Shown piece after piece: positions 1-64,000 of a DNA stretch of 64,000 nucleotides. The position numbers were made by a program, and so were the translations under genes. The notes beneath the pieces are model-generated. The model searched no databases. It saw only the letters and a program-made list of their open reading frames with translations, and was not told the origin of the DNA. Numbering within the stretch: the stretch's first letter is position 1; each line of letters begins with the position of its first letter. This DNA comes from Octopus vulgaris (lineage: Eukaryota): positions 88,536,001 to 88,600,000 of the forward strand of contig OX597814.1 of assembly GCA_951406725.2 (NCBI GenBank), written 5' to 3'.

Positions 1-961
1 CGCCATTCGTGTCGAAACTGTTCATCAAGAACGCTATCTAGTTAGTCTATCACGTCTTCTTACTCAACTCCATTGTTTTTCCCCTTCTCAATTTCTCTCT
101 ATGTATGTATGTATGTATGTATGTATGTATGTATGTTAAATATACATGAATATATGTGTGTGTATGTATACACACACATGCATACACATATTTATATATA
201 AAAAAGGAGTAAAAGTTGAAATGTGTCGAAAATTGCTTACACACACACACACACACAAATATATATATATATATCACAAGTTTGACTTTTTAACAGTAGA
301 GGAGAATAATATAATTGTATGCATTTATATGTATAAACTATAAAAATATAACGATACGTTTTCACAGAATAAATGTTTTCGTATCGTTGATCAACTGAAA
401 TTATATTTGTATACGTATTCTTAAGCTGAGTTTGGCATAAATAATTTATTTAAAAATTAATATAAAGAAAAGTGAGAAGGATGGAATGGAACAAGGCAAA
501 ATGAAGAATCACTGGTTGCTTCGAGTGTTTTGTATAGAAAAAGATTTTAATAATTTTAAAGTTTTGCTGGGTCCGGTTTCCCTGAGTTTAATTTGAAAGT
601 TTTATGCATTTTTCCATATTTTTTCTTATTTAAAACCGGCCAGTAGAAGGTACCGTCAATTTGCATAGTCGCCCGGGACGTCACATGTTAGGGGAAGTCA
701 CATTATGTGTTGGGATCTTTTAAATAAAAAGGGACAATGGGAAAATAATAAACTAATGTGCGCAAATGTTGATCCGTGGCTGTAGCAGAAGATACTTGCC
801 CAACGTCCTGCGCTGTGAAACTGAACAACCTGAATAAATGAGAGTGAGAGAGAGGGGAGAGGAGGAGAGGGGGAGGAAGAGAGAGGGAAAGAGATGGAGG
901 GGGAGAGAGAAACAGACAGATTGATAGACAGAGAGAAACAGAGATAGGGATAGATAGATGG

Positions 962-997
<36 letters not shown>

Positions 998-1016
998 AGA
1001 GAGAAGAGGAGAGAGA

Positions 1017-1220
1017 GAACATATGTCGAGAATAAAAAAATGTTGTTAAATCGTCGTTCAACTCCATTCTTTCATTTATTTATATATATATATATATAGT
1101 TCAAATTTACAGAAAACAAAAGACGAAGACAGGTGAAGGAATAACAAGCAGGTGTATTGGTTTAGCGTTCAGGAAGAATAGAAAAATCTTTGATGTTTCG
1201 AGCCTATGCTCTTCGACAAT
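1017..1220. mobile_element. Penelope-like pLTR remnants with partial or degenerate hammerhead motifs
   Basis: + strand GAAC-ATAT-GTC followed by AATAAA and a tail resembling 9018-9070. - strand 1192-1219 reads TGTCGAA-GAGC-ATAG-GCTC-GAAAC-ATC, a minimal hammerhead layout with a damaged core. Confidence 0.4.
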
Positions 1221-2315
1221 ACACGCGCGCGTGCGCGCGCGCACACACACACATTGAACGCGACGCATCCATTTCCAAATAAGTTTATCTTCACCTTTTT
1301 TATCGACTATACTCTATACTTTTCCCTCCATTCTTCTTTAATTCCCCTTTTCTCCCTCTCCCTCTTTCACCGTTTTCTATCTGTCTTACTCTCTCTCTCC
1401 TTCTTTCTCTCTCTCTCGCTCTCTCATTGCTCACACGTGACCGTCCTCCATCCTTCTTTTCTTCACGTGACCATCTTTTTTTCCTGCACAGATGTTCAAA
1501 TGACTGGGCGTTTTTTCTCTCTCTCCTATCTTTTCTCTTTTCAAAGAAAATGTTTCTCCCAGCGTTCACTATTTTCCTCTTGAGGATATATTTATTTAAG
1601 ATATATAATTTTCATGTGGGCCACGGGCGAATGTTAAAAATAATATAACGTGGGGTCATTACAAATGGATTTGAGGCGCGTGGCTTAGTGGTTAGCACTT
1701 CATTTCACGTTATTCCAATTCACTCAGCACACAAAAATGAGTATTCCTGCTATGAACTAGCGTCCAGTCCAGATGGAGATTATATACGCAGCAGAAACTG
1801 GCTCTATAAGTCTTATATGACTCGGGAGGGAGCTTTTTTTATGCATTACAAAAGGCAACTGAACTCTGGGTTTGTTATGATATGATATGATATTGATATA
1901 GCTGATATTTCTAGCATTTAATGCGACAACGGCGAGTTAACTGTTGGTGACGGCGAAGTGCGCCAGCAGTTGTTGTGGTAATTGATGGAAGTGGCGGTGG
2001 TGGTGGTACGATCAACAGCAGTAACAGCGGTAGCAGCGGCGGCGGCATCAGCAGCAGCCGCGGCGGCGCGGGTGTAACAATAGTGAAAAAACTACAGCCA
2101 TAAATCTATTGAAATTATATTCATACTGAATACGACCTCGACATATATTCCTCCTGTACTTAGTAAATGCGCTTGTAGAAAGTAAAATAAGAAAAGGCGT
2201 TGACGTAATGCATCAATATAAAATCATTTTGTGTTTCTTCCATTTCACTTTTTTTAAAGTCGTATTTTTCTTCTTATATTGTGAAGGATATTCTCTTGAG
2301 TCTATTGCATTAGAG

Positions 2316-2570
2316 CAGTGGCTCTCAACTATTTTTTTCCTATGGACCCCTTCGATTCCTATTTCACGCTACTGGATCCCCATAACAATTTGATGTTGAA
2401 ATAAAATCCTATTATATTTTTGTAACTGAATATTATTAGAGATAATATAAAAAGTTTTGAAATATTTTGAATAATGTGGAAGTGTAACCAATTTTATTGC
2501 ACTTAAATTTCAACAACAAAATTTTATGTGGATCACCAAGGGCCATAGCGACCCCGGTTGAGAACCATTG
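2316..2570. mobile_element. hAT (Charlie-like) MITE
   Basis: TIRs CAGTGGCTCTCAAC / GTTGAGAACCATTG. Degenerate 8-bp TSD CATTAGAG (2308-2315) / CGTAAGAG (2571-2578). Confidence 0.75.
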
Positions 2571-2784
2571 CGTAAGAGGATTGTAGTTTAATCCCTCTCA
2601 GTCCTGATCTCGTAATCCTAGGATTATAAACATCTTTTTTTTTTTTGAGATTTGGTTACTATTTCTAGCAGCGACCACGCTAAGCGTCTTTGTTAGTTGA
2701 ACTGCTGGATTGATTTTTACCGTTTAACTTAAAGATCGTAATGGGGGTGAGGAGGGGTGGAATTTGGAGGAAACTGTCATTAGA

Positions 2785-3516
2785 TGGCAGCCATGCTGGG
2801 GTACCGCCATGAAGGGTTTAGTTGAACAAATAGACCACAGTTCTGTGTATACTCTATCGGTTGCTTTTTACCGAACATTTTACCGCTTTACCGAACCGCT
2901 ATGTCATGGGGACATAAAGAAACCAACGCCGGTTGTCAAGCGGTGATGGGGGACAAACACAAAGGTAAACACACACACACACACACACAGATTGTAGATA
3001 GGGTTATAATCCAAGCTGTGTCATTATGAAGTGCATCTACTTATCCCAGTTCCCCAAAATATATTTGCAGATGACTTAATTTATGTGAAAGTTGAAAATA
3101 CTGGAGACTAATGGAAAATATTTATTGCAGAGTAATTATGTATTACGGAATAAAAATTTATAGTTTTCTGTTTATATATGTACACACACACACACACACA
3201 CACAACGGGCTTCGGCACAGTTTCCTTCTAACAAATTCACCCACAGTATACAGGCGCGGTCCCAGGAATTTTTTGAAGGTAGGGCACAAGGTCAGAAGGG
3301 AATACAATTCCAGGAGAAAAAATCGTAATAACATTATTTAGAAGGGGGAACGTGACCCTCAGCCCCCCCCCCCCCCATCTGGGTCCGCCCCAGGTACATG
3401 GTCGGCTCGGGGGCTATAATAGAAAAACACTTGGTCAAGGTAGCTCCGTAGTGGGACTGAACTCGAAACCACATGTTGCAAAGCGACCTTTTTAAAAACG
3501 CAACCATGTATGCACC
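2785..3516 (-). mobile_element. tRNA-derived SINE family A copy, interrupted by insertions
   Basis: Segments are the reverse complement of the full copy at 54611-55041 and are split by (CA)n and the 3251-3395 insert. Confidence 0.7.
3251..3395. mobile_element. Short GC-ended MITE-like element nested in a SINE; related copy inverted at ~18802-18950
   Basis: Imperfect terminal inverted repeats CAGGCGCGGTCCCAG / CTGGGTCCGCCCCAG. The internal sequence matches the reverse complement of 18802-18950. Superfamily not assigned. Confidence 0.55.
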
Positions 3517-4374
3517 TATGACTGTGCATGATTGATGTTTTTTTTTTTTTAAAGCCTGTATTTTTTAGCCATTTGTTGTTTGGCTAATATTAGATACGGT
3601 CGGATTGGATTGCAACGTGAGAGAATACACTTCTTTTTGGGATTGCATTAATTATGATTTATAAATATCAGCTCCAGGAAGTATTTTAGGCATGTTCATA
3701 GGCTATTTCTCGATCCTGTTTACTGAATAAGATTATCGTCACGTTTTATTGGTTCGTAGCAATTTTACGTCATTCAAAATATAATTTGCTTAAAGAGTTG
3801 TTAGAGAAGATTTAATAAACAGTCGTTACGGAAGCAACATTTCATAGTTCTTAGCATACAGAACATCATTGCGGAAGCTTTATTTTTTAATTCTTCGTTG
3901 ATCCTAGTTAATAATTTCAAAAGCTATTTCTGAGAAATTGCTTTAGAATACTATAAATAGCATTTTCTGTTGTTGTTCAGCCCTAATTCAGCTACACTTC
4001 AATAGAAAGTGTTTCACCACTCGTAGTATATATTTGAGTCATTTCAGTAAATGTAACCTCTTTTTTTCTTTCTTTTTCTTTCTCTCTTTCTTTTCTGTAT
4101 TTCTTTTTCTTTCTTTTTCTGTCTTTCTTTTTCTTTCTTTATTTCTTTCTTTCTTTTCCTTTCTTTCTTTCTTTCTTTCTTTCTTTGTCTGTCTGTTTGT
4201 CTCCTCCCTCTCCCTTTTCTCTTTACCCCGCCTCACTAACATAGTACAGTATGATTTGGGCACGATTTGAAATCGATATTATTATATGCAGACATTACTG
4301 TATGCTTCACAACCACGCAGTTTGGGGTTCAGTTTCACTGTATGACACCTTGGGCAAGTGTGTGTGTATCAATA

Positions 4375-7300
4375 TATATGATGATTGGTTTATCTTGACA
4401 GATGATAGCCATCCCATCAACACACAATCACTCCATGAATGAACCCTCAGGTGACTTTTAAGACCAATTGCTGACTGATTGGGTTTAAAACACAAGTAAC
4501 AGATATTCAAGCTTCTTCTATATTTTTGCCCTTTGGAATCTGATTCCGAAGGAATGTTTTTGTGAACTAGCATATGTCTTTCAAGTCCAGATATTGTCTT
4601 ACAAGTTTTGTGACATATGACACAAGTCATAAAAGGCGATTGTTGTTCAAGATTATTAACTACCCGGGCATTTTGATTTTCATGTGACTTCATATGATTC
4701 ACATAACCTGCTTTTGACAACCGAACAGGATCACACATAATACATTTCCAATGTTCACTGTTGGTTTCAGTCCCAATTGTTCCTTTGCGACAGGCCCTTT
4801 TAAGCTCGGACTGCTGAATCGTCTTTTCCTCCTAGGTATTGTAACCAGTCCTAAAAGCACCTCTCCACTTGTTCCGATCTAGAACATCAATTTTCCAATC
4901 ACTTTTGTTCATATCTTGTTTCTTCAGGTTTTCCTTCACACAGTCTTTATACTTTTTTCTCGGCTTATGTTGTGGTCGCTTACCAGAGTTGAGCTCACTA
5001 TACAAAAGATGCTTTGGTAATCGCTCATATTACATTCTGATAACATGCCCAGCCCATCTCATTTGAGCCAAGATAATATGTTGTTCAATCTACAACGTGC
5101 GATGCACAAAACTTCTGTATCTGGTATGAAACATTCCCACTTGACTCCCAAGATACGTCTGAGGCACTTTTGATGAAATCTCTCCAATAAAGAAGTGCAG
5201 TCAATACACACGTTTTAAAGACACTGGTTTTTGCCTGCAGGGAAATACTTTTATCCGCCTATACTCGCTTTTCGAGCTTTCCAAATGCAACACTGCCCTT
5301 CCTTTTTCGATTGTATATCTCTGCACCAAGACCACCAGGGTCCTTCCGAGGTAAACAAAGGTATCAATGACTTCTAACCTTTTTCCATTCACAAAAATGT
5401 TTGGTTCTGAATATGTTTGTCCTGGCGTGGGAGTACATATTACTTTTGCTTTCCCCAAACTAATTGTGAGTCCGAAATGTACACATACAGTGGAAAGTCT
5501 GTCCATTAAGTGTTGCATATCCCCCAACAAATCAGCATCATCAGCATAAAATAATTCTCTAACAAGTATTTTGAAAGTCTTTGCTTTGCAATTAAGTCGG
5601 ATCAGATTAAAAATACGACCTGATGTCCGAAATCTGATTCCAATTCCCCTATTGCAATCCTTGAAAGCATACCAAAACAATGCAGCAAAATATATAGAGA
5701 AAAGTATAGGCGCAGGAATATTTCCCTGGTTGACACTGTTGTCCACCGAAAATTCATGAGATAGCTCACCATTAAAGACTGCCTGAACTTTCATGTTTTT
5801 GTGTAGTTCCTTAAAGATGCTCACAAAATGTGTTGGGCAACCAAGTTTGCATAAAGCAATCCACATTGCCTCCCTGTTTACCGTATCAAATGCCTTAATT
5901 AAATCTATGAAAACCCGGTAGAGTGGTATTTGTTCCTCTAAGCCACAATATCCCAACCTTTTCTGCCTCGAGGCACCCTTGCCAAGCCTTTTAGAAATCC
6001 ACGGCACTCCTATTAGAAAATCTAATATGACAGTTGTTTTTTTTATTCAACATCAATATAACAAAGCCTTGTCCTTGGATAATAACATCTGCGTAAGAAA
6101 ACTATGTTCCTGGAATTGATAATAAAATGTTCTTCATTTCACCAATGTTGATATAATAGGCATAAAATAGATGATAATGCAAAAATTTAATAGACAACAA
6201 TACAAAGTATAAGATGACAATAGTATTTATTGTTAAAATAGTATCAAAATGCATTTTTGACATTAAATGATCAATCATGATACCACATACGTATGTATAT
6301 TTCGCGGCACCCCTCGGTTGATCTCATGGTACCCCAGGGTGCCGCGACACACCGGTTGGAAACCTGTGCTCTAAGCATTTCTCCCGAACCTGCTTCGTGG
6401 AAAATATCAGGTCCATTGTTCCTTGCTCAGGTCTGAAACCACACGGTTCTTCAAGAATCACATGTGGACACACATTCTCAACGAGATGATCTAACATGAT
6501 ACTTGAAAGTATCTTCCCGGTATGTGCTAGGAGAGTTATCCCTCTAGAATTACCACACACTGGTTTTGGGCCCTTACCCTTGTATACAGAGATTAGAATG
6601 CCGTTTAAACTATAAAAACTTTTAATGTCTTCCCTGTCATAGGCCGTCTGAACTTCGTCAGACAAATTTCTCCACCAAGTGTCTTTAAGCCTCCTGAGTT
6701 CCTTTTGCAAGTCTGATTTCTGAGACTTGTACAACTTTTCGAGTTGCACTTTGTTCTTTATGTTTGGGTCAAGAAGCTTTTCATGAATGGAACTATTTGT
6801 TGCTATAAGCTTATTTATCCCCTTATCATTGGGATCAAACCAGTCTCGGTGCTGTCTCCTCTTAAACCCTAACACCTCTGATCCCATTTTATATATTCCA
6901 TCCCCAAAAGATTGCCATGAACCATCAGAGTGAACGTTGCTGCATCTCTCCTGAAATAACTGCAAAACTTGTGATTATTTTAGTTGCTCTACATAAATTT
7001 TCTTTCGTACTCGTACACCTTCACAACGAATCTTCTTGCGGACCATGAACTTGAACTTTTAGCCCTAACCAGTTTGTGATCAGTATCTCAATCAGTACTT
7101 CGTAATAGCCCGAGACTGCACAAATCTTGTAATTCAGCTTTCCGAGTTAATACAAAGTCAATCATGTGACCTTGCTTTGATCTTAGGTGAATCCAAGTAG
7201 CTTTATGCTTCAACTTATGATGAAGGAAAGTATTCCCAACAACTATCCCTAGCTCACAGCACATTTGTAGCAGACGCAACCCATTGTTGTTCACCTTTCC

Positions 7301-7870
7301 CATTCCGTAACGCCCAAGTACATTCCAAGCACCATAGGTTCTACCAACACGTGCATTAAAGTCACCAAACCCAACCAACTTCTCATTCAAAGAGACTAAC
7401 AGAATACTTCTTTTAAACTCCTCATACAATGCATGGATATTTTTCTCACTAGTTGAAAGTGTAAGAGCATAGAGAAAACAGTTACAAAACGTCTACAAGA
7501 CAGAAGAATCCGGAGTTTCATTATGCGTTTGTTTATGCTTTGTCAAATTTGAATTCTAAGTCTTTTACCAAATCACTTCTTATTGAAAACCCAACACCAC
7601 CTTCCTTTTTTCTCCCTTCGGCTTCCCAACCCCAAATGATGTGAAACCTGCTACTTTTTCAACAAGATGATCTTTATCTGAACATCTTGCTTCAGAAAGA
7701 GCTGCAATATCAACATTAAGACGTCTTAGCTCCTTAGTTACAAGAGCCGCCCTTCTTTCAGGCCTATCTGTTCGATCTAAAAGGGTTCTCACATTCCAAC
7801 AAGCTAGGTTAAAAGAAACCTTATTCCTCGCATACTTGTTATCATTGTTTATATTAATTCTTTGCTCATT
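4375..7870 (-). mobile_element. Degenerate RTE (BovB-like) LINE: AP endonuclease, reverse transcriptase and three C-terminal C2H2 fingers
   Basis: APE motifs WNVRTL, DIAALSE, GDFNARVG and HMIDFVL. RT motifs RGITLL, GFRP, FIDLIKAFDTV, QGNIPAP.LF, YADD and FVYLG. Many stops and frameshifts plus an internal deletion. The 5' UTR may extend to ~8580. Confidence 0.93.
5944..6368. mobile_element. hAT MITE inserted in the RT of the RTE LINE
   Basis: Perfect 8-bp TSD CTCTAAGC (5936-5943, 6369-6376). TIRs CACAATATCCCAACC / GGTTGGAAACCTGTG match at 11/15. Removing the insert restores the frame REKCLEEQIPLY. Confidence 0.9.
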
Positions 7871-8885
7871 CCTGCTAAATTGAACCACCGTTAATCTCAG
7901 TAAACTAACCAACGGAGAAAAGACACAAATTTTAGTGCCACTTTCTAGCACATTCCCAGTATATATACATGTGAGTACTTTTCTCCTTAAAAGGGCTGCT
8001 CAAACAGGATTCTCCACCGAAAACAGCTCCTGTCCATGAAAACATGTTAGCGATATTAAGATAAGACCCCTGCCGCCTTATGTGCAGCTTTGTAACTGTA
8101 TGCTTCCAACCGGTCAAGTCTGCATACGTCACCACGCCTCTATCGCCATGGGACTTTTGAAAATAGATCATTGTACGATGATGGTGTTTTGTCGGGGACA
8201 TCAGTACTTCATTGGATTTCAATGATAAACGATTGTACAACACTTTTGCCACGCTCTGGGTCAAAATAGTAGATTCTAGTGACAAGCAAAGCAAGATGAC
8301 TAGTACTAAGTTGACTGTAGGTTTTATATCGGAGTATCTGCTCTTAGGCTTTTCCTCAAAAAGAGACTGCAAGCCATCAGTGGTAAATCAATTTGAATTC
8401 TCTCCTATACTGGTTGTCCTAATCACAGCTGCGTTTCAAAACAGGAGCCAAATCTGCTCCCATCAAACAGTCATGGCTTTGATAGGGCAGCCAATTAAGG
8501 GGACGTAATTACTATAACCAGGTTTTATGTCATAGTGTCCTTCTAGAAGAGTTGACTTCACCACGGCTAACGAGCCTCATCTACGCCAAACACACACAGA
8601 AACAATATATACATATGTACAAATACACACACACACACACATCTTTCAAGAATGTAATTGCGTAAAGCCAGAACAATGCGAGAAAGTACAAAGTAAACTA
8701 CAAAAGGAAAAGAAAACAGACGAAGTCTGAATTTTACCTTGTATTTCCATATTTCGGGGTGAGAAGTACAAGGTAAAACTTCAACTTTGTTCTGTTTTCT
8801 TTTCCTTTTGTAATTTTTTTTACTTTGTACTACACAACTACATTCTTTAATGTTGTACCTCACAATGTCTCACCAAAACTATCTC

Positions 8886-8917
<32 letters not shown>

Positions 8918-8934
8918 TTTTCCAACGGATTTCC

Positions 8935-9027
8935 TATTTCTTCCTGAAGAGAAAGACACAATATGGTCCCATTATTCAATCGGATTTTGGTAAATTGTAC
9001 CTTTCGAAACACGTGTAGAATGAAATA
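8935..9027 (+). ncRNA. Type I hammerhead ribozyme (Penelope-type, long stem II)
   Basis: Stem I TATTTCTTC / GAATGAAATA with one bulge, core CTGAAGA 8944-8950, stem II GAAAG..ACAAT / ATTGT..CTTTC, GAAA 9006-9009, palindromic stem III ACACGTGT, predicted GUA cleavage after 9017, AATAAA immediately downstream. Confidence 0.8.
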
Positions 9028-9235
9028 AAACGATTTCTGTTCAATCTTCGTTCAGCTCCATTTCTTCAATTCACCAATAATATTTTAATTTCAATTATCC
9101 GCACCAACGTACGGTTGCAACACCATATGGTTGTACCTCCAACCGTGCTGTTTACTGCTGTGATTTTTGCTACCAAGGTATCGGTTAAACTTTTGATTAA
9201 TCTACTACAAGATTATTCATCTTTCTATTTCACAT

Positions 9236-9266
9236 TATATATATATATATATATATATATAATTTA

Positions 9267-9337
<71 letters not shown>

Positions 9338-9541
9338 ATGAGAAAACATAAGTTTAAAAAAAACAATTCAAACTTTTTGAGATATCCAAATAATGATTCA
9401 TCATATTGATAAAATCAGCCAGAGCAAGTAATAAGAATATGGATGTGTATATATGTGTGTATTTGTATGTACGTGTGTGTGTGCATATATATGTATGTGT
9501 GTGTGCGTGTATACGCATGTGTATGTTTATGTATGTGTATG

Positions 9542-9605
<64 letters not shown>

Positions 9606-9620
9606 CACACATATACATAT
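9236..9620. repeat. (TA)n / (TG)n / (TATG)n microsatellite cluster
   Basis: Directly visible runs. Confidence 0.95.
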
Positions 9621-10289
9621 CTTTTACTGTTTTTACTCAGCCGTTAAGTTTTCTTGAGAGTAAAAGAAAAAAAATTATGATTCGCTGCACGTTGCTGAAA
9701 TTCTGTCCTTGGTTTGTGTGAAGAGAAGTGAGGAAATTGAGTTCATGATGCTTATATAAAGAAGTGTATAAGAGATAAGGAATTCTTCATAACACTTTCA
9801 TGCTATGACCAAGAACCATGTGTTACTCTCAGTGAGTCTCTCAACTTTAGCAATTGTCCTGGTCTGCTTGGCAACAGGTGAGGCTTGTGAATCGTTCGGT
9901 TGCCCCCAACATTCAGCAATTAGATCTTCACGGGCATTGCTTATCACTAAAGAAAAGCGAATCTCCAGGGTATTCACTTTTGTTCTGTGGAACATTCACT
10001 TTGGTTCCTACAAGCCAATTGGATAATCAATAGAACATGCACGTGATAAATGAATGCCCCAGTTGTAGTGCACTCATGATAGCGAACTGATAATTTAGAA
10101 AAAGGGGATCGAATCCTGGGTCTCGCCATACTGTGTAATATAAGCGCAGGCATAGCTGTGTGGTTAAACTGTTCGCTTTGCTATAACGTGATTCCGAGTT
10201 CAGTCCCATTGTCCGGTACCTTGGGGCAACTATTTTCTACCCTTGATGCAGTACTGGATAGCGTGTGTAGTTCAAGGATCAGGGAGTCT

Positions 10290-10635
10290 CTCTAGATCGA
10301 GCTGCTACTTCTCCGCATTGGGATCTTTGGTGCTATAGACATGTGATTAGAATCGCAAGACAGAATCTTCAAGCCGAGCCTACCGGCAATAGATCTTGGT
10401 TGACAAAGTTACTATATAGTTGGATAATATTGATTGTCTCAGATGGTCATGCATGTGAATCTAAACGGAAAGTGTAATGACAGTTGCTTCTGTTAGGACT
10501 CTTGGATGAGGTGTCTAAAGACTCTACACGCACGACCCTCTCATGAATTATGGGAAGAGAAGAAGGATGGATGGATATATATTTATTGTAAATATGGTCA
10601 CTACATCCATCCATATACAGTAATTGCGAAAACAT
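10290..10635 (-). pseudogene. Possible highly decayed RNase H domain of a non-LTR retrotransposon
   Basis: LYMDGC resembles IYTDGS, and residues loosely resemble LP..SV..AE, DS and W.PSHV in the expected order across frameshifts. Confidence 0.3.
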
Positions 10636-11109
10636 ATAATTTGCGACAGTTATTATCCAGTTACTTTGCGTGATTGGTTACTTGTTCACTTTTGTAACTC
10701 AGAATCTACGGAATCTGGACAGCTCAAATATATCAATGATTACTATAACAGTTATTTTAAAATAAGTTTTTAAAAAATTTTTTTAGCAACCCATCTGCAT
10801 ATGCTGCGTGATCTACGAGTTGTATACATTATACCAAACCATTTAAAGAAAATCGTAAAATCAGTAGTCTTATAAGATGTGAGGCATAAACTGGAATTCT
10901 AAGTTCCGAGCTATTATTTGATGGATGCTTACTTTAAGTTGTGTTCCGCCATTCTTTTGACATTTCTCATTATTTGAGATGCTGCGTTTCTAGCAACCCC
11001 TCTCACCATGCACGAGCAACCGGTTTGGTAGCCGACGACCTGATTATGCAATAAGCATCGGACTACATGACATAAGGAACGAAACGAGAAAGAGAAGGGG
11101 GAGAGAGAA

Positions 11110-11156
<47 letters not shown>

Positions 11157-11825
11157 TTTTTGTTCTGTTGAATGTGTGAGATCGCCAGGTGAGAACTTCG
11201 ATAGTGGTGAAGTCTATCATTTCTTGCGAGCTGAAGCTGTTTTCTATTGGACCACAGAAGTTATCAGTATGCCGTGAGATAGTTCAGTTAAAGTAAAAGT
11301 TTACAGATTTCACTACAGATTACAAAAAAGCTTAAAGCCTATATCTAATGCTTACATCAACAATATATCTATATTTATGCTATTTGTTTCTTAAATAAAA
11401 CTATTTAAAATATACAATTAGATTATAAAAATGAGTATGATAGTACGATTATTCGTTGGGTAAAAAGATTGACACTGGAAACGAGATTGACATTATAAAT
11501 GAGACATATCTCTAGATACTGGGATATGCCTCTGGAGAAGGAAAGGAAGAGAAAGAAAGATCGAAGAGCTTGGCAGGGTTAGAGCAGGCCCTGGGATGCA
11601 TTGTTTAAGGGTAATGAAATTTATATTGTCATTGCAAATATTCTGGTTGGTTTGAAATGACTGAGCGTGTGTGTGTTCTTGCTGTAGTGAAAAAATATAG
11701 ATTTGGAGATCTACTTTGTGTATTCAGGGCAGAGAAGGATACAAAAACGAACAACAACCATGGAGGCTTTCTCTGCAAGAAGCGAATAGAAAGAGGACTA
11801 CAACATCAATAGAGTTTCTTTTGAA

Positions 11826-12049
11826 GGCGCGAGCTGGTAGAAACGTTAGCACGCCGGGGGGAAACACTTAATAGTATTTCGCTGTCTTTATGTTCTGAGT
11901 TCAAATTCCGCCGAGGTCGACTCTTCCTTTCATCCTTTTGGGGTCGATAAATTAAGTACCAGTTGCATACTGGGATTGATCTAATCGACCGCCCCCTCGC
12001 CACTCCCCCAAAATTTCGGGTTTTGTGCCTAGAGATAAAAAAAGTAGAT
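11826..12049 (+). mobile_element. SINE family B (Nin-domain-like core), older tail type
   Basis: Head GGCG.GAGCTGG.AGAAACGTTAGCACGCCGGG and core GGTCGAC..CCTTTCATCCTTT.GGGGTCGATAAATTAAGTACC. TSD TTTCTTTTGA at 11815-11824 and 12050-12059. Confidence 0.85.
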
Positions 12050-12449
12050 TTTCTTTTGACCGGAGACCAAAGGGATCAGTTGTAGTTTTGGAGGCGTGAT
12101 ATCGAAGGTTGCTCGATGCACAGAGACAACCTTCACGTTTCCATTGACGGTCTTGCAGAAGTTGCGAAGTTGGGTGATCCAGTTTGTAGTGATGAGCATT
12201 TTTTCTCAGCGTTTTTAGCAACACAATTATGAATGAACTACATAGGGGATTTGAAGCTATGAATTTTCTTTGTATGCAGGGGATATGAAAGGCACTTGTC
12301 TAAGAGGATAGTCTTGTAACCTGCTTAGCTGTCTCTGATGGGCCAGAAGGTAAGCACATGTTCTGCCAGGGGAAAAACTGTAGCCATTCTGTCAAAGATG
12401 GAAAATATGTAACCATTCAACTGATTTAAGAGCAATAGGTTTCGTAAAA

Positions 12450-13190
12450 TAGGGTCTTTTCATTATATATGAATGTGGGAAAAAGCAGTAGTAATAAGTA
12501 GTAACGTAGTAATACATGAATGCGGAAAAATGCTGTGATCAGACGATCCGATTAATTTACAAACTGTGATGGTTTGGTGAAAGCAGAGTCCGAAGATAAG
12601 AAATAGATCCAAAGTTTTGTGATGGATTGACACTAAATGGTGCAAAAATTCGAGGATTATAAAAAATTTGGTTTTTGCACCAACGATACCAATATGGGGG
12701 GTATGTGAAAACCAAGAAGAATTGTGAGGTTTGGAGTCAGTGAAGATGATGACTTCTGAGAGGAATAGGTGTGGGATTTGTCCTCGATGCAGGAAGAAAT
12801 AGTCAAAGAGTTGTGAATAGCTGGAGGATTTCGGAGAGCAGTAGAGGAACAGATATGTTTAGAAAAGTTGAGAAGAGAGACTTTGAACCAGAATAACTGG
12901 AAGTCCTTATTGCTGATATCCAGGTGAGAAATATGACTGGCAATTATAGAAGGTGACAACGGGATCTATATATGCACAGACACGAACTTTTGGAGTGGAG
13001 TTTCAATATTGAATAGAAGAGATAAACTATTGATAAGAGCGAGACATTTGTGTTTCAGAGAATAATACATGTTTGGGTTGCGTGCAAGGTGTTTGTCAAG
13101 GTTAGATCGGAGTCACGAACAGATATTAGATAAGAGCAAGGAGGATTGTCCAGGGGGTTTAGTTGTATTTTTAGCATTTAGAGAAGTGTT
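12450..13190 (-). pseudogene. Decayed CR1-like LINE AP-endonuclease region
   Basis: LRSNL, LSETQM, VCAYI, LFWFKV, LDLFL and IGSSDH appear in the correct order across frameshifts. Confidence 0.6.
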
Positions 13191-13587
13191 GCGAGTATCA
13201 GTGCACCTTGAAGTCACTATACTGATAACCCTCTACCGGGAGATTAGTCTGAAAGCTTGCACAAAGTGAACTGTTTAAGGGCACCAATGGGCCAGTAGAT
13301 GCTATTAAACAAGGCACTGTGATGTGACCACCACCCTCCTCTTCAAAAGAAGAACCTTTTTCACATCTACTTAGTTCGTCATACACATCATGACTATGTC
13401 AAGCAACACAGCACTAAGCATATAATGATCCAACGTGGAATAACAATGCATTAACAGTGTTAAAATCATATAAAAACATAAAACATAAAACATAGTTAAG
13501 TGTTGGCTAATCATCTCTTCCTTACAAATGTTAAGCCAATGGAGAATTTACTGACACTGTGGTAGAATACTGGGAGGAAGATTAGGA

Positions 13588-13666
<79 letters not shown>

Positions 13667-15921
13667 AATATATATTGTGGTTGGTTCTTTAATTTGCTTT
13701 TAGTAGAAAAAAATTCAACTCACAACACCTCAATACATCTTGTAAATATGTTACAGAGTGCTCGGTTAAAGCTCACAAGAGTTTCATTCAACTGCAGTGT
13801 TCACTTTTTTCGTAGTTATAACTTCAATAGAGATGAGCTCTGGCAAGCAGACCTTAATTTTGATATACTGCATAAAATTAAATCTTCATTGCTGACCCAA
13901 TCACTCAAATGGTCTACCATATTCGCTATTACCGCTGTATAAGAGAACTTTGGGAAAAAGCAACTATGAAAAGCATCTATGAAAGGCATATTAGAAAGGC
14001 AGCTATGAGAAAGTGCATATTTGCGTTCGTCTACCTAATGTTCATCAGAGTAATCACTTGTACCATGCCACTTCAACATATTAAGCACTTCACTTAACTC
14101 TTGACATTATATGATGTTTGTAAGTATGCGTGGTTACTTTAATATCTCTTTAAAATCATAAGAGCTAATCTCTAAAAGAATGAGGTAAATTTGTTCCTGG
14201 TTCAAACTGGACAGCAATTAGAATGATATCTCATACCCACTGGGTTGTTTGAACGTCGCTGAATACTACATCATCGTGCAATAATTTATGGTAGAACAGA
14301 TATATAAAAATCATTTTCTGTTATCTTCTTTTTAAGGCCCAAGTTAAATAAACCCTTATCAATTATACTGCACTGAATTGTGTGACAGAGAGAATTAACT
14401 TTTGGTGATTCACCAGTTTCAAGGTGTAATTAGGAAGACAAATTGGTTTCTCTTTGTCGTCACTGGGTATGAAAAAATATAAAAGACTTGAAATCAGCTC
14501 TGTAAGTTAATAAAACTTTTATTAATAATTACTTCAAATTCCCATACAAGGGTAGCAATTGGAGATGGTGTATCGACCCCAATGGTATATTATTTAACGA
14601 CCACGAAGGATTGAAAGGCATTGTTGACCTAGGCGGCATTCGAACTTAGAACGTAAAGCCGGAAGAAATGCCTCTAAACATTTTGTCCGGTGTGCCAACG
14701 ATTCTGCCACTTCTTAGTCATACACTTTCCTTAATACCTACAATAGTGGCATCGACAAAACTAGAGGCAATTAACTGTATTTTAACTGTAGATCTTTCAA
14801 TAGGTAATTAGATACTCTGTCAAGTCGACCGTCAGGAACAGAAAAAGAAAGATATAGAAAAAAGGGCGTGCGAATGAGAGAGAGAAAAAGAGAGAAAGAG
14901 AGTGGCGGGGCAGATAAACAAAGCAATGAACGGATGCATTTTGAAATGGCACAAGATTTTGAGACAAGAAACGGCAATGCTGTGACATTCATACTTTCCT
15001 CACGTGCATTAGCAACGGAAATGAAGGGAATTATCTTTTAGTCAAGAATAGAAAATATGATATGAATTTGACTTGCCAAGAACTTATTACTTTACTTTGT
15101 ATTTGATAAACTTATATATCACAATCAAAATACAATGTATTTTTGACTTCTGTACCTACTGTGTATGTTTATTTGAAGAATATAAATAAACGTAGTTTGA
15201 CTGGTCACCAATAACCTTCTGTTTTTTTTTGTTTTTTTCATAATCTATATATATCAATGACATCATTTTTGCTTCAACCATTAGCTGATCAGAATGAATC
15301 GCAGTTAATATTATCTCAGCTTACCATACAGGGTCTAAAAATAGCTTATCACAAATCTTTTAAGATTTATCATCTAGGACGGATTGGATATTAATCAGTA
15401 GGTAATGTCAATATACATACATACATACATACATACATACATACATACATACATACATACATAGATGCATGCATACATGCACATGCCCATTCACACACAA
15501 CAGACACACGTTCACACACACACACACACACCATGTGCAGCATATATATTAACCCATTATTCATTTTATCATAAAACAGAAAGTTTTAGATTTTACTTGA
15601 TGGAAGTTTACCGGTTGATAGTTTTATTCATTGACTGTATCTTAAATATATCTGCAATTGAAAATGGTCACCCTTTGCTTTCATCATAATCCGTCATTTT
15701 TTATACCAGCCATTTTCACCTCCAAATTCTATTTAATTAAGGGTAGACAATAACTCAGCAAAATGTTAGGAAGCGTTATACAATATTTGCAAATATTTTT
15801 GCGAATAAGAATGCTTCAACTTATAAATTTAGTATCGTAACAGCCAATTCATGAAACCATTCTGTAACACACACACACACATACACACATTCTGTGTGTG
15901 TATGTGTGTGCGTGCGTGCGC

Positions 15922-15974
<53 letters not shown>

Positions 15975-15975
<1 letters not shown>

Positions 15976-16370
15976 TAGTTATCAACTCGTCCTCTTGAAA
16001 CTTCTTGAGCCACTTTCTTCACATGACTTCGCAAATGACCCTTCATGCCAGCTTTTTAGTTCATCACTTTGCCACACAGGTAGCACTTCAAGCCAAGTTG
16101 CTGGGGTTACTGCAACTGCTTCATATCCTCATGCCTCACATGTGACTTTTGAAGCCAGTAAGACAAAGGCAGATTATTTCACCTCATCCACCCATTGAAT
16201 GTTGCAAAGCTTACCAATGGCACAAATACATGATACGGATGGTATTTACAACATTCTTAGTTATTTTCTTAAAGTTTTTTTTCTTCTTTTTACTTTTCAC
16301 CATGGTTGTCAGCAATAAACTTATGTCGGAAACCGTGGTACTCTTTACCATGACCCGATCTGTTGACATA
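15975..16370 (-). mobile_element. 3' fragment of a multi-zinc-finger RTE LINE
   Basis: Manual translation gives LKCYLCGKVMN*KAGMKGHLRSH (about 16021-16091), preceded by a broken finger ICLCLTGFKSHM*. Confidence 0.6.
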
Positions 16371-16579
16371 TGCCTCTAGAGTTTCTGTTACTCATAGAAA
16401 AGCAGGATTTGTAGTCAGCGTTTACTCCTTCCCTGCTGTTTTCCTTTAGAAACAAGGCTACCTCGTGAAGGATGTAATCTTAAAAACCACGCACAGCGGT
16501 CCTTGGCGTGGAGGATAAAAGCTCTTCCCTTGACTTCAACACACACCTCGGCTTCCAACCCCCGGCTCCCAAAGTTCAG

Positions 16580-17215
16580 ATAGAACCCACAATATGGTAG
16601 AAGCCATAGCCACTCATAATAAAAAGGAGTACTGGTGGAATGTCTCAGTGAAGACCACAATAAAATGTAAGCACAAGAGAGATGATATAATAATTTGAGA
16701 CAGAGAAGAGAAACTGTGCACATTTGTGGAAATTAGCTGCCCAGCAGATGTTAACATAATGCTGAAGATCAGTGAAAAAGAGAATACCTATGCTGAACTA
16801 TTGAGAAATCTGCAGTTACTCTATCCAGATTATAAGTTCAGGTTTATACCTGTAATTATTGGGGCCCTGGGATATATAACACACTGCCTAAATACCAATC
16901 TTGAGAAATTAGACTTCTCAAAACCAGAAAAGAGAAAGTTAATTCGAAGACTACAGATCCAATCCATCACTGAACCTGTAAAAATCTATCATTTAAATAT
17001 ATATGAGCATGTCTAGATATGCAACTATATGCATGAGAATACATACATGAAGCAAACATACAAATATGCACATATACATATATACATACATACAAACAAA
17101 ATACCTAGTTGTTGCTATAGAAATTCCAATGAAGGAGCCTTGGATCTAGGTTAGAAACCGGCTCTTTATTGGTAAGAAACATTGAAATAAAACTGAACAA
17201 TCACATACATGCGTA
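16580..17215 (+). mobile_element. 3' end of an R4/Dong-like non-LTR retrotransposon (restriction-like endonuclease and 3' UTR)
   Basis: EYWWNVSVKTTIKCKHKRDDIII*DREEKLCTFVEISCP...EKENTYAEL...IPVIIGALG fits the RLE pattern HNRPDI..(D/E)...K..Y..L..P...GALG. Confidence 0.8.
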
Positions 17216-17461
17216 ATACTTTTTTTTACCGTGTACACCGATACCTGGAATGAATATTGCTGTACATGGGGCAATTAATGATATTTTTTATCGGTTGAAA
17301 GATACAATCACCGGTCAGCAAAACATTTTGTCCGCTGGAAGTGTAAACAAAGTTAGGAGCTTGATTTAGGCCCAAAGGCCCGGGTAGTTTAGGCTGACGA
17401 GACACAATATGCCGAAATACTGGTGTTCTATAATCATATACATACATATATACACACACAC

Positions 17462-17506
<45 letters not shown>

Positions 17507-17524
17507 CGTAAATGTGTGTGTATA

Positions 17525-17769
17525 TATTCTTTTATTCTTTTATTTTTTAAATGTTTCAGTCATTTGACTGCGGCCATACTGGAGCATCGCCTTTAGTCGA
17601 GCAAATCGACACCAGGACTAATTCTTTGCAAGCCTAGTACTTATCTTATTGGTCTCTTTTGCCGAAACGCTAAGTTACGATGACGTAAACACACCAGCAT
17701 CGATTGTCAAGTGATGCAGAGGGGAGGGCAAAAACGGACACACAAACACACACATGCACACACACACAC

Positions 17770-17856
<87 letters not shown>

Positions 17857-18015
17857 ACGGGATTCTTTCAATTTCCATCTTCCAAATCCACTCACAAGGC
17901 TTTGGTCGGCCCGAGGCTATAGTAGAAAGCATTCGCCCAAGATGCCACGCAGTAGGACTGAACCCGGAACCATGTGGCTGGTTAGCAAAAAGCTACTTAC
18001 CACACAGTCATTCCT

Positions 18016-18016
<1 letters not shown>
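17525..18016 (-). mobile_element. SINE family A, full length, with internal (TA)n(TG)n
   Basis: Reverse complement of the 54611-55041 copy, with A/B-box-like head. Confidence 0.9.
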
Positions 18017-18057
<41 letters not shown>

Positions 18058-18145
18058 TGTTGTGTCTGGGGAGAGTCATTCTCTTTTTGTGCCTTATAAT
18101 TTAACACAATCACATTAAGAATCTTGCAAACCAAATCCAAAAACG

Positions 18146-18181
<36 letters not shown>

Positions 18182-19169
18182 TCACACACACTCGCACACA
18201 CACACATACACACACACACTTACACGCGCACACACACTCTGGTAAACAGACAGACAGATAGATAGATGGAAATTTATGACTCTCAACAAACAAGTTAGCC
18301 AGCTAATCGCCAACAGAATAAGTGCGTACTCTTTGGAAATGCACATCATTTTCTTGAAGGTGGTACAAGCGGAAACCGCTGTTCAAATAACTGCTAATAT
18401 ATTCAAGCTTGCACGTTATTATTACAGGCACCGACGCAGAAGATTTATCCATGAGAAAATTCTCTGTCGCACACAAAACATCACATATTAAAACAAATAA
18501 TATTGTATAAATCTCTAGTTGTCTTCTCTTAAAAAGAAAATCACGTGTAGGGCACATGTGCTTTAAACTACAGTTGGGGACAATGAAGCGTATTCATGCT
18601 TCTGAATCATTCTTACACGCCCTGAAAAATAGAATGAGTATAGTCGGACTACTTAATTTATTAACCTTGACTCGGGGAGTTGAAACAGAAAATCTACACG
18701 TGCTGATACTTTAGTTATAACGGTCAAACCCAAAACTAGTAATGTAACGAATTCATCCTAATTCTTTAAAATATTTCCACTACATTTTATATATTGTATT
18801 GCTGGGGCGGACCCAAGTGGGGCGGGCCTGAAGGTCACGTGTATCCCCTCCCTCCAAGAAAGGAAGTGCACCTTTCTAAATAATATTATTACGCCCTTTT
18901 CTCATGTAATTGTATTGCCTTCTGACCTTGTACCCTCCTTTCGAAAAACCTATATTGTCTTCTAGTAATTGTCTTCCATTATAATTCCATTCACAACCAG
19001 GCTATATTATAGGAATCTATTCTAGTTCTTAACTGGCACAATATTTTTTCGACCACAAGTAACTAAATACCACAAAGATTCTGCCTGTCCGTCGCCTGTA
19101 TTGATTTCATTTTGACCAAACACAAAGGAATGGGACGGTGTGAGATTCATCCTTTTCCCATGCATAAAT

Positions 19170-19440
19170 GCGCATGATCTGGTGGTTAGGGTGTTGAATT
19201 CACGATCGTAAGAGCGTGGTTTCGGTTCCTCGACGTACAAAGCACTTAATTTCACGTTGCTTTGCGATCGCTTCAACATCTGACGTGTGGCTCACGGTGC
19301 ACCTATATGGACAATGTCAAATTGATGGCATGAGTGAACACATTTACAACACAAACATTTTATCAATATAAACAAATCATTGCAGAAACAAAAATTGCAG
19401 AACCCTCATCTGTCGTTTACAACAGGAAATCCAACGAAAA
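19170..19440 (+). mobile_element. tRNA-derived SINE family D variant; related copy at ~33870-34120
   Basis: Head TGGTGGTTAGGGTGTTG..TCACGATCGTAAGA and ACTT.ATTTCACGTTGCT shared with 63473-63734. The body is shared with 33870-34120. Confidence 0.65.
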
Positions 19441-21071
19441 TATATATTAAAAAAATCGAAATATAAAAGATGTGAAATCATTTATAAATTCTCAAAGCAA
19501 AACTGACAAATTCGGTTTACCTATACCTTACTTTTGTTGTAGGAGGATATGTACATTAAGACTAACAATAAGTAAACAGTAATATGATAATAACAACTGC
19601 ACGTAAAAATGAAACAACACACATATCAAGCACTCAGCTTCCGAGGTAAATATCTTAAGTTGGATTGACGTTAGCATCGAAGACGATATCAAACTGAGCC
19701 AATGGGAGCCAAATCTCTCTGAAACCAAACTCTAATGTCAATAAAAAAGGGAAGGATGTATTGAAGAATATAGTCTGAGGTAAACTGCCTAAAAAGAGAA
19801 GATAAATAATCATGGCTAGAGAGACTTCAATGAAAGGTCTGTTCGACCAGGGCTGACTTAAAGTTAAACTAAAACTCGCCATAATATTTGAGAATGGTTC
19901 TTCCGATAAAACTCAATCGTCAGTGAAGTCATAACATCTATATGGACTATGTAATCGTCAATCTTCTGACAATTAACTCGAATACTGTGAAGAAGTACCT
20001 TGAGGTATAGGGACTAAGGAAGAAAACAAGAGGAAATATCAAAAACATAAATTTTGAAGTTCCAAACCTGTGAAGAAAAGCTGGTATTAAGGTGGAAATT
20101 TTACCATTTCTTACACGTAGAAAGATGTTTTCCATTTACGATAAGCAAAACGGATTGCGGGTTGCATGAAATTATATGAAATACATAGTTTAGCGACGAA
20201 GATGAAATTGACGAAGTGAAAATTAACCGCAGATCCAGCTGCTGTGCGGTATGCAAGTTACACACCATAGTTGTCAGGGAATTGCGCAGCAGCTTCTGGT
20301 AATAAAGACCCTTCTGAAGAAACCATTTTGTTTAGCTCAAATATAGAAAGTTGGTATCGGTGGCGAATCCATCGATTGTTCTACTGTGCCTACCACTCAA
20401 TAGGGATGACGGAGAGGGAAGAAGTCACAGACTCATCAAATAAAATGTAGCCAGAAAGCAGAAGTATGGAAGATGATCTTATTGTGCAATCCACATGAAA
20501 GTGTTGGACCCAGCTTCCTACATTTCGGATTTTCGCGAAAAGTTAGTAATTGTAAGTAGATATGGTAACGGCTTGCACCAGGCGTCAGTGATGTGCACCA
20601 CATGGTGAGAATTAATAGTAGGAGAGAAGATGAAATAGTGATACGAAACTAGAAACCGAAAGTGGTGCAGTTGTACAAGAAGTAGAAACGGGTAGATACA
20701 ATGAATATGATAACTGGATACAGTATTGCGTTGGGCTTAATCTTATACATTATCGTGAATAAAGTGTATTTGGAAATTATTATTGTAAATTTTTCATGGT
20801 TTGGTCAAAAGCATGGAGAAGTGTTTATGTCCTTCACAAGCTCTGTAAGACTGATGAAAATGCTACGATTGAACATTGCCGTATTCAGGAGAAAGGAAGG
20901 CGGAGGAGGAATCATAACGGTCAATCTGCAGGGATGGAAATATTGGAAAGCGGTTAATTAGAGCCCGGAGGGTGATACACTGTTGCAGTAACGAAAAGAT
21001 AGACAATTGTATCGGGTGGACTTAGAACGAGATGGGATGCAGCCAGTGTACCATCCAAGATATGTGCTCAT

Positions 21072-21109
<38 letters not shown>

Positions 21110-22752
21110 GTTTTACAATCAGGAAAGAAAAAAATGTGCTTACACAAGGTTTTAAGATGAAATTTGAGCGATAGTTACTCGCAAGGATGCGTACGTATTT
21201 TGCATATAAAGACAAGATTTGCACATAATACAAATATCTATACACAGCCATGGAAAAAAATTAAAAGAGCATATTGACTATAGCTAGCATAAGTGATTCC
21301 TTTTTACAAAGAGGTAAAACTGCAAATATAAGAATAAACTGTTTATTACAATGTACAAATTAGAGAGAATAGTTTAAATACAGCATCGATATTGCAAGTT
21401 CTTTCATTGATATAAGAAAGGGAGAGAGGGCGAAAGAGAGAGAGAGAGGGGAGGGAGAGAAGAAGAGAAAGGAAGAGAGAGGGAGAGAGAGGGAGCATGT
21501 CTACATTACTGGCAATCTCCATACAATATCATTAAAAAGTGGAGAACGACTGGGTGCGACAAAGTCTGAAGGATATTGTTGATTTTCTGTTAACAGTGCT
21601 GATTTAGACTTAATAAGCTATATAAAACTTACTGGTCCTCTCTTACAAGAATTACCCAGAAGGCTCCACAACGATTAATAAGATAAGCACATTTTAAATA
21701 ATTGTGAGATCCTAAGTTCATGAGCGTAGCTATAGCGGAACAGCATTTTGTAAAGGGCGGTACTTTTGATACGTATTATGTCGCACTTTTCATGAGTAGG
21801 TGGGACCACACGCAATGTCCACCTCGAGCGACACAAACCCTAGCTTCACCTATGTTGCAATTTGTTTTACATATGCCAAAATCTGATTAAAAAAACTAGC
21901 AGATATAAAGTATCCGACATAAACAGCAGATGTAAGAAATTTTCTTCTAATAAAGTAAGGGTAAACAAAAGAACATATGCTGAGTAACATAGCTAAAGCA
22001 TTTTTTTCTTGACTTCGGATCTTTTGCACATGTTTTCATAGCACTTTTTATATCTATATTTCTTCTTTATTATATAATTTTCTATCGATCAAGCTGAAAA
22101 GAGTTTAATCTGTCTTGTCTTACTGGTAACGAAAATATGATTTTATATGCTGTAGTTAAACTAAAAGCTTCTCTCTGCCGTGACCACACTTATAAGTATT
22201 TGAGGGTCGCATTATTCTTAAGTCAACCCTCAGATTTGGAATAGCACCTGTGACTTATTGATTGCTGGTAAATCCAACGACTTCTATTGAAAGCTATACA
22301 TCTCCAGGAAATAATTCTTTTGCAACATTTAGTTCAGGCAAGTGGTCATACACATTAATATCATTATTTTCTTGATATCATAACTTATCCCCCAAACCGT
22401 AACAGATTTCATTCGTTCTTTTATCTAACATCTGCATTTAAATTTTAGTTTATTTTTGTTTGGCAAATCGATTATATTATTAAAAAATGCCCATATGTTT
22501 ATGTCGAAACTTTAAAACTGTCCACATCTTTCTGATTATCAACAATGGCTGTATCGAATTTTCTTTGTGAGTCGCCTTTGCAGAGAACCTTATTAATGCA
22601 TTCATATTCAAATGACCATTTTTTTAGCGCATTCTTTTACTTTTTAAAACGGGCTCTAAATCTAATTTAGAACCTAATTATTTTGCTGATGCATACTCTT
22701 TCAAATTCATTTATTGTTCTGCTGATATCATTTGCGTTGCTTAAGATAGTGT

Positions 22753-23136
22753 GTGGAAGCACTCCGTCGGTTACGACGACGAGAGTTCCGGTTGATCCGA
22801 ATCAACGGAACAGCCTGCTCGTGATATTAACGTGTAAGTGGCTGAGCACTCCACAGACACGTGTACCCTTAACGTAGTTCTCGGGGATATTCAGCGTGAC
22901 ACAGAGCACTCTCTGTGTCACGCTGAAATACAGGTACAACAGAAACAGGAAGTAAGAGTGAGAGAAAATTGTGGTGAAAGAGTACAGCAGGGATCACCAC
23001 CATCCCCTGCCGGAGCCTCGTGGAGCTTTAGGTGTTTTCACTCAATTAACACTCACAACGCCCGGTCTAGGAATCGAAACCGCGATCCTATGACCGCGAG
23101 TCCGCTGTCCTAACCACTGGGCCATTGCGCCTCCAC
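22753..23136 (-). mobile_element. tRNA-derived SINE family C, full length
   Basis: tRNA-like head GTGGAGGCGCAATGGCCCAGTGGTTAGG...GGTTTCGATTCC. Perfect 12-bp TSD TTAAGATAGTGT at 22741-22752 and 23137-23148. Confidence 0.9.
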
Positions 23137-26100
23137 TTAAGATAGTGTAGCGAGATCTAGAATCGAGCCAAAATCTTTAGTTACCAGTGCCGAGACACGT
23201 GCACATCACATCCGGTTCATACAGGACTGAGTTGGTTGTCAACCAATCAGCTTGCGGCGATATCATAAACACCATCTCAAATGTCCTTGAGGTTCGTGCG
23301 CTTTTCTCAATGTCAAAGTAGTTTCGTCCGAAGAATAACGACAGAGGTTCGAAACTGCCACCAGAGAACATACATTCTCACCTCTCGCCACAAGCAAGCA
23401 GAATACAGCTTAATATGGCAGAAGGAACGTTAAGTTCTGCTTGCTGAATTCAACCAGGAGTATAAATGATTTCTTGTATAATGACAAAACCAACTCTTTT
23501 GGGCATCGCGAACATTAATTATTATTATTATGACTTGTTACATTGAGCTCGATTTCTAACCTCACTACCTTATCACCAGCAACCAATTGAAGTTTATATT
23601 CAATTATTTGCCTGTTCAATAAATCTTACAATAAGTAACAACATACCCGAACAGCGACATTGGTGACAGCCAAAAGTCCTTGCAAAGCGACAATATCATA
23701 TCAAGCATTCATTATCTCTACAAAACTGTAATCTATTTCATATACAAATGTCTCTACTTCATGTCGCTCAGATCTGATAATTTGCGAAATAGCTAAAAGA
23801 ACAGTCAGATAAACACTTACACTTCACAAAAATTAGAAGATAATTGTGTTACAACAAGCTACAGCTGCCTAGGATGTGTAGTAATTAGATAGTCCATATG
23901 TGCAAGAAGCAAGAAAATAATTATTCCTCTCTACTATAAGCACAAGGCTTGAAATTCGGGAGGAGGGGGCTAGTCGATTACATCGACTCCAGTACTTAAC
24001 TAGTACTTATTTTATCGACCTAAAAAGAAGGAAAATTAAGGCCGACAGCGACGGAATTCGAACTCACAGGAAGACAAATACTAAAATAAGAATGGTTCTA
24101 TACAGCTATTTATTAAGCGACTTAGGGGTCACAACTCGCAATCCTTTAAGTTTACTGATTATGACTTACAAACACAATTTCTTTTACTTCATGATTCATG
24201 ATCAAAAGTGCTGCTTCTTAATTTCTTTTAAACCTAATGACTGAATGTACTGCTTGTTAACATTTGAAGTAGCTATTTCAAATCTCGAACTGTCAATTCG
24301 CTTATAAGAATCGAAGATTTGGAAAGTACAACTGCTACTTTCTCTTTTAATTTGGACACACTTCCTGAAAAACTGGATGAATTTTCTTATGCACGATTTA
24401 GATAACCAACACTCTCCATTCCCAATCTTCCATTCCCGTGCTCACTTATGCAAAATGTTAAACTAAGTTTGTCTCTACCAAAAGATTTTTCACATTTTGC
24501 TTTCATTTCTTGCTTTTATCATTGTCACTTTTTCATTCCAAACACTTATTGTGGGGTTCTACCTGGGTGACAGCCCAAGTTAATAACTTTTGCTAGCTCT
24601 GTACGGGTCACTTGTTATTCATAACAATCCTATGTAGTTACCGCTCAGAGGTTAAATTAGAAATGCATTTATCAAAAATAATGACCACACTTCCAAGAAG
24701 TTATATTCAGACTCAAATTTATAATAATATTTCAGCTTCTAGTTGTCACTTCATTCCAATAATTTAAGTTGATATCGTTTCTAAGTTTTACAGGAATGTC
24801 AAATTTTATGATTTTGAAAGACCTACGCATGTTTCGTAATACAGACGACCGTGCAAAAATTTTGCACCAATGCAACCAATGTTCATGAATTTTATCTTAT
24901 CAAGGAAATACTTCTGTTGTTAGAAGACGCGATTTGTACTTACTATGGAATGAAGATTAAGATAATTCACTTAAGATTCATTTAAGATTCGTTGCAAAGA
25001 GCGTTGCTCTAACAGAAAAGTTAGGGTACAAAAAATGTACCCCAGTATTTGTTCTCATCCAATTATCTTACGGTTCCGTCGTATCTCTGAAGTTGATAAA
25101 TAGCTGCTGAAATCAAAATTTGAACTTGTATTAGGTCAAAATAAATATATTTTACCCATGATTTTGTTTAAAGTAAAAACGCTTCTTATTCATAACTGAG
25201 CAAAGTATTGTGGATAACTTTAATTTTTATCCCCTTCAGACTACCATAACTTGAAATTAGTTATCGTCTGCAACTTCATTTTTTTTGTGTATGTGTGTTG
25301 GGGGAATATATGTGAATATAAATAATTACTTAACCCTCATTTATATATTTGAATTCAGTTTTCTATTTATCAAATTAGTCATTCATTTAAACAAGAAATG
25401 TTTTCCTTTTTGAATGTGTGCCAATAACAGTCAACAACAAACGCGATGTGTATATAATGAAAATCACATGATTTGCAACTTCTCAAATAGAGTCAGCATT
25501 GTAGGTGTACTAAGAATGCTATGTTAACAAGAAGTATGGGGTGAAAGTTTAAAATATGGCGAACACGTGCCAAGAAAACCACGTGAAAGGGTCAGACGGC
25601 AGAAATACAAAAAATAACAAAAACGGTAAGGTTTATTTGTACTACAAGCAACTATTTATATATAAGTACGTTTCAGTTTACAAACATTTAATTTACTCAA
25701 CGTAAGATAAGCTTTAAACCTGTAAGGAAGATTTGTAAAAATTGTTAACGTCTGTCGGGGCAGATAAAACGCCAAAAGAAATTGAGGGAGAGAAGAATAA
25801 AGAGTAAAATAAGGAGATAGTCTTTTTCTTATGACTTATCTCTTTTAATGGGATGTACTTTTGCGTGAATGTACGCGTGGAGGAATGATGAGCTGTAGTG
25901 TATGCGCGCAAAAGTGTGTTAGCAATCAACAGCACAAATAAGACTTTGGCGTCATAACACACGGCCGGTATGTTACCTCTACTTCTGTCGAAGCCCCACG
26001 GTCGGGCGAGGATATGGACTGTATAGTGTGGCATAGTAGCTTATTTAATGCTGATACAAATCGAACCTAATACTTAAATTGTTTATCACTTCCGGAAGAG

Positions 26101-26472
26101 TGAAACACAAATGACGTCAGTGGGGTTTTAACTCTGACACTGCAGCAAATTAAAAGGAAAGTATGAGAGCAGGAAAATGCAATAATGCACGATATAAAAA
26201 TATTTTAATGAGATATGTTTATTTATAGAATGTTCTTTCAATCTTGCCACCAAACAGGAGTTTGTTTAAATTAAGATCTGAAGCTTCAATCACGAAGAGA
26301 CTATACCTACCTACCTACCGACCTACCGACCTACCTACCTACCTACCTACCTACCTACCTACCTACCTACCTACCTACCTACCTACATACATACATACAT
26401 ACATCCCTACCTACATACATACATACATACCTACTTACCTACCTACATGCATGTATACATATATACATATGT

Positions 26473-26523
<51 letters not shown>

Positions 26524-26582
26524 GAAATATTAAAATTACTAAGTCTCTCTAAAGGAGATTACGGCAGCGTTACTGGAAATTA

Positions 26583-26996
26583 ATAGTTATCGCCATACTA
26601 ATATGGCAGTCTTATAAATATAAGACTAAAGCTGTCGCTGATTAGCTCCATGTGACCAACGCCTCAAGCTAGCTATTTGACACACAAACTGCGTCCATTA
26701 TAAACCTTCGAACAGGGGAGGTCAGCCGCTTCATCCTGCCAGTAAGACAGCTGCAGACATGTTTCAGGGTATTTGCCCTTTATCAATTGATAAAGGGCAT
26801 TGATAAAGGGCAAATACCCTGAAACATGTCTGCAGCTGTCTTACTGGCAGGATGAAGCGGCTGACCTCCCCTGTTCGAAGGTTTATAATGGACGCAGTTT
26901 GTGTGTCAAATAGCTAGCTTGAGGCGTTGGTCACATGGAGCTAATCAGCGACAGCTTTAGTCTTATATTTATAAGACTGCCATATTAGTATGGCGA

Positions 26997-27003
<7 letters not shown>
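26583..27003. repeat. Perfect 204-bp inverted repeat (fold-back Penelope-like pLTR pair)
   Basis: Arms 26583-26786 and 26800-27003 are exact reverse complements by eye. The centre carries an extra TTGATAAAGGGCA. Confidence 0.95.
26797..26833 (+). ncRNA. Minimal type I hammerhead with U3-A8 core variant, mirrored on the - strand in the left arm
   Basis: GCA-TTGATAA-AGGG(CAAATA)CCCT-GAAA-CATGTC-TGC, with predicted GUC cleavage after 26830. Confidence 0.7.
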
Positions 27004-27042
<39 letters not shown>

Positions 27043-27113
27043 CATACATACATACATACATACATACATACATACATACAAACATACATACATGCATATA
27101 TACATACATATAA

Positions 27114-27585
27114 ACATACTGGTGTACACAAATAGATTCATGCAAAGAATTATGCTGCACGCACACACACACGCACACGCAGATATACACGCACACTCAT
27201 GCACACACACATACATCCACGTATATATCTGTGTATATATGTATAATTTACATATATTACCCTTTTTGTATATATGTGTATATATACATATATGTGTGCG
27301 TATGCATGTGTGTGTATGAGTGTGTGTATGTGAGTGTGTGTGTGTATGCATGTGTACATACTGGTATACACAAATAGATTCATGCAAAGAATTAGGCTGC
27401 GCACACACACACGCACACACAGATATACACTCACACTCATGCACACACACATACATCCACGTATATATCTGTGTATATATGTATAATTTACATATATTAT
27501 TCTTTTTGTATATATGTGTATATATACATATATGTGTGCGTATGCATGTGTGTGTATGTGAGTGTGTGTGTGTATGCATGTATAC
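27114..27585. repeat. Tandem duplication of a ~240-bp low-complexity unit
   Basis: The anchor CATACTGGT.TACACAAATAGATTCATGCAAAGAATTA occurs at ~27115 and ~27357. Confidence 0.9.
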
Positions 27586-27999
27586 GTGCATGCGACTATG
27601 TGTGCGCGTGCGAAATTTATTTAAGAATCATTCGTCTTGTTCGAAGGGTTTTTAATTGTTCTATATTGGTTATTATGACAATATCTTTGATCCAGAAAAT
27701 ACTTTGATTTTCATGAAATTTTTTCTCTCTCTACCTTTGGTGGTGACAAAAGACTGTATTGGTGGGTCATGAGACAAACCCAAACATCTAAAAACAAGCA
27801 TAAAGTTAGAGTTCTCTTTACATAATTTTTTTGGTTTGCAGAGTTTGTTTTATGCATCTTCAAGTTTTTGAACACCCGCTGTAACGTACTCCTTCTCACT
27901 TAAAATGTGTGTGAGGATGCGTGACAAACGTTTGACACTTCGCCGACAAAAGATTGGAGTGTTGGGTACGTAGAACGAAGAAATGCTGCCACTTCTATA

Positions 28000-28520
28000 C
28001 CGTAAATCCTCGAGTATAATCCGCATTTTTTCCCCAAAATTTAAAGGTCAAAATCCCTAGTGCGTACTATATACGAGGTTAAAAATGAAAAATATTTTCT
28101 AAGCAATGTCCGAGTCTCTATTTGCTGTCTGGCAATGTTTATTCAGACGCATTTTGTCCTGTCGGGCGGAAAATACCTTAAGCTAAGCCTGAAAGCAATG
28201 AAGTTGTAAAAGAGTCATCCATAACTTACAGTAAGCAACATTTATTAAATGTTATTACTATTATTACTGTTACTTCTTTATTTTCTGCAAACAAAATGCA
28301 CAAAAAAGCCACATGTTTGCATTATGTTATATATACAATAATAATAAAGGACGTTACCGTATACATTTTTACAAACCAAGGACGTTATATAGACCTCCTT
28401 GACTCAAGTTAGAGAAGGGGTGCGTATTATACACAAGGCTTAGGTTTTTCAGAGGTACAGCCCCCCTAAAAGTCCCCTGCGTATTATACTCAAGGGCGGA
28501 CTATACTCGGGGATTTACGG
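28000..28520. mobile_element. Tc1/mariner superfamily (Tc2/pogo-type) non-autonomous element
   Basis: TA TSD on both sides. 25-bp TIR CCGTAAATCCTCGAGTATAATCCGC matches at 23/25. Confidence 0.9.
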
Positions 28521-29904
28521 TAGATTCATACGCATGGACGGTGAAGTATGGGTAGGAGCAGTAGTGGTTATCTGATCCCTGATGTGATTGCATCTCTTGT
28601 GGAAGTGTTGCATAGGCACTTACGACCATGGACTTCCTTGATTAATGATGGTTGAAGATGCTTGAAGCCGCAGACGGCGGTCATTCCTTTGCAGTGGTCA
28701 AAATATTAAACTTTGCGATAGCGTAATACGACTACATGTCTAGATTCAGGCGCATGGGAGCTGTGTTCTTTGCGGGAGTACGATCATCCCTCTCATGCCA
28801 ATGAAAACCAATGGCCATGAGTATTTCACTCTCAAAAACAAATACAGACTGAATGATGAAAGGAAAATTACGAAGTGGGAGAAACTGGAAGAAGGAAAAG
28901 AAAGGTAAGCAAACTGCAACAAATTTACTAAAACCTTCAGTCACTAATAAAGTAAAATAAACTCTTCAATAACCTTCATATAGCACCATATTTGCAAGCG
29001 CATCCTCATATGTCTTCAGTCTGTGCACAGGAGCATCACGTTTCTAGATGTGTACAATACTTAATTTCTGGTCTCACTTGAGCGTAAACAGAGTACCAAT
29101 AATTGTAGATAGATGAAGTTTCTTGTGGCTCTAAAGGGAAATAACATCGGGGCAAATCACTGAAGGGCAAATCACTGAAATCATTCACAAATTTGTCTTT
29201 TTCAATTAACGTAGCACACATCAAAAGGAAGTCGTGACATAGAAACTTACGTAAAAAATTTCACTCAGGAAAATGTTGACAGACATGCATTCTGAGATCT
29301 ATTAAATACGGTTCAACATACCAGTATTGATTTACTAAATTGTATTGTTCCCAACAGCTGATGATAAGCTTGTAAAATCTCTATAATTTTAGAATGATTT
29401 TGTAAATTTTCTTTATAAATAGCAACACAGAATGCTAACTCAGAATAGACACTCATTCAGATAAGTTATTTTTATTGTGACTACAAAAACCCATTTCCTT
29501 TTTACTCCAAACAGCTGATCTTCTAAGTAGTCTTTTTTAATTTTATTTTATTTTTATTTTCAATTATCTCTGTACATGTTAAACAGTAAGTGATTTCTGC
29601 TTGCCAAGCGCTATTCTACATGCTTTTCCAAATTATTTAATTTAAAATTAACGTTTGTAATCGAATCACTGACTTAACATGGTACGTGATTGCACTACAC
29701 TGGTTATTTAGATTGTCATATCACTTAGTTCAGTTCCACATGGATTTTCGTGTTTTTACAAATAGTAAACTTCACCCAACAATATCATCTATTACTAAAA
29801 ATACTTTCTTGTTTGTAAGATTCATGAAGTTCAGAGTTAAATTTTCTAAATTTTTCTTTATTTCTTCAAGTTTAATGTTAGAAAAGGTCTTCCACTATCT
29901 ATTA

Positions 29905-30138
29905 CCGTATATGCCGGTGTATAAGACACACCTTTTTATTCTGAAATGTAGCAAAATATTGCCACACGTGTAATGTGACCGTATTACGGGTGGGATACTG
30001 GTTATACGAGTGAATGACGAAACATATTAAATTCTAAATTCGTCTCTCTTTTTTTTTCCCCACAAAATATACTTTTTCTCACACAAAAAGTAGGGATTGT
30101 TTTATGCGAAAGTGCGTCTTATACGCTGGCAAATACCG
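29905..30138. mobile_element. Tc2/pogo-type MITE
   Basis: TA-flanked, with imperfect TIRs CCGTATATGCCGGTGTATAAGACACAC / GTGCGTCTTATACGCTGGCAAATACCG. Confidence 0.8.
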
Positions 30139-30954
30139 TATGCGTTTTATTGAAACAATGTAAACTAAGTAATCTGTCGCTTAACGCACTAAAAAACTTT
30201 ACAGACATGACTGGTTGTTATATGTATTGAAAATAGTGAAAGCAAAAAAAGAGTGAAGTCATGTTAGGCATTCATTTATAAACTACCTACAAATCAAGCA
30301 AATAGCTTTAAACATCAATAAAGTAAACTAAAATACTGAAACAAAACACACTAATTAGTTGCTGATCGGCAGCTGAATCCCAAGGCAAGAGTCAGGTGAT
30401 TCGCTTCTAGCTTATCTTTCAGCTTGGTTGGGCTGCAAGCAAGATCCCATAATGTATGCATTAAGCTGTCGACTGGGGTTGGAGAAAGCTCTGATTGTGC
30501 ATGCGTTAAGGTTTCTGTTGTACACGTGCTAGGTATTCCAATACAAGAAAAATGTATTTTTTTATATCTTCGGATAGATCTTTTTGTTTTTTACACGAAA
30601 ATCTGAGGTATATATTGCTTGCCTTGAATTCATGGAGGAAATAACAATCACACACGTATGTACGTACGTGCATACATACATACATACATACATACATACA
30701 TACATACATACATACATACATACATACATACATAAGTTTTGAGATTTTTAGGAGAGGCAGTTCTAGGTTATTGTTCTAGGTTATTGTAATTCTAGCATAC
30801 CATTACTATAAACCTAATAAGCTGACCTGACAATTTTTGATATCCCAGATTGAAGAAGACAGCTGTAACAACACTTTGAACATACCCTACTAAATACTGC
30901 TTGTCACGGCTGACCAGAAGAATGCAGTCAGGACCTGAAGTTGATTTCGAAGCT

Positions 30955-31233
30955 CCTTATGCAATAATTTCTTTGTGTTAAACGGGGCAAAAATGCTGCA
31001 GAGACTTATGAAATACACCTGATTGCAAATGGATTAACCTGTATGAGTCGAACATCAGCCTTTCGCTGGCACAAGAGGCCAGCCAAAGCAAGTCCACCGG
31101 GAAACTCATGAGGATTTCCTTTTTCAACAGCAATGGTATCTTCTGCATCCACAAGGCTCCTTCTGGCCAGACGGTCAACGAAGAGTATTTTGTGGGGATG
31201 TTGAGGGATTTCAAGAAGAGATTTCGTCACAAG
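30955..31233 (+). pseudogene. Internally deleted mariner transposase fragment
   Basis: Not in the ORF track. GKNAAETYEIHLIANGLTCMSRTSAFRWHKR (HTH region) is joined to QSKSTGKLMRISFFNSNGI...PSGQTVNEEYF..ML..FKKRFRHK. Confidence 0.85.
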
Positions 31234-31489
31234 AATTTAGAGTACCTGCGGAATGATGTAAAACGTAAGGCAGATATGGTTTTATAAATTTGTGTTTCAA
31301 TCAGGAAGTTGATTGGTACACAAGTTAACGGAAAACTGAAGGGTGGCATAAACTCTAGCTTCGCTAGTGAATGACAAGACCTAAGAGAGGAGTTGCCTTA
31401 AAGACAGCCCGGAGTTAAGAACAGCAGAGAAAATTCATCGATGGCCTATTCTCCGTAGGGAGAGAAGGGATTAGGTAAATAAATAATCC

Positions 31490-31884
31490 TTTCTATTAAA
31501 GACACAAGGCCTGAAATTTGGTGGGAGGGGACTAGTTGATTACATCAACTCTAGTGTTTCACTGGTACTTAATTTATCGACCCCGAATAGATGAAAGGCA
31601 AAGTCGACCTCGGCGGCAATTAAATTCAGAACGTAGCGGCAGACGAAATACCTATTTCTTTACTACCCACAAGGGGCTAAACACAGAGAGGACAAACAAG
31701 GACAGACAAACGTATTAAGTCGATTATATCGACCCCAGTGCGTAACTGGTACTTAATTTATCGACCCCGAAAGGATGAAAGGCAAAGTCGACCTCGGCGG
31801 AATTTGAACTCAGAACGTAACGGCAGACGAAATACCGCTAAGCATTTCGCCCGGCGTGCTAACGTTTCTGCCAGCTCGTCGCCT
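31490..31884 (-). mobile_element. SINE family B dimer: young unit joined to an older-tailed unit
   Basis: Junction GAAATAC|CTATTTC at 31651/31652, with a single head at the right end. Confidence 0.9.
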
Positions 31885-32321
31885 TATAAGTAAGTAAATA
31901 ATGAACGCATGTATATAATAATATATGTTTGTGTGCGTATGAGTGTGTGTGATGGGTTTCTGTAGAGATTCCGTTTCCCAAATTCACTCACAGAGTATTG
32001 AATGGCTGAACGAGGCGACAGGAAAAGATATTTAATCATATGTCCCCCAGTGGGTTTAACCCGAAACCGAATAGTTGTGAAGCGAACTTCTGTATCACAC
32101 TGTCATGCTTTTTCATACTGATGAATATAAAAAGTTAATTATTTCCGATTGGTTATAAAAATGCAATTTTAATGCATCAAATTCAACGCATGTACTATCT
32201 GGTAACGCTATCAATCCCTCGTGACCTGGGTTTAGCTCCGTAATTCATTCGGGCTTGGACGTAGCAGCTATTTTGTCCTCTTTCAATGTCATTCATTGAA
32301 GAGTAAGAAGTGAGCACGCGA

Positions 32322-32541
32322 AGGCGTCGAGCTGGCAGAAACGTTAGCACGCCGGGCGAAATGCTTAGCGGTATTTCGTCTGCCATTACGTTCTGAATTC
32401 GAATTCCGCCGAGGTCGACTTTGCTTCGAGGTCGATTAGATAAGTACCAGTTACGCACTGGAGTTGATGTAATCGACTGAATCCGTTTGTCTGTCCTTGT
32501 TTGTCACCTCTATGTTTAGCCCCTTGAGGGCAATAAAGAAA
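32322..32541 (+). mobile_element. SINE family B young-tail monomer
   Basis: 18-bp TSD TAAGAAGTG(A/C)GCACGCGA at 32304-32321 and 32542-32559. Confidence 0.9.
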
Positions 32542-34155
32542 TAAGAAGTGCGCACGCGAGTTATATGGCATGTGGTTGGTTGCTTCTAATGATTATTCTA
32601 ATACCAAGAAACATATTTCGTACCAGAATATAGCATAACAATAATGAATGTGTGTGTGTGTATGTGTGTGTGTTTACGTCTGTATGTATAAATATATACA
32701 TATGTAAATATTATTTTCGCTGTCAAAATATCGTTTTACTTATTGTTCCAGAGTGATAAAGCATTTCGTAAGAACGTATGTATATGTTATAGACCTATGT
32801 GTGTGCGTGTGTTTGTGTGTATGTGTGTGTGTGTTTCTGTTGTATTCGTGTGTGCGTGTGTGCGCACGCGTGCGCGCATGCGTGTAGGATTCCAACTGCA
32901 TTTGGCAATAAGCACTGGATAGAATAGAGGAGCATTGTTATTAGTGCTTGTTGCTTTACGTTAGACTTGGTGCATTATCCTCCACTAAAGTACACACCAC
33001 ATATATACGTAATAAGATGCTATCTCTCTAAACATGTGAATAGTATTTCAACATTTGTCTTATTTGAATTAAGGCGTTAAACTCGATAGGCAAAATCCTG
33101 TATTTGTTAGCAATGCTATCTCACATGTCTGACCTAAGGGGAAAAGAATAATAGTCAGACAATAAGAAAACAATTGATTTCATTTCCGCCCTTCAGCCCC
33201 GCAGTACTTAAAACTGCTGAAAGGAAGAGGCATTGTAAAGAAATCCGTTTGTACTGCAGTGGCTTTCTATTTTTTTTAATTATGATACCCTTTAGTTATT
33301 TAATCATCAAACAGTACTTGTATTTTTCTATGCTGTTCAAATACATGCCATTGACTACTTTTGAGTCATTTCTCCTAGTTCATTACTTAAATTATGCAAA
33401 ATACCAAGGTCATAAATATGCTCTACATAGGTTGGACAGCTATTATACTGATGACGCCTAATCCATGACTCCTCTTCCCTTCAGAGAATAAGTCTTCATA
33501 GCATGACAACACTGGAGAAAATCTTGAGATCATCTCCCCCTTTTCATATGGAGCTGATTTTAATTGTTATTTGGTAGTTATGGGGTGGAAATAATTTCAA
33601 TAAATCAAGAATTTATATCGTTTAATACTTGACATACTTGTTGTTAACCTGGCAGAATCGTTAGCGCGTCGAACAAAATACTTAACGACATTTCTACCGG
33701 TTCTTTATGTCCAGAGCTCAAATTCCGCCGAGGTCAACTTTGCCTTTCATCCTTTCGTATTCGATAGAATAAAGTACCCACCAATTACTGGGGTCGATGT
33801 AATCACCTTGCCCCTCCCCTCAAAATTGCTGGCCTTATGCCAAAATTAGAATAAGATGCCTCGTTGTTAGGTGTTGCAATCACGATCACAAGATTGGGTG
33901 GTGCGTTGTGTTCTTGAACAAAACACTTTATCTCGCGTTGCACTGCGATCACTCGACACCTGGCATATCGTACACAGTACACCTGTTCAGACAATGTTTA
34001 TTTAATGGAGAGAGTGAGCTAATATAGTACATACATTTGATTCCTATAAATAAATCATTTATGCAAGTCATTCGGAAAAAGCTGAACACTCATACGTCAT
34101 CTTCGGCGGGAGAGAGTCCATTACTATTATTATTATTGTTGTTATTGTTGTTGTT

Positions 34156-35277
34156 GAGTGAGGGAGCAGTGCATGCCATCAAAGTGACACTGGGGTAAAA
34201 TATGCGAAACCCAGTATACCCATCATGACTACCTGTCTGATAAGGGTACACCAGGCACATGCATCATAACCATATGTGCGCGACATGGTGATTTCATATC
34301 AAGATAAACAGCGCATGACCTTGCAGGTGGGGCCCAGTTAGAATTTTATTCTGGTCGAGTACCCCATCCCGCTCAAAAGGTCCCTGAATAAGGATTGTTT
34401 AAGGATGTTGAACGAACCACCCATGTTTCCAAAGGTGAATTATCCAAACCTCTAAGAATTCCTCTCAACACATGGCTACGATACTCCCCCACTACTTCTG
34501 CTCGTGATCAGAGATGCACATATCGTCAGCCACTAAGGGACATGGTGAATTGGTTAAGATCAAACAACTGACAAGCAAATCTGTGGTATTGAACAGAATA
34601 TTTGCTGTAGCCCATCTTTTATACCAAGACAAAACAATGTACATGATAACACTTCCAATCAGTTAAGATCAGGAGCCATGAGACCCACTGTCTAGTACTG
34701 CATCAGGGCATTTATTATTATTATTATTGAGTGAGCGAGCAGAGCATGCCATCAAAGTGACACTGGGGTAAAATATACGAAGCCCAGTATACCCATCATG
34801 ACTACCCGTCTGATAAGGGTACACCAGGCACATGCATCACAACCATATGTGCGCGACATGGTGATCTCATATCAAGATAAACAGCACATGACCTTGCAGC
34901 TGGAGCCCAGTTAGAATTTTCTTCAGATCGAGTAACCCATCCCGCTCAAAAGGTCCTTGAATAAGGGTTGTTTAAGGACGTTGAACGAAACACCCATGTT
35001 TCCAGAGGTGAATTATTCAAACCCCAAAGAATCCTTCTCAACACATGGCTATGATGCTCCCCCACTACTTCTGCTCGTGATCAGAGATGCACATATCGTC
35101 AGCCACTAAGGGACATGCTCAACTGGTTAAGGTCAAACAACTGACAAGCAAATCTGTGGTATTGAGCAGAATATTTGCTGTAGCCCATCTTTTATACCAA
35201 GACAAAACAATGTACATGATAACACTTCCAATCAGTTAAGATCAGAAGCCATGAGAGCCACTGCCTGGTACCGCATC
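34156..35277 (-). mobile_element. Two tandem copies of a ~550-bp non-coding retroposon embedded in (TAA)n
   Basis: Copies 34156-34710 and 34729-35277 are clearly homologous with scattered substitutions and are flanked and separated by (TTA)n. Strand inferred from the tail. Confidence 0.8.
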
Positions 35278-35313
<36 letters not shown>

Positions 35314-35965
35314 TTACTTACTTACTTACTTACTTACTTGCTTACTTACTTTTGATCTGTACGCTTGTTACAATCACATGCTGAGACACATCTAGCGTGC
35401 TAGGGCGAGTGAAGGATAAGAGACGTTACAGTATGACTGAAAGCGTGGGCAGGGGAAGTGGCAGGGGCAGTAGCGAAATATCTTCATGCAATACAACACA
35501 GACATTTAAATTGATAGGGTTTTTCTAAGGATGTGGGCAGTACTTGTCAACACAATATTAGTGATATTGCGAACATGAAGAAAACATTGCGAGCAAGATG
35601 TGACAACTGCTTCACTATTATATATTTGTAGTTTAGTTTATTTCTAGTAGAATTTTCGATATAAATCTTTATTATGTACGACATGCCTACCACTATACAC
35701 ACACACAGGTGGGCATACCTGTTTTATTTATATATGAAACTGCTATTAAGTTGACATTTGATACATCTTCTAAGCAGGTCATCGACCTTAATACCAATGG
35801 TCGCAGTTTTCATGCCTATGTCAGGCGGCCATAATGTCATTTGAATTGCTGACAACAGACGATAGATTTTTATACAAAACTTAGCTGTAAATATTTAATG
35901 TCTGCTCAGAATATATCTATGCTCAGTCATTCAATTATCCGTAGTGAATTGCTCAATACATAAAG

Positions 35966-36285
35966 CAAGCATACCTCAGATTAAGAACGTAAATGGTTCC
36001 AACACACACAACTTAACTCGAGAAATGACGTAACACGAAAAAGCATTAAAATTTTTTTAAAAACTTGTATCAGTTTTAATAAATGCTTTGTATATATTTT
36101 TCACATGTATTTTCTATAATATTCCACTTTAGTATTGACTTTTAAGTGTCTTGTAAATTTTTATGCCTTGGAATATATTCGTTGAGACTGAAGGTTTTTT
36201 TTTCCATTAGTTTTTTTTTTTTTTTAAATACGACCTGAAGTCGAAAAGGACGTAACTCGAAAGAACGTAAGTTAAGATATGCCTG
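35966..36285. mobile_element. Tigger/pogo-like MITE
   Basis: Ends CAAGCATACCTC / AAGATATGCCTG followed by TA, degenerate. Confidence 0.55.
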
Positions 36286-36379
36286 TATAATATCAGTTAC
36301 TGACACGAGAAGGTCATATACTGTAGGTAGAGGAGAATTGCTCTCAATATATTACTAGTATTATTCTGCTTCATCGGTG

Positions 36380-36858
36380 ACAGGAAATGATGAAAGGCAC
36401 AGTTGATCTCAGGGGGATTTGAAATCCGAACGCAAAACGAGGGGCATAACTAAATACCTATTTCTTTATTGCCCACATGGGGCTAAACACAGAGAGGACA
36501 AACAAGGACAGACAAACGGATTAAGTCGATTACATTGACCCCCGAAAGGATGAAAGGCAAAGTCGACCTCGGCGGAATTTGAACTCAGAACGTAACGACA
36601 GAGGAAATACCTATTTCTTTACTACCTACAAGGGGCTAAACACAGAGAGGACAAACAAGGACAGACAAACGGATTAAGTCGATTACATCGACCCCAGTGC
36701 GTAACTGGTACTTAATTTATCGACCCCGAAAGGATGAAAGGCAAAGTCGACCTCGGCAGAATTTGAACTCAGAACGTAACGGCGATGAAGCAGAATAATA
36801 ACTGGTACTTATTTAATCGACCCCGAAAAGATGAAAGGCAAAGTCAACCTCGGCGAGT
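36380..36858 (-). mobile_element. SINE family B concatemer
   Basis: Junctions at 36457/36458 and 36610/36611. One unit is internally deleted. Confidence 0.85.
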
Positions 36859-36926
36859 GCGGGACAGTGCACGCAAGCGTAAACAAACACACAAACTCGC
36901 CAGTGCGCGGTCACACTCTAGCAAGC

Positions 36927-36929
<3 letters not shown>

Positions 36930-36965
<36 letters not shown>

Positions 36966-37405
36966 GACAGACAGACAGAGACAGAGACAGAGAGAGGGAG
37001 AGGGAGAGGGAGAGAGAGAGGGAGAGAGGGAGAGAGGGAGAGAGAGAGAAGCAGATACACACCTGTAGACACAGAAATAACGCAAGCACATTACACACGC
37101 GCGCGCAAACATACACACACATAACAACAACAACAATAACACACACACGCATGCACTCACACTTTACAACGCTTCTGCAAAGAAACGCTCATTCAATACT
37201 TGTGCTACTTACACATGCATGTGTGTATACATTACGTATGCATATATATATATATATACATGTATACATTTAGATTTGCATGCCAACAAGTTTGTGTATA
37301 TATGCACTCGTTCATTTTATTACATTTCGTATACACTTCCTTTCGTCTTCCTTCATTGTGTTTTACACTATCACCCGCCTCTCTCTCTCTCTTTCTCTCA
37401 CTCAC

Positions 37406-37440
<35 letters not shown>

Positions 37441-37451
37441 CACATACTCCC

Positions 37452-37488
<37 letters not shown>

Positions 37489-37689
37489 GCTGTCACTGTG
37501 TGTGTGTGTGTTTCTCTTGTCACTGTCAATCTTTCTACTTCTAGCAGTCCACTGCTGTATGTATGTGAGTATATATGTATTTGTGTATATATGTCTGTAT
37601 GTATATGTATACATATATATGTATGTGTGTGTATGTTTGTGTATATATTCATGTGTATATATGTGTCTGGGTGTGTATGTATATGTATG

Positions 37690-37739
<50 letters not shown>

Positions 37740-39075
37740 GTATATCTATATGTATGTATTTATCTATGTATGTATACATGCATGCATATATGTATGTACA
37801 TATGTGAATATGTAAATATGTGTGTATGCATGTATATATGTATGTATGTGTGTATATATGTATGTTTATATGTGAATATGTATGTTTGTACAGTTTTATT
37901 TCAAGGTATGTATGTATGCATGTATGTATGTATGTATGTATGTATGTATGTATGTATGTATGCATGTATGTATGTATGCATGTATGTATGTATGTATGTG
38001 TGGAACCACCTCTTAGGGACTATTTTTCCCAGATCTACACCGGCCCGGAGTAGTAGTAGCTGTCAAGACCCCCAGTTATGGGTTAACTAGCATAGGCGAT
38101 GACAATCCATCTGAACGTGGGGATAATACCCTTGGTTTGTGTCAGGGCCTGAGAGTCCTAGCTGTTGTCACGGAATCCTTCTAGAAGAGGGATACTGATG
38201 AAAAACTTGCGGTTTCACATGATTACTGGTCACTTCGCTTTGGTCTGTCGCTAGGCATTAATCACAGAGACCGAGAGAGAGCGAGCTAGTGAGAAAGAGA
38301 GACAGACAGACAGAGAGAGCGAGAGACAGAGATTCGTGTTGCACAACTATAATCACTATAATTTTATCACTATAATCCAATGACGTACAGATGTCTCTTT
38401 ATGAAGATTTCATTTATCATTCCATCTTCTGAAAGTCCTATGGCGATGGAAAAGTGGTGACGTGTGCAAACCTCACCTGTTGTTGGAAGCGCTCTGTAAA
38501 TTGTACGTTTCGCCTGTCATCTATGCTTCCAAACCATGCAGATCTGCAACGGGAATAAATAGTCACCTGAGTGGCCATGGATGGAAAGTCAGAATTGCCA
38601 TTCACAATGAGGAAGCACAAAGAGATAGTAATCGTCTGTGAAGATGGAGCAATCATGTATGTATGTATGTATGTATGTATGTATGTATGTATGTATGTAT
38701 GTATGTATGTGTGTGTTACGTATGTATGCTACGTATATATGTATGTATTACGTATGTATATATGCATGTTTGTATGCATGTGTGTATGTATATATATGAA
38801 TACATGTTTGCTTATGCATACATGCATGCAAGTATACTTGCATGTATGCGTATATGTTCGTATGCATGTATATATGTGTATGCATGCTTGCATGTCTGCA
38901 TGTATGAACGTGCATGTGCATGTATGTGTACTTGTGTATGCATATATATGTATGCATATATGTGTGTTTATGTATATATTGTGCTACGCATGCATGCTTG
39001 CATATGCCTGAATGCTTGAATGTATGCACGCATTCATGCATACTTGCATGGGTGAATGCATGATGTTTATATGTG

Positions 39076-39107
<32 letters not shown>

Positions 39108-40037
39108 TGTATGTATGTATGCATGTATGTATGCGTGTATGCACGCATGCATATAGCTATGCATATATGTATATAAGAAGCCGTAATGGACCTAATATTC
39201 TACACGAGTATCGCTTTATTTCCTTCTGACATTTTCAGTCAGAGATGGGTTTTACTCAAACACCAGAAGAGAGTTGTATATGAATGTATGCTTTAATGTA
39301 TCTCCCGCCTCCCCCACTACACATACACTCACACACACACGGAACAAACCCTTCTATATATTCAGGCTTTCTCTCACACGTGTATACACACAAATCGTGT
39401 ATATGCGTGTCTACACACAAATCGTGTATATGCGTGTATACACACAAATTCAGGGCAAGCACTCCCGTCAATATACGCTGACACACGTGCACACACGCAT
39501 GAACACGCACAGAAATACACACTCGCGCACAAACGTTCACACAAAGTCGTGTGAATACGCACACATACACACTCAGACACACTCACACAGACACACACAC
39601 ACACACACAGACATACACACACACAGACACATACACACACAGACACATACACACACAGACACACACACACACACACAGACACATACACACACACACATAA
39701 ACGCAAGCATTCATACGCGCGTATACTGTCACACAAAAAGTGCGCGCGTGCGCGTTTTCATATACTCATGCAGGTGTACTTTCAGTCTCGCCAGCACACG
39801 TGCATACACACACACACACACACACATACACACACACGCACACACACACACACTCGTGCGCAGACATACACGCAAACATACTGGCTCATACGCGTAGACG
39901 CACCTCACTCCCATACACTAACACACACTTACACTTACACATGTACGCAAGCAAGCATACACGCATATACTGTCACACAAATGCGTGCATTTTAACATAC
40001 ACACGCGGATGTACTCTCAGTCTCGCCGTCACACGTG

Positions 40038-40069
<32 letters not shown>

Positions 40070-40717
40070 CACACACACAAAGCATACTCATACAAAGCAC
40101 ACATGCAAACAGTCTGGCTCACACACGCGCAGACACACACTCACACATGCTATACACACACACACAAACAAGCAAACACATTTAGCCACACACATACACA
40201 TACTAAACACACTGCACACACCATCCACTAGACACAACACACTACTACACATGCACCACCCACACACACACACACTCTCGTGATCACATATACACACACG
40301 CGCAGCCAAGTTTACACACGCTCACACAAGCTCATACACGCTTATGAACATATCAAAACGAAATTTTCTGTCTTTACTTATACTAGTCAGCTGTAAACTA
40401 TTCTCGGTGCTAACTGCCTTCCGTATCCGGGATTTCGCCCTACATCGCAATACAGGGTTCTCAGATTGGGCTACAAGTAGTACTACTTGCTAAAATTGCA
40501 CGTTACTACTTACTCTTAATTTGAACTGTACGCTCCTTTAAAACATCTTTTTTAATAAGAACCCACTGAATATCCTATTAAATTAACTACATACAGACAT
40601 ATATACACACAAAAGCTCACACACACACACATGCGTAGACATTTTTGCTCAACGATTTTCAAACCGTTTATTTGTCGAGCAATGTATTGAATATTCAAGT
40701 GTTTATTTAACTAAGAA

Positions 40718-40807
<90 letters not shown>

Positions 40808-40857
40808 CGCACACACACACATACACACACACACACACACGCACGTACGCACGCACG

Positions 40858-40902
<45 letters not shown>

Positions 40903-40910
40903 TACACACA
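36930..40910. repeat. Compound microsatellite field: (GA)n, (CT)n, (TA)n, (TATG)n, (CA)n and degenerate duplications
   Basis: Directly visible. It is the source of the many H/T/V/C/Y/M-rich spurious ORFs. Confidence 0.95.
38495..38657 (+). mobile_element. Extreme 3' end of the zinc-finger RTE LINE family
   Basis: With one frameshift it reads FACHLC.KPCRSATGINSHLSGH. The 3' tail ATCGTCTGTGAAGATGGAGCAATCAT resembles ATCATCTGTCAAGATAAACCAATCAT of the 4375 element and runs into (GTAT)n. Confidence 0.65.
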
Positions 40911-40911
40911 T

Positions 40912-41200
40912 CTCAGGGTTACAAGCTTTTCGACCCTTAGCTTGTACGTCTCATCTGAGTAGAGAGGCAAGGAATGAACCAGACTTCGCCTTGCCGAAGG
41001 CTTCCACTCGCGATCTCTTCTCAATTACAGCCAACCTGAACTGTTTCAGCCGCCATGCTTATCTCCTTAGTAGCTTTCTCCTGTTGTCTGAATTCTAGAC
41101 CAATCTTCTGCAGGAAATAGCGCAGCCGGCTTCGATGGGGAATGAGGCCATATGCTATCCCTTGACAAGGGTTTCACTGACCAAGTCGCGGTCGCTTGTA
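40912..41200 (-). mobile_element. 3' end of a HERO-like (RLE) non-LTR retrotransposon
   Basis: Manual translation across frameshifts: DLVSETLVKG*...FPIEAGC, then YFLQKIGL..RQQEKATKEISMAAET, then SGWL*LRRDREW. The end abuts (TG)n. Confidence 0.7.
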
Positions 41201-41534
41201 CTGCAAGAAACTGAAGCCAGATTCCCTCGAATCTCTTCCTATCGTCTTAAAACAGGAAAAATAGAATGGACATCGTGGTCTAAGATATGCAAAAAGGTGG
41301 AATGGTCAAGGCAGGAATATTATAGATCATAGCCATGCTCTGGATTTAAACATCTAAGATAACAACAACAGCAACAACATCGGTAATGTCTCCTGACTCT
41401 TGGCTACTTCAGCCAACAAAGAAGCCTCTATGTGGTTACTCCACCTTTTAGAAATAGCAGCAAATCACAATTTACTACCTTAAATATGGAAGTGCACACT
41501 GATTAATATGGTTAGTCCACATTACTCGGTAAGG

Positions 41535-41756
41535 AGCATAGGACCGGGTTCCCGGTTTCTCTGGCGAATATATTCCTCCCTGGACTGGATGCTGGTCTGT
41601 CGCAGAATTACCATTTTCTCCAGCTAAGTGGACTAGGGCAACGTAAAATGAAGTGTTTTGCTGAAGAACTCAACTTATCACCCGGTCCAGGAATCGAAAC
41701 TATAATCTTTCGATCATGAGTCCAATACCCTAACCAACTGAGCCATGCACCTCCCA
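41535..41756 (-). mobile_element. SINE family D
   Basis: Homologous to 63473-63734, with a tRNA-like head. Confidence 0.8.
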
Positions 41757-42315
41757 CACTGGCTATCATTGATCAAGGCTGACCTTGAACTAAACAACAA
41801 AAACAATGGTTCCTTTGTCTTAGCACTGATAGCAGCGACAGACTACCAAATGGGTATCAACAGTAAAGTGTCTGAAAAAAAAAGCTTAGTTTTATGTTCT
41901 TAGCGAGAATATCAACGAGATTAACTTGTTTTCATAACCTCCAGCATCGTTAAAATTTAAGTACCATCTGTATGCTATATATCCCTTCCGTAAGGTGTGA
42001 CTTAGTGCGTTTAATTTCCTCTTCCTTTCTACCATAAGTACAAATACAACAAAAGTGACCCAGGTTGTGTTCGAACTTCAGAGCGCAGAGCTCCGGTAAT
42101 AAATACCGCAGCATATTCTCTCTGACACTTTAACGACTCTGCCAATTGACTGCCTCCAAGCAATAGTATCTCAGGCACCTGTGTAATCCTCTATATCTTT
42201 CGACGAGCCTACGGAGGGATTCTGCTAAGAATAGTTGCTAAATCTCACACTAAAATCACGCATTAAATAAGGAATGCATTTGATTATAGATCTGCTCACA
42301 ATAACAGCAACAACA

Positions 42316-42812
42316 GTGGAGGCGCAATGGCCCCGTGGTTTGGGCAGCGGACTCGCGGTCGTAAGAGCGCGGTTTCGATTCCCAGGCCGGGCATTGTGAG
42401 TGTTTGTTGAGCAAAAGCACCTAAGCTCCACGAGGCTCTGGCGGGGGTTGGGTGGTGAACCCTGCTGTACTCTTTCACCATAACTTTCTCTCACTCTTTC
42501 TTCCTACTTCTGCCACAAAGCAGAGGAACCATGGTGTAACCCACTATGGTGTGGTAAACTTTTCAGACCTTAGTCTAGATTGCGAATCCTCTGTACCCCA
42601 GGATGGTTCAGCTCTCTACCCGTTAAAAGCCACCGTTTACGGAATGAGGATAACAACGTAGCTTTCGCGCCCGTGCAACCGCCAGTCTATCGCGTGTAGT
42701 GGGTGGATCATCAAGTTGCCACACACATTCTTAGTAGCTTAGAGTAGGCTCGAATGAGAGATTATTCTTTGTGGCTAATGGCGTGAGTTCTGATTGGAAG
42801 AAGAAGAAGACA
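42316..42812 (+). mobile_element. SINE family C head joined to a different body ending in (GAA)n
   Basis: The first ~190 bp match the 23136-22945 head. The remainder is unrelated to the 22753 copy. Confidence 0.65.
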
Positions 42813-44146
42813 ACAACAACAACAAATAAGACATTAAATAATGTAACCCTTCATGATCCTAGAAATGTATACATTTGACCATAGGTTCAATTCGATCATG
42901 TTTGACCTAGAGGTAAATAATAATAATAGCAGCAATTGCATCAACAACAACAACAACAATAGCAGCAGCAGCGACAAGAACAATTACACTTGTTCTCGAC
43001 TAAAGTGTGGCCTTGTATTAGTTATTCTGACAAATCATCGTTGTTAATGTACGCATTTGCGTGAAACGTGTGTGCTATAGTGTTTGGCTATTCAACATAC
43101 AATTTTTCCTGAGCATAGTTTTCTATGAATATCAATTCATCTTCTTGCGTGGCCTATGACCTTTACACACGACTTCTCTTACCTTTTGTAAATAAACTTT
43201 GCTATTGGTGAATAACATTATATATTATCTAACCGTCTCGTGCTTGAACTAACCTTAGGTCTCCTAGCTGCTGGCTCGGCTTTCAATTCTTTCTTGCGAC
43301 ATTCTAACCACTTGTCTGTAATATCAGAGCTGTGACTTCTGAATCTGAGTTATGGGCCCTGTCGAGTAACGTTTCCAGAGATCCTCCAGAGATCCATTTC
43401 TGCCGCGAGCGTACTCATTTGGTCATAACCCAACATTTATAAACATTGGTGAAGGTGAGGATAGGCACGGAAACCAAATTGAAGATAAAGTTTTCCGGGG
43501 AAGCTAAAAGTAAAGCCAACTGGTGTGGGTTTTGGACACAGGACGTAAAGAGGAGAGAAAAAACAGCAGTGACGTTGTCTTGTATTGTGCTCTCACGTTT
43601 ACTCCAATAACCCCACAGAAATTAATATTACATTGCTTTTATCTTTCGAGAAAATAAAATGTTGAAGATAACAAATGAGGTTTCTTTGCACATTCATAAT
43701 AATGTATTAACTTGTAATTTAATTTCTATATAATTACTGTCTTGTTGAGTAATAATGAAAAGAAATATAGCCTCTCAGTGAATTGATAACATGTATCTGA
43801 TGTCAGATTACGTAAGTAAGGCATTGAATACTACTTTATCTATGAAACACTCGCTCATTCTCTAGCATTTAAAACAGGTGTCAATGAAAGGGGGAAAATG
43901 TTTTAATCTCATGACGCAGTTTTTTTAAAAAATGGAGCAGAGCTTTTATCTTTTATTTTTTTCTTGTTTTAGTCATTGGACGGCGGCCACGCTGGGGCAC
44001 CGACTTAACTCACGAAGCGTTGGTCGGTCCGGGACTATACCGGACGCCACTTACCTGAGATACTGCACAGGAGGACTGAACCCGAAATTACGTGGTTGCT
44101 TACTAACCGCACACATGCGCCTGATAAAGAATATATATATATATAT

Positions 44147-44950
44147 CACTTTGACCGACCAGTCCGTCAGGCGTCCATTTGACACCGCTGGTCACAGCAC
44201 GCTGTCCACTCCTCTCTGGAACGCGCCTTTCTCATCCACGTGATCCCAATCGTCCTCTTGAAATCGTCACTCCACCGTCGTGGAGGTCTTCCGGGTGGTC
44301 TTTTCCGCTCACGCGGGTACCACTCGACAACTGCGTGCGTCCACCGATTATCGGTGAGCCGGGCGACGTGTCCAGCCCATCTATACTTGCTGCGAGTATA
44401 CTCTGCGATGACATCTCTCACGCCGGACTTCTTTCTGATGATCTTGCTATTTATGTGCTCTCTCAACGAGATACCAAGCATTGACCTTTCCATGGCTCTT
44501 TGAGCCGTTATCAGTCTTTGCTCTTCTCTCTTTGTGGTAGCCCATGTTTCACTACCATATAACATTGCAGGCAGAACTGCACTGTTAATGAGGTTAGCGC
44601 GGGTGGTCCTGTCCAACCTTCCCTTGAGCACATCCCTTATGCCATTGAACGCCTTCCATCCGGCCCTTACTCTCCGTGAGATCTCCTTTTTGATATCCCG
44701 GCACATATTTACTTTCTATCCCAGGTAGACATATTCTCTCACCTCCTCTATTTCATCACTGCCGATCACCATTCGACCTGTTGGTACGTTGTCTGACCGC
44801 ATGAACTTTGTTTTCATGCGGTTCATCTTGAGACCTACTGCAGAACTTTTGATGTCGAGCTCCGTCAGCATGGTCTGAAGCCGATCCATGTTTTCAGCGA
44901 TGAGTACGATGTCGTCAGCGAAACGGAGGTGAGTGAGGAGCTCGCCATTG
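44147..44950 (-). mobile_element. 5'-truncated, relatively young RTE-clade LINE (RT C-terminal half)
   Basis: NGELLTHLRFADDIVLI...GLKMN..KTK...YVYLG*...VLPAMLYGSETW...WAGHVAR..DNRW...GRPPRRWSD. Only one in-frame stop (~44716), and GC-richer than its flanks. Confidence 0.93.
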
Positions 44951-44963
44951 AGCTCGCCACTGA

Positions 44964-45121
44964 GTTTATGTCCCCGTCACTTAGCGGTTCGGCAAAAAAG
45001 AGACCGATAGAATAAGTACTGGGCTTACAAAGAATAAGTCCCGGGGTCGATTTGATCAACTAAAAGCGGTGCTCCAGCATGGCCACAGTCAAATGACTGA
45101 AACAAGTAAAAGAGTAAAAGA

Positions 45122-45123
<2 letters not shown>
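44964..45123 (+). mobile_element. 3' half of SINE family A
   Basis: Matches about 54884-55041 and ends in (TA)n. Confidence 0.9.
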
Positions 45124-45172
<49 letters not shown>

Positions 45173-45901
45173 TTGATTTGATTTGATTTTTCCAGTTTCA
45201 GCTTATGAGCTGTGGCCATGCTGGGGCACCGCCTAATAATAATAATGGTTTCAAATTTTGCCACAAGACCAGCAATTTTCTGGGGGAGGGATGAGTCGAT
45301 CACATTGACTCCAGTGTTCATCTAGTACTTATTTTATCGACCCCAAAAGGATGAAAAGCAAACTCAACCTCAGCGGAATTTGAACTCAGAACGGAGCGAT
45401 GAAGGAAATGCATTTCGCCCAGCGTATAAAGATTCAGCCTACTCGCAACAGTTACTGAAAGAAAGCAATTATTAATGGCTTTACCGTCTGGAAATTTCTT
45501 TATAAATCTATGTTCCAAGAAATTTCCTGTAATTTCGATTTCTGAAGTTTATTGAATATCTGAATTACAAATTTTTCACAAATTTAAATATTCGTTACAT
45601 TCACTGCGGAGTATATTTTAATGTTTGATGTTCATTTGCAACAGACTCTCTCTCTCTCTCTCTCTCTCTCGTCAGTATTTTTATTAATGGTTATTTAATA
45701 TATATAAATTTCAAGTTTTTTTTCTATTTGAAAAACCCACAGTTTATTCTGTATACGTAACGTAAAAAAATATTTATTGTATGAATGAATGTTATTAAAC
45801 AAAATAGCTGTATAACTTTGAGGCTTATGATGCGAGGCACAATTTCAAGAATATTGGTTTCTGGAGTTTGTTAAATAAATATTTTTGATGTTACCAACAT
45901 A

Positions 45902-46326
45902 ATATGGCAGTCCCAGGAAAGGAAGAATGTTACAGCTATTTAGCCCTAAGAAACACCGTTTCTAGTTGGCTACGCGACACAAGTGTTCTGTGTCCTTAAG
46001 CTTTCAAACAAGGGAGATAAGCACATCCATCCAGCAAAGCCAGCACCCAGAGACTAGTTTCAGGGTAATTGCTTTTCATCAGTCTGGAGTGGCTTGCAGT
46101 AACAGCACGATAAAGTGACATCGAGCAAGGCCAAGCTACTCCAGACTGATGAAGAGCAAATACCCTGAAACTAGTCTCTGAGTGCTGGCTTTGTTGGGTA
46201 GAGGTGCTTATCTCCCCTGTTTGAAAGCTTAAGGACAGAGAACGCTTGTGTGGCGTAACCAACAAGAAACGGTGTTTCTTGGGGCTAAATAACAGTAACA
46301 TTCTTCCCTTTCCAGGGACTACATAT
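45902..46326. repeat. Imperfect ~195-bp inverted repeat (older fold-back Penelope-like pLTR pair)
   Basis: Arms 45902-46096 and 46132-46326 with a 35-bp spacer and roughly one mismatch per ten bases. Shares ATATGGCAGTC, AACAGGGGAG and TTTCAGGGTA.TTGC motifs with 26583-27003. Confidence 0.92.
46138..46183 (+). ncRNA. Minimal type I hammerhead ribozyme, with a more decayed mirror copy on the - strand at ~46045-46090
   Basis: ACTCCAGA-CTGATGA(46146-46152)-AGAG(CAAATA)CCCT-GAAA-CTAGTC-TCTGAGT, with predicted GUC cleavage after 46176. Confidence 0.8.
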
Positions 46327-46614
46327 AGACGCAAATGGAAAACAAAACAAACAACACAAAGAACGACCCCTCATCAGTTGTTGGCTGTTTTTCTAGTCTC
46401 GTATTTCGAGTATTTAACAACAATATACGCTTTCGATAAAACAGTTGCTCACTCAAAGCAAATTAAATAAAATTTGGGATTTTGCGGAGGGTCAAAATAG
46501 GTAACACAAGCAGGACAGTGAAAAAAAAAATGGTACGCATTTAAACGATCTAAGGTCTATTTTTCAGCATATTGGCACAGAAAATTTCTTTTACCCTTAT
46601 TTATAATTTTTTTG

Positions 46615-46649
<35 letters not shown>

Positions 46650-48069
46650 TTTAAGTAACAATAAACTACAAAGTAGACGCTAAGTAGGGCATGGAAAACG
46701 TTTAGCTTAGAAGAAGCCAATAGAAAATGTGAAAAGACAAAATAAAATGAAAGCGGATTTCAAAAAGGTACTAAAGAAAAACAACAATGGAAGATTTTTT
46801 TTTATTCAATACCACTCGTCATAGACACAGCATGCTGATATGAATATAAAAATGTCAATAATGACTTCTATGATCTAGCATAAAGTTGAAAACGGAAGGT
46901 CTGAGTGCAACTGACCCTTGTTCACCATTATTGATGAAATAAGAAATTTAAAAAAAACTGATAAATGAATTCATTTATTTATTTACTAAATAAAAGGTAC
47001 AAGCGTGACTTGTGTTGTAATACACTTCAGTGCCACTGTGTAGCACCACCCGAGGAAAGTATCTTCCACTATGGCTACGGGCCGAGTGGATTTAGTAGAC
47101 GAAGACTGAAAGAAGCCATGCTTCTATTGATTCTCAGGCAGCGTTTATGCTTTTAACGCTGTTGATACCGCCCGTTTGAATGGTACTTCTAGGTGTCGAA
47201 ACCACTGTGATATCTGTAAGGTAACTGAAGATGGGAATGCTTTTCGATATACTTGTTTGTGAATCTTTATATCTTGGGGTCTCATTATTCTGAGTTGTCC
47301 TTTATTCTCATAGGGTTGAATATGTTTTGGGGTTCATAGCGTTTAGTGAATACATATATTGATATCGCTTGATTGACTTTAAGGATAATTTTATTTCGCT
47401 AGGATAATACTTAATTTATGGTTTCTAATTTTAGGAGGTTCTATGGTGTGTATGTATGTGTGTGAGGGTATGTGTGCGCGCGCAAGCGTAATGCGTACGT
47501 GTGTATGTTTGTCATTATCACCGCTTGTCAACCGGTATTGGTTTGTTTACGTCCCTGTAACTGCGCCGTTCGGAAAAGAAAAAAACGAAAAAGAAAACCG
47601 ACAGAAATAGAACCAGGCTTTAAAATAAGTACTGGAATCGATTTGTTCAGTTAGATCCATTAAGGTAGTACTAAATCAAATAAAAGAAACGATGAGAGAA
47701 AATATCAGCTGCTGACTGTGACTATGGAATCAAAAATAAAGGAACATTGGTTTACATCATTTCCACCAACGTAGTCTTCGAGAAGACACAGTATATCCAT
47801 AAACATTAGGTATATAATTACATTCACTGGGCACCAACTTCTTCATGAAAACTAGAAATAAAGCATATAAGCACTCACGGAATAGGAATATGACATGGGT
47901 ACAATATGCCAAAATATGCTTTATGGCTGGGTATAAAATGTTTTGTCATAGACGTTTTGGCGCTACTGATTCGACTGATTTATTTGACGTTAACTGTTTT
48001 GTTTCTCTTGTTCTCTTCATCCTCTCTCTCCCCCTTTTCTTTCTTTCTTCTCTTCTTCCTTTCTTTTTC

Positions 48070-48101
<32 letters not shown>

Positions 48102-48669
48102 TCCTTCCTTCCTTCTTTCCTTCCTGCTCTCTCTCTCTCTCTCTCCCTCTCTGTGAGTATATTTCTCTTTATGTGTATGAGGAGGGGGAGAATATTTATG
48201 TCAATCGTGTTCATTTAATAAATTTTAATGTTTCTCTCTTCTCCTCACTCTCTCTCACTCACTCTTTGTATCTGTATGCTTATATTTCTTAGCGATCGTT
48301 CAGGTATGAATGTGTGTTTGCCTCCAGCGCCAAAAGGTACCATCGCCCAGACCGGCTGAATGTTCAGCTAACTGTGGTGAATCGTCAGCACCCAAACAGT
48401 TTTGCACAATCGTTTTATTCCTTCTCTGACAGGTATATCAACCTCTAGTAGAAGAGAGAAAATTTCTTGTAATACAAGAACAGCGAAACTGAAACATGGG
48501 AGATGAAGATTTATACTAAAAATTTAAATAAACATGATATATATGATAATAACGTGAACATTGACCTCACAATTTGACATACATCCCAGGAAAATAGCTC
48601 TACTATTTATGACAGACGTAACACATGTTACACAGCACATGCTATATAATCATAAAACAAGATTAACTC

Positions 48670-49408
48670 TAAAATATCGATTTCAAATTTTGGCGATTAC
48701 AACAACCCCAGTGCGTAACTGGTACTTATTTTATCGACTCTGAAAGGATGTAAGGCAAAGTCGACCTCTAAGGAATTTTAACTCAGAATATAAAGTCAGA
48801 AGAAATACCTATTTCTTTACTACCCACAAGGGGCTAAACACAGAGGGGGCAAACAAGGACAGATAAAGGGATTAAGTCGATTATATCGACCCCAGTGCGT
48901 AACTGGTACTTATTTTATCGACTCCGAAAGGATGAAAGGCAAAGTCGACCTCGGCGGAATTTGAACTCAGAACGTAGCGGCAGACGAAATGCCTATTTCT
49001 TTACTACTCATAAGGAGCTAAACATAGAGGGGACAAACTAGGACAGACAAACGGATTAAGTCGATTAGATCGACCCCAGGGCGTAAGTGATACTTAATTC
49101 ATCAACCCCGAAAAGATGAAAGGCAAAGTCGACCTCGGCAGAAATTAAATCCAGAACGTAGCGGCAGACGAAATACCTATTTCTTTACTACCCACAAGGG
49201 TCTAAACACAGAGAGGACAAACAAGGACAGACAAACAGATTAAGTCGATTATATCGACCCCAGTGCGTAACTGGTACTTATTTAATCGACTCCGAAAGGA
49301 TGAAAGGCAAAGTCGACCTCGGCGGAATTTGGACTCAGAACGTAGCGGCAGACGAAATACCGCTAGGCATTTCGCCCGGCGTGCAAACGTTTCTGCCAGC
49401 TCGCCGCC
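48670..49408 (-). mobile_element. SINE family B tetramer with an exact 184-bp period
   Basis: Junctions at 48808, 48992 and 49176 and the head boundary at 49360. Confidence 0.92.
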
Positions 49409-50657
49409 TTCAGAATAACTCTAAACAATCACAAAAAATAAACCCCGTAATACAGCAAATTAGAAGTAAATCCTACATCTGTAAAATACTTCACTTATCT
49501 CGGGAACATAGAGCTGCAACCTTTCTCTTTCAGAGGTCGTTAACACGCAATACTTTCGCTACTTCTATGAACAAAGACGTTGAAATTATCTATCAATAGA
49601 AATGAGAACTTAAATAGCTTCCAGGAATAGAAAGGAGACGATCGTTATTCATATCAAGGACATTATTATATCGTATTTGCATTACACGAAAAAAACAATA
49701 CACAATCAAAGTTTTTATTAATGCTTTCTCACGCCAAGCAAATAAACATAAAACAGTCGAAGATGTTTCTAATGACCAATGTTCTTGTTTTCAGGGTTTG
49801 AAATTTATCCAGCACTGGTCAGTTTCTGACACTTCACAAAGCTGAAGTGCGGCTGGTACTGCTGATAAAATACACACACACACACACCCTCCTAAACTGC
49901 AGCAAGAATTAAATCCATTTGATGAACATAGATTCAGTAACCAAAATAGATGGCAACTGACAAACTCAGAATATTTGGCAGCTTTCATTGTGATTCTCGG
50001 CGCTCTGAGTTCAAATCTTATCGAGGTCAAGTTTGCCTTCCAATCCATTAGGGTCGGTAAAGACAGTAACAATCTAGTACTATGATCGATTTCTCTGTTT
50101 GGCTGTCTGTCTGTCTGTCTCTCTTTCATCCATTTCCCTCTTCTCTCTCTCTCTCGATTTCCCCCTCTCTCTCTCTCATTCTCTAGAATAATATTTAAAT
50201 GCTTCAGACTTCCATCGTAGGTACACGACGATGCCCCAAGACAGAGTAACTCATCTTGAACGCTATAAACACCCTTCTGCGTCCATTCTGCCTCTTCTAT
50301 AAGTATTTCTCTGAATTTACAAGCTGAATACCACCGGCACCATATTCATCCGCTCCATCGTTTCTCCCCCCTTTTCGTCGTCATCTCTACGGCGTTTCAA
50401 TCAATCCTAAAACCGGCGGCACTAAACACTCTACTCAAACATTGCTTTCTAGATCTTGAATGCTCTCTCCAGGCCCACGTTGCTTTTGAAGACGTGAAAT
50501 CAAACAACAATCCAACTCACCAACCTAAGTAAATAAATAAAAGAAATAAAAGAAAGGAAGAAAAAAGAAAGAAAGAAGGAAAGAAAGAGAGAAAGAAAGA
50601 AAGAAAAGGAAAGAAAGAAAACTTCTCGATTCAATTGTGCTTCAATTCATCTTGTAG

Positions 50658-50705
50658 ATTTACCCTACAATAGAAGCTAACTGCACAGACCTGCTCTGCT
50701 TTCAG
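50658..50705 (+). other. Candidate 48-nt host exon
   Basis: TTCAATTCATCTTGTAG| acceptor and CAG|GTAAGC donor in non-repetitive sequence. Frame 0 is open (IYPTIEANCTDLLCFQ), with no recognisable homology. Confidence 0.25.
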
Positions 50706-51202
50706 GTAAGCCGTAGTAAGAGAAAAGAGAATGGAGATCAGACAAGCTGTCAGTAATAAAATGCGCGCGGGCGCGTGTGTTTATGCGTGTGTTAAAAAAG
50801 TTAAGGCGAGGCACGAGGTCTCAATAGAAAGGAGAGGGGAGATCAGGTAGGTTACATTAGCTGTGATTACTAACTAACTGTCCCAGTATAGCGTGGGTTA
50901 CGAATAAAGAAGAAATACGTACCGAATCATGTATAAATACATATTTAGTGTCGCTGTGAAATTAAAGACTAATAAATGTTTTATGAAGCTCTATGGGTAC
51001 GTGGTTGGTGGTGGCTATGCTAGTCTTAAAAAGCAAACAAACCAGCAATGACGAGGGCAATGGCGATGATGACGTCAGTGACAATAACAACAAGACAACG
51101 TGGGCGCCTGCCTATAACGTGGTTCTTCGAAATGCTAGAAACAACAGTCAAAATCATCCTCAAACTACATTCGGTCGTCTTAAAATCAAGATACATTGAA
51201 CA

Positions 51203-51535
51203 GCGTGGCTGTGTGGTAAGTAGCTTGCTGCTTCCCAGCCATTTGGTCTTACGTTCAATCTCACTACGCGGCACTTTAGACGAGTGTCTTCCGCTATAGT
51301 CCCTGGCCGACCAAAGCCGCGCGTGTGATTGTTCCCCACGACCATTTGACAACTGGTGTTGGTTTGTTTGCATCTCTGTAACTTGTTTGTAAAAAAAAAA
51401 GAAGTCCGATAGAATAAATACCAGGCTTTAAAAGTAAGTATTGGGTCAATTTGTTTGATGAAATCCCTTAAGGCAGTTTCCTCAGCATGGCCGCAGTCAA
51501 AAGACTGAAACAAGTAAAAACTGAAGAGATAAAAG
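51203..51535 (+). mobile_element. SINE family A, internally deleted
   Basis: Head GTGGCTGTGTGGTAAGTAGCTTGCT and tail CAGCATGGCCGCAGTC..GACTGAAACAAGTAAAA. Confidence 0.8.
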
Positions 51536-51611
51536 AATAGTAGAGACTCTGATACAGAAACTAGACGGAATAGTGACGTTGGAACGCCATGATTATTGTT
51601 CTCTCGGCTGA

Positions 51612-52715
51612 AGGCAGCGAGCCGGCAGAATCCTTAGCACATCACAGAAAATGCTTAGTGGCATTTCGTCTGTCTTTACACCCTGAATCCAAATTCCGCC
51701 GAGCTCAACTTTGTTTTTTATCCTTTCGGAGTCGATAAAATAAGGACCATTTGCGCACTGGTGTTGGCGTGTTCGACCATTCCCCACCCCTCAAAATTTC
51801 AGACTTTGTGCCTATAGTAGAAAGCGTTATTAAGGTGACAAGCTGGCAGAATCGTTAGCACACCAGGCGAAAAGCGTAGCAGTATTTCGTCCGTCTTTAC
51901 GCGCTGAGTTCAAATTCCACCGAGTTCGATTTTGCCGTTCATCCTTTCGGGGGAGGGGGGATTCGATAAATTAAGTACCAGTTGAGTACTGGGATCGATG
52001 TAATCGACTATCCTCCTCCCTCAAATTTCAGGTCTTGTGCCTTTGTAGAAAGGATTATTATTAAGGCGGCGTGCTGGCAGAAACGTTAGCACGCCGGGTG
52101 AAATGCTTAGTGGTATTTCGTCTGCCGCTACGTTCTGAGTTCAAATTCCCCTTGTGGGCAGTAAAGAAATAGGTATTTCGACTGTCTTTACGTCCTGAGT
52201 TCGACTTTGCCTTTCATCCTTTCGGGGAGGATATATTACGTATCAGTTGAATACTGGGGTAGATGTAATCGAATATCCCCTTCCTTACAAGTTCCAGGCC
52301 TTATGCCTATAGTAGAAAGGATTCCGGGCAAAATGCTTAGCTGTATTTCGTCTGTCTTCTCGTTCTGAGTTCAAATTCCGCCGAAGTCGACTTTGCCTTT
52401 CATCCTTTCGGTTGAACACAGAGGTCGATCTAATCGATTTAGCCCCTTTCTTGCTGGCCTTGTGCCAAAATTTGAAATCATCATTCTTATTATTCTTATT
52501 CCTCTTATTATTATCGAGGTGGCGGACCGGCAGAATTGTTAGCACGCCGGACAAAATGCTTAGCGATATTTCGCCCGTCTTTACACTCCAAGTTAAAGCG
52601 CCGCTGAGGTCTCTACTTCGTCTTTCATCCTTTCTGGGTCGGTGAAATAAGTACCAGTCGATGCACTCGGCTGTTCCTCTTCCCCAAAATTTCAAGCCTT
52701 ATGCCTACAGAAAGT
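51612..52715 (+). mobile_element. Cluster of about six co-oriented SINE family B copies
   Basis: Repeated head and core motifs, including the precise junction AAATAG|GTATTTCG at 52172/52173. Confidence 0.88.
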
Positions 52716-53069
52716 GGAAAGGGTTATAATTCCCTGGTTTCATAAGTGACTTGGGGTTAAACATCAATAGCAATAACACGATAAAGAACTCAATTACAAC
52801 AACAACAACAACAACGATACCAACTACACTGGTTTAAATTATTGAAAGTCACGATCAGCACACTTCACACTTATCAAAATTACATGTTTAGATTTCATTG
52901 AAAATACTCGCCTCTTAACTTTTATTTCTATTCTTTTAGCTTCGCTACGTAATTTGTTATCGGATAGAAACATGTTGTCAGGAAACAGTAAACAGTTATG
53001 ACGTCATTTCTCATCCCATGATTATTCTTCTACAAGGACAATACTTTATTTATTCATATACTTTGTGAA

Positions 53070-53104
53070 TTGTTCTATCTATCTACCTTTATATCTTCTA
53101 TCTA

Positions 53105-53135
<31 letters not shown>

Positions 53136-53211
53136 ATCCATCCATATATCTATCCATCCATCCATCAATCTATATATCTATCTATCTATCCATCCATCCA
53201 TCCATCCATCC

Positions 53212-53286
<75 letters not shown>

Positions 53287-53400
53287 GTATATATATCTGT
53301 CTATCTATCTGCTTGTCTATCCGTCTGTCTGTCTATTTGTCTCGCTGTTTGTCTGTCTGTCTGGCTCCCTATCCATCCATCTGCCTATCTGTCTATTCTA
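53070..53400. repeat. (TATC)n/(CATC)n microsatellite
   Basis: Directly visible. Confidence 0.95.
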
Positions 53401-53559
53401 TCTAGCGACCTATTGATTGATCAATCGATTCATCCATCTATTAGTAAAATTGATCAGTATGTGTGTATGCATGTATTTATATTATATTTTTAAGTTTTTG
53501 TACTCAGTGATTCCGCGAACAAACTCGCAGTCGATTTCACTCACTCACTCACTCACTCA

Positions 53560-53595
<36 letters not shown>

Positions 53596-54610
53596 GCGTA
53601 TTTGCTTGTTTAACTGTTTATCTTATCTTAAATAAAAACAAACAAACAAACAAACCAACTAAACAAATGTAAGATTGTTTTGATAAACAATAAGGTTTCC
53701 AAAGAAACTGGATTTGAAGTGAATGTTTAATAAATGCGAACTATTATATCAGCTATCTTATACACGCATCGCCTAGAAAATCACAAGATACGTGTCCCAT
53801 CTTGCGTCGTTTTAAATAAACATTTGTTTCCATTAGTAGCATATGATTTTAAAAGTGTCCACGAATAAATTAGCTCATTATTTTGCAACTCTGTTATTGT
53901 GTTGAGCGATAATGTTTGTAAACAATTTTAAACGTGGCTGGTATAAAACATCTGATCGAGAGATAAAGCTTCTAACGCACTGAGCAGCAATTTAGTTTCA
54001 GATCTTGGATCTTTTACTTCAGTCATGCTGGAGCACCACCTTGAAGGGTTTTAGTCGAACAAATTAACCACAGGACTTCGTTATTTGTTTTTTGCTTTTT
54101 TTTAAAGACTAGTACTTACTATATCGGAGTCTTTTGCCGAACTTCTAAGTTACAGGGCCGTAAACATACCATCACCGATTGTCAAGCAGTGATGGGGGGG
54201 GGGGAATTAAACAACCTCCCACAGATATATATCCATATATATACGATGGGCTTCTTACAGTTTCCATTTGCAAAATCCACTCACAGTCGCCCAAGGTGCC
54301 ACGCAGTGGGACTGAACCCAGAACTATGTGATTGGGAAGCAAATTTCTTACCGCACAGCCACACCTGCGCCTATTTTATTTATCAATTTATTTATTTATT
54401 TATTTATTTCAATTAGATAAAACAATGCACCAGTCAAACATTTAGATGCATTTATATTCCTATTATGTATTCTTAGTGTCAGGCGGCGAGCTGGCAGAAT
54501 CGTTCGCAACCCGGACAAAATTGCTTAGCGATATTTCGTACGTCTTTTCGTTCTGAATTCAAATTACGTCAATGTCGACTTTGACTTTTGTTCTTTCGAT
54601 AAAATAAGTA

Positions 54611-54772
54611 GGCGTAGGAGTGGCGGTGTGGTAAGTAGCTTGCTTACGAACCACATGGTTCGGGGTTCAGTCCCACTTTGTGGCACCTTGGGCAAGTGTC
54701 TTCTACTATAGCCTCGGGCCGACCAAAGCCTTGTGAGTGGATTTGGTGGACGGAAACTGAAAGAAACCTGTC

Positions 54773-54828
<56 letters not shown>

Positions 54829-55041
54829 TGTTTGTGTGTCTGTGTTTGTCCCCCAACATCGCTTGACAACCGATGCTGGTGTGTTTAACGTCCCCGCCAC
54901 TTAGCAGTTCGGCCTAAGAGACCGATAGAACAAGTAGTAGGCTTACAAAGAATAAGTCCTGGGGTCGATTTCTTCGACTAAAGGCGGTGCTCCAGCATGG
55001 CCGCAGTCAAATGACTGAAACAAGTAACAGAGTAAAGAGAG
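54611..55041 (+). mobile_element. SINE family A, full length, nested in a family B copy (54481-55125)
   Basis: A-box-like TGGCGGTGTGG, B-box-like GGTTCAGTCCC, CCTTGGGCAAG core, internal (TA)n(TG)n and a GTAAAGAG-type tail. Confidence 0.92.
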
Positions 55042-55331
55042 TATCAACAGAACACTGGGTCGATGTTGTTGACTTACTCTGTTCCTCAAAATTGCAGGCC
55101 TTGTATCTATAGCAGAATGGATTATGATTTTAAATTTAGGTGTACACTTTGTAGTATGCCGTTTAAAGCCTGTTCACTGTATTCGGCTACCTGATGCTAT
55201 CAACAGTACGAATTTAAATACCACTGGATTTACTTCGTATCCGTGAGAAAGAGAAAGCATATAAAATTCACGGGAATTTTTTTTTTATTAAACACTACGA
55301 TCGGAGATTAAAGAATGGAGACCTTTTGACA

Positions 55332-55439
55332 AGTCACCTGACGAGGCACATCTGCACCGAATGATGCACCACAACAGTTTGTATAGTATCTCACCCGCGA
55401 GGGACCGATGCACGATGGGTCGAAACGATTATAGTGATT
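55332..55439 (+). ncRNA. Type I hammerhead with long stem II and decayed stem III
   Basis: AGTCAC-CTGACGA(55338-55344)-GGCACATCTGCA...TGCACGATGGGTC-GAAA(55422-55425)-CGATTATA-GTGATT, followed by AATAAA. A sister 3' half at 58517-58542 keeps GAAAC-AATT-GTA-GTGATT. Confidence 0.7.
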
Positions 55440-57504
55440 AATAAATAATCTCTTTCTCTCATATGTAGAAAAGGTTACGTATCCTTGGCGTGAATGGAAT
55501 TTATTTTTTAAAATACTTATGGGAAATACTTGAATGACATTTAAAAACATAGAGCCTCTATGTCTTTTAAAAGATGTTTTATTTTATACATATATAGTCA
55601 TTAAGAATCCATTAAATTAGACTCGACAAGCGGAGATCTAGTTTCGATTCCTTGTTGGAACCTCATCATATCACTGACACCGGTTATGCCATTGGCAGAA
55701 ATGATCTACGTCACTTAAAATTTGATCTTATGTTGTAAAAATAGTTTTGTATGTGACTACATTTTTATTTTGCTCTGGCGTGGCTGAGTGGTTAAGAGGT
55801 CTAATCCAGCTACGTGATATTTTGAGCAAGTATCTTCTTAATTAGCCTTGAGCTGACTAATGCAATTGATATCTAATTAAACAGAAACTGTGAGGAAACC
55901 CATCGGTAAGACGGTTCCTGAGGCAATGTGTCGGTATTAGTACATGACGTCAGTCATGAGTTAGTGTATGTGTGCAAGTGTGTTTGACTGATCATTTCTG
56001 CTGAGCAAACGCAAGTCAATGTTCCACAATCAATCATGACGTCATAGACTTTTACCGAAAGATTACCCAGTTCCTGTTCTAGGGTGGTAGATTAATTCGT
56101 CGCACTGTTTAATACCACACCACCTTGATGTTTAGATTAATATAATACTTTCCACTCTATTGCAAGCAAACGGAACAGGTTTCCCGTTTGAGGTTAACCT
56201 CATATTTTAACTCCCATCCTCCCTTTCCTGATTAAGCTAAAAAAAAAAAACCCCAGTTGAGAGATTGAGATGGTTCCTACCATAGTTACTGGAGAGGTAA
56301 TCTCAAGCTTGCTCACTATTGCTTAGCCTCATTTAAACGCTGACCAGTCTTAGTTTTCATCTTCTAGTATAACCCCTTTCGCCTCAATGATATGTCACAG
56401 GAATATGAAATGAACCTTAGTACTTATATGCTATTTTATTTCATTTCACCGACACAAGAATAAAAGCCTAATTTATTGTTGGCGAGATTTTAACTCAGAG
56501 CGTTACTAAATCCTGCTGGCATTTTATCAGAAGTTCTAATGCAGTCATGGGCAAACTGCGATACGCGGAACTTTTTGAATGGTACGCCTAACGAAAAATT
56601 AACTTGAATTTTTTTTTTGTTATAGTAGTGCGGCCCGCTTGATGATGAACCATGTCTCATGCGGCCTGCTTCTCGAAATAAGTTGCTTATGTCTGCTCTC
56701 ACAATTCCACTATTCCAATTGCCTGAACAGACCTATGATAATTAAGGTTCCAGTTGTAACCTGTCTCTTTATTCAAATGCAGTGTATCTAGTACCACATT
56801 ATCCAGTGTAACCTTCCATTTTTTTTTAAGATGGTCGTGTGAGATTTGAGGGAGATTGGCAGCTATTTCTAGCAAGTCGAATGCCTACGTAGATGATCTC
56901 TCACTGGCCCACGTACGTCAAATAATCAGTATAGAGATTCCTAACTTAGGAACAATGTCAACAATTCTGAGAAAAAGATTATTGTTGATATGTAACTGTG
57001 CATGTTAATAGATAACTGTGCATGTTTTATCAGCCGCTGAGAGATAACGAGGAAATTCAATTCCGTTGACATTTAACAGTCTTGTGGTATTATGCCACTA
57101 ACTAACTTATATATATATATAATGGATTCAAATTATGCCACAAGGCCAGCAAGTTCTATTACATCGACCCCAGTGCTTATCTGGTACTTATTTTATCGAG
57201 CCTGAAAGGGATAAAAGGCAAAGTCGACCTCGGCGGAATTTGAACTCAGAACTTAAAGATGGACTATCGACTCGGCCAGCTAACCGTCTTAACTTATAGA
57301 TATATAATGTTGATTTAGTAATTTAGTCTGGGGCTCGGCAAATCTACGACACGAATCTTCATTTCGTTCGGTTCGTCAACTTTGAATTATTGACATTACA
57401 TACAAAATTTTTTAATTTTCTTTATCCACCTTTGGGGATATCGAACAATAAAATTTTATTTGAAAAATTAGACCAATAATTATTATCAAATAAAGCAATG
57501 TTTT

Positions 57505-57704
57505 ATATTCTTTTACTTGTTTCAGTCGTTCGAATGCGGCCAAACTTGGACACCGTCTTGAAGAATTTTAGTCGAATGAATCGACCTCAGAACTTTTTAA
57601 TATTTACTTTTAAAGCCTGGTACTTATACTATCGATCTTTTTTGTCGAACTGCTATATTACGGGGACATAAACACACCGGTTGTCAAGCGGTGGGGGCGG
57701 ACAA

Positions 57705-57766
<62 letters not shown>

Positions 57767-57925
57767 GACGGGCTTCTTTCAGTTTCCGTCTCCAGATTCA
57801 CCCAGAAGGCTTTGGCCGGCCCGAGGCTATAACAGAAGACACTTGCTTAAGATGCCACACAGTAAGACTGAACCCAGAAATATGTGGTTGAGAAACAAGC
57901 TTCTTACCACACAACCACACCTGCG
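57505..57925 (-). mobile_element. SINE family A
   Basis: Reverse complement of the family A sequence. Confidence 0.85.
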
Positions 57926-58192
57926 TATAAACGAAAATTAACAATAAATAAAATAAAATAAAGTAAAACTGAGATTCCCTCTTTTGATTGTTAAAAAAAA
58001 AAAAGAGAGTTTCTCACAGGAGCGATATTCTAAGCAGTAGATGTTTACATCCTCCAAAATGAACGCAGCAACAAAGACAAACAGCGTTTTATACGTTTCC
58101 CCATTACAGTTTACATTACAATAGTTGGAGTGTGTGCCGCCCGGAACAGCCCTTGCGTCTCCATCGCTCCTTCGTGCCTCTACAAGCTAATA

Positions 58193-58490
58193 CAGAAGTT
58201 CTCAACCGGGGTCCATGTGGCTCCTAAAGGTCAATATAAGATTTGAGGGTTGGGGACATACACGCAATAAAACAGTAAATTCGGGATCCACAATTGTATT
58301 TGAAGAGCTTTTGAAAAAAAAATTGTTTTAAATGTATGTATTGGTTAAGTACTGATAAAAATTTTTAAAAACTTAAAGCAGCTAGATTTTTTTTCTCTAA
58401 CATTTTACATAGTCCAACCTACACAAGTTAACGTGTGAAAACAAAATAGGAATTTGGAAGAAGCATCTATAAAGCTAGTGTTTAAACAGC
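58193..58490. mobile_element. hAT-type MITE remnant, one end related to 2316-2570
   Basis: Starts CAGAAGTTCTCAACCGGGGTCC. No second TIR found. Confidence 0.5.
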
Positions 58491-58575
58491 GTTCGTCGTG
58501 TATTTAGTTAATGCTAGATGGGTCGAAACAATTGTAGTGATTCATAAAAATTCGCATAACTTCCATCTCTCTCAT

Positions 58576-58641
<66 letters not shown>

Positions 58642-58660
58642 CCAAAGTGTACGTACGCCG

Positions 58661-58710
<50 letters not shown>

Positions 58711-58713
<3 letters not shown>

Positions 58714-58875
58714 ACGCTCTGAGTTCAAATTCCGCCGAGGTCGACTTTGCCTTTCATCCTTTCGGGGTCGATAAATTAAGTACCAGTTACGCACTGGGGT
58801 CGATATAATCGACTTAATCCCTTTGTCTGTCCTTGTTTGTCCCTTCTGTGTCTAGCTCTTTGTGGGTTGTAAAGA

Positions 58876-58878
<3 letters not shown>
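58711..58878 (+). mobile_element. 5'-truncated young SINE family B within (TA)n
   Basis: Core and young tail present, flanked on both sides by (TA)n. Confidence 0.88.
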
Positions 58879-58933
<55 letters not shown>

Positions 58934-59092
58934 GCACAAAATGGGACAGGAACGTAGAACATTAGGACAGTGAGGTGATACAAAAAATGGGACAGCAAAA
59001 CATCCAGATAGACGATACAAAGAAAACAAGGACCGGACATTCGAAGTTTTCCACCTAACTGTCGGGATGTTTTACGTTCTTGCCTCATTTTG

Positions 59093-59131
<39 letters not shown>

Positions 59132-59133
<2 letters not shown>

Positions 59134-59525
59134 CGTAGGAGTGGCTGTGTGGTGAGTAGCTTGTTTACCAACCACATGGCTCCGGTTCCCACTTTGGGCA
59201 AGTGTCTTCTACTCTAGCCTCGGGTCGACCAAAACTTTGTGAGTGGATTTGGTTGACGGAAACTGAAAGAAGCCCGACGTATATATGTATACATATATCT
59301 GTGTGTGTATGGTTGTGTATCTGTGTTTGTCCCCTCAACATTGCTTGACAACCGATGCTGGTGTGTTTACGTCACCGTAACTTAGCGGCTCGGCAAAAGA
59401 GAACGATAGAATAAGTACTAGGCTTACAAAGGATATGTCTTGGGGTCGATGTGCTCGACTAAAGGTGGTGCTCCAGCATGGCCACAGTCAAATGACCGAA
59501 ACAAGTAAAAGAGTAAAGAAAGAGT
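59132..59525 (+). mobile_element. SINE family A, full length
   Basis: Colinear with 54611-55041. Confidence 0.9.
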
Positions 59526-59857
59526 ATACATGCACGACGAACTTCTTTCCGTTTCCATCTACCAAATCCACGCACAAAGATTTGGTCGGCCCGAGGCTAT
59601 AGTAGAAGTTACTTGTCCAAGGTTCCGTGCAATGGGACGGAACCATGTAATTGAGATTCTTTCATTACTACAGATGATGTTAAAAAACTGAAAAAAAAAA
59701 AACTTGCATGGGTATTTTATTTTCTCTTTTGGTCGGAACCGAATCCAGTGCCCATGACTCTTTGCAAGGCCTCCAAAACTGGTTGGAAGGAGGGAAGAAA
59801 GTATCCTCACTCCTGACAAGCGCTCTGAATGCTTGCAACAGAATGGACTCTGCTTAA

Positions 59858-60011
59858 CTCTTTAGCATTTAAACCAATTGTATCAGACCCAAGTATTCTA
59901 CCTACTGGATGTTCAAACCGGCCAGATTCAGCCTTTCACACGCAAGTTTAATTCAAAACAGCGTGAATAAATTAGTATTACATTTGATAGAGAAATATGA
60001 ATGCCAACGGG
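59858..60011. mobile_element. piggyBac-type MITE
   Basis: TTAA on both sides, with degenerate TIRs CTCTTTAGCATT / AATGCCAACGGG. Confidence 0.55.
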
Positions 60012-61340
60012 TTAAAACATCCAAGTGACGCTAGTGAAGTGAGTGACAGATTCATATAGTGTCCGAGTAGGTCATGGTGGGATTCGAACCCAGAACGCAA
60101 AGAGTCTGAATAAATACACAAAGGCGTCCGGTCAAATATTTTTACAGTCTAGTTAATCTATCACCACCACCACCTAGAGTGGTCCTTTTTTTATTAATCT
60201 CGAAAGGATGAAGGGCTATGTTAACCAACATAATTTCACTTTTTATTCCTATAAGACATAAAGACATTTTCAATCCGACTTGTCTTGAAAGCTTGCAATT
60301 TGACTTAAATCATTGTCTAAGGTATTTTACCTAGCTAATTATCTCTGAGGATTTATCCATCACATCAGACCAGAAAATATCCCATCTCCCTCCAGCAATT
60401 GTTAACACTTTACAAGCTTCAGATTAGATGCACTAATCTGAGAACTACACCTGCATCTGGTGCGGCCATGCTGCTACAAACAGACACCCAAGAGAGCATC
60501 CCGCCAAATGTCACCTGAATGATTGGTATAAAATCACTTATTTACCATCGCATCCATCTTCAGGCACACTTTCTCAGGTACTCCCGACTCACAAATTTCA
60601 CCTTATCTCGTGTCCCCTCTGCCTAAGTTTGTACTAACCACTACAGCCATTGTTTTCAGACCGTCGATCATCCGGGATTCCTTCCCTGCGCATGTTTTTC
60701 TTGCAGTGGTCGACTTGCAACTCAAGAGAAACATTAATCGTATTGATCTCATTGTTTATGGAGAATTTGCGAAGGTCATGAACAGTACCACCGAGAGAAA
60801 CAGTGCAAAGTGGAACAAGACTATCCTAGGGCTGAGGGTGGGATTCCGCTCAGAATTGAAGGGAATCTCTGTGTTTTTACTTTTAAGTAGGGGCTTGTCA
60901 CATAGTCGCTCTCCAGTTCCCGGAACAACGTAAGAGCTAAACCTACCTCTTAAAAGTCCTGGTCACGGGGGCAGTGACTTCCTCCAGACGAAACTAATTA
61001 AGAAAATATGTTTATCAAGTTTAACTGATATCAATCTATCAACATCAGTCAACGATATTTAACGACATCGTTACTATCAGTTTATCAGCATCAGTAATAG
61101 TTGCTTATAACGCTGGTTATAACTGATTATGATAATGTTTTATAAAATCGTTTATATATGTTTGTCAGCGTCACTAATATCTGTTTACCATCAGAACAGA
61201 TATCTGTTTATCGATGTAGTTGCATTATGTTTAACATATTAAATAATTCATGAGAGGAATGATAATCTCCAACGAAGTTTATTTATAACACAAGACATTT
61301 TTAATACACATAATGTTCGATTTTGTTTATATGCTTAGGT

Positions 61341-61700
61341 GCTGGCATGAGTGTGTGGTAAGAAGCTTGCTTCCCAACCACATGGTTACGGGTTCAATCC
61401 CACTGCGTGTCACCTTGGGCAAGTGTCTTCTGCTATAGCCTCGGATTGACCAAAGTCTTGTGAGTGGATTTGGTAGACTGAAATGAAAGAAGTTCATCAC
61501 ACACGTGTGTATGTGTGTCCACCTCCACCGCTTGACAACTAGTGCTGGTGTGTTTACGTCCCCATAATTTAACGGTTCGGCAAAAGAGATTGATGGAATA
61601 AGTACCAAGCTTAAAAGAAGTAAGTATTTGGGTCAATTCGTTCGACTTAAAATTCTTCATGGCCACGGACTAATGACTGAAACAAGTAAAAGATAAAAGA
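61341..61700 (+). mobile_element. SINE family A
   Basis: Colinear with 54611-55041. Confidence 0.88.
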
Positions 61701-62077
61701 AAGAAAGGTGCATGTTATGTGTGTGGATCAAAATCTGACAAAAGATGTCAATTAAAATATCTCATATAGATATGGCATAATTACCTGTTACAAGAGCAAT
61801 AATCGTTTGATAGAAAACCAAGGGGGATGAAATTGTATAGTTAAACATGAGTCTAAGAATACATGGCTTCCGCCTACATGAGATCTCATGAGAGAACTAG
61901 ACGCCAAGGTTTTTTTTATAAGCCCGCCAAAACGTTGAATACACATCAAAATTTTAGGCGCGAAAATTAAACCTTTCTTTCAGATGTCATAGCTTAAAGA
62001 TAATTCACTGGATGTTACCAAATATAGTATATTTATTCGCCAGCGGCAATTATTTCTAGTCAACATCACCGACTATA

Positions 62078-63860
62078 AAGGCAGCGAGCTGACAGAATCA
62101 TTAGCATTTTGGACGTTTTTACGTTATGAATTCAAATGTCACCGAGGCATCCTTGAAAGAAAACCAAGAAGGATGAAAATTGTATAGTTAAATATAGGTC
62201 TAAGAATTATGGCTCCCGCCTGCAATACAAGAGATCTCATGAGAGAACTAGACACCAAGGTTTTTTCTTTTATAAGCCCGCGAAAACGCCATATCTATAT
62301 GAGATATTTTAAGTAACATCTTTCATCCTTTCGGGGTCGATAAAATAAGTATCAGATCAGCACTGGGGTCGATATAATCGACTTACCCCGCCCCCGAAAT
62401 TGCTGACCGTATGCCATATTTTGAGACCAATATAACCGAATTTAAAGGCAAGCCAGAAAAATAGTTAGCGCGCAGACCAAAATGCTTAGCGGTATTTCGC
62501 CTGTCTTTACGTTCTGAATTCGAATGTCTTTCATCCTTTCGGGGTTGATAAAACAAGTATCAGTTGAACACTGGGTTCGATGTAATCGACTTGACCCATC
62601 CCCGAAATTGTTGGCTTTCCTTTTCGTTCTACACACTTCCGCCTTTAGTTCTCACGGGGGTCGACTTCGCGTTTCCGTTTTCCTGTGCCAATCAAAATAT
62701 ACATCTGCATTATGTAATATAAACGCCACCCAAATTCACATGAGGCTTTTAGCTCTGGTTGAAAGGCATTTTGCGGCTGTGAGAGAAATATTCAGATTTT
62801 TCGCAAGTAATGTTGTTGTGAACACAGACACAGGGACTAAAACTTCGGGAAATGGAGGCTGTCAATTATATCGAGTCCAGTGCTTGATTGACGCTTATTT
62901 CATCGACCTCCGAGGGAATGGGAAGTAAAGATGATCTCGGCGAGTTTTGAACACAGAATGTAAAGAATCAGAAGGAAAGCTCACATCGCATTTTCTCTAA
63001 CGACTTCGCCAATTCAAGTCCCACAAAATAGTGGTTCTAGTTTAAATACAAAGCCAGGAATTTTAAAGGGAGAGGAGCAGTCGATTATACTGCCCCTCCC
63101 TACCAGTACTTGACTGATACTTACTTTTATCGCCCATCCTTTAAGGCGAGGCGGCTGAATTGTTAGAACCCCGGGCAAATGCTTAGCAGTATTTCGTCCG
63201 TCTTTACCTTCTGAGTTCAAATTCCACCGGGGTCGACTTTGCCCTTCATCCTTTCGGGGTCTATAAAATAAGTATCAGTTGAGCACTGAGGTTGATGAAA
63301 TTGACTTCCACCCTCCCCCGAACTTGCTGGTTTGAAAACAATATTATCGAATATAAAGGCGGTGAGCTGGCTGAATCGATAGCAGGCCTGGCGAAATGCT
63401 TAGCGGCATTTCATCTGTTTTGACATTCTGAATTTAAATTCCACTGAGGTCGACTTTTCCTTTCATCCTTTTAAGTAAGAAATAAATGCACCCTTTTAAA
63501 GCCTAGCCAGTCTCATGGGCCCGGTTTCCCGGTTTCTATGGCGTATGTGTTCCCCAGCTGGATGGGACGCCGGTCCATCGCAGCGTTACTCATTTTTGCC
63601 AGCTGAGTGAACTGGAGCAACGTGAAATGAAGTGTTTTACTCAAGAACACAACGCGTCGCCTGGTCCAGGAATCGAAACCACAATCTTACGATCGTGATG
63701 CTGACACACTAGCCACTAAGCCACGCGCCTCCACTTTCATCCTTTTGGGTCTATAAAATAGTGAATTTTTTAATTTTTTTATTTTCTTTAGCTTTATATT
63801 CGACTTACCCCCTCCTCGAAATTGCTGGCCTTGTGCCAAAATTTGAAATCAATATTATCG
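62078..63860 (+). mobile_element. Cluster of mostly co-oriented SINE family B copies
   Basis: Repeated head and core motifs. Confidence 0.8.
63473..63734 (-). mobile_element. SINE family D inserted in the core of a family B SINE
   Basis: 12-bp TSD TTTCATCCTTTT at 63461-63472 and 63735-63746, with tRNA-like head GTGGAGGCGCGTGGCTTAGTGG. Confidence 0.9.
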
Positions 63861-64000
63861 AACATAGCAATGTTATCGAGTAGCGGGTTTGATGTTCGAT
63901 TTTAAATATTCACGGTTTAAATTCGAGGACGGCTATCTGTTACAATCAACATCATGGATTTATGTTTATAAATATCAGTAATGAATGTTTATCGACATCA

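What the first reader, a model, noticed from the sequence alone, without database searches (positions are those of the whole stretch)
26583..27003. Perfect 204-bp palindrome with back-to-back hammerheads carrying a U3-A8 compensated core
Seen: the arms are exact, and the fold-back centre falls precisely at the ribozyme core. The + strand reads GCA-UUGAUAA-AGGG(CAAAUA)CCCU-GAAA-CAUGUC/UGC. The sister element at 46146 has canonical CUGAUGA in the same context. Each outer end also has two small adjacent hairpins (GCCATA-CTAA-TATGGC and AGTCTTATA-AA-TATAAGACT). Known: C3 and G8 form a Watson-Crick pair in the active hammerhead and the U3-A8 double change is the tolerated compensation. Penelope-like elements produce inverted pLTR structures. 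Inference: this is a young, non-coding, ribozyme-bearing fold-back retroelement whose core covaries rather than decays. If transcribed it would give a ~200-bp dsRNA hairpin (ADAR/Dicer substrate) competing with ribozyme folding.
Basis: partly seen in the sequence, partly recalled or inferred. Interest (0 to 1): 0.85.

Follow-up and report, generated by a model that had tools for sequence, protein, structure and literature searches.

The report
Truncated two-armed retrozyme insertion
The perfect palindrome is real, but it is one cut-short, head-to-head insertion of a common 365-base non-coding jumping repeat, likely pasted in by a Penelope-type enzyme; its two hammerhead motifs lack one strand and are predicted not to cut, and the U-A core pair is family-wide and already published.

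Summary
The palindrome is real: 205-bp arms, 100% identical, 11-nt spacer. It is not an element of its own. Both arms are 5'-truncated copies of a 365-nt repeat with hundreds of genomic copies and a canonical type I hammerhead, an animal non-LTR retrozyme. The left arm runs 65 nt further and both end in (AT)n. One long plus one short end occurs in 25 of 26 classifiable head-to-head insertions and in a young autonomous Penelope-like element here, which argues against an assembly artefact. Both arms stop at the core and lose helix I, so both ribozymes are predicted dead. Junctions elsewhere are scattered. U3-A8 is the family's inherited state (70 of 73; 671 motif hits versus 44 for C3-G8). It recurs in three lineages and is published (PMC3088659, PMC4209133). 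Single changes are rarer (28, 23), but one U3-G8 lineage amplified. Why the arms are identical is unexplained: very recent insertion or arm homogenisation. The scan noted such families before, in this and other genomes. New member of a known kind.

The parts
26518..26787 (-). Left arm: unit positions u1-u270 of the 365-nt retrozyme (u1 = the A before the core), ending at the family's long 3' end
   Evidence: 97.4% to the L006 unit over 270 nt; u263-271 is one of two 3'-end clusters
26799..27003 (+). Right arm: u1-u205, ending at the family's short 3' end
   Evidence: 96.6% to the L006 unit; 100% complementary to 26583-26787
26518..26582 (-). 65-nt 'tail' between the two fixed 3' ends, present on one arm only
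   Evidence: tail concept from PMC8557442 and PMC11167929
26786..26811 (+). Junction: fold-back at 26786/26787 on a 2-nt AT overlap, and a 13-nt direct duplication (26786-26798, 26799-26811) that supplies the spurious GCA
   Evidence: read directly from the sequence
26800..26836 (+). Truncated type I hammerhead: U3-A8 core, helix II AGGG/CCCT with loop CAAATA, palindromic helix III ACATGT, predicted site GUC after 26830, 3' strand of helix I; 5' strand missing
26750..26786 (-). Same truncated hammerhead on the other strand, predicted site after 26756; helix I 5' strand absent
26959..26994 (+). Twin hairpin 10-45 nt before the short 3' end (26959-26978 and 26979-26994; mirror copy 26592-26627); candidate recognition signal for the reverse transcriptase (inferred)
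   Evidence: folds; one or both hairpins at the same place, with other sequences, in related families
26476..26519 (.). Left half of the (AT)n target site (approximate limits)
27001..27038 (.). Right half of the (AT)n target site (approximate limits)
45895..46330 (.). Separate, older head-to-head insertion of a related family (B) with C3-G8 cores at 46146 (+) and 46082 (-), both keeping helix I; arms 90% alike
   Evidence: Rfam Hammerhead_HH9 E 1.9e-4, 25 bits, below the gathering score of 52

Best explanation
The palindrome is one 5'-truncated, head-to-head insertion of a 365-nt non-coding hammerhead repeat (an animal non-LTR retrozyme), likely made by a Penelope-like enzyme that primed two cDNAs on one cut site, and both of its ribozymes are predicted dead. 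Steps: (1) shown: intact family copies carry a full type I hammerhead fold with a U3-A8 core and a palindromic helix III. (2) Predicted: multimeric transcripts self-cleave as dimers and ligate into a stable 365-nt circle. (3) Inferred from the insertion anatomy and from in vitro work on another PLE: the RT-endonuclease nicks both strands of (AT)n and starts reverse transcription at two internal sites, about u205 and u270, one per strand. (4) Shown for this locus: both cDNAs stop at the core and are joined on a 2-nt AT overlap, with a 13-nt slip duplication. (5) Not settled: the arms are identical either because the insertion is very recent or because the arms were homogenised later. A read-through transcript would be a 205-bp duplex, not a ribozyme.
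For: Unit period 365 nt; 29 of 96 segments are longer than one unit, up to 836 nt; only 1 of 96 5' ends lies at the cleavage site, so the template was circular or multimeric, not a cut linear monomer. About 85 of 96 3' ends fall at u200-211 or u263-271, followed by (AT)n in most copies viewed. 31 of 63 loci are head-to-head. 25 of the 26 classifiable ones, the window included, pair one long with one short end (P 4e-7 if independent; 5 unclassifiable). A >=99%-identical autonomous PLE (717-aa ORF) inserts in (AT)n with two ends 67 nt apart: 23 of 25 true 3' ends, and one of each in 6 of 8 inverted loci. PMC11167929 shows both-strand nicking at AT-rich DNA and two internal start sites that bound the tail. 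Helix I is paired in 123 of 132 cells over 22 hand-picked copies, with several pair types per position, against a shuffle mean of 78 and maximum 93. Helix III is a perfect palindrome in 17 of 22. Circular fold z -6.9 and -9.4 for two family units (25 shuffles each). Helix I probability is 0.0 for all five window folds.
Against: No autonomous PLE with a homologous pLTR was found: 0 of 20 regions and 0 of 30 loci at E<0.1, out of thousands of candidates, so the partner is inferred from matching ends only. Rfam did not call the U3-A8 hammerhead in the window or in intact copy L006. The helix I control ignores relatedness, and the rows were chosen by me. No cleavage, RNA circle or transcript is shown. 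Zero differences in 205 nt is an outlier (6.3 expected, P about 0.002), and the variant block shared by the arms has no third copy in the assembly. One distant family unit (L131) folds no better than shuffles.
Confidence: 0.82

Rival explanations
1. The arms were made identical after insertion. An aged two-armed insertion with a near-zero spacer extruded a hairpin or cruciform, and template switching or conversion copied one arm onto the other. This is a sub-question within the best explanation.
For: The arms share 4 rare variants (2.0%, equal to the 1.9% mean divergence of a copy), 3 of them private to this locus. The variant block has only these two hits genome-wide with 1 mismatch allowed. 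This is the most symmetric junction of 31 (offset 2; next 16 and 20).
Against: A recent insertion from an aged source that is missing from this assembly predicts the same pattern. Identical arm pairs occur at asymmetric loci too: L206 over 173 nt, L267 and L274.
Confidence: 0.45
2. The palindrome is a functional fold-back design: two active hammerheads back to back that switch between cleavage and a long dsRNA.
For: Both cores, helix II and helix III are intact, and the + strand keeps 3 helix I pairs. In the set chosen without regard to the core, 6 of 35 5' ends fall in u350-u5, more than a uniform spread would give (window drawn after the fact).
Against: Helix I and its bulge are lost, and helix I probability is 0.0 on both strands. 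The other 30 junctions are scattered. The allele has no second copy, so it has not spread as a unit.
Confidence: 0.04
3. Chimeric-read or polishing artefact.
For: No listed public run holds the whole allele, so there is no independent confirmation (see Tried and rejected). 100% identity is unusual in this family.
Against: The symmetry stops at the family's short end while the other arm runs to the long end, as in 25 of 26 insertions. The flanks differ. Other inverted pairs in the same assembly keep about 3% differences.
Confidence: 0.05
4. The 365-nt unit is the solo pLTR of an autonomous PLE not yet found, rather than a self-standing retrozyme.
For: PLE-type ends. Animal retrozymes are reported as pLTR derivatives (bioRxiv 10.64898/2026.07.22.740005). 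At C29 the unit abuts a broken PLE ORF.
Against: The C29 copy is 5'-truncated and sits in an (AAT)n run inside the ORF, and 0 of 20 relatives of that ORF carry the unit. Those relatives have their own C3-G8 hammerheads. The unit forms direct tandems with no ORF.
Confidence: 0.1

Closest known systems
Metazoan non-LTR retrozymes (Cervera and de la Pena 2020, PMC7229834; Li et al. 2026, bioRxiv 10.64898/2026.07.22.740005)
   Same: Non-coding unit of 350-365 nt (mussel 350-390 bp), one canonical type I hammerhead per unit, under 45% GC, partial tandems, stable predicted circle, proposed PLE mobilisation.
   Different: U3-A8 core. Mostly dispersed, truncated and inverted copies (longest 2.3 units in my sample) rather than long arrays. 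Circles and cleavage are not shown here. Octopus and cephalopod are not mentioned in PMC7229834.
U3-A8 hammerheads: Schistosoma mansoni Cercyon PLEs (PMC4209133, about 1,300 hits) and natural examples in Perreault et al. 2011 (PMC3088659)
   Same: The same C3-G8 to U3-A8 covariation; stated there to be active in vitro. PMC4209133 also notes pairs of motifs 100-700 bp apart on opposite strands.
   Different: Those in Schistosoma are minimal hammerheads with a long helix II. This one has the canonical 6-bp helix I, 4-bp helix II and bulge, and U3-A8 outnumbers C3-G8 671 to 44 for this loop.
Endonuclease-bearing Penelope-like elements (Neptune, Poseidon; PMC8557442, PMC11167929)
   Same: Inverted 5'-truncated copy, partial tandems, tail on one end, AT-rich or microsatellite targets, two internal start sites.
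   Different: No ORF. The tail is 65 nt rather than 30-40. No sequence homology to the PLE pLTRs examined.
Rfam Hammerhead_HH9 (RF02275)
   Same: The C3-G8 sister aligns over the whole model, including the UAC bulge.
   Different: It scores below the gathering score, and the U3-A8 family is not picked up.

Membership tests
Non-LTR retrozyme | Non-coding unit of a few hundred bp in tandem or partial tandem | tested here: met
   365-nt period, 29 of 96 segments exceed one unit; natural full units of 346-365 nt in four families
Non-LTR retrozyme | One canonical type I hammerhead per unit | tested here: met
   Met for intact family copies; not met for the window's two arms
Non-LTR retrozyme | Stable self-paired circular fold | tested here: met
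   z -6.9 and -9.4 for two family units; prediction only
Non-LTR retrozyme | Self-cleavage and accumulation of circular RNA | not testable with these tools
   Only contigs of runs guessed to be RNA were available
Type I hammerhead ribozyme | Core with a Watson-Crick 3-8 pair, GAAA and a UH site | tested here: met
   U3-A8, GAAAC and GUC in both arms and 70 of 73 family copies
Type I hammerhead ribozyme | Helix I closing the junction, with loop II contact | tested here: not met
   Absent in both window arms; present in family copies
Type I hammerhead ribozyme | Rfam hammerhead model match | tested here: inconclusive
   No hit for the U3-A8 copies; sister E 1.9e-4, below gathering
Autonomous Penelope-like element | ORF with RT and GIY-YIG endonuclease between pLTRs | tested here: not met
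   No such ORF at the locus; the one adjacency at C29 looks incidental
PLE-mobilised insertion | Inverted truncated copy, tail on one end, AT-rich target | tested here: met
PLE-mobilised insertion | Homology to the pLTR of an autonomous partner | tested here: inconclusive
   None in 20 regions and 30 loci; most PLE candidates in the genome were not examined

The most novel reading that the evidence does not exclude
This genome holds a natural experiment on what the hammerhead does for Penelope-mobilised RNA circles. The 3-8 pair flipped between C-G and U-A at least twice, a U-G wobble lineage amplified to 10 or more loci, and a C-A lineage spread locally. Catalysis would then be under long-term selection but dispensable for single rounds of insertion. 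Each two-armed insertion records a PLE dimer priming once from each of two fixed sites marked by a conserved twin hairpin, and near-zero-spacer products such as this one are then perfected arm-to-arm into long dsRNA sources.
Probability: 0.3. Interest if true: 0.55.

Novelty: new member of a known kind. Interest (0 to 1): 0.27.

Why it matters
The locus itself is a dead-on-arrival insertion. The family is a clean resource. It has matched natural U3-A8, C3-G8, U3-G8 and C3-A8 ribozymes in one scaffold, and an active, intact Penelope-like element with the same end geometry. Together these allow direct tests of whether ribozyme cleavage matters for mobilisation, which in vitro work on one PLE found dispensable (PMC11167929), and of whether a PLE copies a circle onto both strands of a cut. 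Searches that demand CUGANGA would miss most of these copies (671 versus 44).

Tried and rejected
Public runs: no RNA holder listed; the best holder has 0.53 of 32 sampled words. Four runs were laid on the palindrome and four RNA-guess runs on one unit. All were contigs; none spans the stretch, and at 26842, 26931 and 26933 they almost all show the family letter rather than the window's. Contigs drop rare variants and the runs may be other individuals or species, so this is no evidence either way on the allele, expression, editing or circles. The 'goes back 365' joints are expected from genomic tandems. C29 PLE ORF as the parent: rejected. A second, degenerate hammerhead at u265-300: rejected, since its GAAAC is not kept in the older subfamily. 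U3-G8 as a surviving intermediate from C-G to U-A: suggested by the short-alignment tree, but the longer alignment nests it inside U3-A8; the alternative is not rejected (p-AU 0.23). 'Same-template' sharing within loci: the 10-fold excess is partly subfamily structure; locus-private sharing is 9 cells in 9462. Pfam and PDB gave no hit for the PLE proteins. The Atlas gave only a GIY-YIG lead for the C-terminus of P0001 (0.94, 33% of one cluster). The helix I probabilities printed had an index error and were redone. Przybilski and Hammann 2007 (PMC1986816) could not be read, so how well U3-G8 or C3-A8 cleave is not taken from print. Tree rows: 149 of 177 motifs kept (28 dropped for fewer than 5 helix I pairs), the main subfamily thinned to 1 in 5, 103 rows used; 3 of 48 rows dropped.

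Full report
Observation. The arms 26583-26787 and 26799-27003 are exact reverse complements, 205 nt with 11 nt between them. The centre is a zero-spacer fold-back at 26786/26787 followed by a 13-nt direct duplication. The left arm continues to 26518, so the insertion is 270 nt on one side and 205 on the other, each ending in (AT)n. The genome has 2.8 Gb in 227 contigs; an octopus-type animal is my inference from size and repeat make-up and from earlier scan notes, not tested.

What it belongs to. A DNA search found 52 matches from 40 of 2421 candidates scored; the best other copy is 98% identical. Copies extend upstream of the core and repeat with a period of 365 nt. Intact copies have the 5' strand of helix I, a UAC bulge and a long closing stem. 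Helix I pairs have probability 0.85-1.0 in two intact copies and 0.0 in five folds of window RNA. The whole palindrome folds as one duplex, -405.8 kcal/mol. Two full family units fold as circles with z -6.9 and -9.4 against 25 shuffles each; of six units from other families five gave -2.3 to -5.6 and one gave +0.2. Over 22 hand-picked copies from related families, helix I is paired in 123 of 132 cells with several pair types at each position (column shuffles: mean 78, maximum 93; relatedness not controlled), and helix III is a perfect palindrome in 17 of 22, as expected of ribozymes that work as dimers (PMC4209133). Rfam finds the C3-G8 sister as HH9 at E 1.9e-4, below gathering, and misses the U3-A8 copies.

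The core. With family flanks, 70 of 73 copies are U3-A8, 2 U3-G8, 1 C3-A8 and none C3-G8. With only the loop fixed, the whole-genome counts are 671 U3-A8, 44 C3-G8, 28 U3-G8 and 23 C3-A8, with 0-1 control hits; a few of the smaller sets are not family members. A tree with the two core positions masked puts U3-A8 in three separated lineages and needs 4 changes of C3-G8, 3 of them forced by well-supported branches. But singles are not all decay. In family C, 14 of 100 listed copies (108 in all) are U3-G8, at 10 loci, and 15 such copies form one clade at 100/96. In the older subfamily 6 of 53 are C3-A8, 4 of them on one contig. This fits the report that ribozyme mutants do not impair insertion in vitro (PMC11167929).

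How the palindrome arose. Of 96 segments in 63 loci, about 85 end at u200-211 or u263-271, while 5' ends are scattered. 31 of 63 loci are head-to-head, and 25 of the 26 classifiable ones pair a long with a short end; the window is one of them. 29 of 96 segments exceed one unit and only 1 starts at the cleavage site, so the template was a circle or an uncut multimer. A young autonomous PLE with a 717-aa ORF (RT and GIY-YIG-type motifs judged by eye from recall; 45% to an RT fragment) inserts in (AT)n with two ends 67 nt apart, 23 of 25 true ends, one of each in 6 of 8 inverted loci. I tested this after a lead from an earlier scan note. It has no detectable sequence similarity to the unit, nor do 20 regions of a second PLE family, so the partner is inferred. 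PMC11167929 shows a PLE nicking and extending both strands of AT-rich DNA and starting at two internal sites that bound the tail, and PMC8557442 describes the inverted truncated copy with a tail often at one end only.

The junction at the core. In 24 loci chosen on a motif away from the core, 3 of 35 5' ends lie at u360-u5 and 6 of 35 at u350-u5. That may be a mild preference, but most junctions lie elsewhere. Here it removed helix I from both arms.

Why 100%. Overlapping segments within other loci differ by 3.1%, so 6.3 differences were expected (P about 0.002); the locus was also picked for being perfect. The arms share 3 variants found in no other locus sampled, and the variant block has only these two hits in the genome. 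Either the insertion is very recent from an aged source absent from the assembly, or the arms were homogenised; I put these near even. An artefact is unlikely because the symmetry ends at the biological short end. No public run confirmed or refuted the allele.

What is known. Natural U3-A8 covariation: PMC3088659 (5 passages seen) and PMC4209133 (parts 1-2 of 4). C3-G8 pair: PMC3884650 (12 passages). Non-LTR retrozymes: PMC7229834 (5 passages and part 2 of 6) and bioRxiv 10.64898/2026.07.22.740005 (parts 1-3 of 5). PLE anatomy: PMC8557442 (12 passages) and PMC11167929 (parts 1-3 of 4). I saw no supplements; the supplements of these papers could list cephalopod families. My searches showed no paper on cephalopod retrozymes or on amplified U3-G8 lineages, within a library that lacks most subscription journals. 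Eight earlier scan notes describe U3-A8 retrozymes or PLE hammerheads, three in this genome; none matched this sequence or place.

Verdict. A real feature and a new member of a known kind; this copy is predicted inert as a ribozyme. Interest 0.27. The residual value lies in the family-level comparisons.

Noticed in passing
L330:1393-3543 (G000:C11) and L331-L350: Very young autonomous Penelope-like family, 717-aa ORF, copies mostly 99% or more identical, tandem and inverted arrays in (AT)n with two fixed 3' ends 67 nt apart. Its pLTR has a hammerhead-like motif with core CCGAAGA (U4C) and a GUU site, untested.
   Followed up: partly
L098-L121 (family C): Amplified lineage with a U3-G8 wobble core: 15 copies in one clade (100/96), nested in U3-A8 copies in the best tree.
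   Followed up: yes
L141, L143-L146 (G000:C28): Cluster of C3-A8 copies on one contig that share other variants, suggesting local spread of a mismatched core.
   Followed up: partly
L184:2061-5330, L185:2100-5372 (oriented), L191, L193, L194: Second PLE family with open frames of 980-1091 aa, Asn-rich linkers, and C3-G8 hammerheads with a long loop II in their pLTRs.
   Followed up: partly
window 45895-46330: Older head-to-head insertion of family B with two full C3-G8 hammerheads, arms 90% alike, 35-nt spacer.
   Followed up: partly
window 4307-7999 (-) and 44167-44715 (-): Decayed LINE with endonuclease- and RT-like frames, and an RTE-like 3' fragment, judged by eye from the translations.
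   Followed up: no
L218, L227, L228, L206, L220, L224: Subfamilies with changed loop II (CAACAA, CAACTA) and helix III (ACGCGT) that a CAAATA pattern misses, so 671 is a lower bound.
   Followed up: no
unit positions u74-81: Ten of 96 5' ends fall at the self-complementary TTCGAA site, a possible preferred joining point.
   Followed up: no
L061-L064 (G000:C29): A block of about 9 kb holding a broken PLE with the retrozyme inserted in its (AAT)n run is duplicated at least four times.
   Followed up: partly

Follow-up and report, generated by a model that had tools for sequence, protein, structure and literature searches.

Two hammerhead-bearing repeat copies joined head to head in an octopus contig: a probable Penelope-like element (PLE)-type insertion

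A short palindrome that carries two hammerhead ribozyme cores raises the question of what its symmetry records: a replicating unit bounded by its own ribozymes, a fold-back transposon, a later rearrangement, or the scar of a reverse-transcribed insertion. We addressed this question in a 64-kb window (the whole stretch of DNA that was analysed), which is animal-like, repeat-rich DNA with LINE remnants and with SINEs that we take to be octopus-type. Elsewhere in the window lie a broken LINE on the minus strand (4307–7999) with APE endonuclease, RT, and C2H2 zinc-finger frames (Pfam PF03372, PF00078, and PF13894) and further non-LTR-like fragments at 44167–44715 and 16699–17016, for which no Pfam match was obtained. 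The palindrome itself spans about 430 bases. Its arms, at 45918–46096 and 46132–46310, are 90% complementary and are separated by a gap of 35 nt; allowing gaps extends them to 45909 and 46320, for a total of 170 matched positions, 11 transitions, 7 transversions, and a single gap. These data confirm a preliminary description of the locus, made from its letters, as an inverted repeat with two outward-pointing hammerhead cores near its centre. Folded as one hairpin, the whole element reaches a predicted −318.7 kcal/mol (z = −35), and the left arm folded as a circle gives no clear rod.

We aligned public contigs over 45680–46610 at 80% likeness, using four runs with four organism labels, and the hammerhead repeat family was high-copy in all four. 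In run X8, which has a different organism label, a 162-nt contig spans the arm junction (45982–46143) with 5 differences and no gap. The initial view that the palindrome is not a read artefact is thus borne out: an assembly artefact is excluded, and the insertion is common to a second organism. The central bin has a much lower depth than the bins on either side (1,529 versus 9,702 and 55,064 in run X1; 336 versus 6,533 and 13,371 in run X8), indicating that the joined form has not been multiplied. No RNA run was listed among the sequencing runs that contain the sequence; run X20, guessed to be RNA, contributed 609 family contigs and provides no evidence on expression. The GC content of the family is 44–47%, and the 64-kb window holds no family copies besides the four arms discussed here.

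The contigs also define where each arm begins and ends (Table 1). Past 46320, contigs (27 from run X6 and 37 from X8) continue through a terminal hairpin into an AC-rich stretch and then into TCACT, the reverse complement of 46114–46118, and three joints that go back from 46118 to 45900, 45895, or 45891 contain filler letters that fit this 3′ continuation of the family. The continuation and the joints together identify 46097–46118 as family sequence that normally follows the 3′ end. Because the same segment precedes the ribozyme in the left arm, it marks a head-to-tail junction, with a unit length of 234–235 nt plus whatever the left arm lacks, and the three joints suggest a retrozyme-like head-to-tail unit of 235–250 nt. 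Neither a tandem array of this unit nor a circle was seen in the window or in the contigs. The continuity of the 22-nt segment into the ribozyme was seen at this locus alone, and it would suit either a retrozyme or a pLTR with a tail. An exact 8-nt complement exists between 46097–46104 and 46293–46300, the latter just upstream of the 3′ hairpin, and through it the 22-nt segment could close a long-range stem in an intact unit.

On the other side of the junction, 46117–46131 is right-arm sequence and completes an extended helix I. The 35 bp previously taken for a spacer are the unshared 5′ inner ends of the two arms, 22 nt from the left and 15 nt from the right, overlapping by 2 nt. At its outer end, the left arm follows the family continuation to about 45889, roughly 20 nt past the equivalent end of the right arm. 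The element is therefore asymmetric and begins before 45902, the start originally assigned to it; on the right, 46321–46326 may belong to the arm too.

Table 1. Coordinates of the palindrome, its ribozyme cores, its flanks, and the related palindrome in the window.
Feature	Position	Strand	Evidence
Left flank: AT-rich (24% GC), moderately repeated DNA	45712..45888	.	Composition and contigs
Left arm: antisense repeat copy, 3′ end outward, 230 nt, about one full family unit	45889..46118	-	Alignment; inner end from joints 46118>45900/45895/45891
One-sided 3′ extension of left arm, with small terminal hairpin 45892-45909; the hairpin is also found at sister-element ends	45889..45909	-	Folding and family continuation
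Type I hammerhead core of the left arm, cut predicted after 46052 (minus strand), with 2/4 helix II pairs	46052..46082	-	Descriptor
Inner 22 nt of left arm: head-to-tail junction inside the arm; elsewhere in the family follows the arm 3′ end	46097..46118	-	Contig loose ends and joints
Arm junction, 2-nt overlap (GA)	46117..46118	.	Inferred from arm limits in public contigs
Right arm: sense copy, 3′ end outward, without terminal hairpin, about 204 nt	46117..46320	+	Alignment; 4 of the 32 contig pieces listed start at 46117; loose ends behind 46320
Helix I with long extension, right arm, using the right part of the supposed spacer	46119..46200	+	Folding
Type I hammerhead core of the right arm, cut predicted after 46176, with 3/4 helix II pairs and ACUAGU as palindromic helix III	46146..46176	+	Descriptor
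Right flank: a different, far more abundant repeat, its left side cut at the element boundary	46327..46528	.	Contig depth and loose ends
Sister palindrome from a related family, with identical arms of 205 nt, the U3-A8 variant of the core, and ACAUGU as helix III	26583..27003	.	Inverted-repeat scan, descriptor, covariation

Both arms carry the CUGANGA ... GAAA ... UH core in type I order, and the two cores lie 63 nt apart and are directed outward. A generic descriptor, consisting of the core, at least 2 of 4 helix II pairs, a palindromic helix III, and at least 3 helix I pairs, found 3 matches in the 64-kb window (2 here and 1 in the sister element), whereas 200 shuffles averaged 0.065 matches and never exceeded 1. 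Around the cut site, helix I is paired at 6 of 6 positions in the left arm and at 5 of 6 in the right arm, which has one C-A, and the family majority shows 6 of 6 Watson-Crick pairs. Neither arm retains an intact 4-bp helix II, and the family-majority letters and the sister element each pair at 4 of 4 positions. Because the majority letters restore helices I and II, the family ribozyme is canonical in type and the two copies at this locus are decayed; the label "canonical" first given to these hammerheads therefore holds for the helices of the family majority and not for the copies themselves. The palindromic string ACUAGU of helix III is predicted to form a 6-bp intermolecular duplex of −4.8 kcal/mol, and Cervera and de la Pena 2014 (PMC4209133) associate a palindromic helix III with the form that acts as a dimer.

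Folding yielded significant structure only in the right arm including its 5′ extension, where 46119–46136 pairs with 46184–46200 and lengthens helix I (z = −3.17 versus −0.07 for the left-arm equivalent); 59-nt arm pieces folded alone showed no significant structure (z = −0.7 and −1.1). We measured covariation over six rows, namely three arms from the window and three from an analogue family introduced below. In this set, 85% of cells are paired, a value that 0 of 500 shuffles equalled, and 5 of 10 pairs change on both sides, including the core pair C3-G8, which becomes U3-A8, and all three inner helix I pairs. Since the rows are few and related, and since the analogue pairs helix II in another register, this covariation is indicative only. 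Rfam returned no hammerhead family up to E = 1 for the window or up to E = 10 for 471 nt; its matches were hairpins and microsatellites under their gathering scores.

The locus had been likened to the palindrome at 26583–27003 and interpreted as an older copy of the same element. The two do share motifs, but apart from a 13-nt motif close to the 3′ end they are alike only at 69% along 88 nt, indicating two related families rather than an older and a younger copy of one. The arms of the sister start at −32 and −34 relative to the cut site, and its left arm lacks the 5′ strand of helix I. It sits in a compound (TA)n/(TACA)n microsatellite (26520–26582). A 62-nt stretch of unique sequence separates the left (TA)n run from the left arm of the sister, has no counterpart on the right, and may be the one-sided tail of the element. 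In the sister centre (26787–26799), a perfect fold-back precedes a tandem duplication of 13 nt in which a GCA microhomology with helix I is reused; the arrangement looks like short snap-back synthesis ahead of end joining. A nucleotide motif common to both hammerhead families lies 30–50 nt past the cut (46186–46228 and 26860–26885). Part of it looks like a B box of RNA polymerase III, and upstream lies a string that looks like an A box. A short peptide likeness between the two families revealed no codon pattern by eye and was rejected.

The position of the fold-back relative to the ribozyme bears on the proposal that integration yields an inverted, ribozyme-delimited dimer. At this locus, the arms extend past the predicted cut site to positions 45–60 nt upstream of it (their shared parts start at −45 and the right arm at −60). 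Among the joints listed from the contigs (15 of 64 rows and 12 of 23 rows), we counted 8 other distinct head-to-head joints, 1 apparent tail-to-tail joint (46251>45962), and 1 inversion of unclear polarity (46133/46283), which was left out of the head-to-head count. Three "opposite strands" joints (45958/46251, 46013/46259, and 46047/46183) were taken as remapping between the inverted copies and were not counted. The palindromic form is thus a recurring property of the family, as had been suggested, but the inner ends of the 8 listed joints are scattered from −40 to +130 around the cut rather than fixed at it; in 6 of the 8 the sense arm begins downstream of the cut, and none keeps two cores. 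Integration as an inverted dimer is consistent with these observations, and delimitation by the ribozyme is not. The joints derive from contigs at 80% likeness, with filler letters that move two breakpoints by 16–29 nt, and the lists are biased towards short arms because pairs with both arms beyond the reference cannot appear. Some short centres may be later deletions, for which loci L002 and L011 (below) provide a case.

These data also bear on whether a ribozyme-delimited palindrome, with one active hammerhead per strand, is itself the transposing or replicating entity. In its favour, the fold-back of either palindrome in the window lies no more than about 60 nt from the cut, and each keeps both cores. 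Against it, the arms are not bounded by the cut site, none of the 8 further head-to-head joints listed retains two cores, the depth at the centre is low, neither arm has an unbroken helix II, and a full hairpin would block both ribozymes. We consider this entity very improbable. Judged from its sequence, the ribozyme is a passenger at this locus, with a damaged helix II and a fold-back point that it does not set.

A family-specific pattern matched 0 metagenome loci, and a looser hammerhead pattern matched 14 metagenome loci and 1 viral locus. We treated the viral match as chance, given its helix II with 2 of 4 pairs and its non-palindromic helix III, and dropped L003, L004, L007, L009, L010, and L014, which lacked helix pairing in the register tested or showed no kinship. 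The other 8 of the 14 contigs represent 6 independent loci of one hammerhead family, unrelated to that of the palindrome, in animal-like DNA. At 4 of these 6 loci the analogue copies stand head to head. Relative to the cut, the arm with the extension ends at +100 and its partner between +62 and +68; the extension, about 34 nt, is confined to that one arm, and the inner ends lie from −357 to +28. An inverted, truncated copy with a tail on one side is the PLE pattern, and the analogue conforms to it, with a fold-back point that is not tied to the ribozyme. L002 (1901–2145) and L011/L015 (1902–2386) share flanks and differ at the centre, which is full in one form and deleted in the other, evidence that a palindrome can change at its centre once it has been inserted. 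Among the analogue loci, with frames listed for 7 and compared with Pfam for 2, none yielded a recognisable PLE frame. Three of the dropped contigs, which are GC-richer, hold related core matches (L003 148–178, L010 2001–2031, and L004 65–95); two of these are near-identical and have the palindromic helix III string, and all three are unpaired in the register examined and unrelated to the animal families.

The arms also retain information about their common source. They share 8 letters that differ from the family majority (majority from the 40 of 105 rows listed), the helix II defect included, and the 18 sites at which they differ from one another divide into 7 right-derived, 6 left-derived, and 5 unlisted. 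Shared non-majority letters together with evenly distributed private differences fit a single template or source locus followed by about 5% drift per arm, although a minor subfamily or gene conversion could mimic the shared letters. The palindrome might instead have arisen after insertion, by inverted duplication or by recombination or repair between neighbouring family copies. A high copy number supplies substrates for such events, and the L002 and L011 forms of the analogue document change at a palindrome centre after insertion. However, both outer ends lie in the 3′ end region of the family, the inversion joints listed comprise 8 head-to-head versus 1 tail-to-tail, the two arms have the 8 non-majority letters in common, and 4 of 6 analogue loci show the same polarity with a one-sided tail. 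An origin after insertion is improbable on this evidence.

No coding capacity was detected in the element, in agreement with the preliminary description: every sense frame, three in each arm, meets a stop within about 40 codons, and a 124-aa stop-to-stop frame over the palindrome centre has no Pfam match. Long inverted arms, a size of about 430 bp, and this non-coding character would also suit a MITE, a DNA transposon of the fold-back type, if its long TIRs contained a hammerhead-like string by chance. Yet no TSD of at least 5 nt was found at the palindrome ends, where the only repeats are 4-mers away from the ends, and the ends are asymmetric by about 20 nt. Furthermore, the copies are not uniform, with variable junctions and low central depth, and the family exhibits head-to-tail joints and compensatory changes in its ribozyme helices. 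We agree with the earlier judgement that this is not a TIR DNA transposon, and the chance that it is a MITE after all appears minute. The repeat that forms the right flank has 10–20 times the depth of the hammerhead family in public contigs (approximate values) and no further copy in the 64-kb window.

Arkhipova et al. 2013 (PMC3846280) have described inverted pLTRs in a head-to-head arrangement, joined at microhomologies and with or without a tail, and Craig et al. 2021 (PMC8557442) have described inverted 5′-truncated copies with a one-sided tail in PLE insertions. Like these units, the locus has head-to-head copies with 3′ ends outward, unequal inner ends, a short junction overlap, a one-sided 3′ extension, a hammerhead in the repeat, and an AT-rich flank; a TSD is optional in such units. 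It differs in having no RT or GIY-YIG frame, and its extension is about 20 nt versus the published 30–40-nt tails; the right end adjoins another repeat, and later trimming is possible. No PLE reading frame was found at the locus or among 8 window frames compared with Pfam. In its inversion and its ribozymes, and in part in its tail, the locus resembles a PLE-type insertion unit. It is neither an autonomous PLE nor a MITE, and its status as a retrozyme is putative. The 2014 study by Cervera and de la Pena (PMC4209133) further reports dual hammerheads on opposite strands, 100–700 bp apart, in truncated PLEs, and the occurrence of the U3-A8 core in PLE remnants. The locus likewise has two opposite-strand type I motifs with a palindromic helix III, and U3-A8 is found in the sister element, whereas the cores here are only 63 nt apart and have canonical 6/4-bp helices in place of the minimal PLE form.

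Metazoan non-LTR retrozymes, for which dependence on PLEs has been proposed by Cervera and de la Pena 2020 (PMC7229834) and also in a preprint by Li, Clavereau and Pollet 2026 (10.64898/2026.07.22.740005), constitute a second point of comparison. Shared features are a canonical type I hammerhead, a non-coding unit of 170–400 nt, evidence of a head-to-tail junction, high copy number, a GC content of about 45%, and the proposed PLE dependence. The locus is an inverted pair, whereas the retrozyme forms described in the available parts of these sources are the tandem array and the solo copy. Our literature search found no published description of a cephalopod hammerhead family or of head-to-head retrozymes, with Repbase, Dfam, and supplements lying outside its scope, and a 2026 Octopus repeat annotation (PMC13282606) mentions Penelope elements and, in the main-text passages covered, no ribozyme.

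Considering all of the above, we regard it as likely that two 5′-shortened repeat copies were joined head to head in a dead-end insertion by a PLE RT and endonuclease, a reading to which we assign a probability of about 0.8. On purely structural grounds, and by analogy with the published units, a PLE is the likely mobilising enzyme. The source RNA is a separate matter. We slightly favour a retrozyme-type unit, likely non-coding and about 235–250 nt long. The other part of the overall probability, and the smaller one, falls to a sub-case of the same explanation, in which the arms are pLTR stubs of an autonomous PLE, the 22-nt piece is a scrap of tail acquired by template jump, and no separate retrozyme family exists. 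The size of the arms fits published pLTRs of 193–218 bp (PMC3846280), some family contigs reach 100–640 nt upstream of the arm, and depth across the 22-nt segment is low. Conversely, the ribozyme has the canonical 6-bp helix I and 4-bp helix II that Cervera and de la Pena tie to retrozymes, and is not the minimal PLE hammerhead with a bulged 5′ base and G10.1-C11.1; the sense frames of the arms all close early; and the unit length derived from the joints fits retrozyme monomers. We therefore rate pLTR stubs as rather unlikely. The stronger proposal, that the family is a true retrozyme (a non-coding circular-RNA unit of 235–250 nt) whose copies bear a PLE integration signature, stands at somewhat less than an even chance.

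The Poseidon PLE of Anolis (PAc), studied in vitro by Frangieh et al. 2024 (PMC11167929), suggests how such an insertion could form. The PAc protein cuts and extends both strands and initiates at two internal sites, and unprocessed RNA is its main substrate (PMC11167929). In PAc, reverse transcription starts at two sites at an AC-rich stem-loop downstream of the hammerhead and uses uncleaved RNA as template; similarly, the arms here end at a hairpin that is followed by AC-rich sequence, and they cross the cut site. There are also differences from PAc as described in that source, in that its ORF starts inside the hammerhead while the frames here close within about 40 codons, and in that the 3′ ends lie about 145–165 nt past the cut here versus about 85–90 nt in PAc.

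The observed geometry, in which both outer ends are 3′ ends, the inner ends are unequal, and the arms cross the cut site, is compatible with the following scheme. A PLE endonuclease would first cut AT-rich DNA, after which reverse transcription would begin at two internal positions of the RNA, about 20 nt apart and close to the conserved 3′ hairpin, and this offset would give rise to the one-sided extension. Because the cDNA extends across the cut site, and the left arm across a head-to-tail junction, the RNA that was copied would have been uncleaved, multimeric, or circular and would stem from a single source locus. For the second arm there are two possible origins, priming at the opposite end of the target or snap-back synthesis on the first cDNA, and 2 nt of microhomology would have served to join the inner ends. 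The presence in each arm of inner sequence not found in its partner points to two-ended priming, provided that the left arm did not lose about 15 nt afterwards. The two arms would subsequently have drifted by about 5% each. A read-through transcript would be expected to fold as one long hairpin, a double-stranded RNA in which both cores are blocked; with a damaged helix II in each arm and a predicted hairpin of this stability sequestering the cores, the insertion product is probably inert.

As a single locus, this palindrome is of little weight, being a decayed insertion scar of a type already described. It nevertheless flags two hammerhead repeat families for which we found no description in cephalopod-type genomes. 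If such palindromes are transcribed, they may represent long double-stranded RNA substrates for editing or silencing. How head-to-head inversions form is an open question in both the pLTR study (PMC3846280) and the Anolis study (PMC11167929). Because the whole insertion is just 430 nt, a genome-wide set of junctions would map the starts and stops of PLE RT and test the inversion mechanism, and because each arm holds inner sequence that the other lacks, insertions this small could decide between two-ended priming and snap-back or antisense self-priming. The same collection of junctions would also test whether PLEs move retrozymes. In the available parts of the cited literature, PLE mobilisation of animal retrozymes rests so far on co-occurrence and phylogeny; a retrozyme family with a PLE signature, if true, would be direct structural evidence that PLEs mobilise animal retrozymes.

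What the first reader, a model, noticed from the sequence alone, without database searches (positions are those of the whole stretch)
48670..49408. SINE concatemers built by a nucleotide-precise self-junction inside the element's own head hairpin
Seen: the young tail ...AAAGAAATAG joins directly to G(T/C)ATTT..., about 48 nt into the SINE, at seven junctions in four loci (31651, 36457, 36610, 48808, 48992, 49176, 52172). The period here is exactly 184 bp. Arrays have at most one head, and the last unit is an older, different-tailed or more diverged copy. The junction lies at the loop edge of the hairpin CGAAATGC-TTAGCG-GTATTTCG, and the repeated unit reads GT...AG. A normal monomer with an 18-bp TSD exists at 32322. 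Inference: either the young subfamily homes site-specifically into existing SINE copies with homology-guided 5' joining, or a loop-cleaved, circularised 184-nt RNA is reverse transcribed in rolling fashion. Random insertion or unequal crossover would not readily recreate the same junction with different older partners.
Basis: partly seen in the sequence, partly recalled or inferred. Interest (0 to 1): 0.78.

Follow-up and report, generated by a model that had tools for sequence, protein, structure and literature searches.

The report
A SINE that targets its relatives
A young family of short retrotransposons, likely from an octopus, is joined by the same letters to the inside of older copies of related elements at seven places in this window, likely because its read-through RNA pairs with those copies and would prime its own insertion there, which would be self-targeting without a sequence-specific enzyme.

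Summary
7 of the window's 9 young ('A') tails run straight into G(T/C)ATTT at SINE position 50/51, the 3' edge of a 13-bp head hairpin. The period is 184 bp, and the four loci end in four different older partners. Contigs of two public runs suggest most A tails genome-wide do the same (rough estimate 70-89%).

The RNA-circle idea fails: units differ by 5-12.5%, have unequal ages, and keep heads and old ends. One dimeric master also fails.

The precision more likely comes from the RNA than from a site-specific nuclease:
- All three tail types share one covarying hairpin, and the junction letters sit where older tails carry (ATT)n priming repeats.
- Monomers insert at unrelated sites.
- Two post-junction units share five changes that stop at a T-run.
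- One junction is 7 nt out of register with its partner.

Best model (0.5, inferred): read-through RNA anneals to a nicked SINE copy, and the cDNA re-anneals upstream, adding one period in place. Local DNA exchange then reshapes the arrays. The architecture resembles squamate SINE-derived satellites and the chemistry resembles R1/R2/SART1 annealing. No report of this combination came up in 10 searches.

The parts
49361..49410 (-). SINE head, positions 1-50, young type, with an A-box-like motif (motif recalled)
   Evidence: (3 of 50 differences from the window A majority)
49349..49378 (-). Head hairpin, SINE positions 33-62; the junction site is its 3' loop edge
   Evidence: z -2.89
49177..49360 (-). 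Unit 1 (A tail), 184 bp, 7 differences from the A majority
48993..49176 (-). Unit 2 (A tail), 184 bp, 19 differences; positions 51-113 share five changes with unit 2 of the 31.6 kb locus; T4 run at 49111-49114
48809..48992 (-). Unit 3 (A tail), 184 bp, 8 differences; shares G120A and T130A with units 1 and 4
48674..48808 (-). Unit 4, older C-tailed partner; old type from position 58, with an A-type patch at about 120-150 and a shortened C tail
49412..49425 (-). Upstream copy of the TSD flanking the whole array (13/14 match)
48660..48673 (-). Downstream copy of that TSD
31652..31885 (-). Head plus A unit, 1 difference in 234 from the window A majority
31488..31651 (-). Post-junction unit: donor-like to position 113, old B type from 142, B tail
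31887..31902 (-). Upstream copy of a decayed TSD of the 31.6 kb dimer (14/16; partner copy at 31472-31487)
36359..36855 (-). Headless locus: body fragment, 18-nt inverted copy (36783-36800) of 36359-36376, A unit, A unit with internal deletion, very old partner 7 nt out of register
52063..52172 (+). Head plus A unit with a 124-nt internal deletion; tail hairpin and junction kept
52173..52324 (+). Old B-tailed partner, old type from position 63
32322..32541 (+). Ordinary A monomer; TSD copies at 32304-32321 and 32542-32559 (17/18)
58713..58877 (+). 5'-truncated A copy inside a (TA)n tract, no junction
31665..31677 (-). Tail hairpin (4-bp stem, CTTGT loop) shared by A, B and C tails; example copy

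Best explanation
These arrays are tandem units of a young SINE subfamily joined by one fixed junction to the inside of older related copies, and they likely grow in place because read-through RNA carrying that junction would pair with a nicked SINE copy and prime reverse transcription there. Shown: the anatomy, the different partners, the young heads, the outer TSDs, the shared tail hairpin, and no T4 run in the youngest head and unit. Inferred steps: (1) Pol III reads through the A tail into the next unit, so the RNA carries tail plus GGUAUUU and beyond, where B and C tails carry (AUU)n. (2) An unidentified LINE reverse transcriptase binds the tail hairpin and starts where the RNA beyond it pairs with a nicked DNA end. 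With 2-nt matches this gives ordinary monomers; the best match in the genome is position 50 onward of any SINE copy. (3) The cDNA copies junction, tail and body and re-anneals to the target's own upstream body or head, adding one 184-nt period, replacing the head and keeping the old TSD. (4) Each product is a new donor and a new target, and local gene conversion or unequal exchange then edits the arrays.
For: Tail hairpin: 67 of 72 cells paired in 18 tails, and three of four pairs change on both sides between families. The junction letters start 12-13 nt after the stem, where B and C repeats start. The longest T run in the 31.6 kb head and unit is 3. The switch to partner type varies: at or before 57, 62 and 56 at three junctions, and at or after 114 at two (2 of 7 junctions are uninformative). 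The two late switchers share T66C, G77A, C80T, A83T and C113T and nothing after 113; P=0.0045 for any of 15 post-junction pairs. C113T makes a T4 in one of them. At 36457 the junction letters persist although the partner is 7 nt out of register. Heads are young type in 3 of 3. The 31.6 kb TSD is 14/16 around a 233/234 unit (p 0.03-0.06). In contigs of X4 and X15, depth just past the tail stays at 51-54% of the tail plateau, against 18% eight bases inside the head end. Precedent: R2 junction variants propagate through the RNA and a cDNA heteroduplex gives precise 5' joins (PMC3774820, passages); SART1 and R1Bm RNA-target annealing (PMC7265360, passages).
Against: No RNA end, partner LINE or empty-site allele was observed. 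The shared-change pair was noticed after the fact: P is 0.31 for any of all 231 pairs, and the 31.6 kb copy no longer has the T4. Three of five informative switches lie within 12 nt of the junction (p about 0.01 against a uniform spread), which also fits a nick at the loop. Unit 3 behind an older unit 2, and the changes shared by units 1, 3 and 4, need DNA-level exchange or a multimer RNA. The same TATTT lies inside the head region, so it cannot be a strict terminator. The genome-wide share rests on summed contig depth, which the tool says is no copy number. The two raw-read runs gave only 15 and 241 reads.
Confidence: 0.5

Rival explanations
1. A sequence- or structure-specific nick at the hairpin loop edge (partner LINE endonuclease or cruciform cutting) fixes the 3' junction. 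The tail ends in TA(G) and the 5' end joins by homology.
For: The junction is at the loop edge. 3 of 5 informative switches lie within 12 nt. A minor joint, head 1-64 followed by a new head (X4 4 contigs, X15 2), would fit a nick at 50/51 with a 14-16 nt TSD. O. vulgaris has recently active Dong-R4, L1-Tx1 and R2 (PMC13282606, passages).
Against: A monomers sit at unrelated sites. B and C tails share the hairpin, yet 0 of 7 scanned have the junction (that scan was incomplete and found 5 of 9 A tails). There are two long donor-like tracts and one out-of-register junction.
Confidence: 0.18
2. One ancestral junction spread at DNA level, by ectopic gene conversion or synthesis-dependent annealing between arrays and single SINE copies plus unequal exchange, as proposed for squamate SINE-derived satellites.
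For: Units 1, 3 and 4 share G120A and T130A, and unit 4 has an A-type patch. Products would look the same as RNA-templated ones. Short tail-only tandems of about 79 and 70 nt appear in X23 reads. sSat precedent (PMC10702118, sections 5 and 19).
Against: Switch points crowd within 12 nt of the junction, leaving little flanking homology (p about 0.01). The junction seems to follow most tails of a family that retrotransposes (TSD monomer; depth).
Confidence: 0.15
3. Composite elements move whole. Several dimeric sources, or template switching by the reverse transcriptase from an old B or C RNA onto a read-through A RNA, insert head-A-partner at fresh sites.
For: A TSD flanks the whole array at two loci; heads are young in 3 of 3; two second units share five changes.
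Against: There are four different partners with private decay, and the two B partners share only family-level changes. The 31.6 kb TSD is decayed relative to its young unit (p 0.03-0.06). The commonest continuation after the junction in X15 is the plain consensus (243 contigs), not one master's variant.
Confidence: 0.14
4. A 184-nt RNA circle, made by loop cleavage and ligation or by splicing at GT...AG, is reverse transcribed in rolling fashion.
For: Exact 184 period, and the cut would lie at a loop edge.
Against: Units are 87.5-95.1% alike with unequal divergence (p=0.0075); heads and old last units are present. GT...AG is one of two registers, and three other AGs lie between the pyrimidine tract and the final AG. 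No Rfam family, ribozymes included, reaches its gathering score.
Confidence: 0.03

Closest known systems
SINE-derived satellites of squamates (sSat; PMC10702118, abstract and sections 5 and 19 read)
   Same: Tandem repeats of a fixed part of a SINE at many loci, with a longer terminal unit reaching a SINE end. Some units cover the central and 3' part (sSat3Gja1); many loci are short.
   Different: Here both SINE ends are present, the last unit comes from different older subfamilies, and the junction seems to follow most tails of the young family. That paper invokes unequal recombination; a term search of its main text found no 'TSD' or 'reverse transcri'.
R1Bm, SART1Bm and R2 site-specific non-LTR retrotransposons (PMC7265360, PMC3774820; passages read)
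   Same: RNA that carries target-like sequence anneals to the nicked strand, cDNA pairs with the upstream target to give uniform 5' joins, and junction variants are propagated through the RNA.
   Different: Those are autonomous elements with their own targeting endonuclease and host targets (rDNA, telomeres). This element codes nothing, also inserts at unrelated sites, and its target is its own family.
Head-to-tail SINE multimers (B2, Dip; PMC8466645, passages read) and dimeric SINEs such as Alu
   Same: SINE-on-SINE tandems can be very common, nearly half of Dip copies. This class is also present here (51611-52172; joints to 31653).
   Different: Those join full-length units tail to head, or have one fixed partner. 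Here the join is internal, headless and to varied partners.
Zepp LINE nested clusters (PMC3446292, passages read)
   Same: A retroelement piling up inside its own copies.
   Different: Autonomous, kilobases long and one cluster per chromosome; no dispersed short arrays with one fixed internal junction.
Octopus tRNA-derived SINEs OR1/OR2 (named in PMC4824008 and PMC4758252, passages; the 1994 paper was not read)
   Same: Probable host lineage: the highest-identity hit of a LINE fragment in the window, among 62, is an Octopus bimaculoides protein (65% over 40% of the query). The resemblance of the SINE itself is recalled.

Membership tests
tRNA-derived SINE | Short (<1 kb), interspersed, high copy | tested here: met
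   234-nt monomer; 32 BLAST matches in 64 kb; 708,496 contigs laid in X4
tRNA-derived SINE | tRNA-related head with Pol III A and B boxes (at least 60% identity to a tRNA) | tested here: inconclusive
   Box-like motifs at about 13-23 and 77-87 judged against recalled consensus; ARAGORN 0 and Rfam 0; no direct tRNA alignment
tRNA-derived SINE | Target-site duplication | tested here: met
   17/18, 13/14 and 14/16 at three loci
tRNA-derived SINE | 3' tail shared with a partner LINE | tested here: inconclusive
   Covarying hairpin in all three tails; no LINE end in the window carries it
SINE-derived satellite (sSat) | Tandem repeat of a fixed SINE portion with an extended terminal unit | tested here: met
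SINE-derived satellite (sSat) | Homogenised long arrays, subtelomeric bias | not testable with these tools
   No genome held; arrays here have 2-4 units, with signs of local exchange only
Sequence-specific non-LTR element (R1/R2/SART type) | Insertion confined to one target site | tested here: not met
   2 of 9 A tails sit at unrelated sites
Sequence-specific non-LTR element (R1/R2/SART type) | Own or partner endonuclease specific for the site | not testable with these tools
   Partner LINE not identified
Dimeric SINE (Alu-like) | One fixed second monomer in all copies | tested here: not met
   Four loci, four different last units
Circular-RNA retroelement (retrozyme-like, recalled) | Self-cleaving ribozyme and near-identical rolling units | tested here: not met
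   Rfam 0 at gathering score; units 87.5-95.1% alike
Octopus OR1/OR2 (CORE) or MetaSINE | Shared central domain | not testable with these tools
   The consensus sequences are in figures or databases not held

The most novel reading that the evidence does not exclude
A self-homing SINE: a non-coding retroelement uses its own read-through RNA as the guide to insert into any member of its family, without a sequence-specific nuclease and without a new TSD. It passes one junction on through the RNA, re-heads old copies, and has made this its main route of spread, thereby seeding SINE-derived satellites.
Probability: 0.45. Interest if true: 0.78.

Novelty: new variant of a known kind. Interest (0 to 1): 0.62.

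Why it matters
If true, a SINE gained a safe-haven target just by what follows its tail, with no change in protein specificity. It would give a testable route from SINEs to dispersed SINE-derived satellites, whose mechanism is open, and a direct way for SINE subfamilies to swap heads, bodies and tails at scale. It also predicts that retargeting a LINE-mobilised RNA needs only a change in the letters after the recognition hairpin.

Tried and rejected
- No whole genome is held, so no genome-wide count by locus and no empty-site test were possible.
- Collection scans: viral contigs gave 0 hits. The 1 metagenome locus and 20 prokaryote loci match only over 19-25 bases and were dropped as chance.
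- Raw-read runs X22 and X23 gave 15 and 241 reads from 1,934 million letters each, so they are not deep samples of this genome and were not used for shares. X15 is only guessed to be RNA, so expression is not shown.
- The whole read-through RNA does not fold better than shuffles (z -0.97). The junction palindrome (z -0.46) and single tail hairpins (z -1.55 to 0.33) are not significant alone; the tail hairpin rests on covariation.
- An intron or back-splice reading was rejected.
- A single master with the 31.6 kb second-unit variant was rejected as the dominant source (loose end at 31626).
- The two RTE-like LINE remnants in the window do not carry the tail hairpin.
- Three look-ups in earlier findings returned nothing.
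- Two papers were not held. No supplements were read; repeat libraries in the supplements of PMC13282606 may hold this family or a dimer consensus.

Full report
1. Observation. The motif occurs exactly at the seven named places, with 11 matches at up to 2 mismatches against 0.67 expected. The 48.7-49.4 kb array has period 184. SINE positions below count from window 31885 on the minus strand. The array reads head (1-50), three units 51-234 with tail A, and a fourth, older unit with tail C. One TSD (13/14) flanks all of it. BLAST finds 32 SINE matches in the window and nine A tails. Seven end in the junction; one is a monomer with a 17/18 TSD and one is truncated inside (TA)n. The G before GTATTT equals head base G50, so the GT...AG framing is one of two registers. 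The head hairpin (33-62) is real, and the junction lies at its 3' loop edge. The host is probably an octopod: the highest-identity hit of a window LINE fragment among 62 is an Octopus bimaculoides protein. The resemblance of the SINE itself to octopus SINEs is recalled.

2. Beyond the window. No genome is held. I laid 4 of 24 listed runs on the 31.6 kb monomer plus 40 bases past its junction. In contigs of X4, depth is 66M on the tail plateau, 54M nine bases from the tail end and 35M one base past it. At the head end, where flanks are unique, depth falls to 18% eight bases inside. X15 gives the same pattern. A two-class estimate puts 70-89% of tails in the junction. It is rough, because summed contig depth is no copy number and body-only contigs may add to it. 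The first base after the tail is nearly invariant (0.5% C in X4). Of 939 joints only 15 were shown. Seven of them go back 173-181 bases (125 contigs in X4, 30 in X15); I read these as the same junction followed by a unit that differs at 63-66, as older families do. A smaller class joins tail to a full head (39 and 9 contigs), and a rare one repeats head 1-64 before a new head (4 and 2 contigs). The other five rows are three skips and two back-joints of 64 and 105 bases. The raw-read runs gave only 15 and 241 reads. X23 shows a variant junction (59 of 91 reads) and tail-only tandems of about 79 and 70 nt.

3. Anatomy that bears on mechanism. (a) All three tails carry a 4-bp stem around a CTTGT loop. 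67 of 72 cells pair in 18 tails, and three pairs change on both sides between families. I infer a common LINE-recognition signal; the partner is not in the window. B and C tails continue 12-13 nt later with (ATT)n; in A the junction letters stand there, and 0 of 7 scanned B/C tails have the junction (an incomplete scan). (b) The youngest head and unit have no run of more than 3 T, so read-through is expected. TATTT ends 42% of B2 transcripts in human cells (PMC8466645, passages), so some RNAs might end just after the junction, but the same letters lie at 52-56 of every copy. (c) Partner-type bases begin at or before 57, 62 and 56 at three junctions and after 113 at two; two junctions are uninformative. 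(d) The two late switchers share five changes and none after 113. P is 0.001 for that pair, 0.0045 for any of 15 post-junction pairs and 0.31 for any of 231 pairs (5 of the 27 aligned copies were left out as very diverged or partial). C113T makes a T4 in one of them. (e) At 36457 there are 27 bases instead of 20 to the same landmark. (f) Heads are young type in 3 of 3 arrays, while 7 of the 9 old heads aligned have T at position 21. (g) The 31.6 kb TSD is 14/16 around a unit 1/234 from the majority (p 0.03-0.06). (h) Units 1, 3 and 4 share G120A and T130A, a sign of local exchange. Unit 2 has 19 changes against 7 and 8 (p=0.0075).

4. How it most likely works (0.5). The junction is inherited in the RNA. 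Read-through RNA is bound at the tail hairpin, and the sequence after the hairpin pairs with a nicked bottom strand in any SINE copy from position 50 on. The cDNA copies one period and re-anneals to the target's upstream body or head. This gives one head, a fixed junction, a variable switch point and the old TSD. All of these steps are inferred. Rivals: a site- or structure-specific nick at the loop (0.18, and compatible with annealing), DNA-level spread of one ancestral junction (0.15, probably acting locally in any case), composites moving whole (0.14) and an RNA circle (0.03). The clustering of three switches near the junction favours either a start close to the hairpin or a nick at the loop; the window cannot separate these.

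5. Comparison. The architecture is close to squamate SINE-derived satellites (PMC10702118: abstract, sections 5 and 19), where the mechanism is left to unequal recombination. The proposed chemistry is that of R2 (PMC3774820, passages: junction variants propagate through the RNA, and a heteroduplex gives precise 5' ends) and of SART1 and R1Bm (PMC7265360, passages). It is not a member of those families: it codes nothing and also inserts elsewhere. It is not an Alu-like dimer, since partners differ. Head-to-tail multimers (PMC8466645) and Zepp clusters (PMC3446292) are looser analogues. Membership in OR1/OR2 or MetaSINE could not be tested. PMC3531059, PMC5804259, PMC4758252, PMC4824008, PMC13282606 and PMC12988792 were seen as passages only.

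6. Novelty. Ten searches listed no paper on such arrays in octopus or on a SINE homing into an internal site of its own family. The library lacks most subscription papers, the 1994 octopus SINE paper was not read, two papers were not held, and no supplements were read. Verdict: a real and apparently genome-wide feature, a new variant of a known kind, with an unproven but testable self-targeting mechanism. Interest 0.62.

Noticed in passing
window 51611-52710 (+): Cluster of six SINE copies; full-length B-B-A copies are joined tail to head at (ATT)n ends, the ordinary tandem class, directly beside the internal junction.
   Followed up: partly
window 36783-36800 and 36359-36376: An 18-nt inverted copy of sequence from the old partner sits at the 5' join of the young unit, suggesting local templated repair at insertion.
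   Followed up: partly
window 52063-52172: A unit with a 124-nt internal deletion at a CC microhomology that keeps head, tail hairpin and junction.
   Followed up: partly
run X23 laid on window 31612-31890: Variant junction forming a perfect 14-bp palindrome, and tail-only tandems of about 79 and 70 nt; possibly minisatellites derived from the 184-nt unit in another animal.
   Followed up: no
runs X4 and X15, joint 31885 to 31822: Head 1-64 followed by a second full head; would fit a full-length insertion with a 14-16 nt duplication at the junction site.
   Followed up: no
window 4307-8387 (-) and about 44167-44922 (-): Broken RTE-like LINE remnants; the first has reverse-transcriptase, weak endonuclease and C2H2 finger matches.
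   Followed up: partly
window 27114-27572: 240-bp tandem duplication, 1.9 copies, 94% alike, rich in microsatellites.
   Followed up: no
window 49014 and 23946 (tail stems): Single copies with a double change that keeps a tail-stem pair, hinting at further active subfamilies.
   Followed up: no
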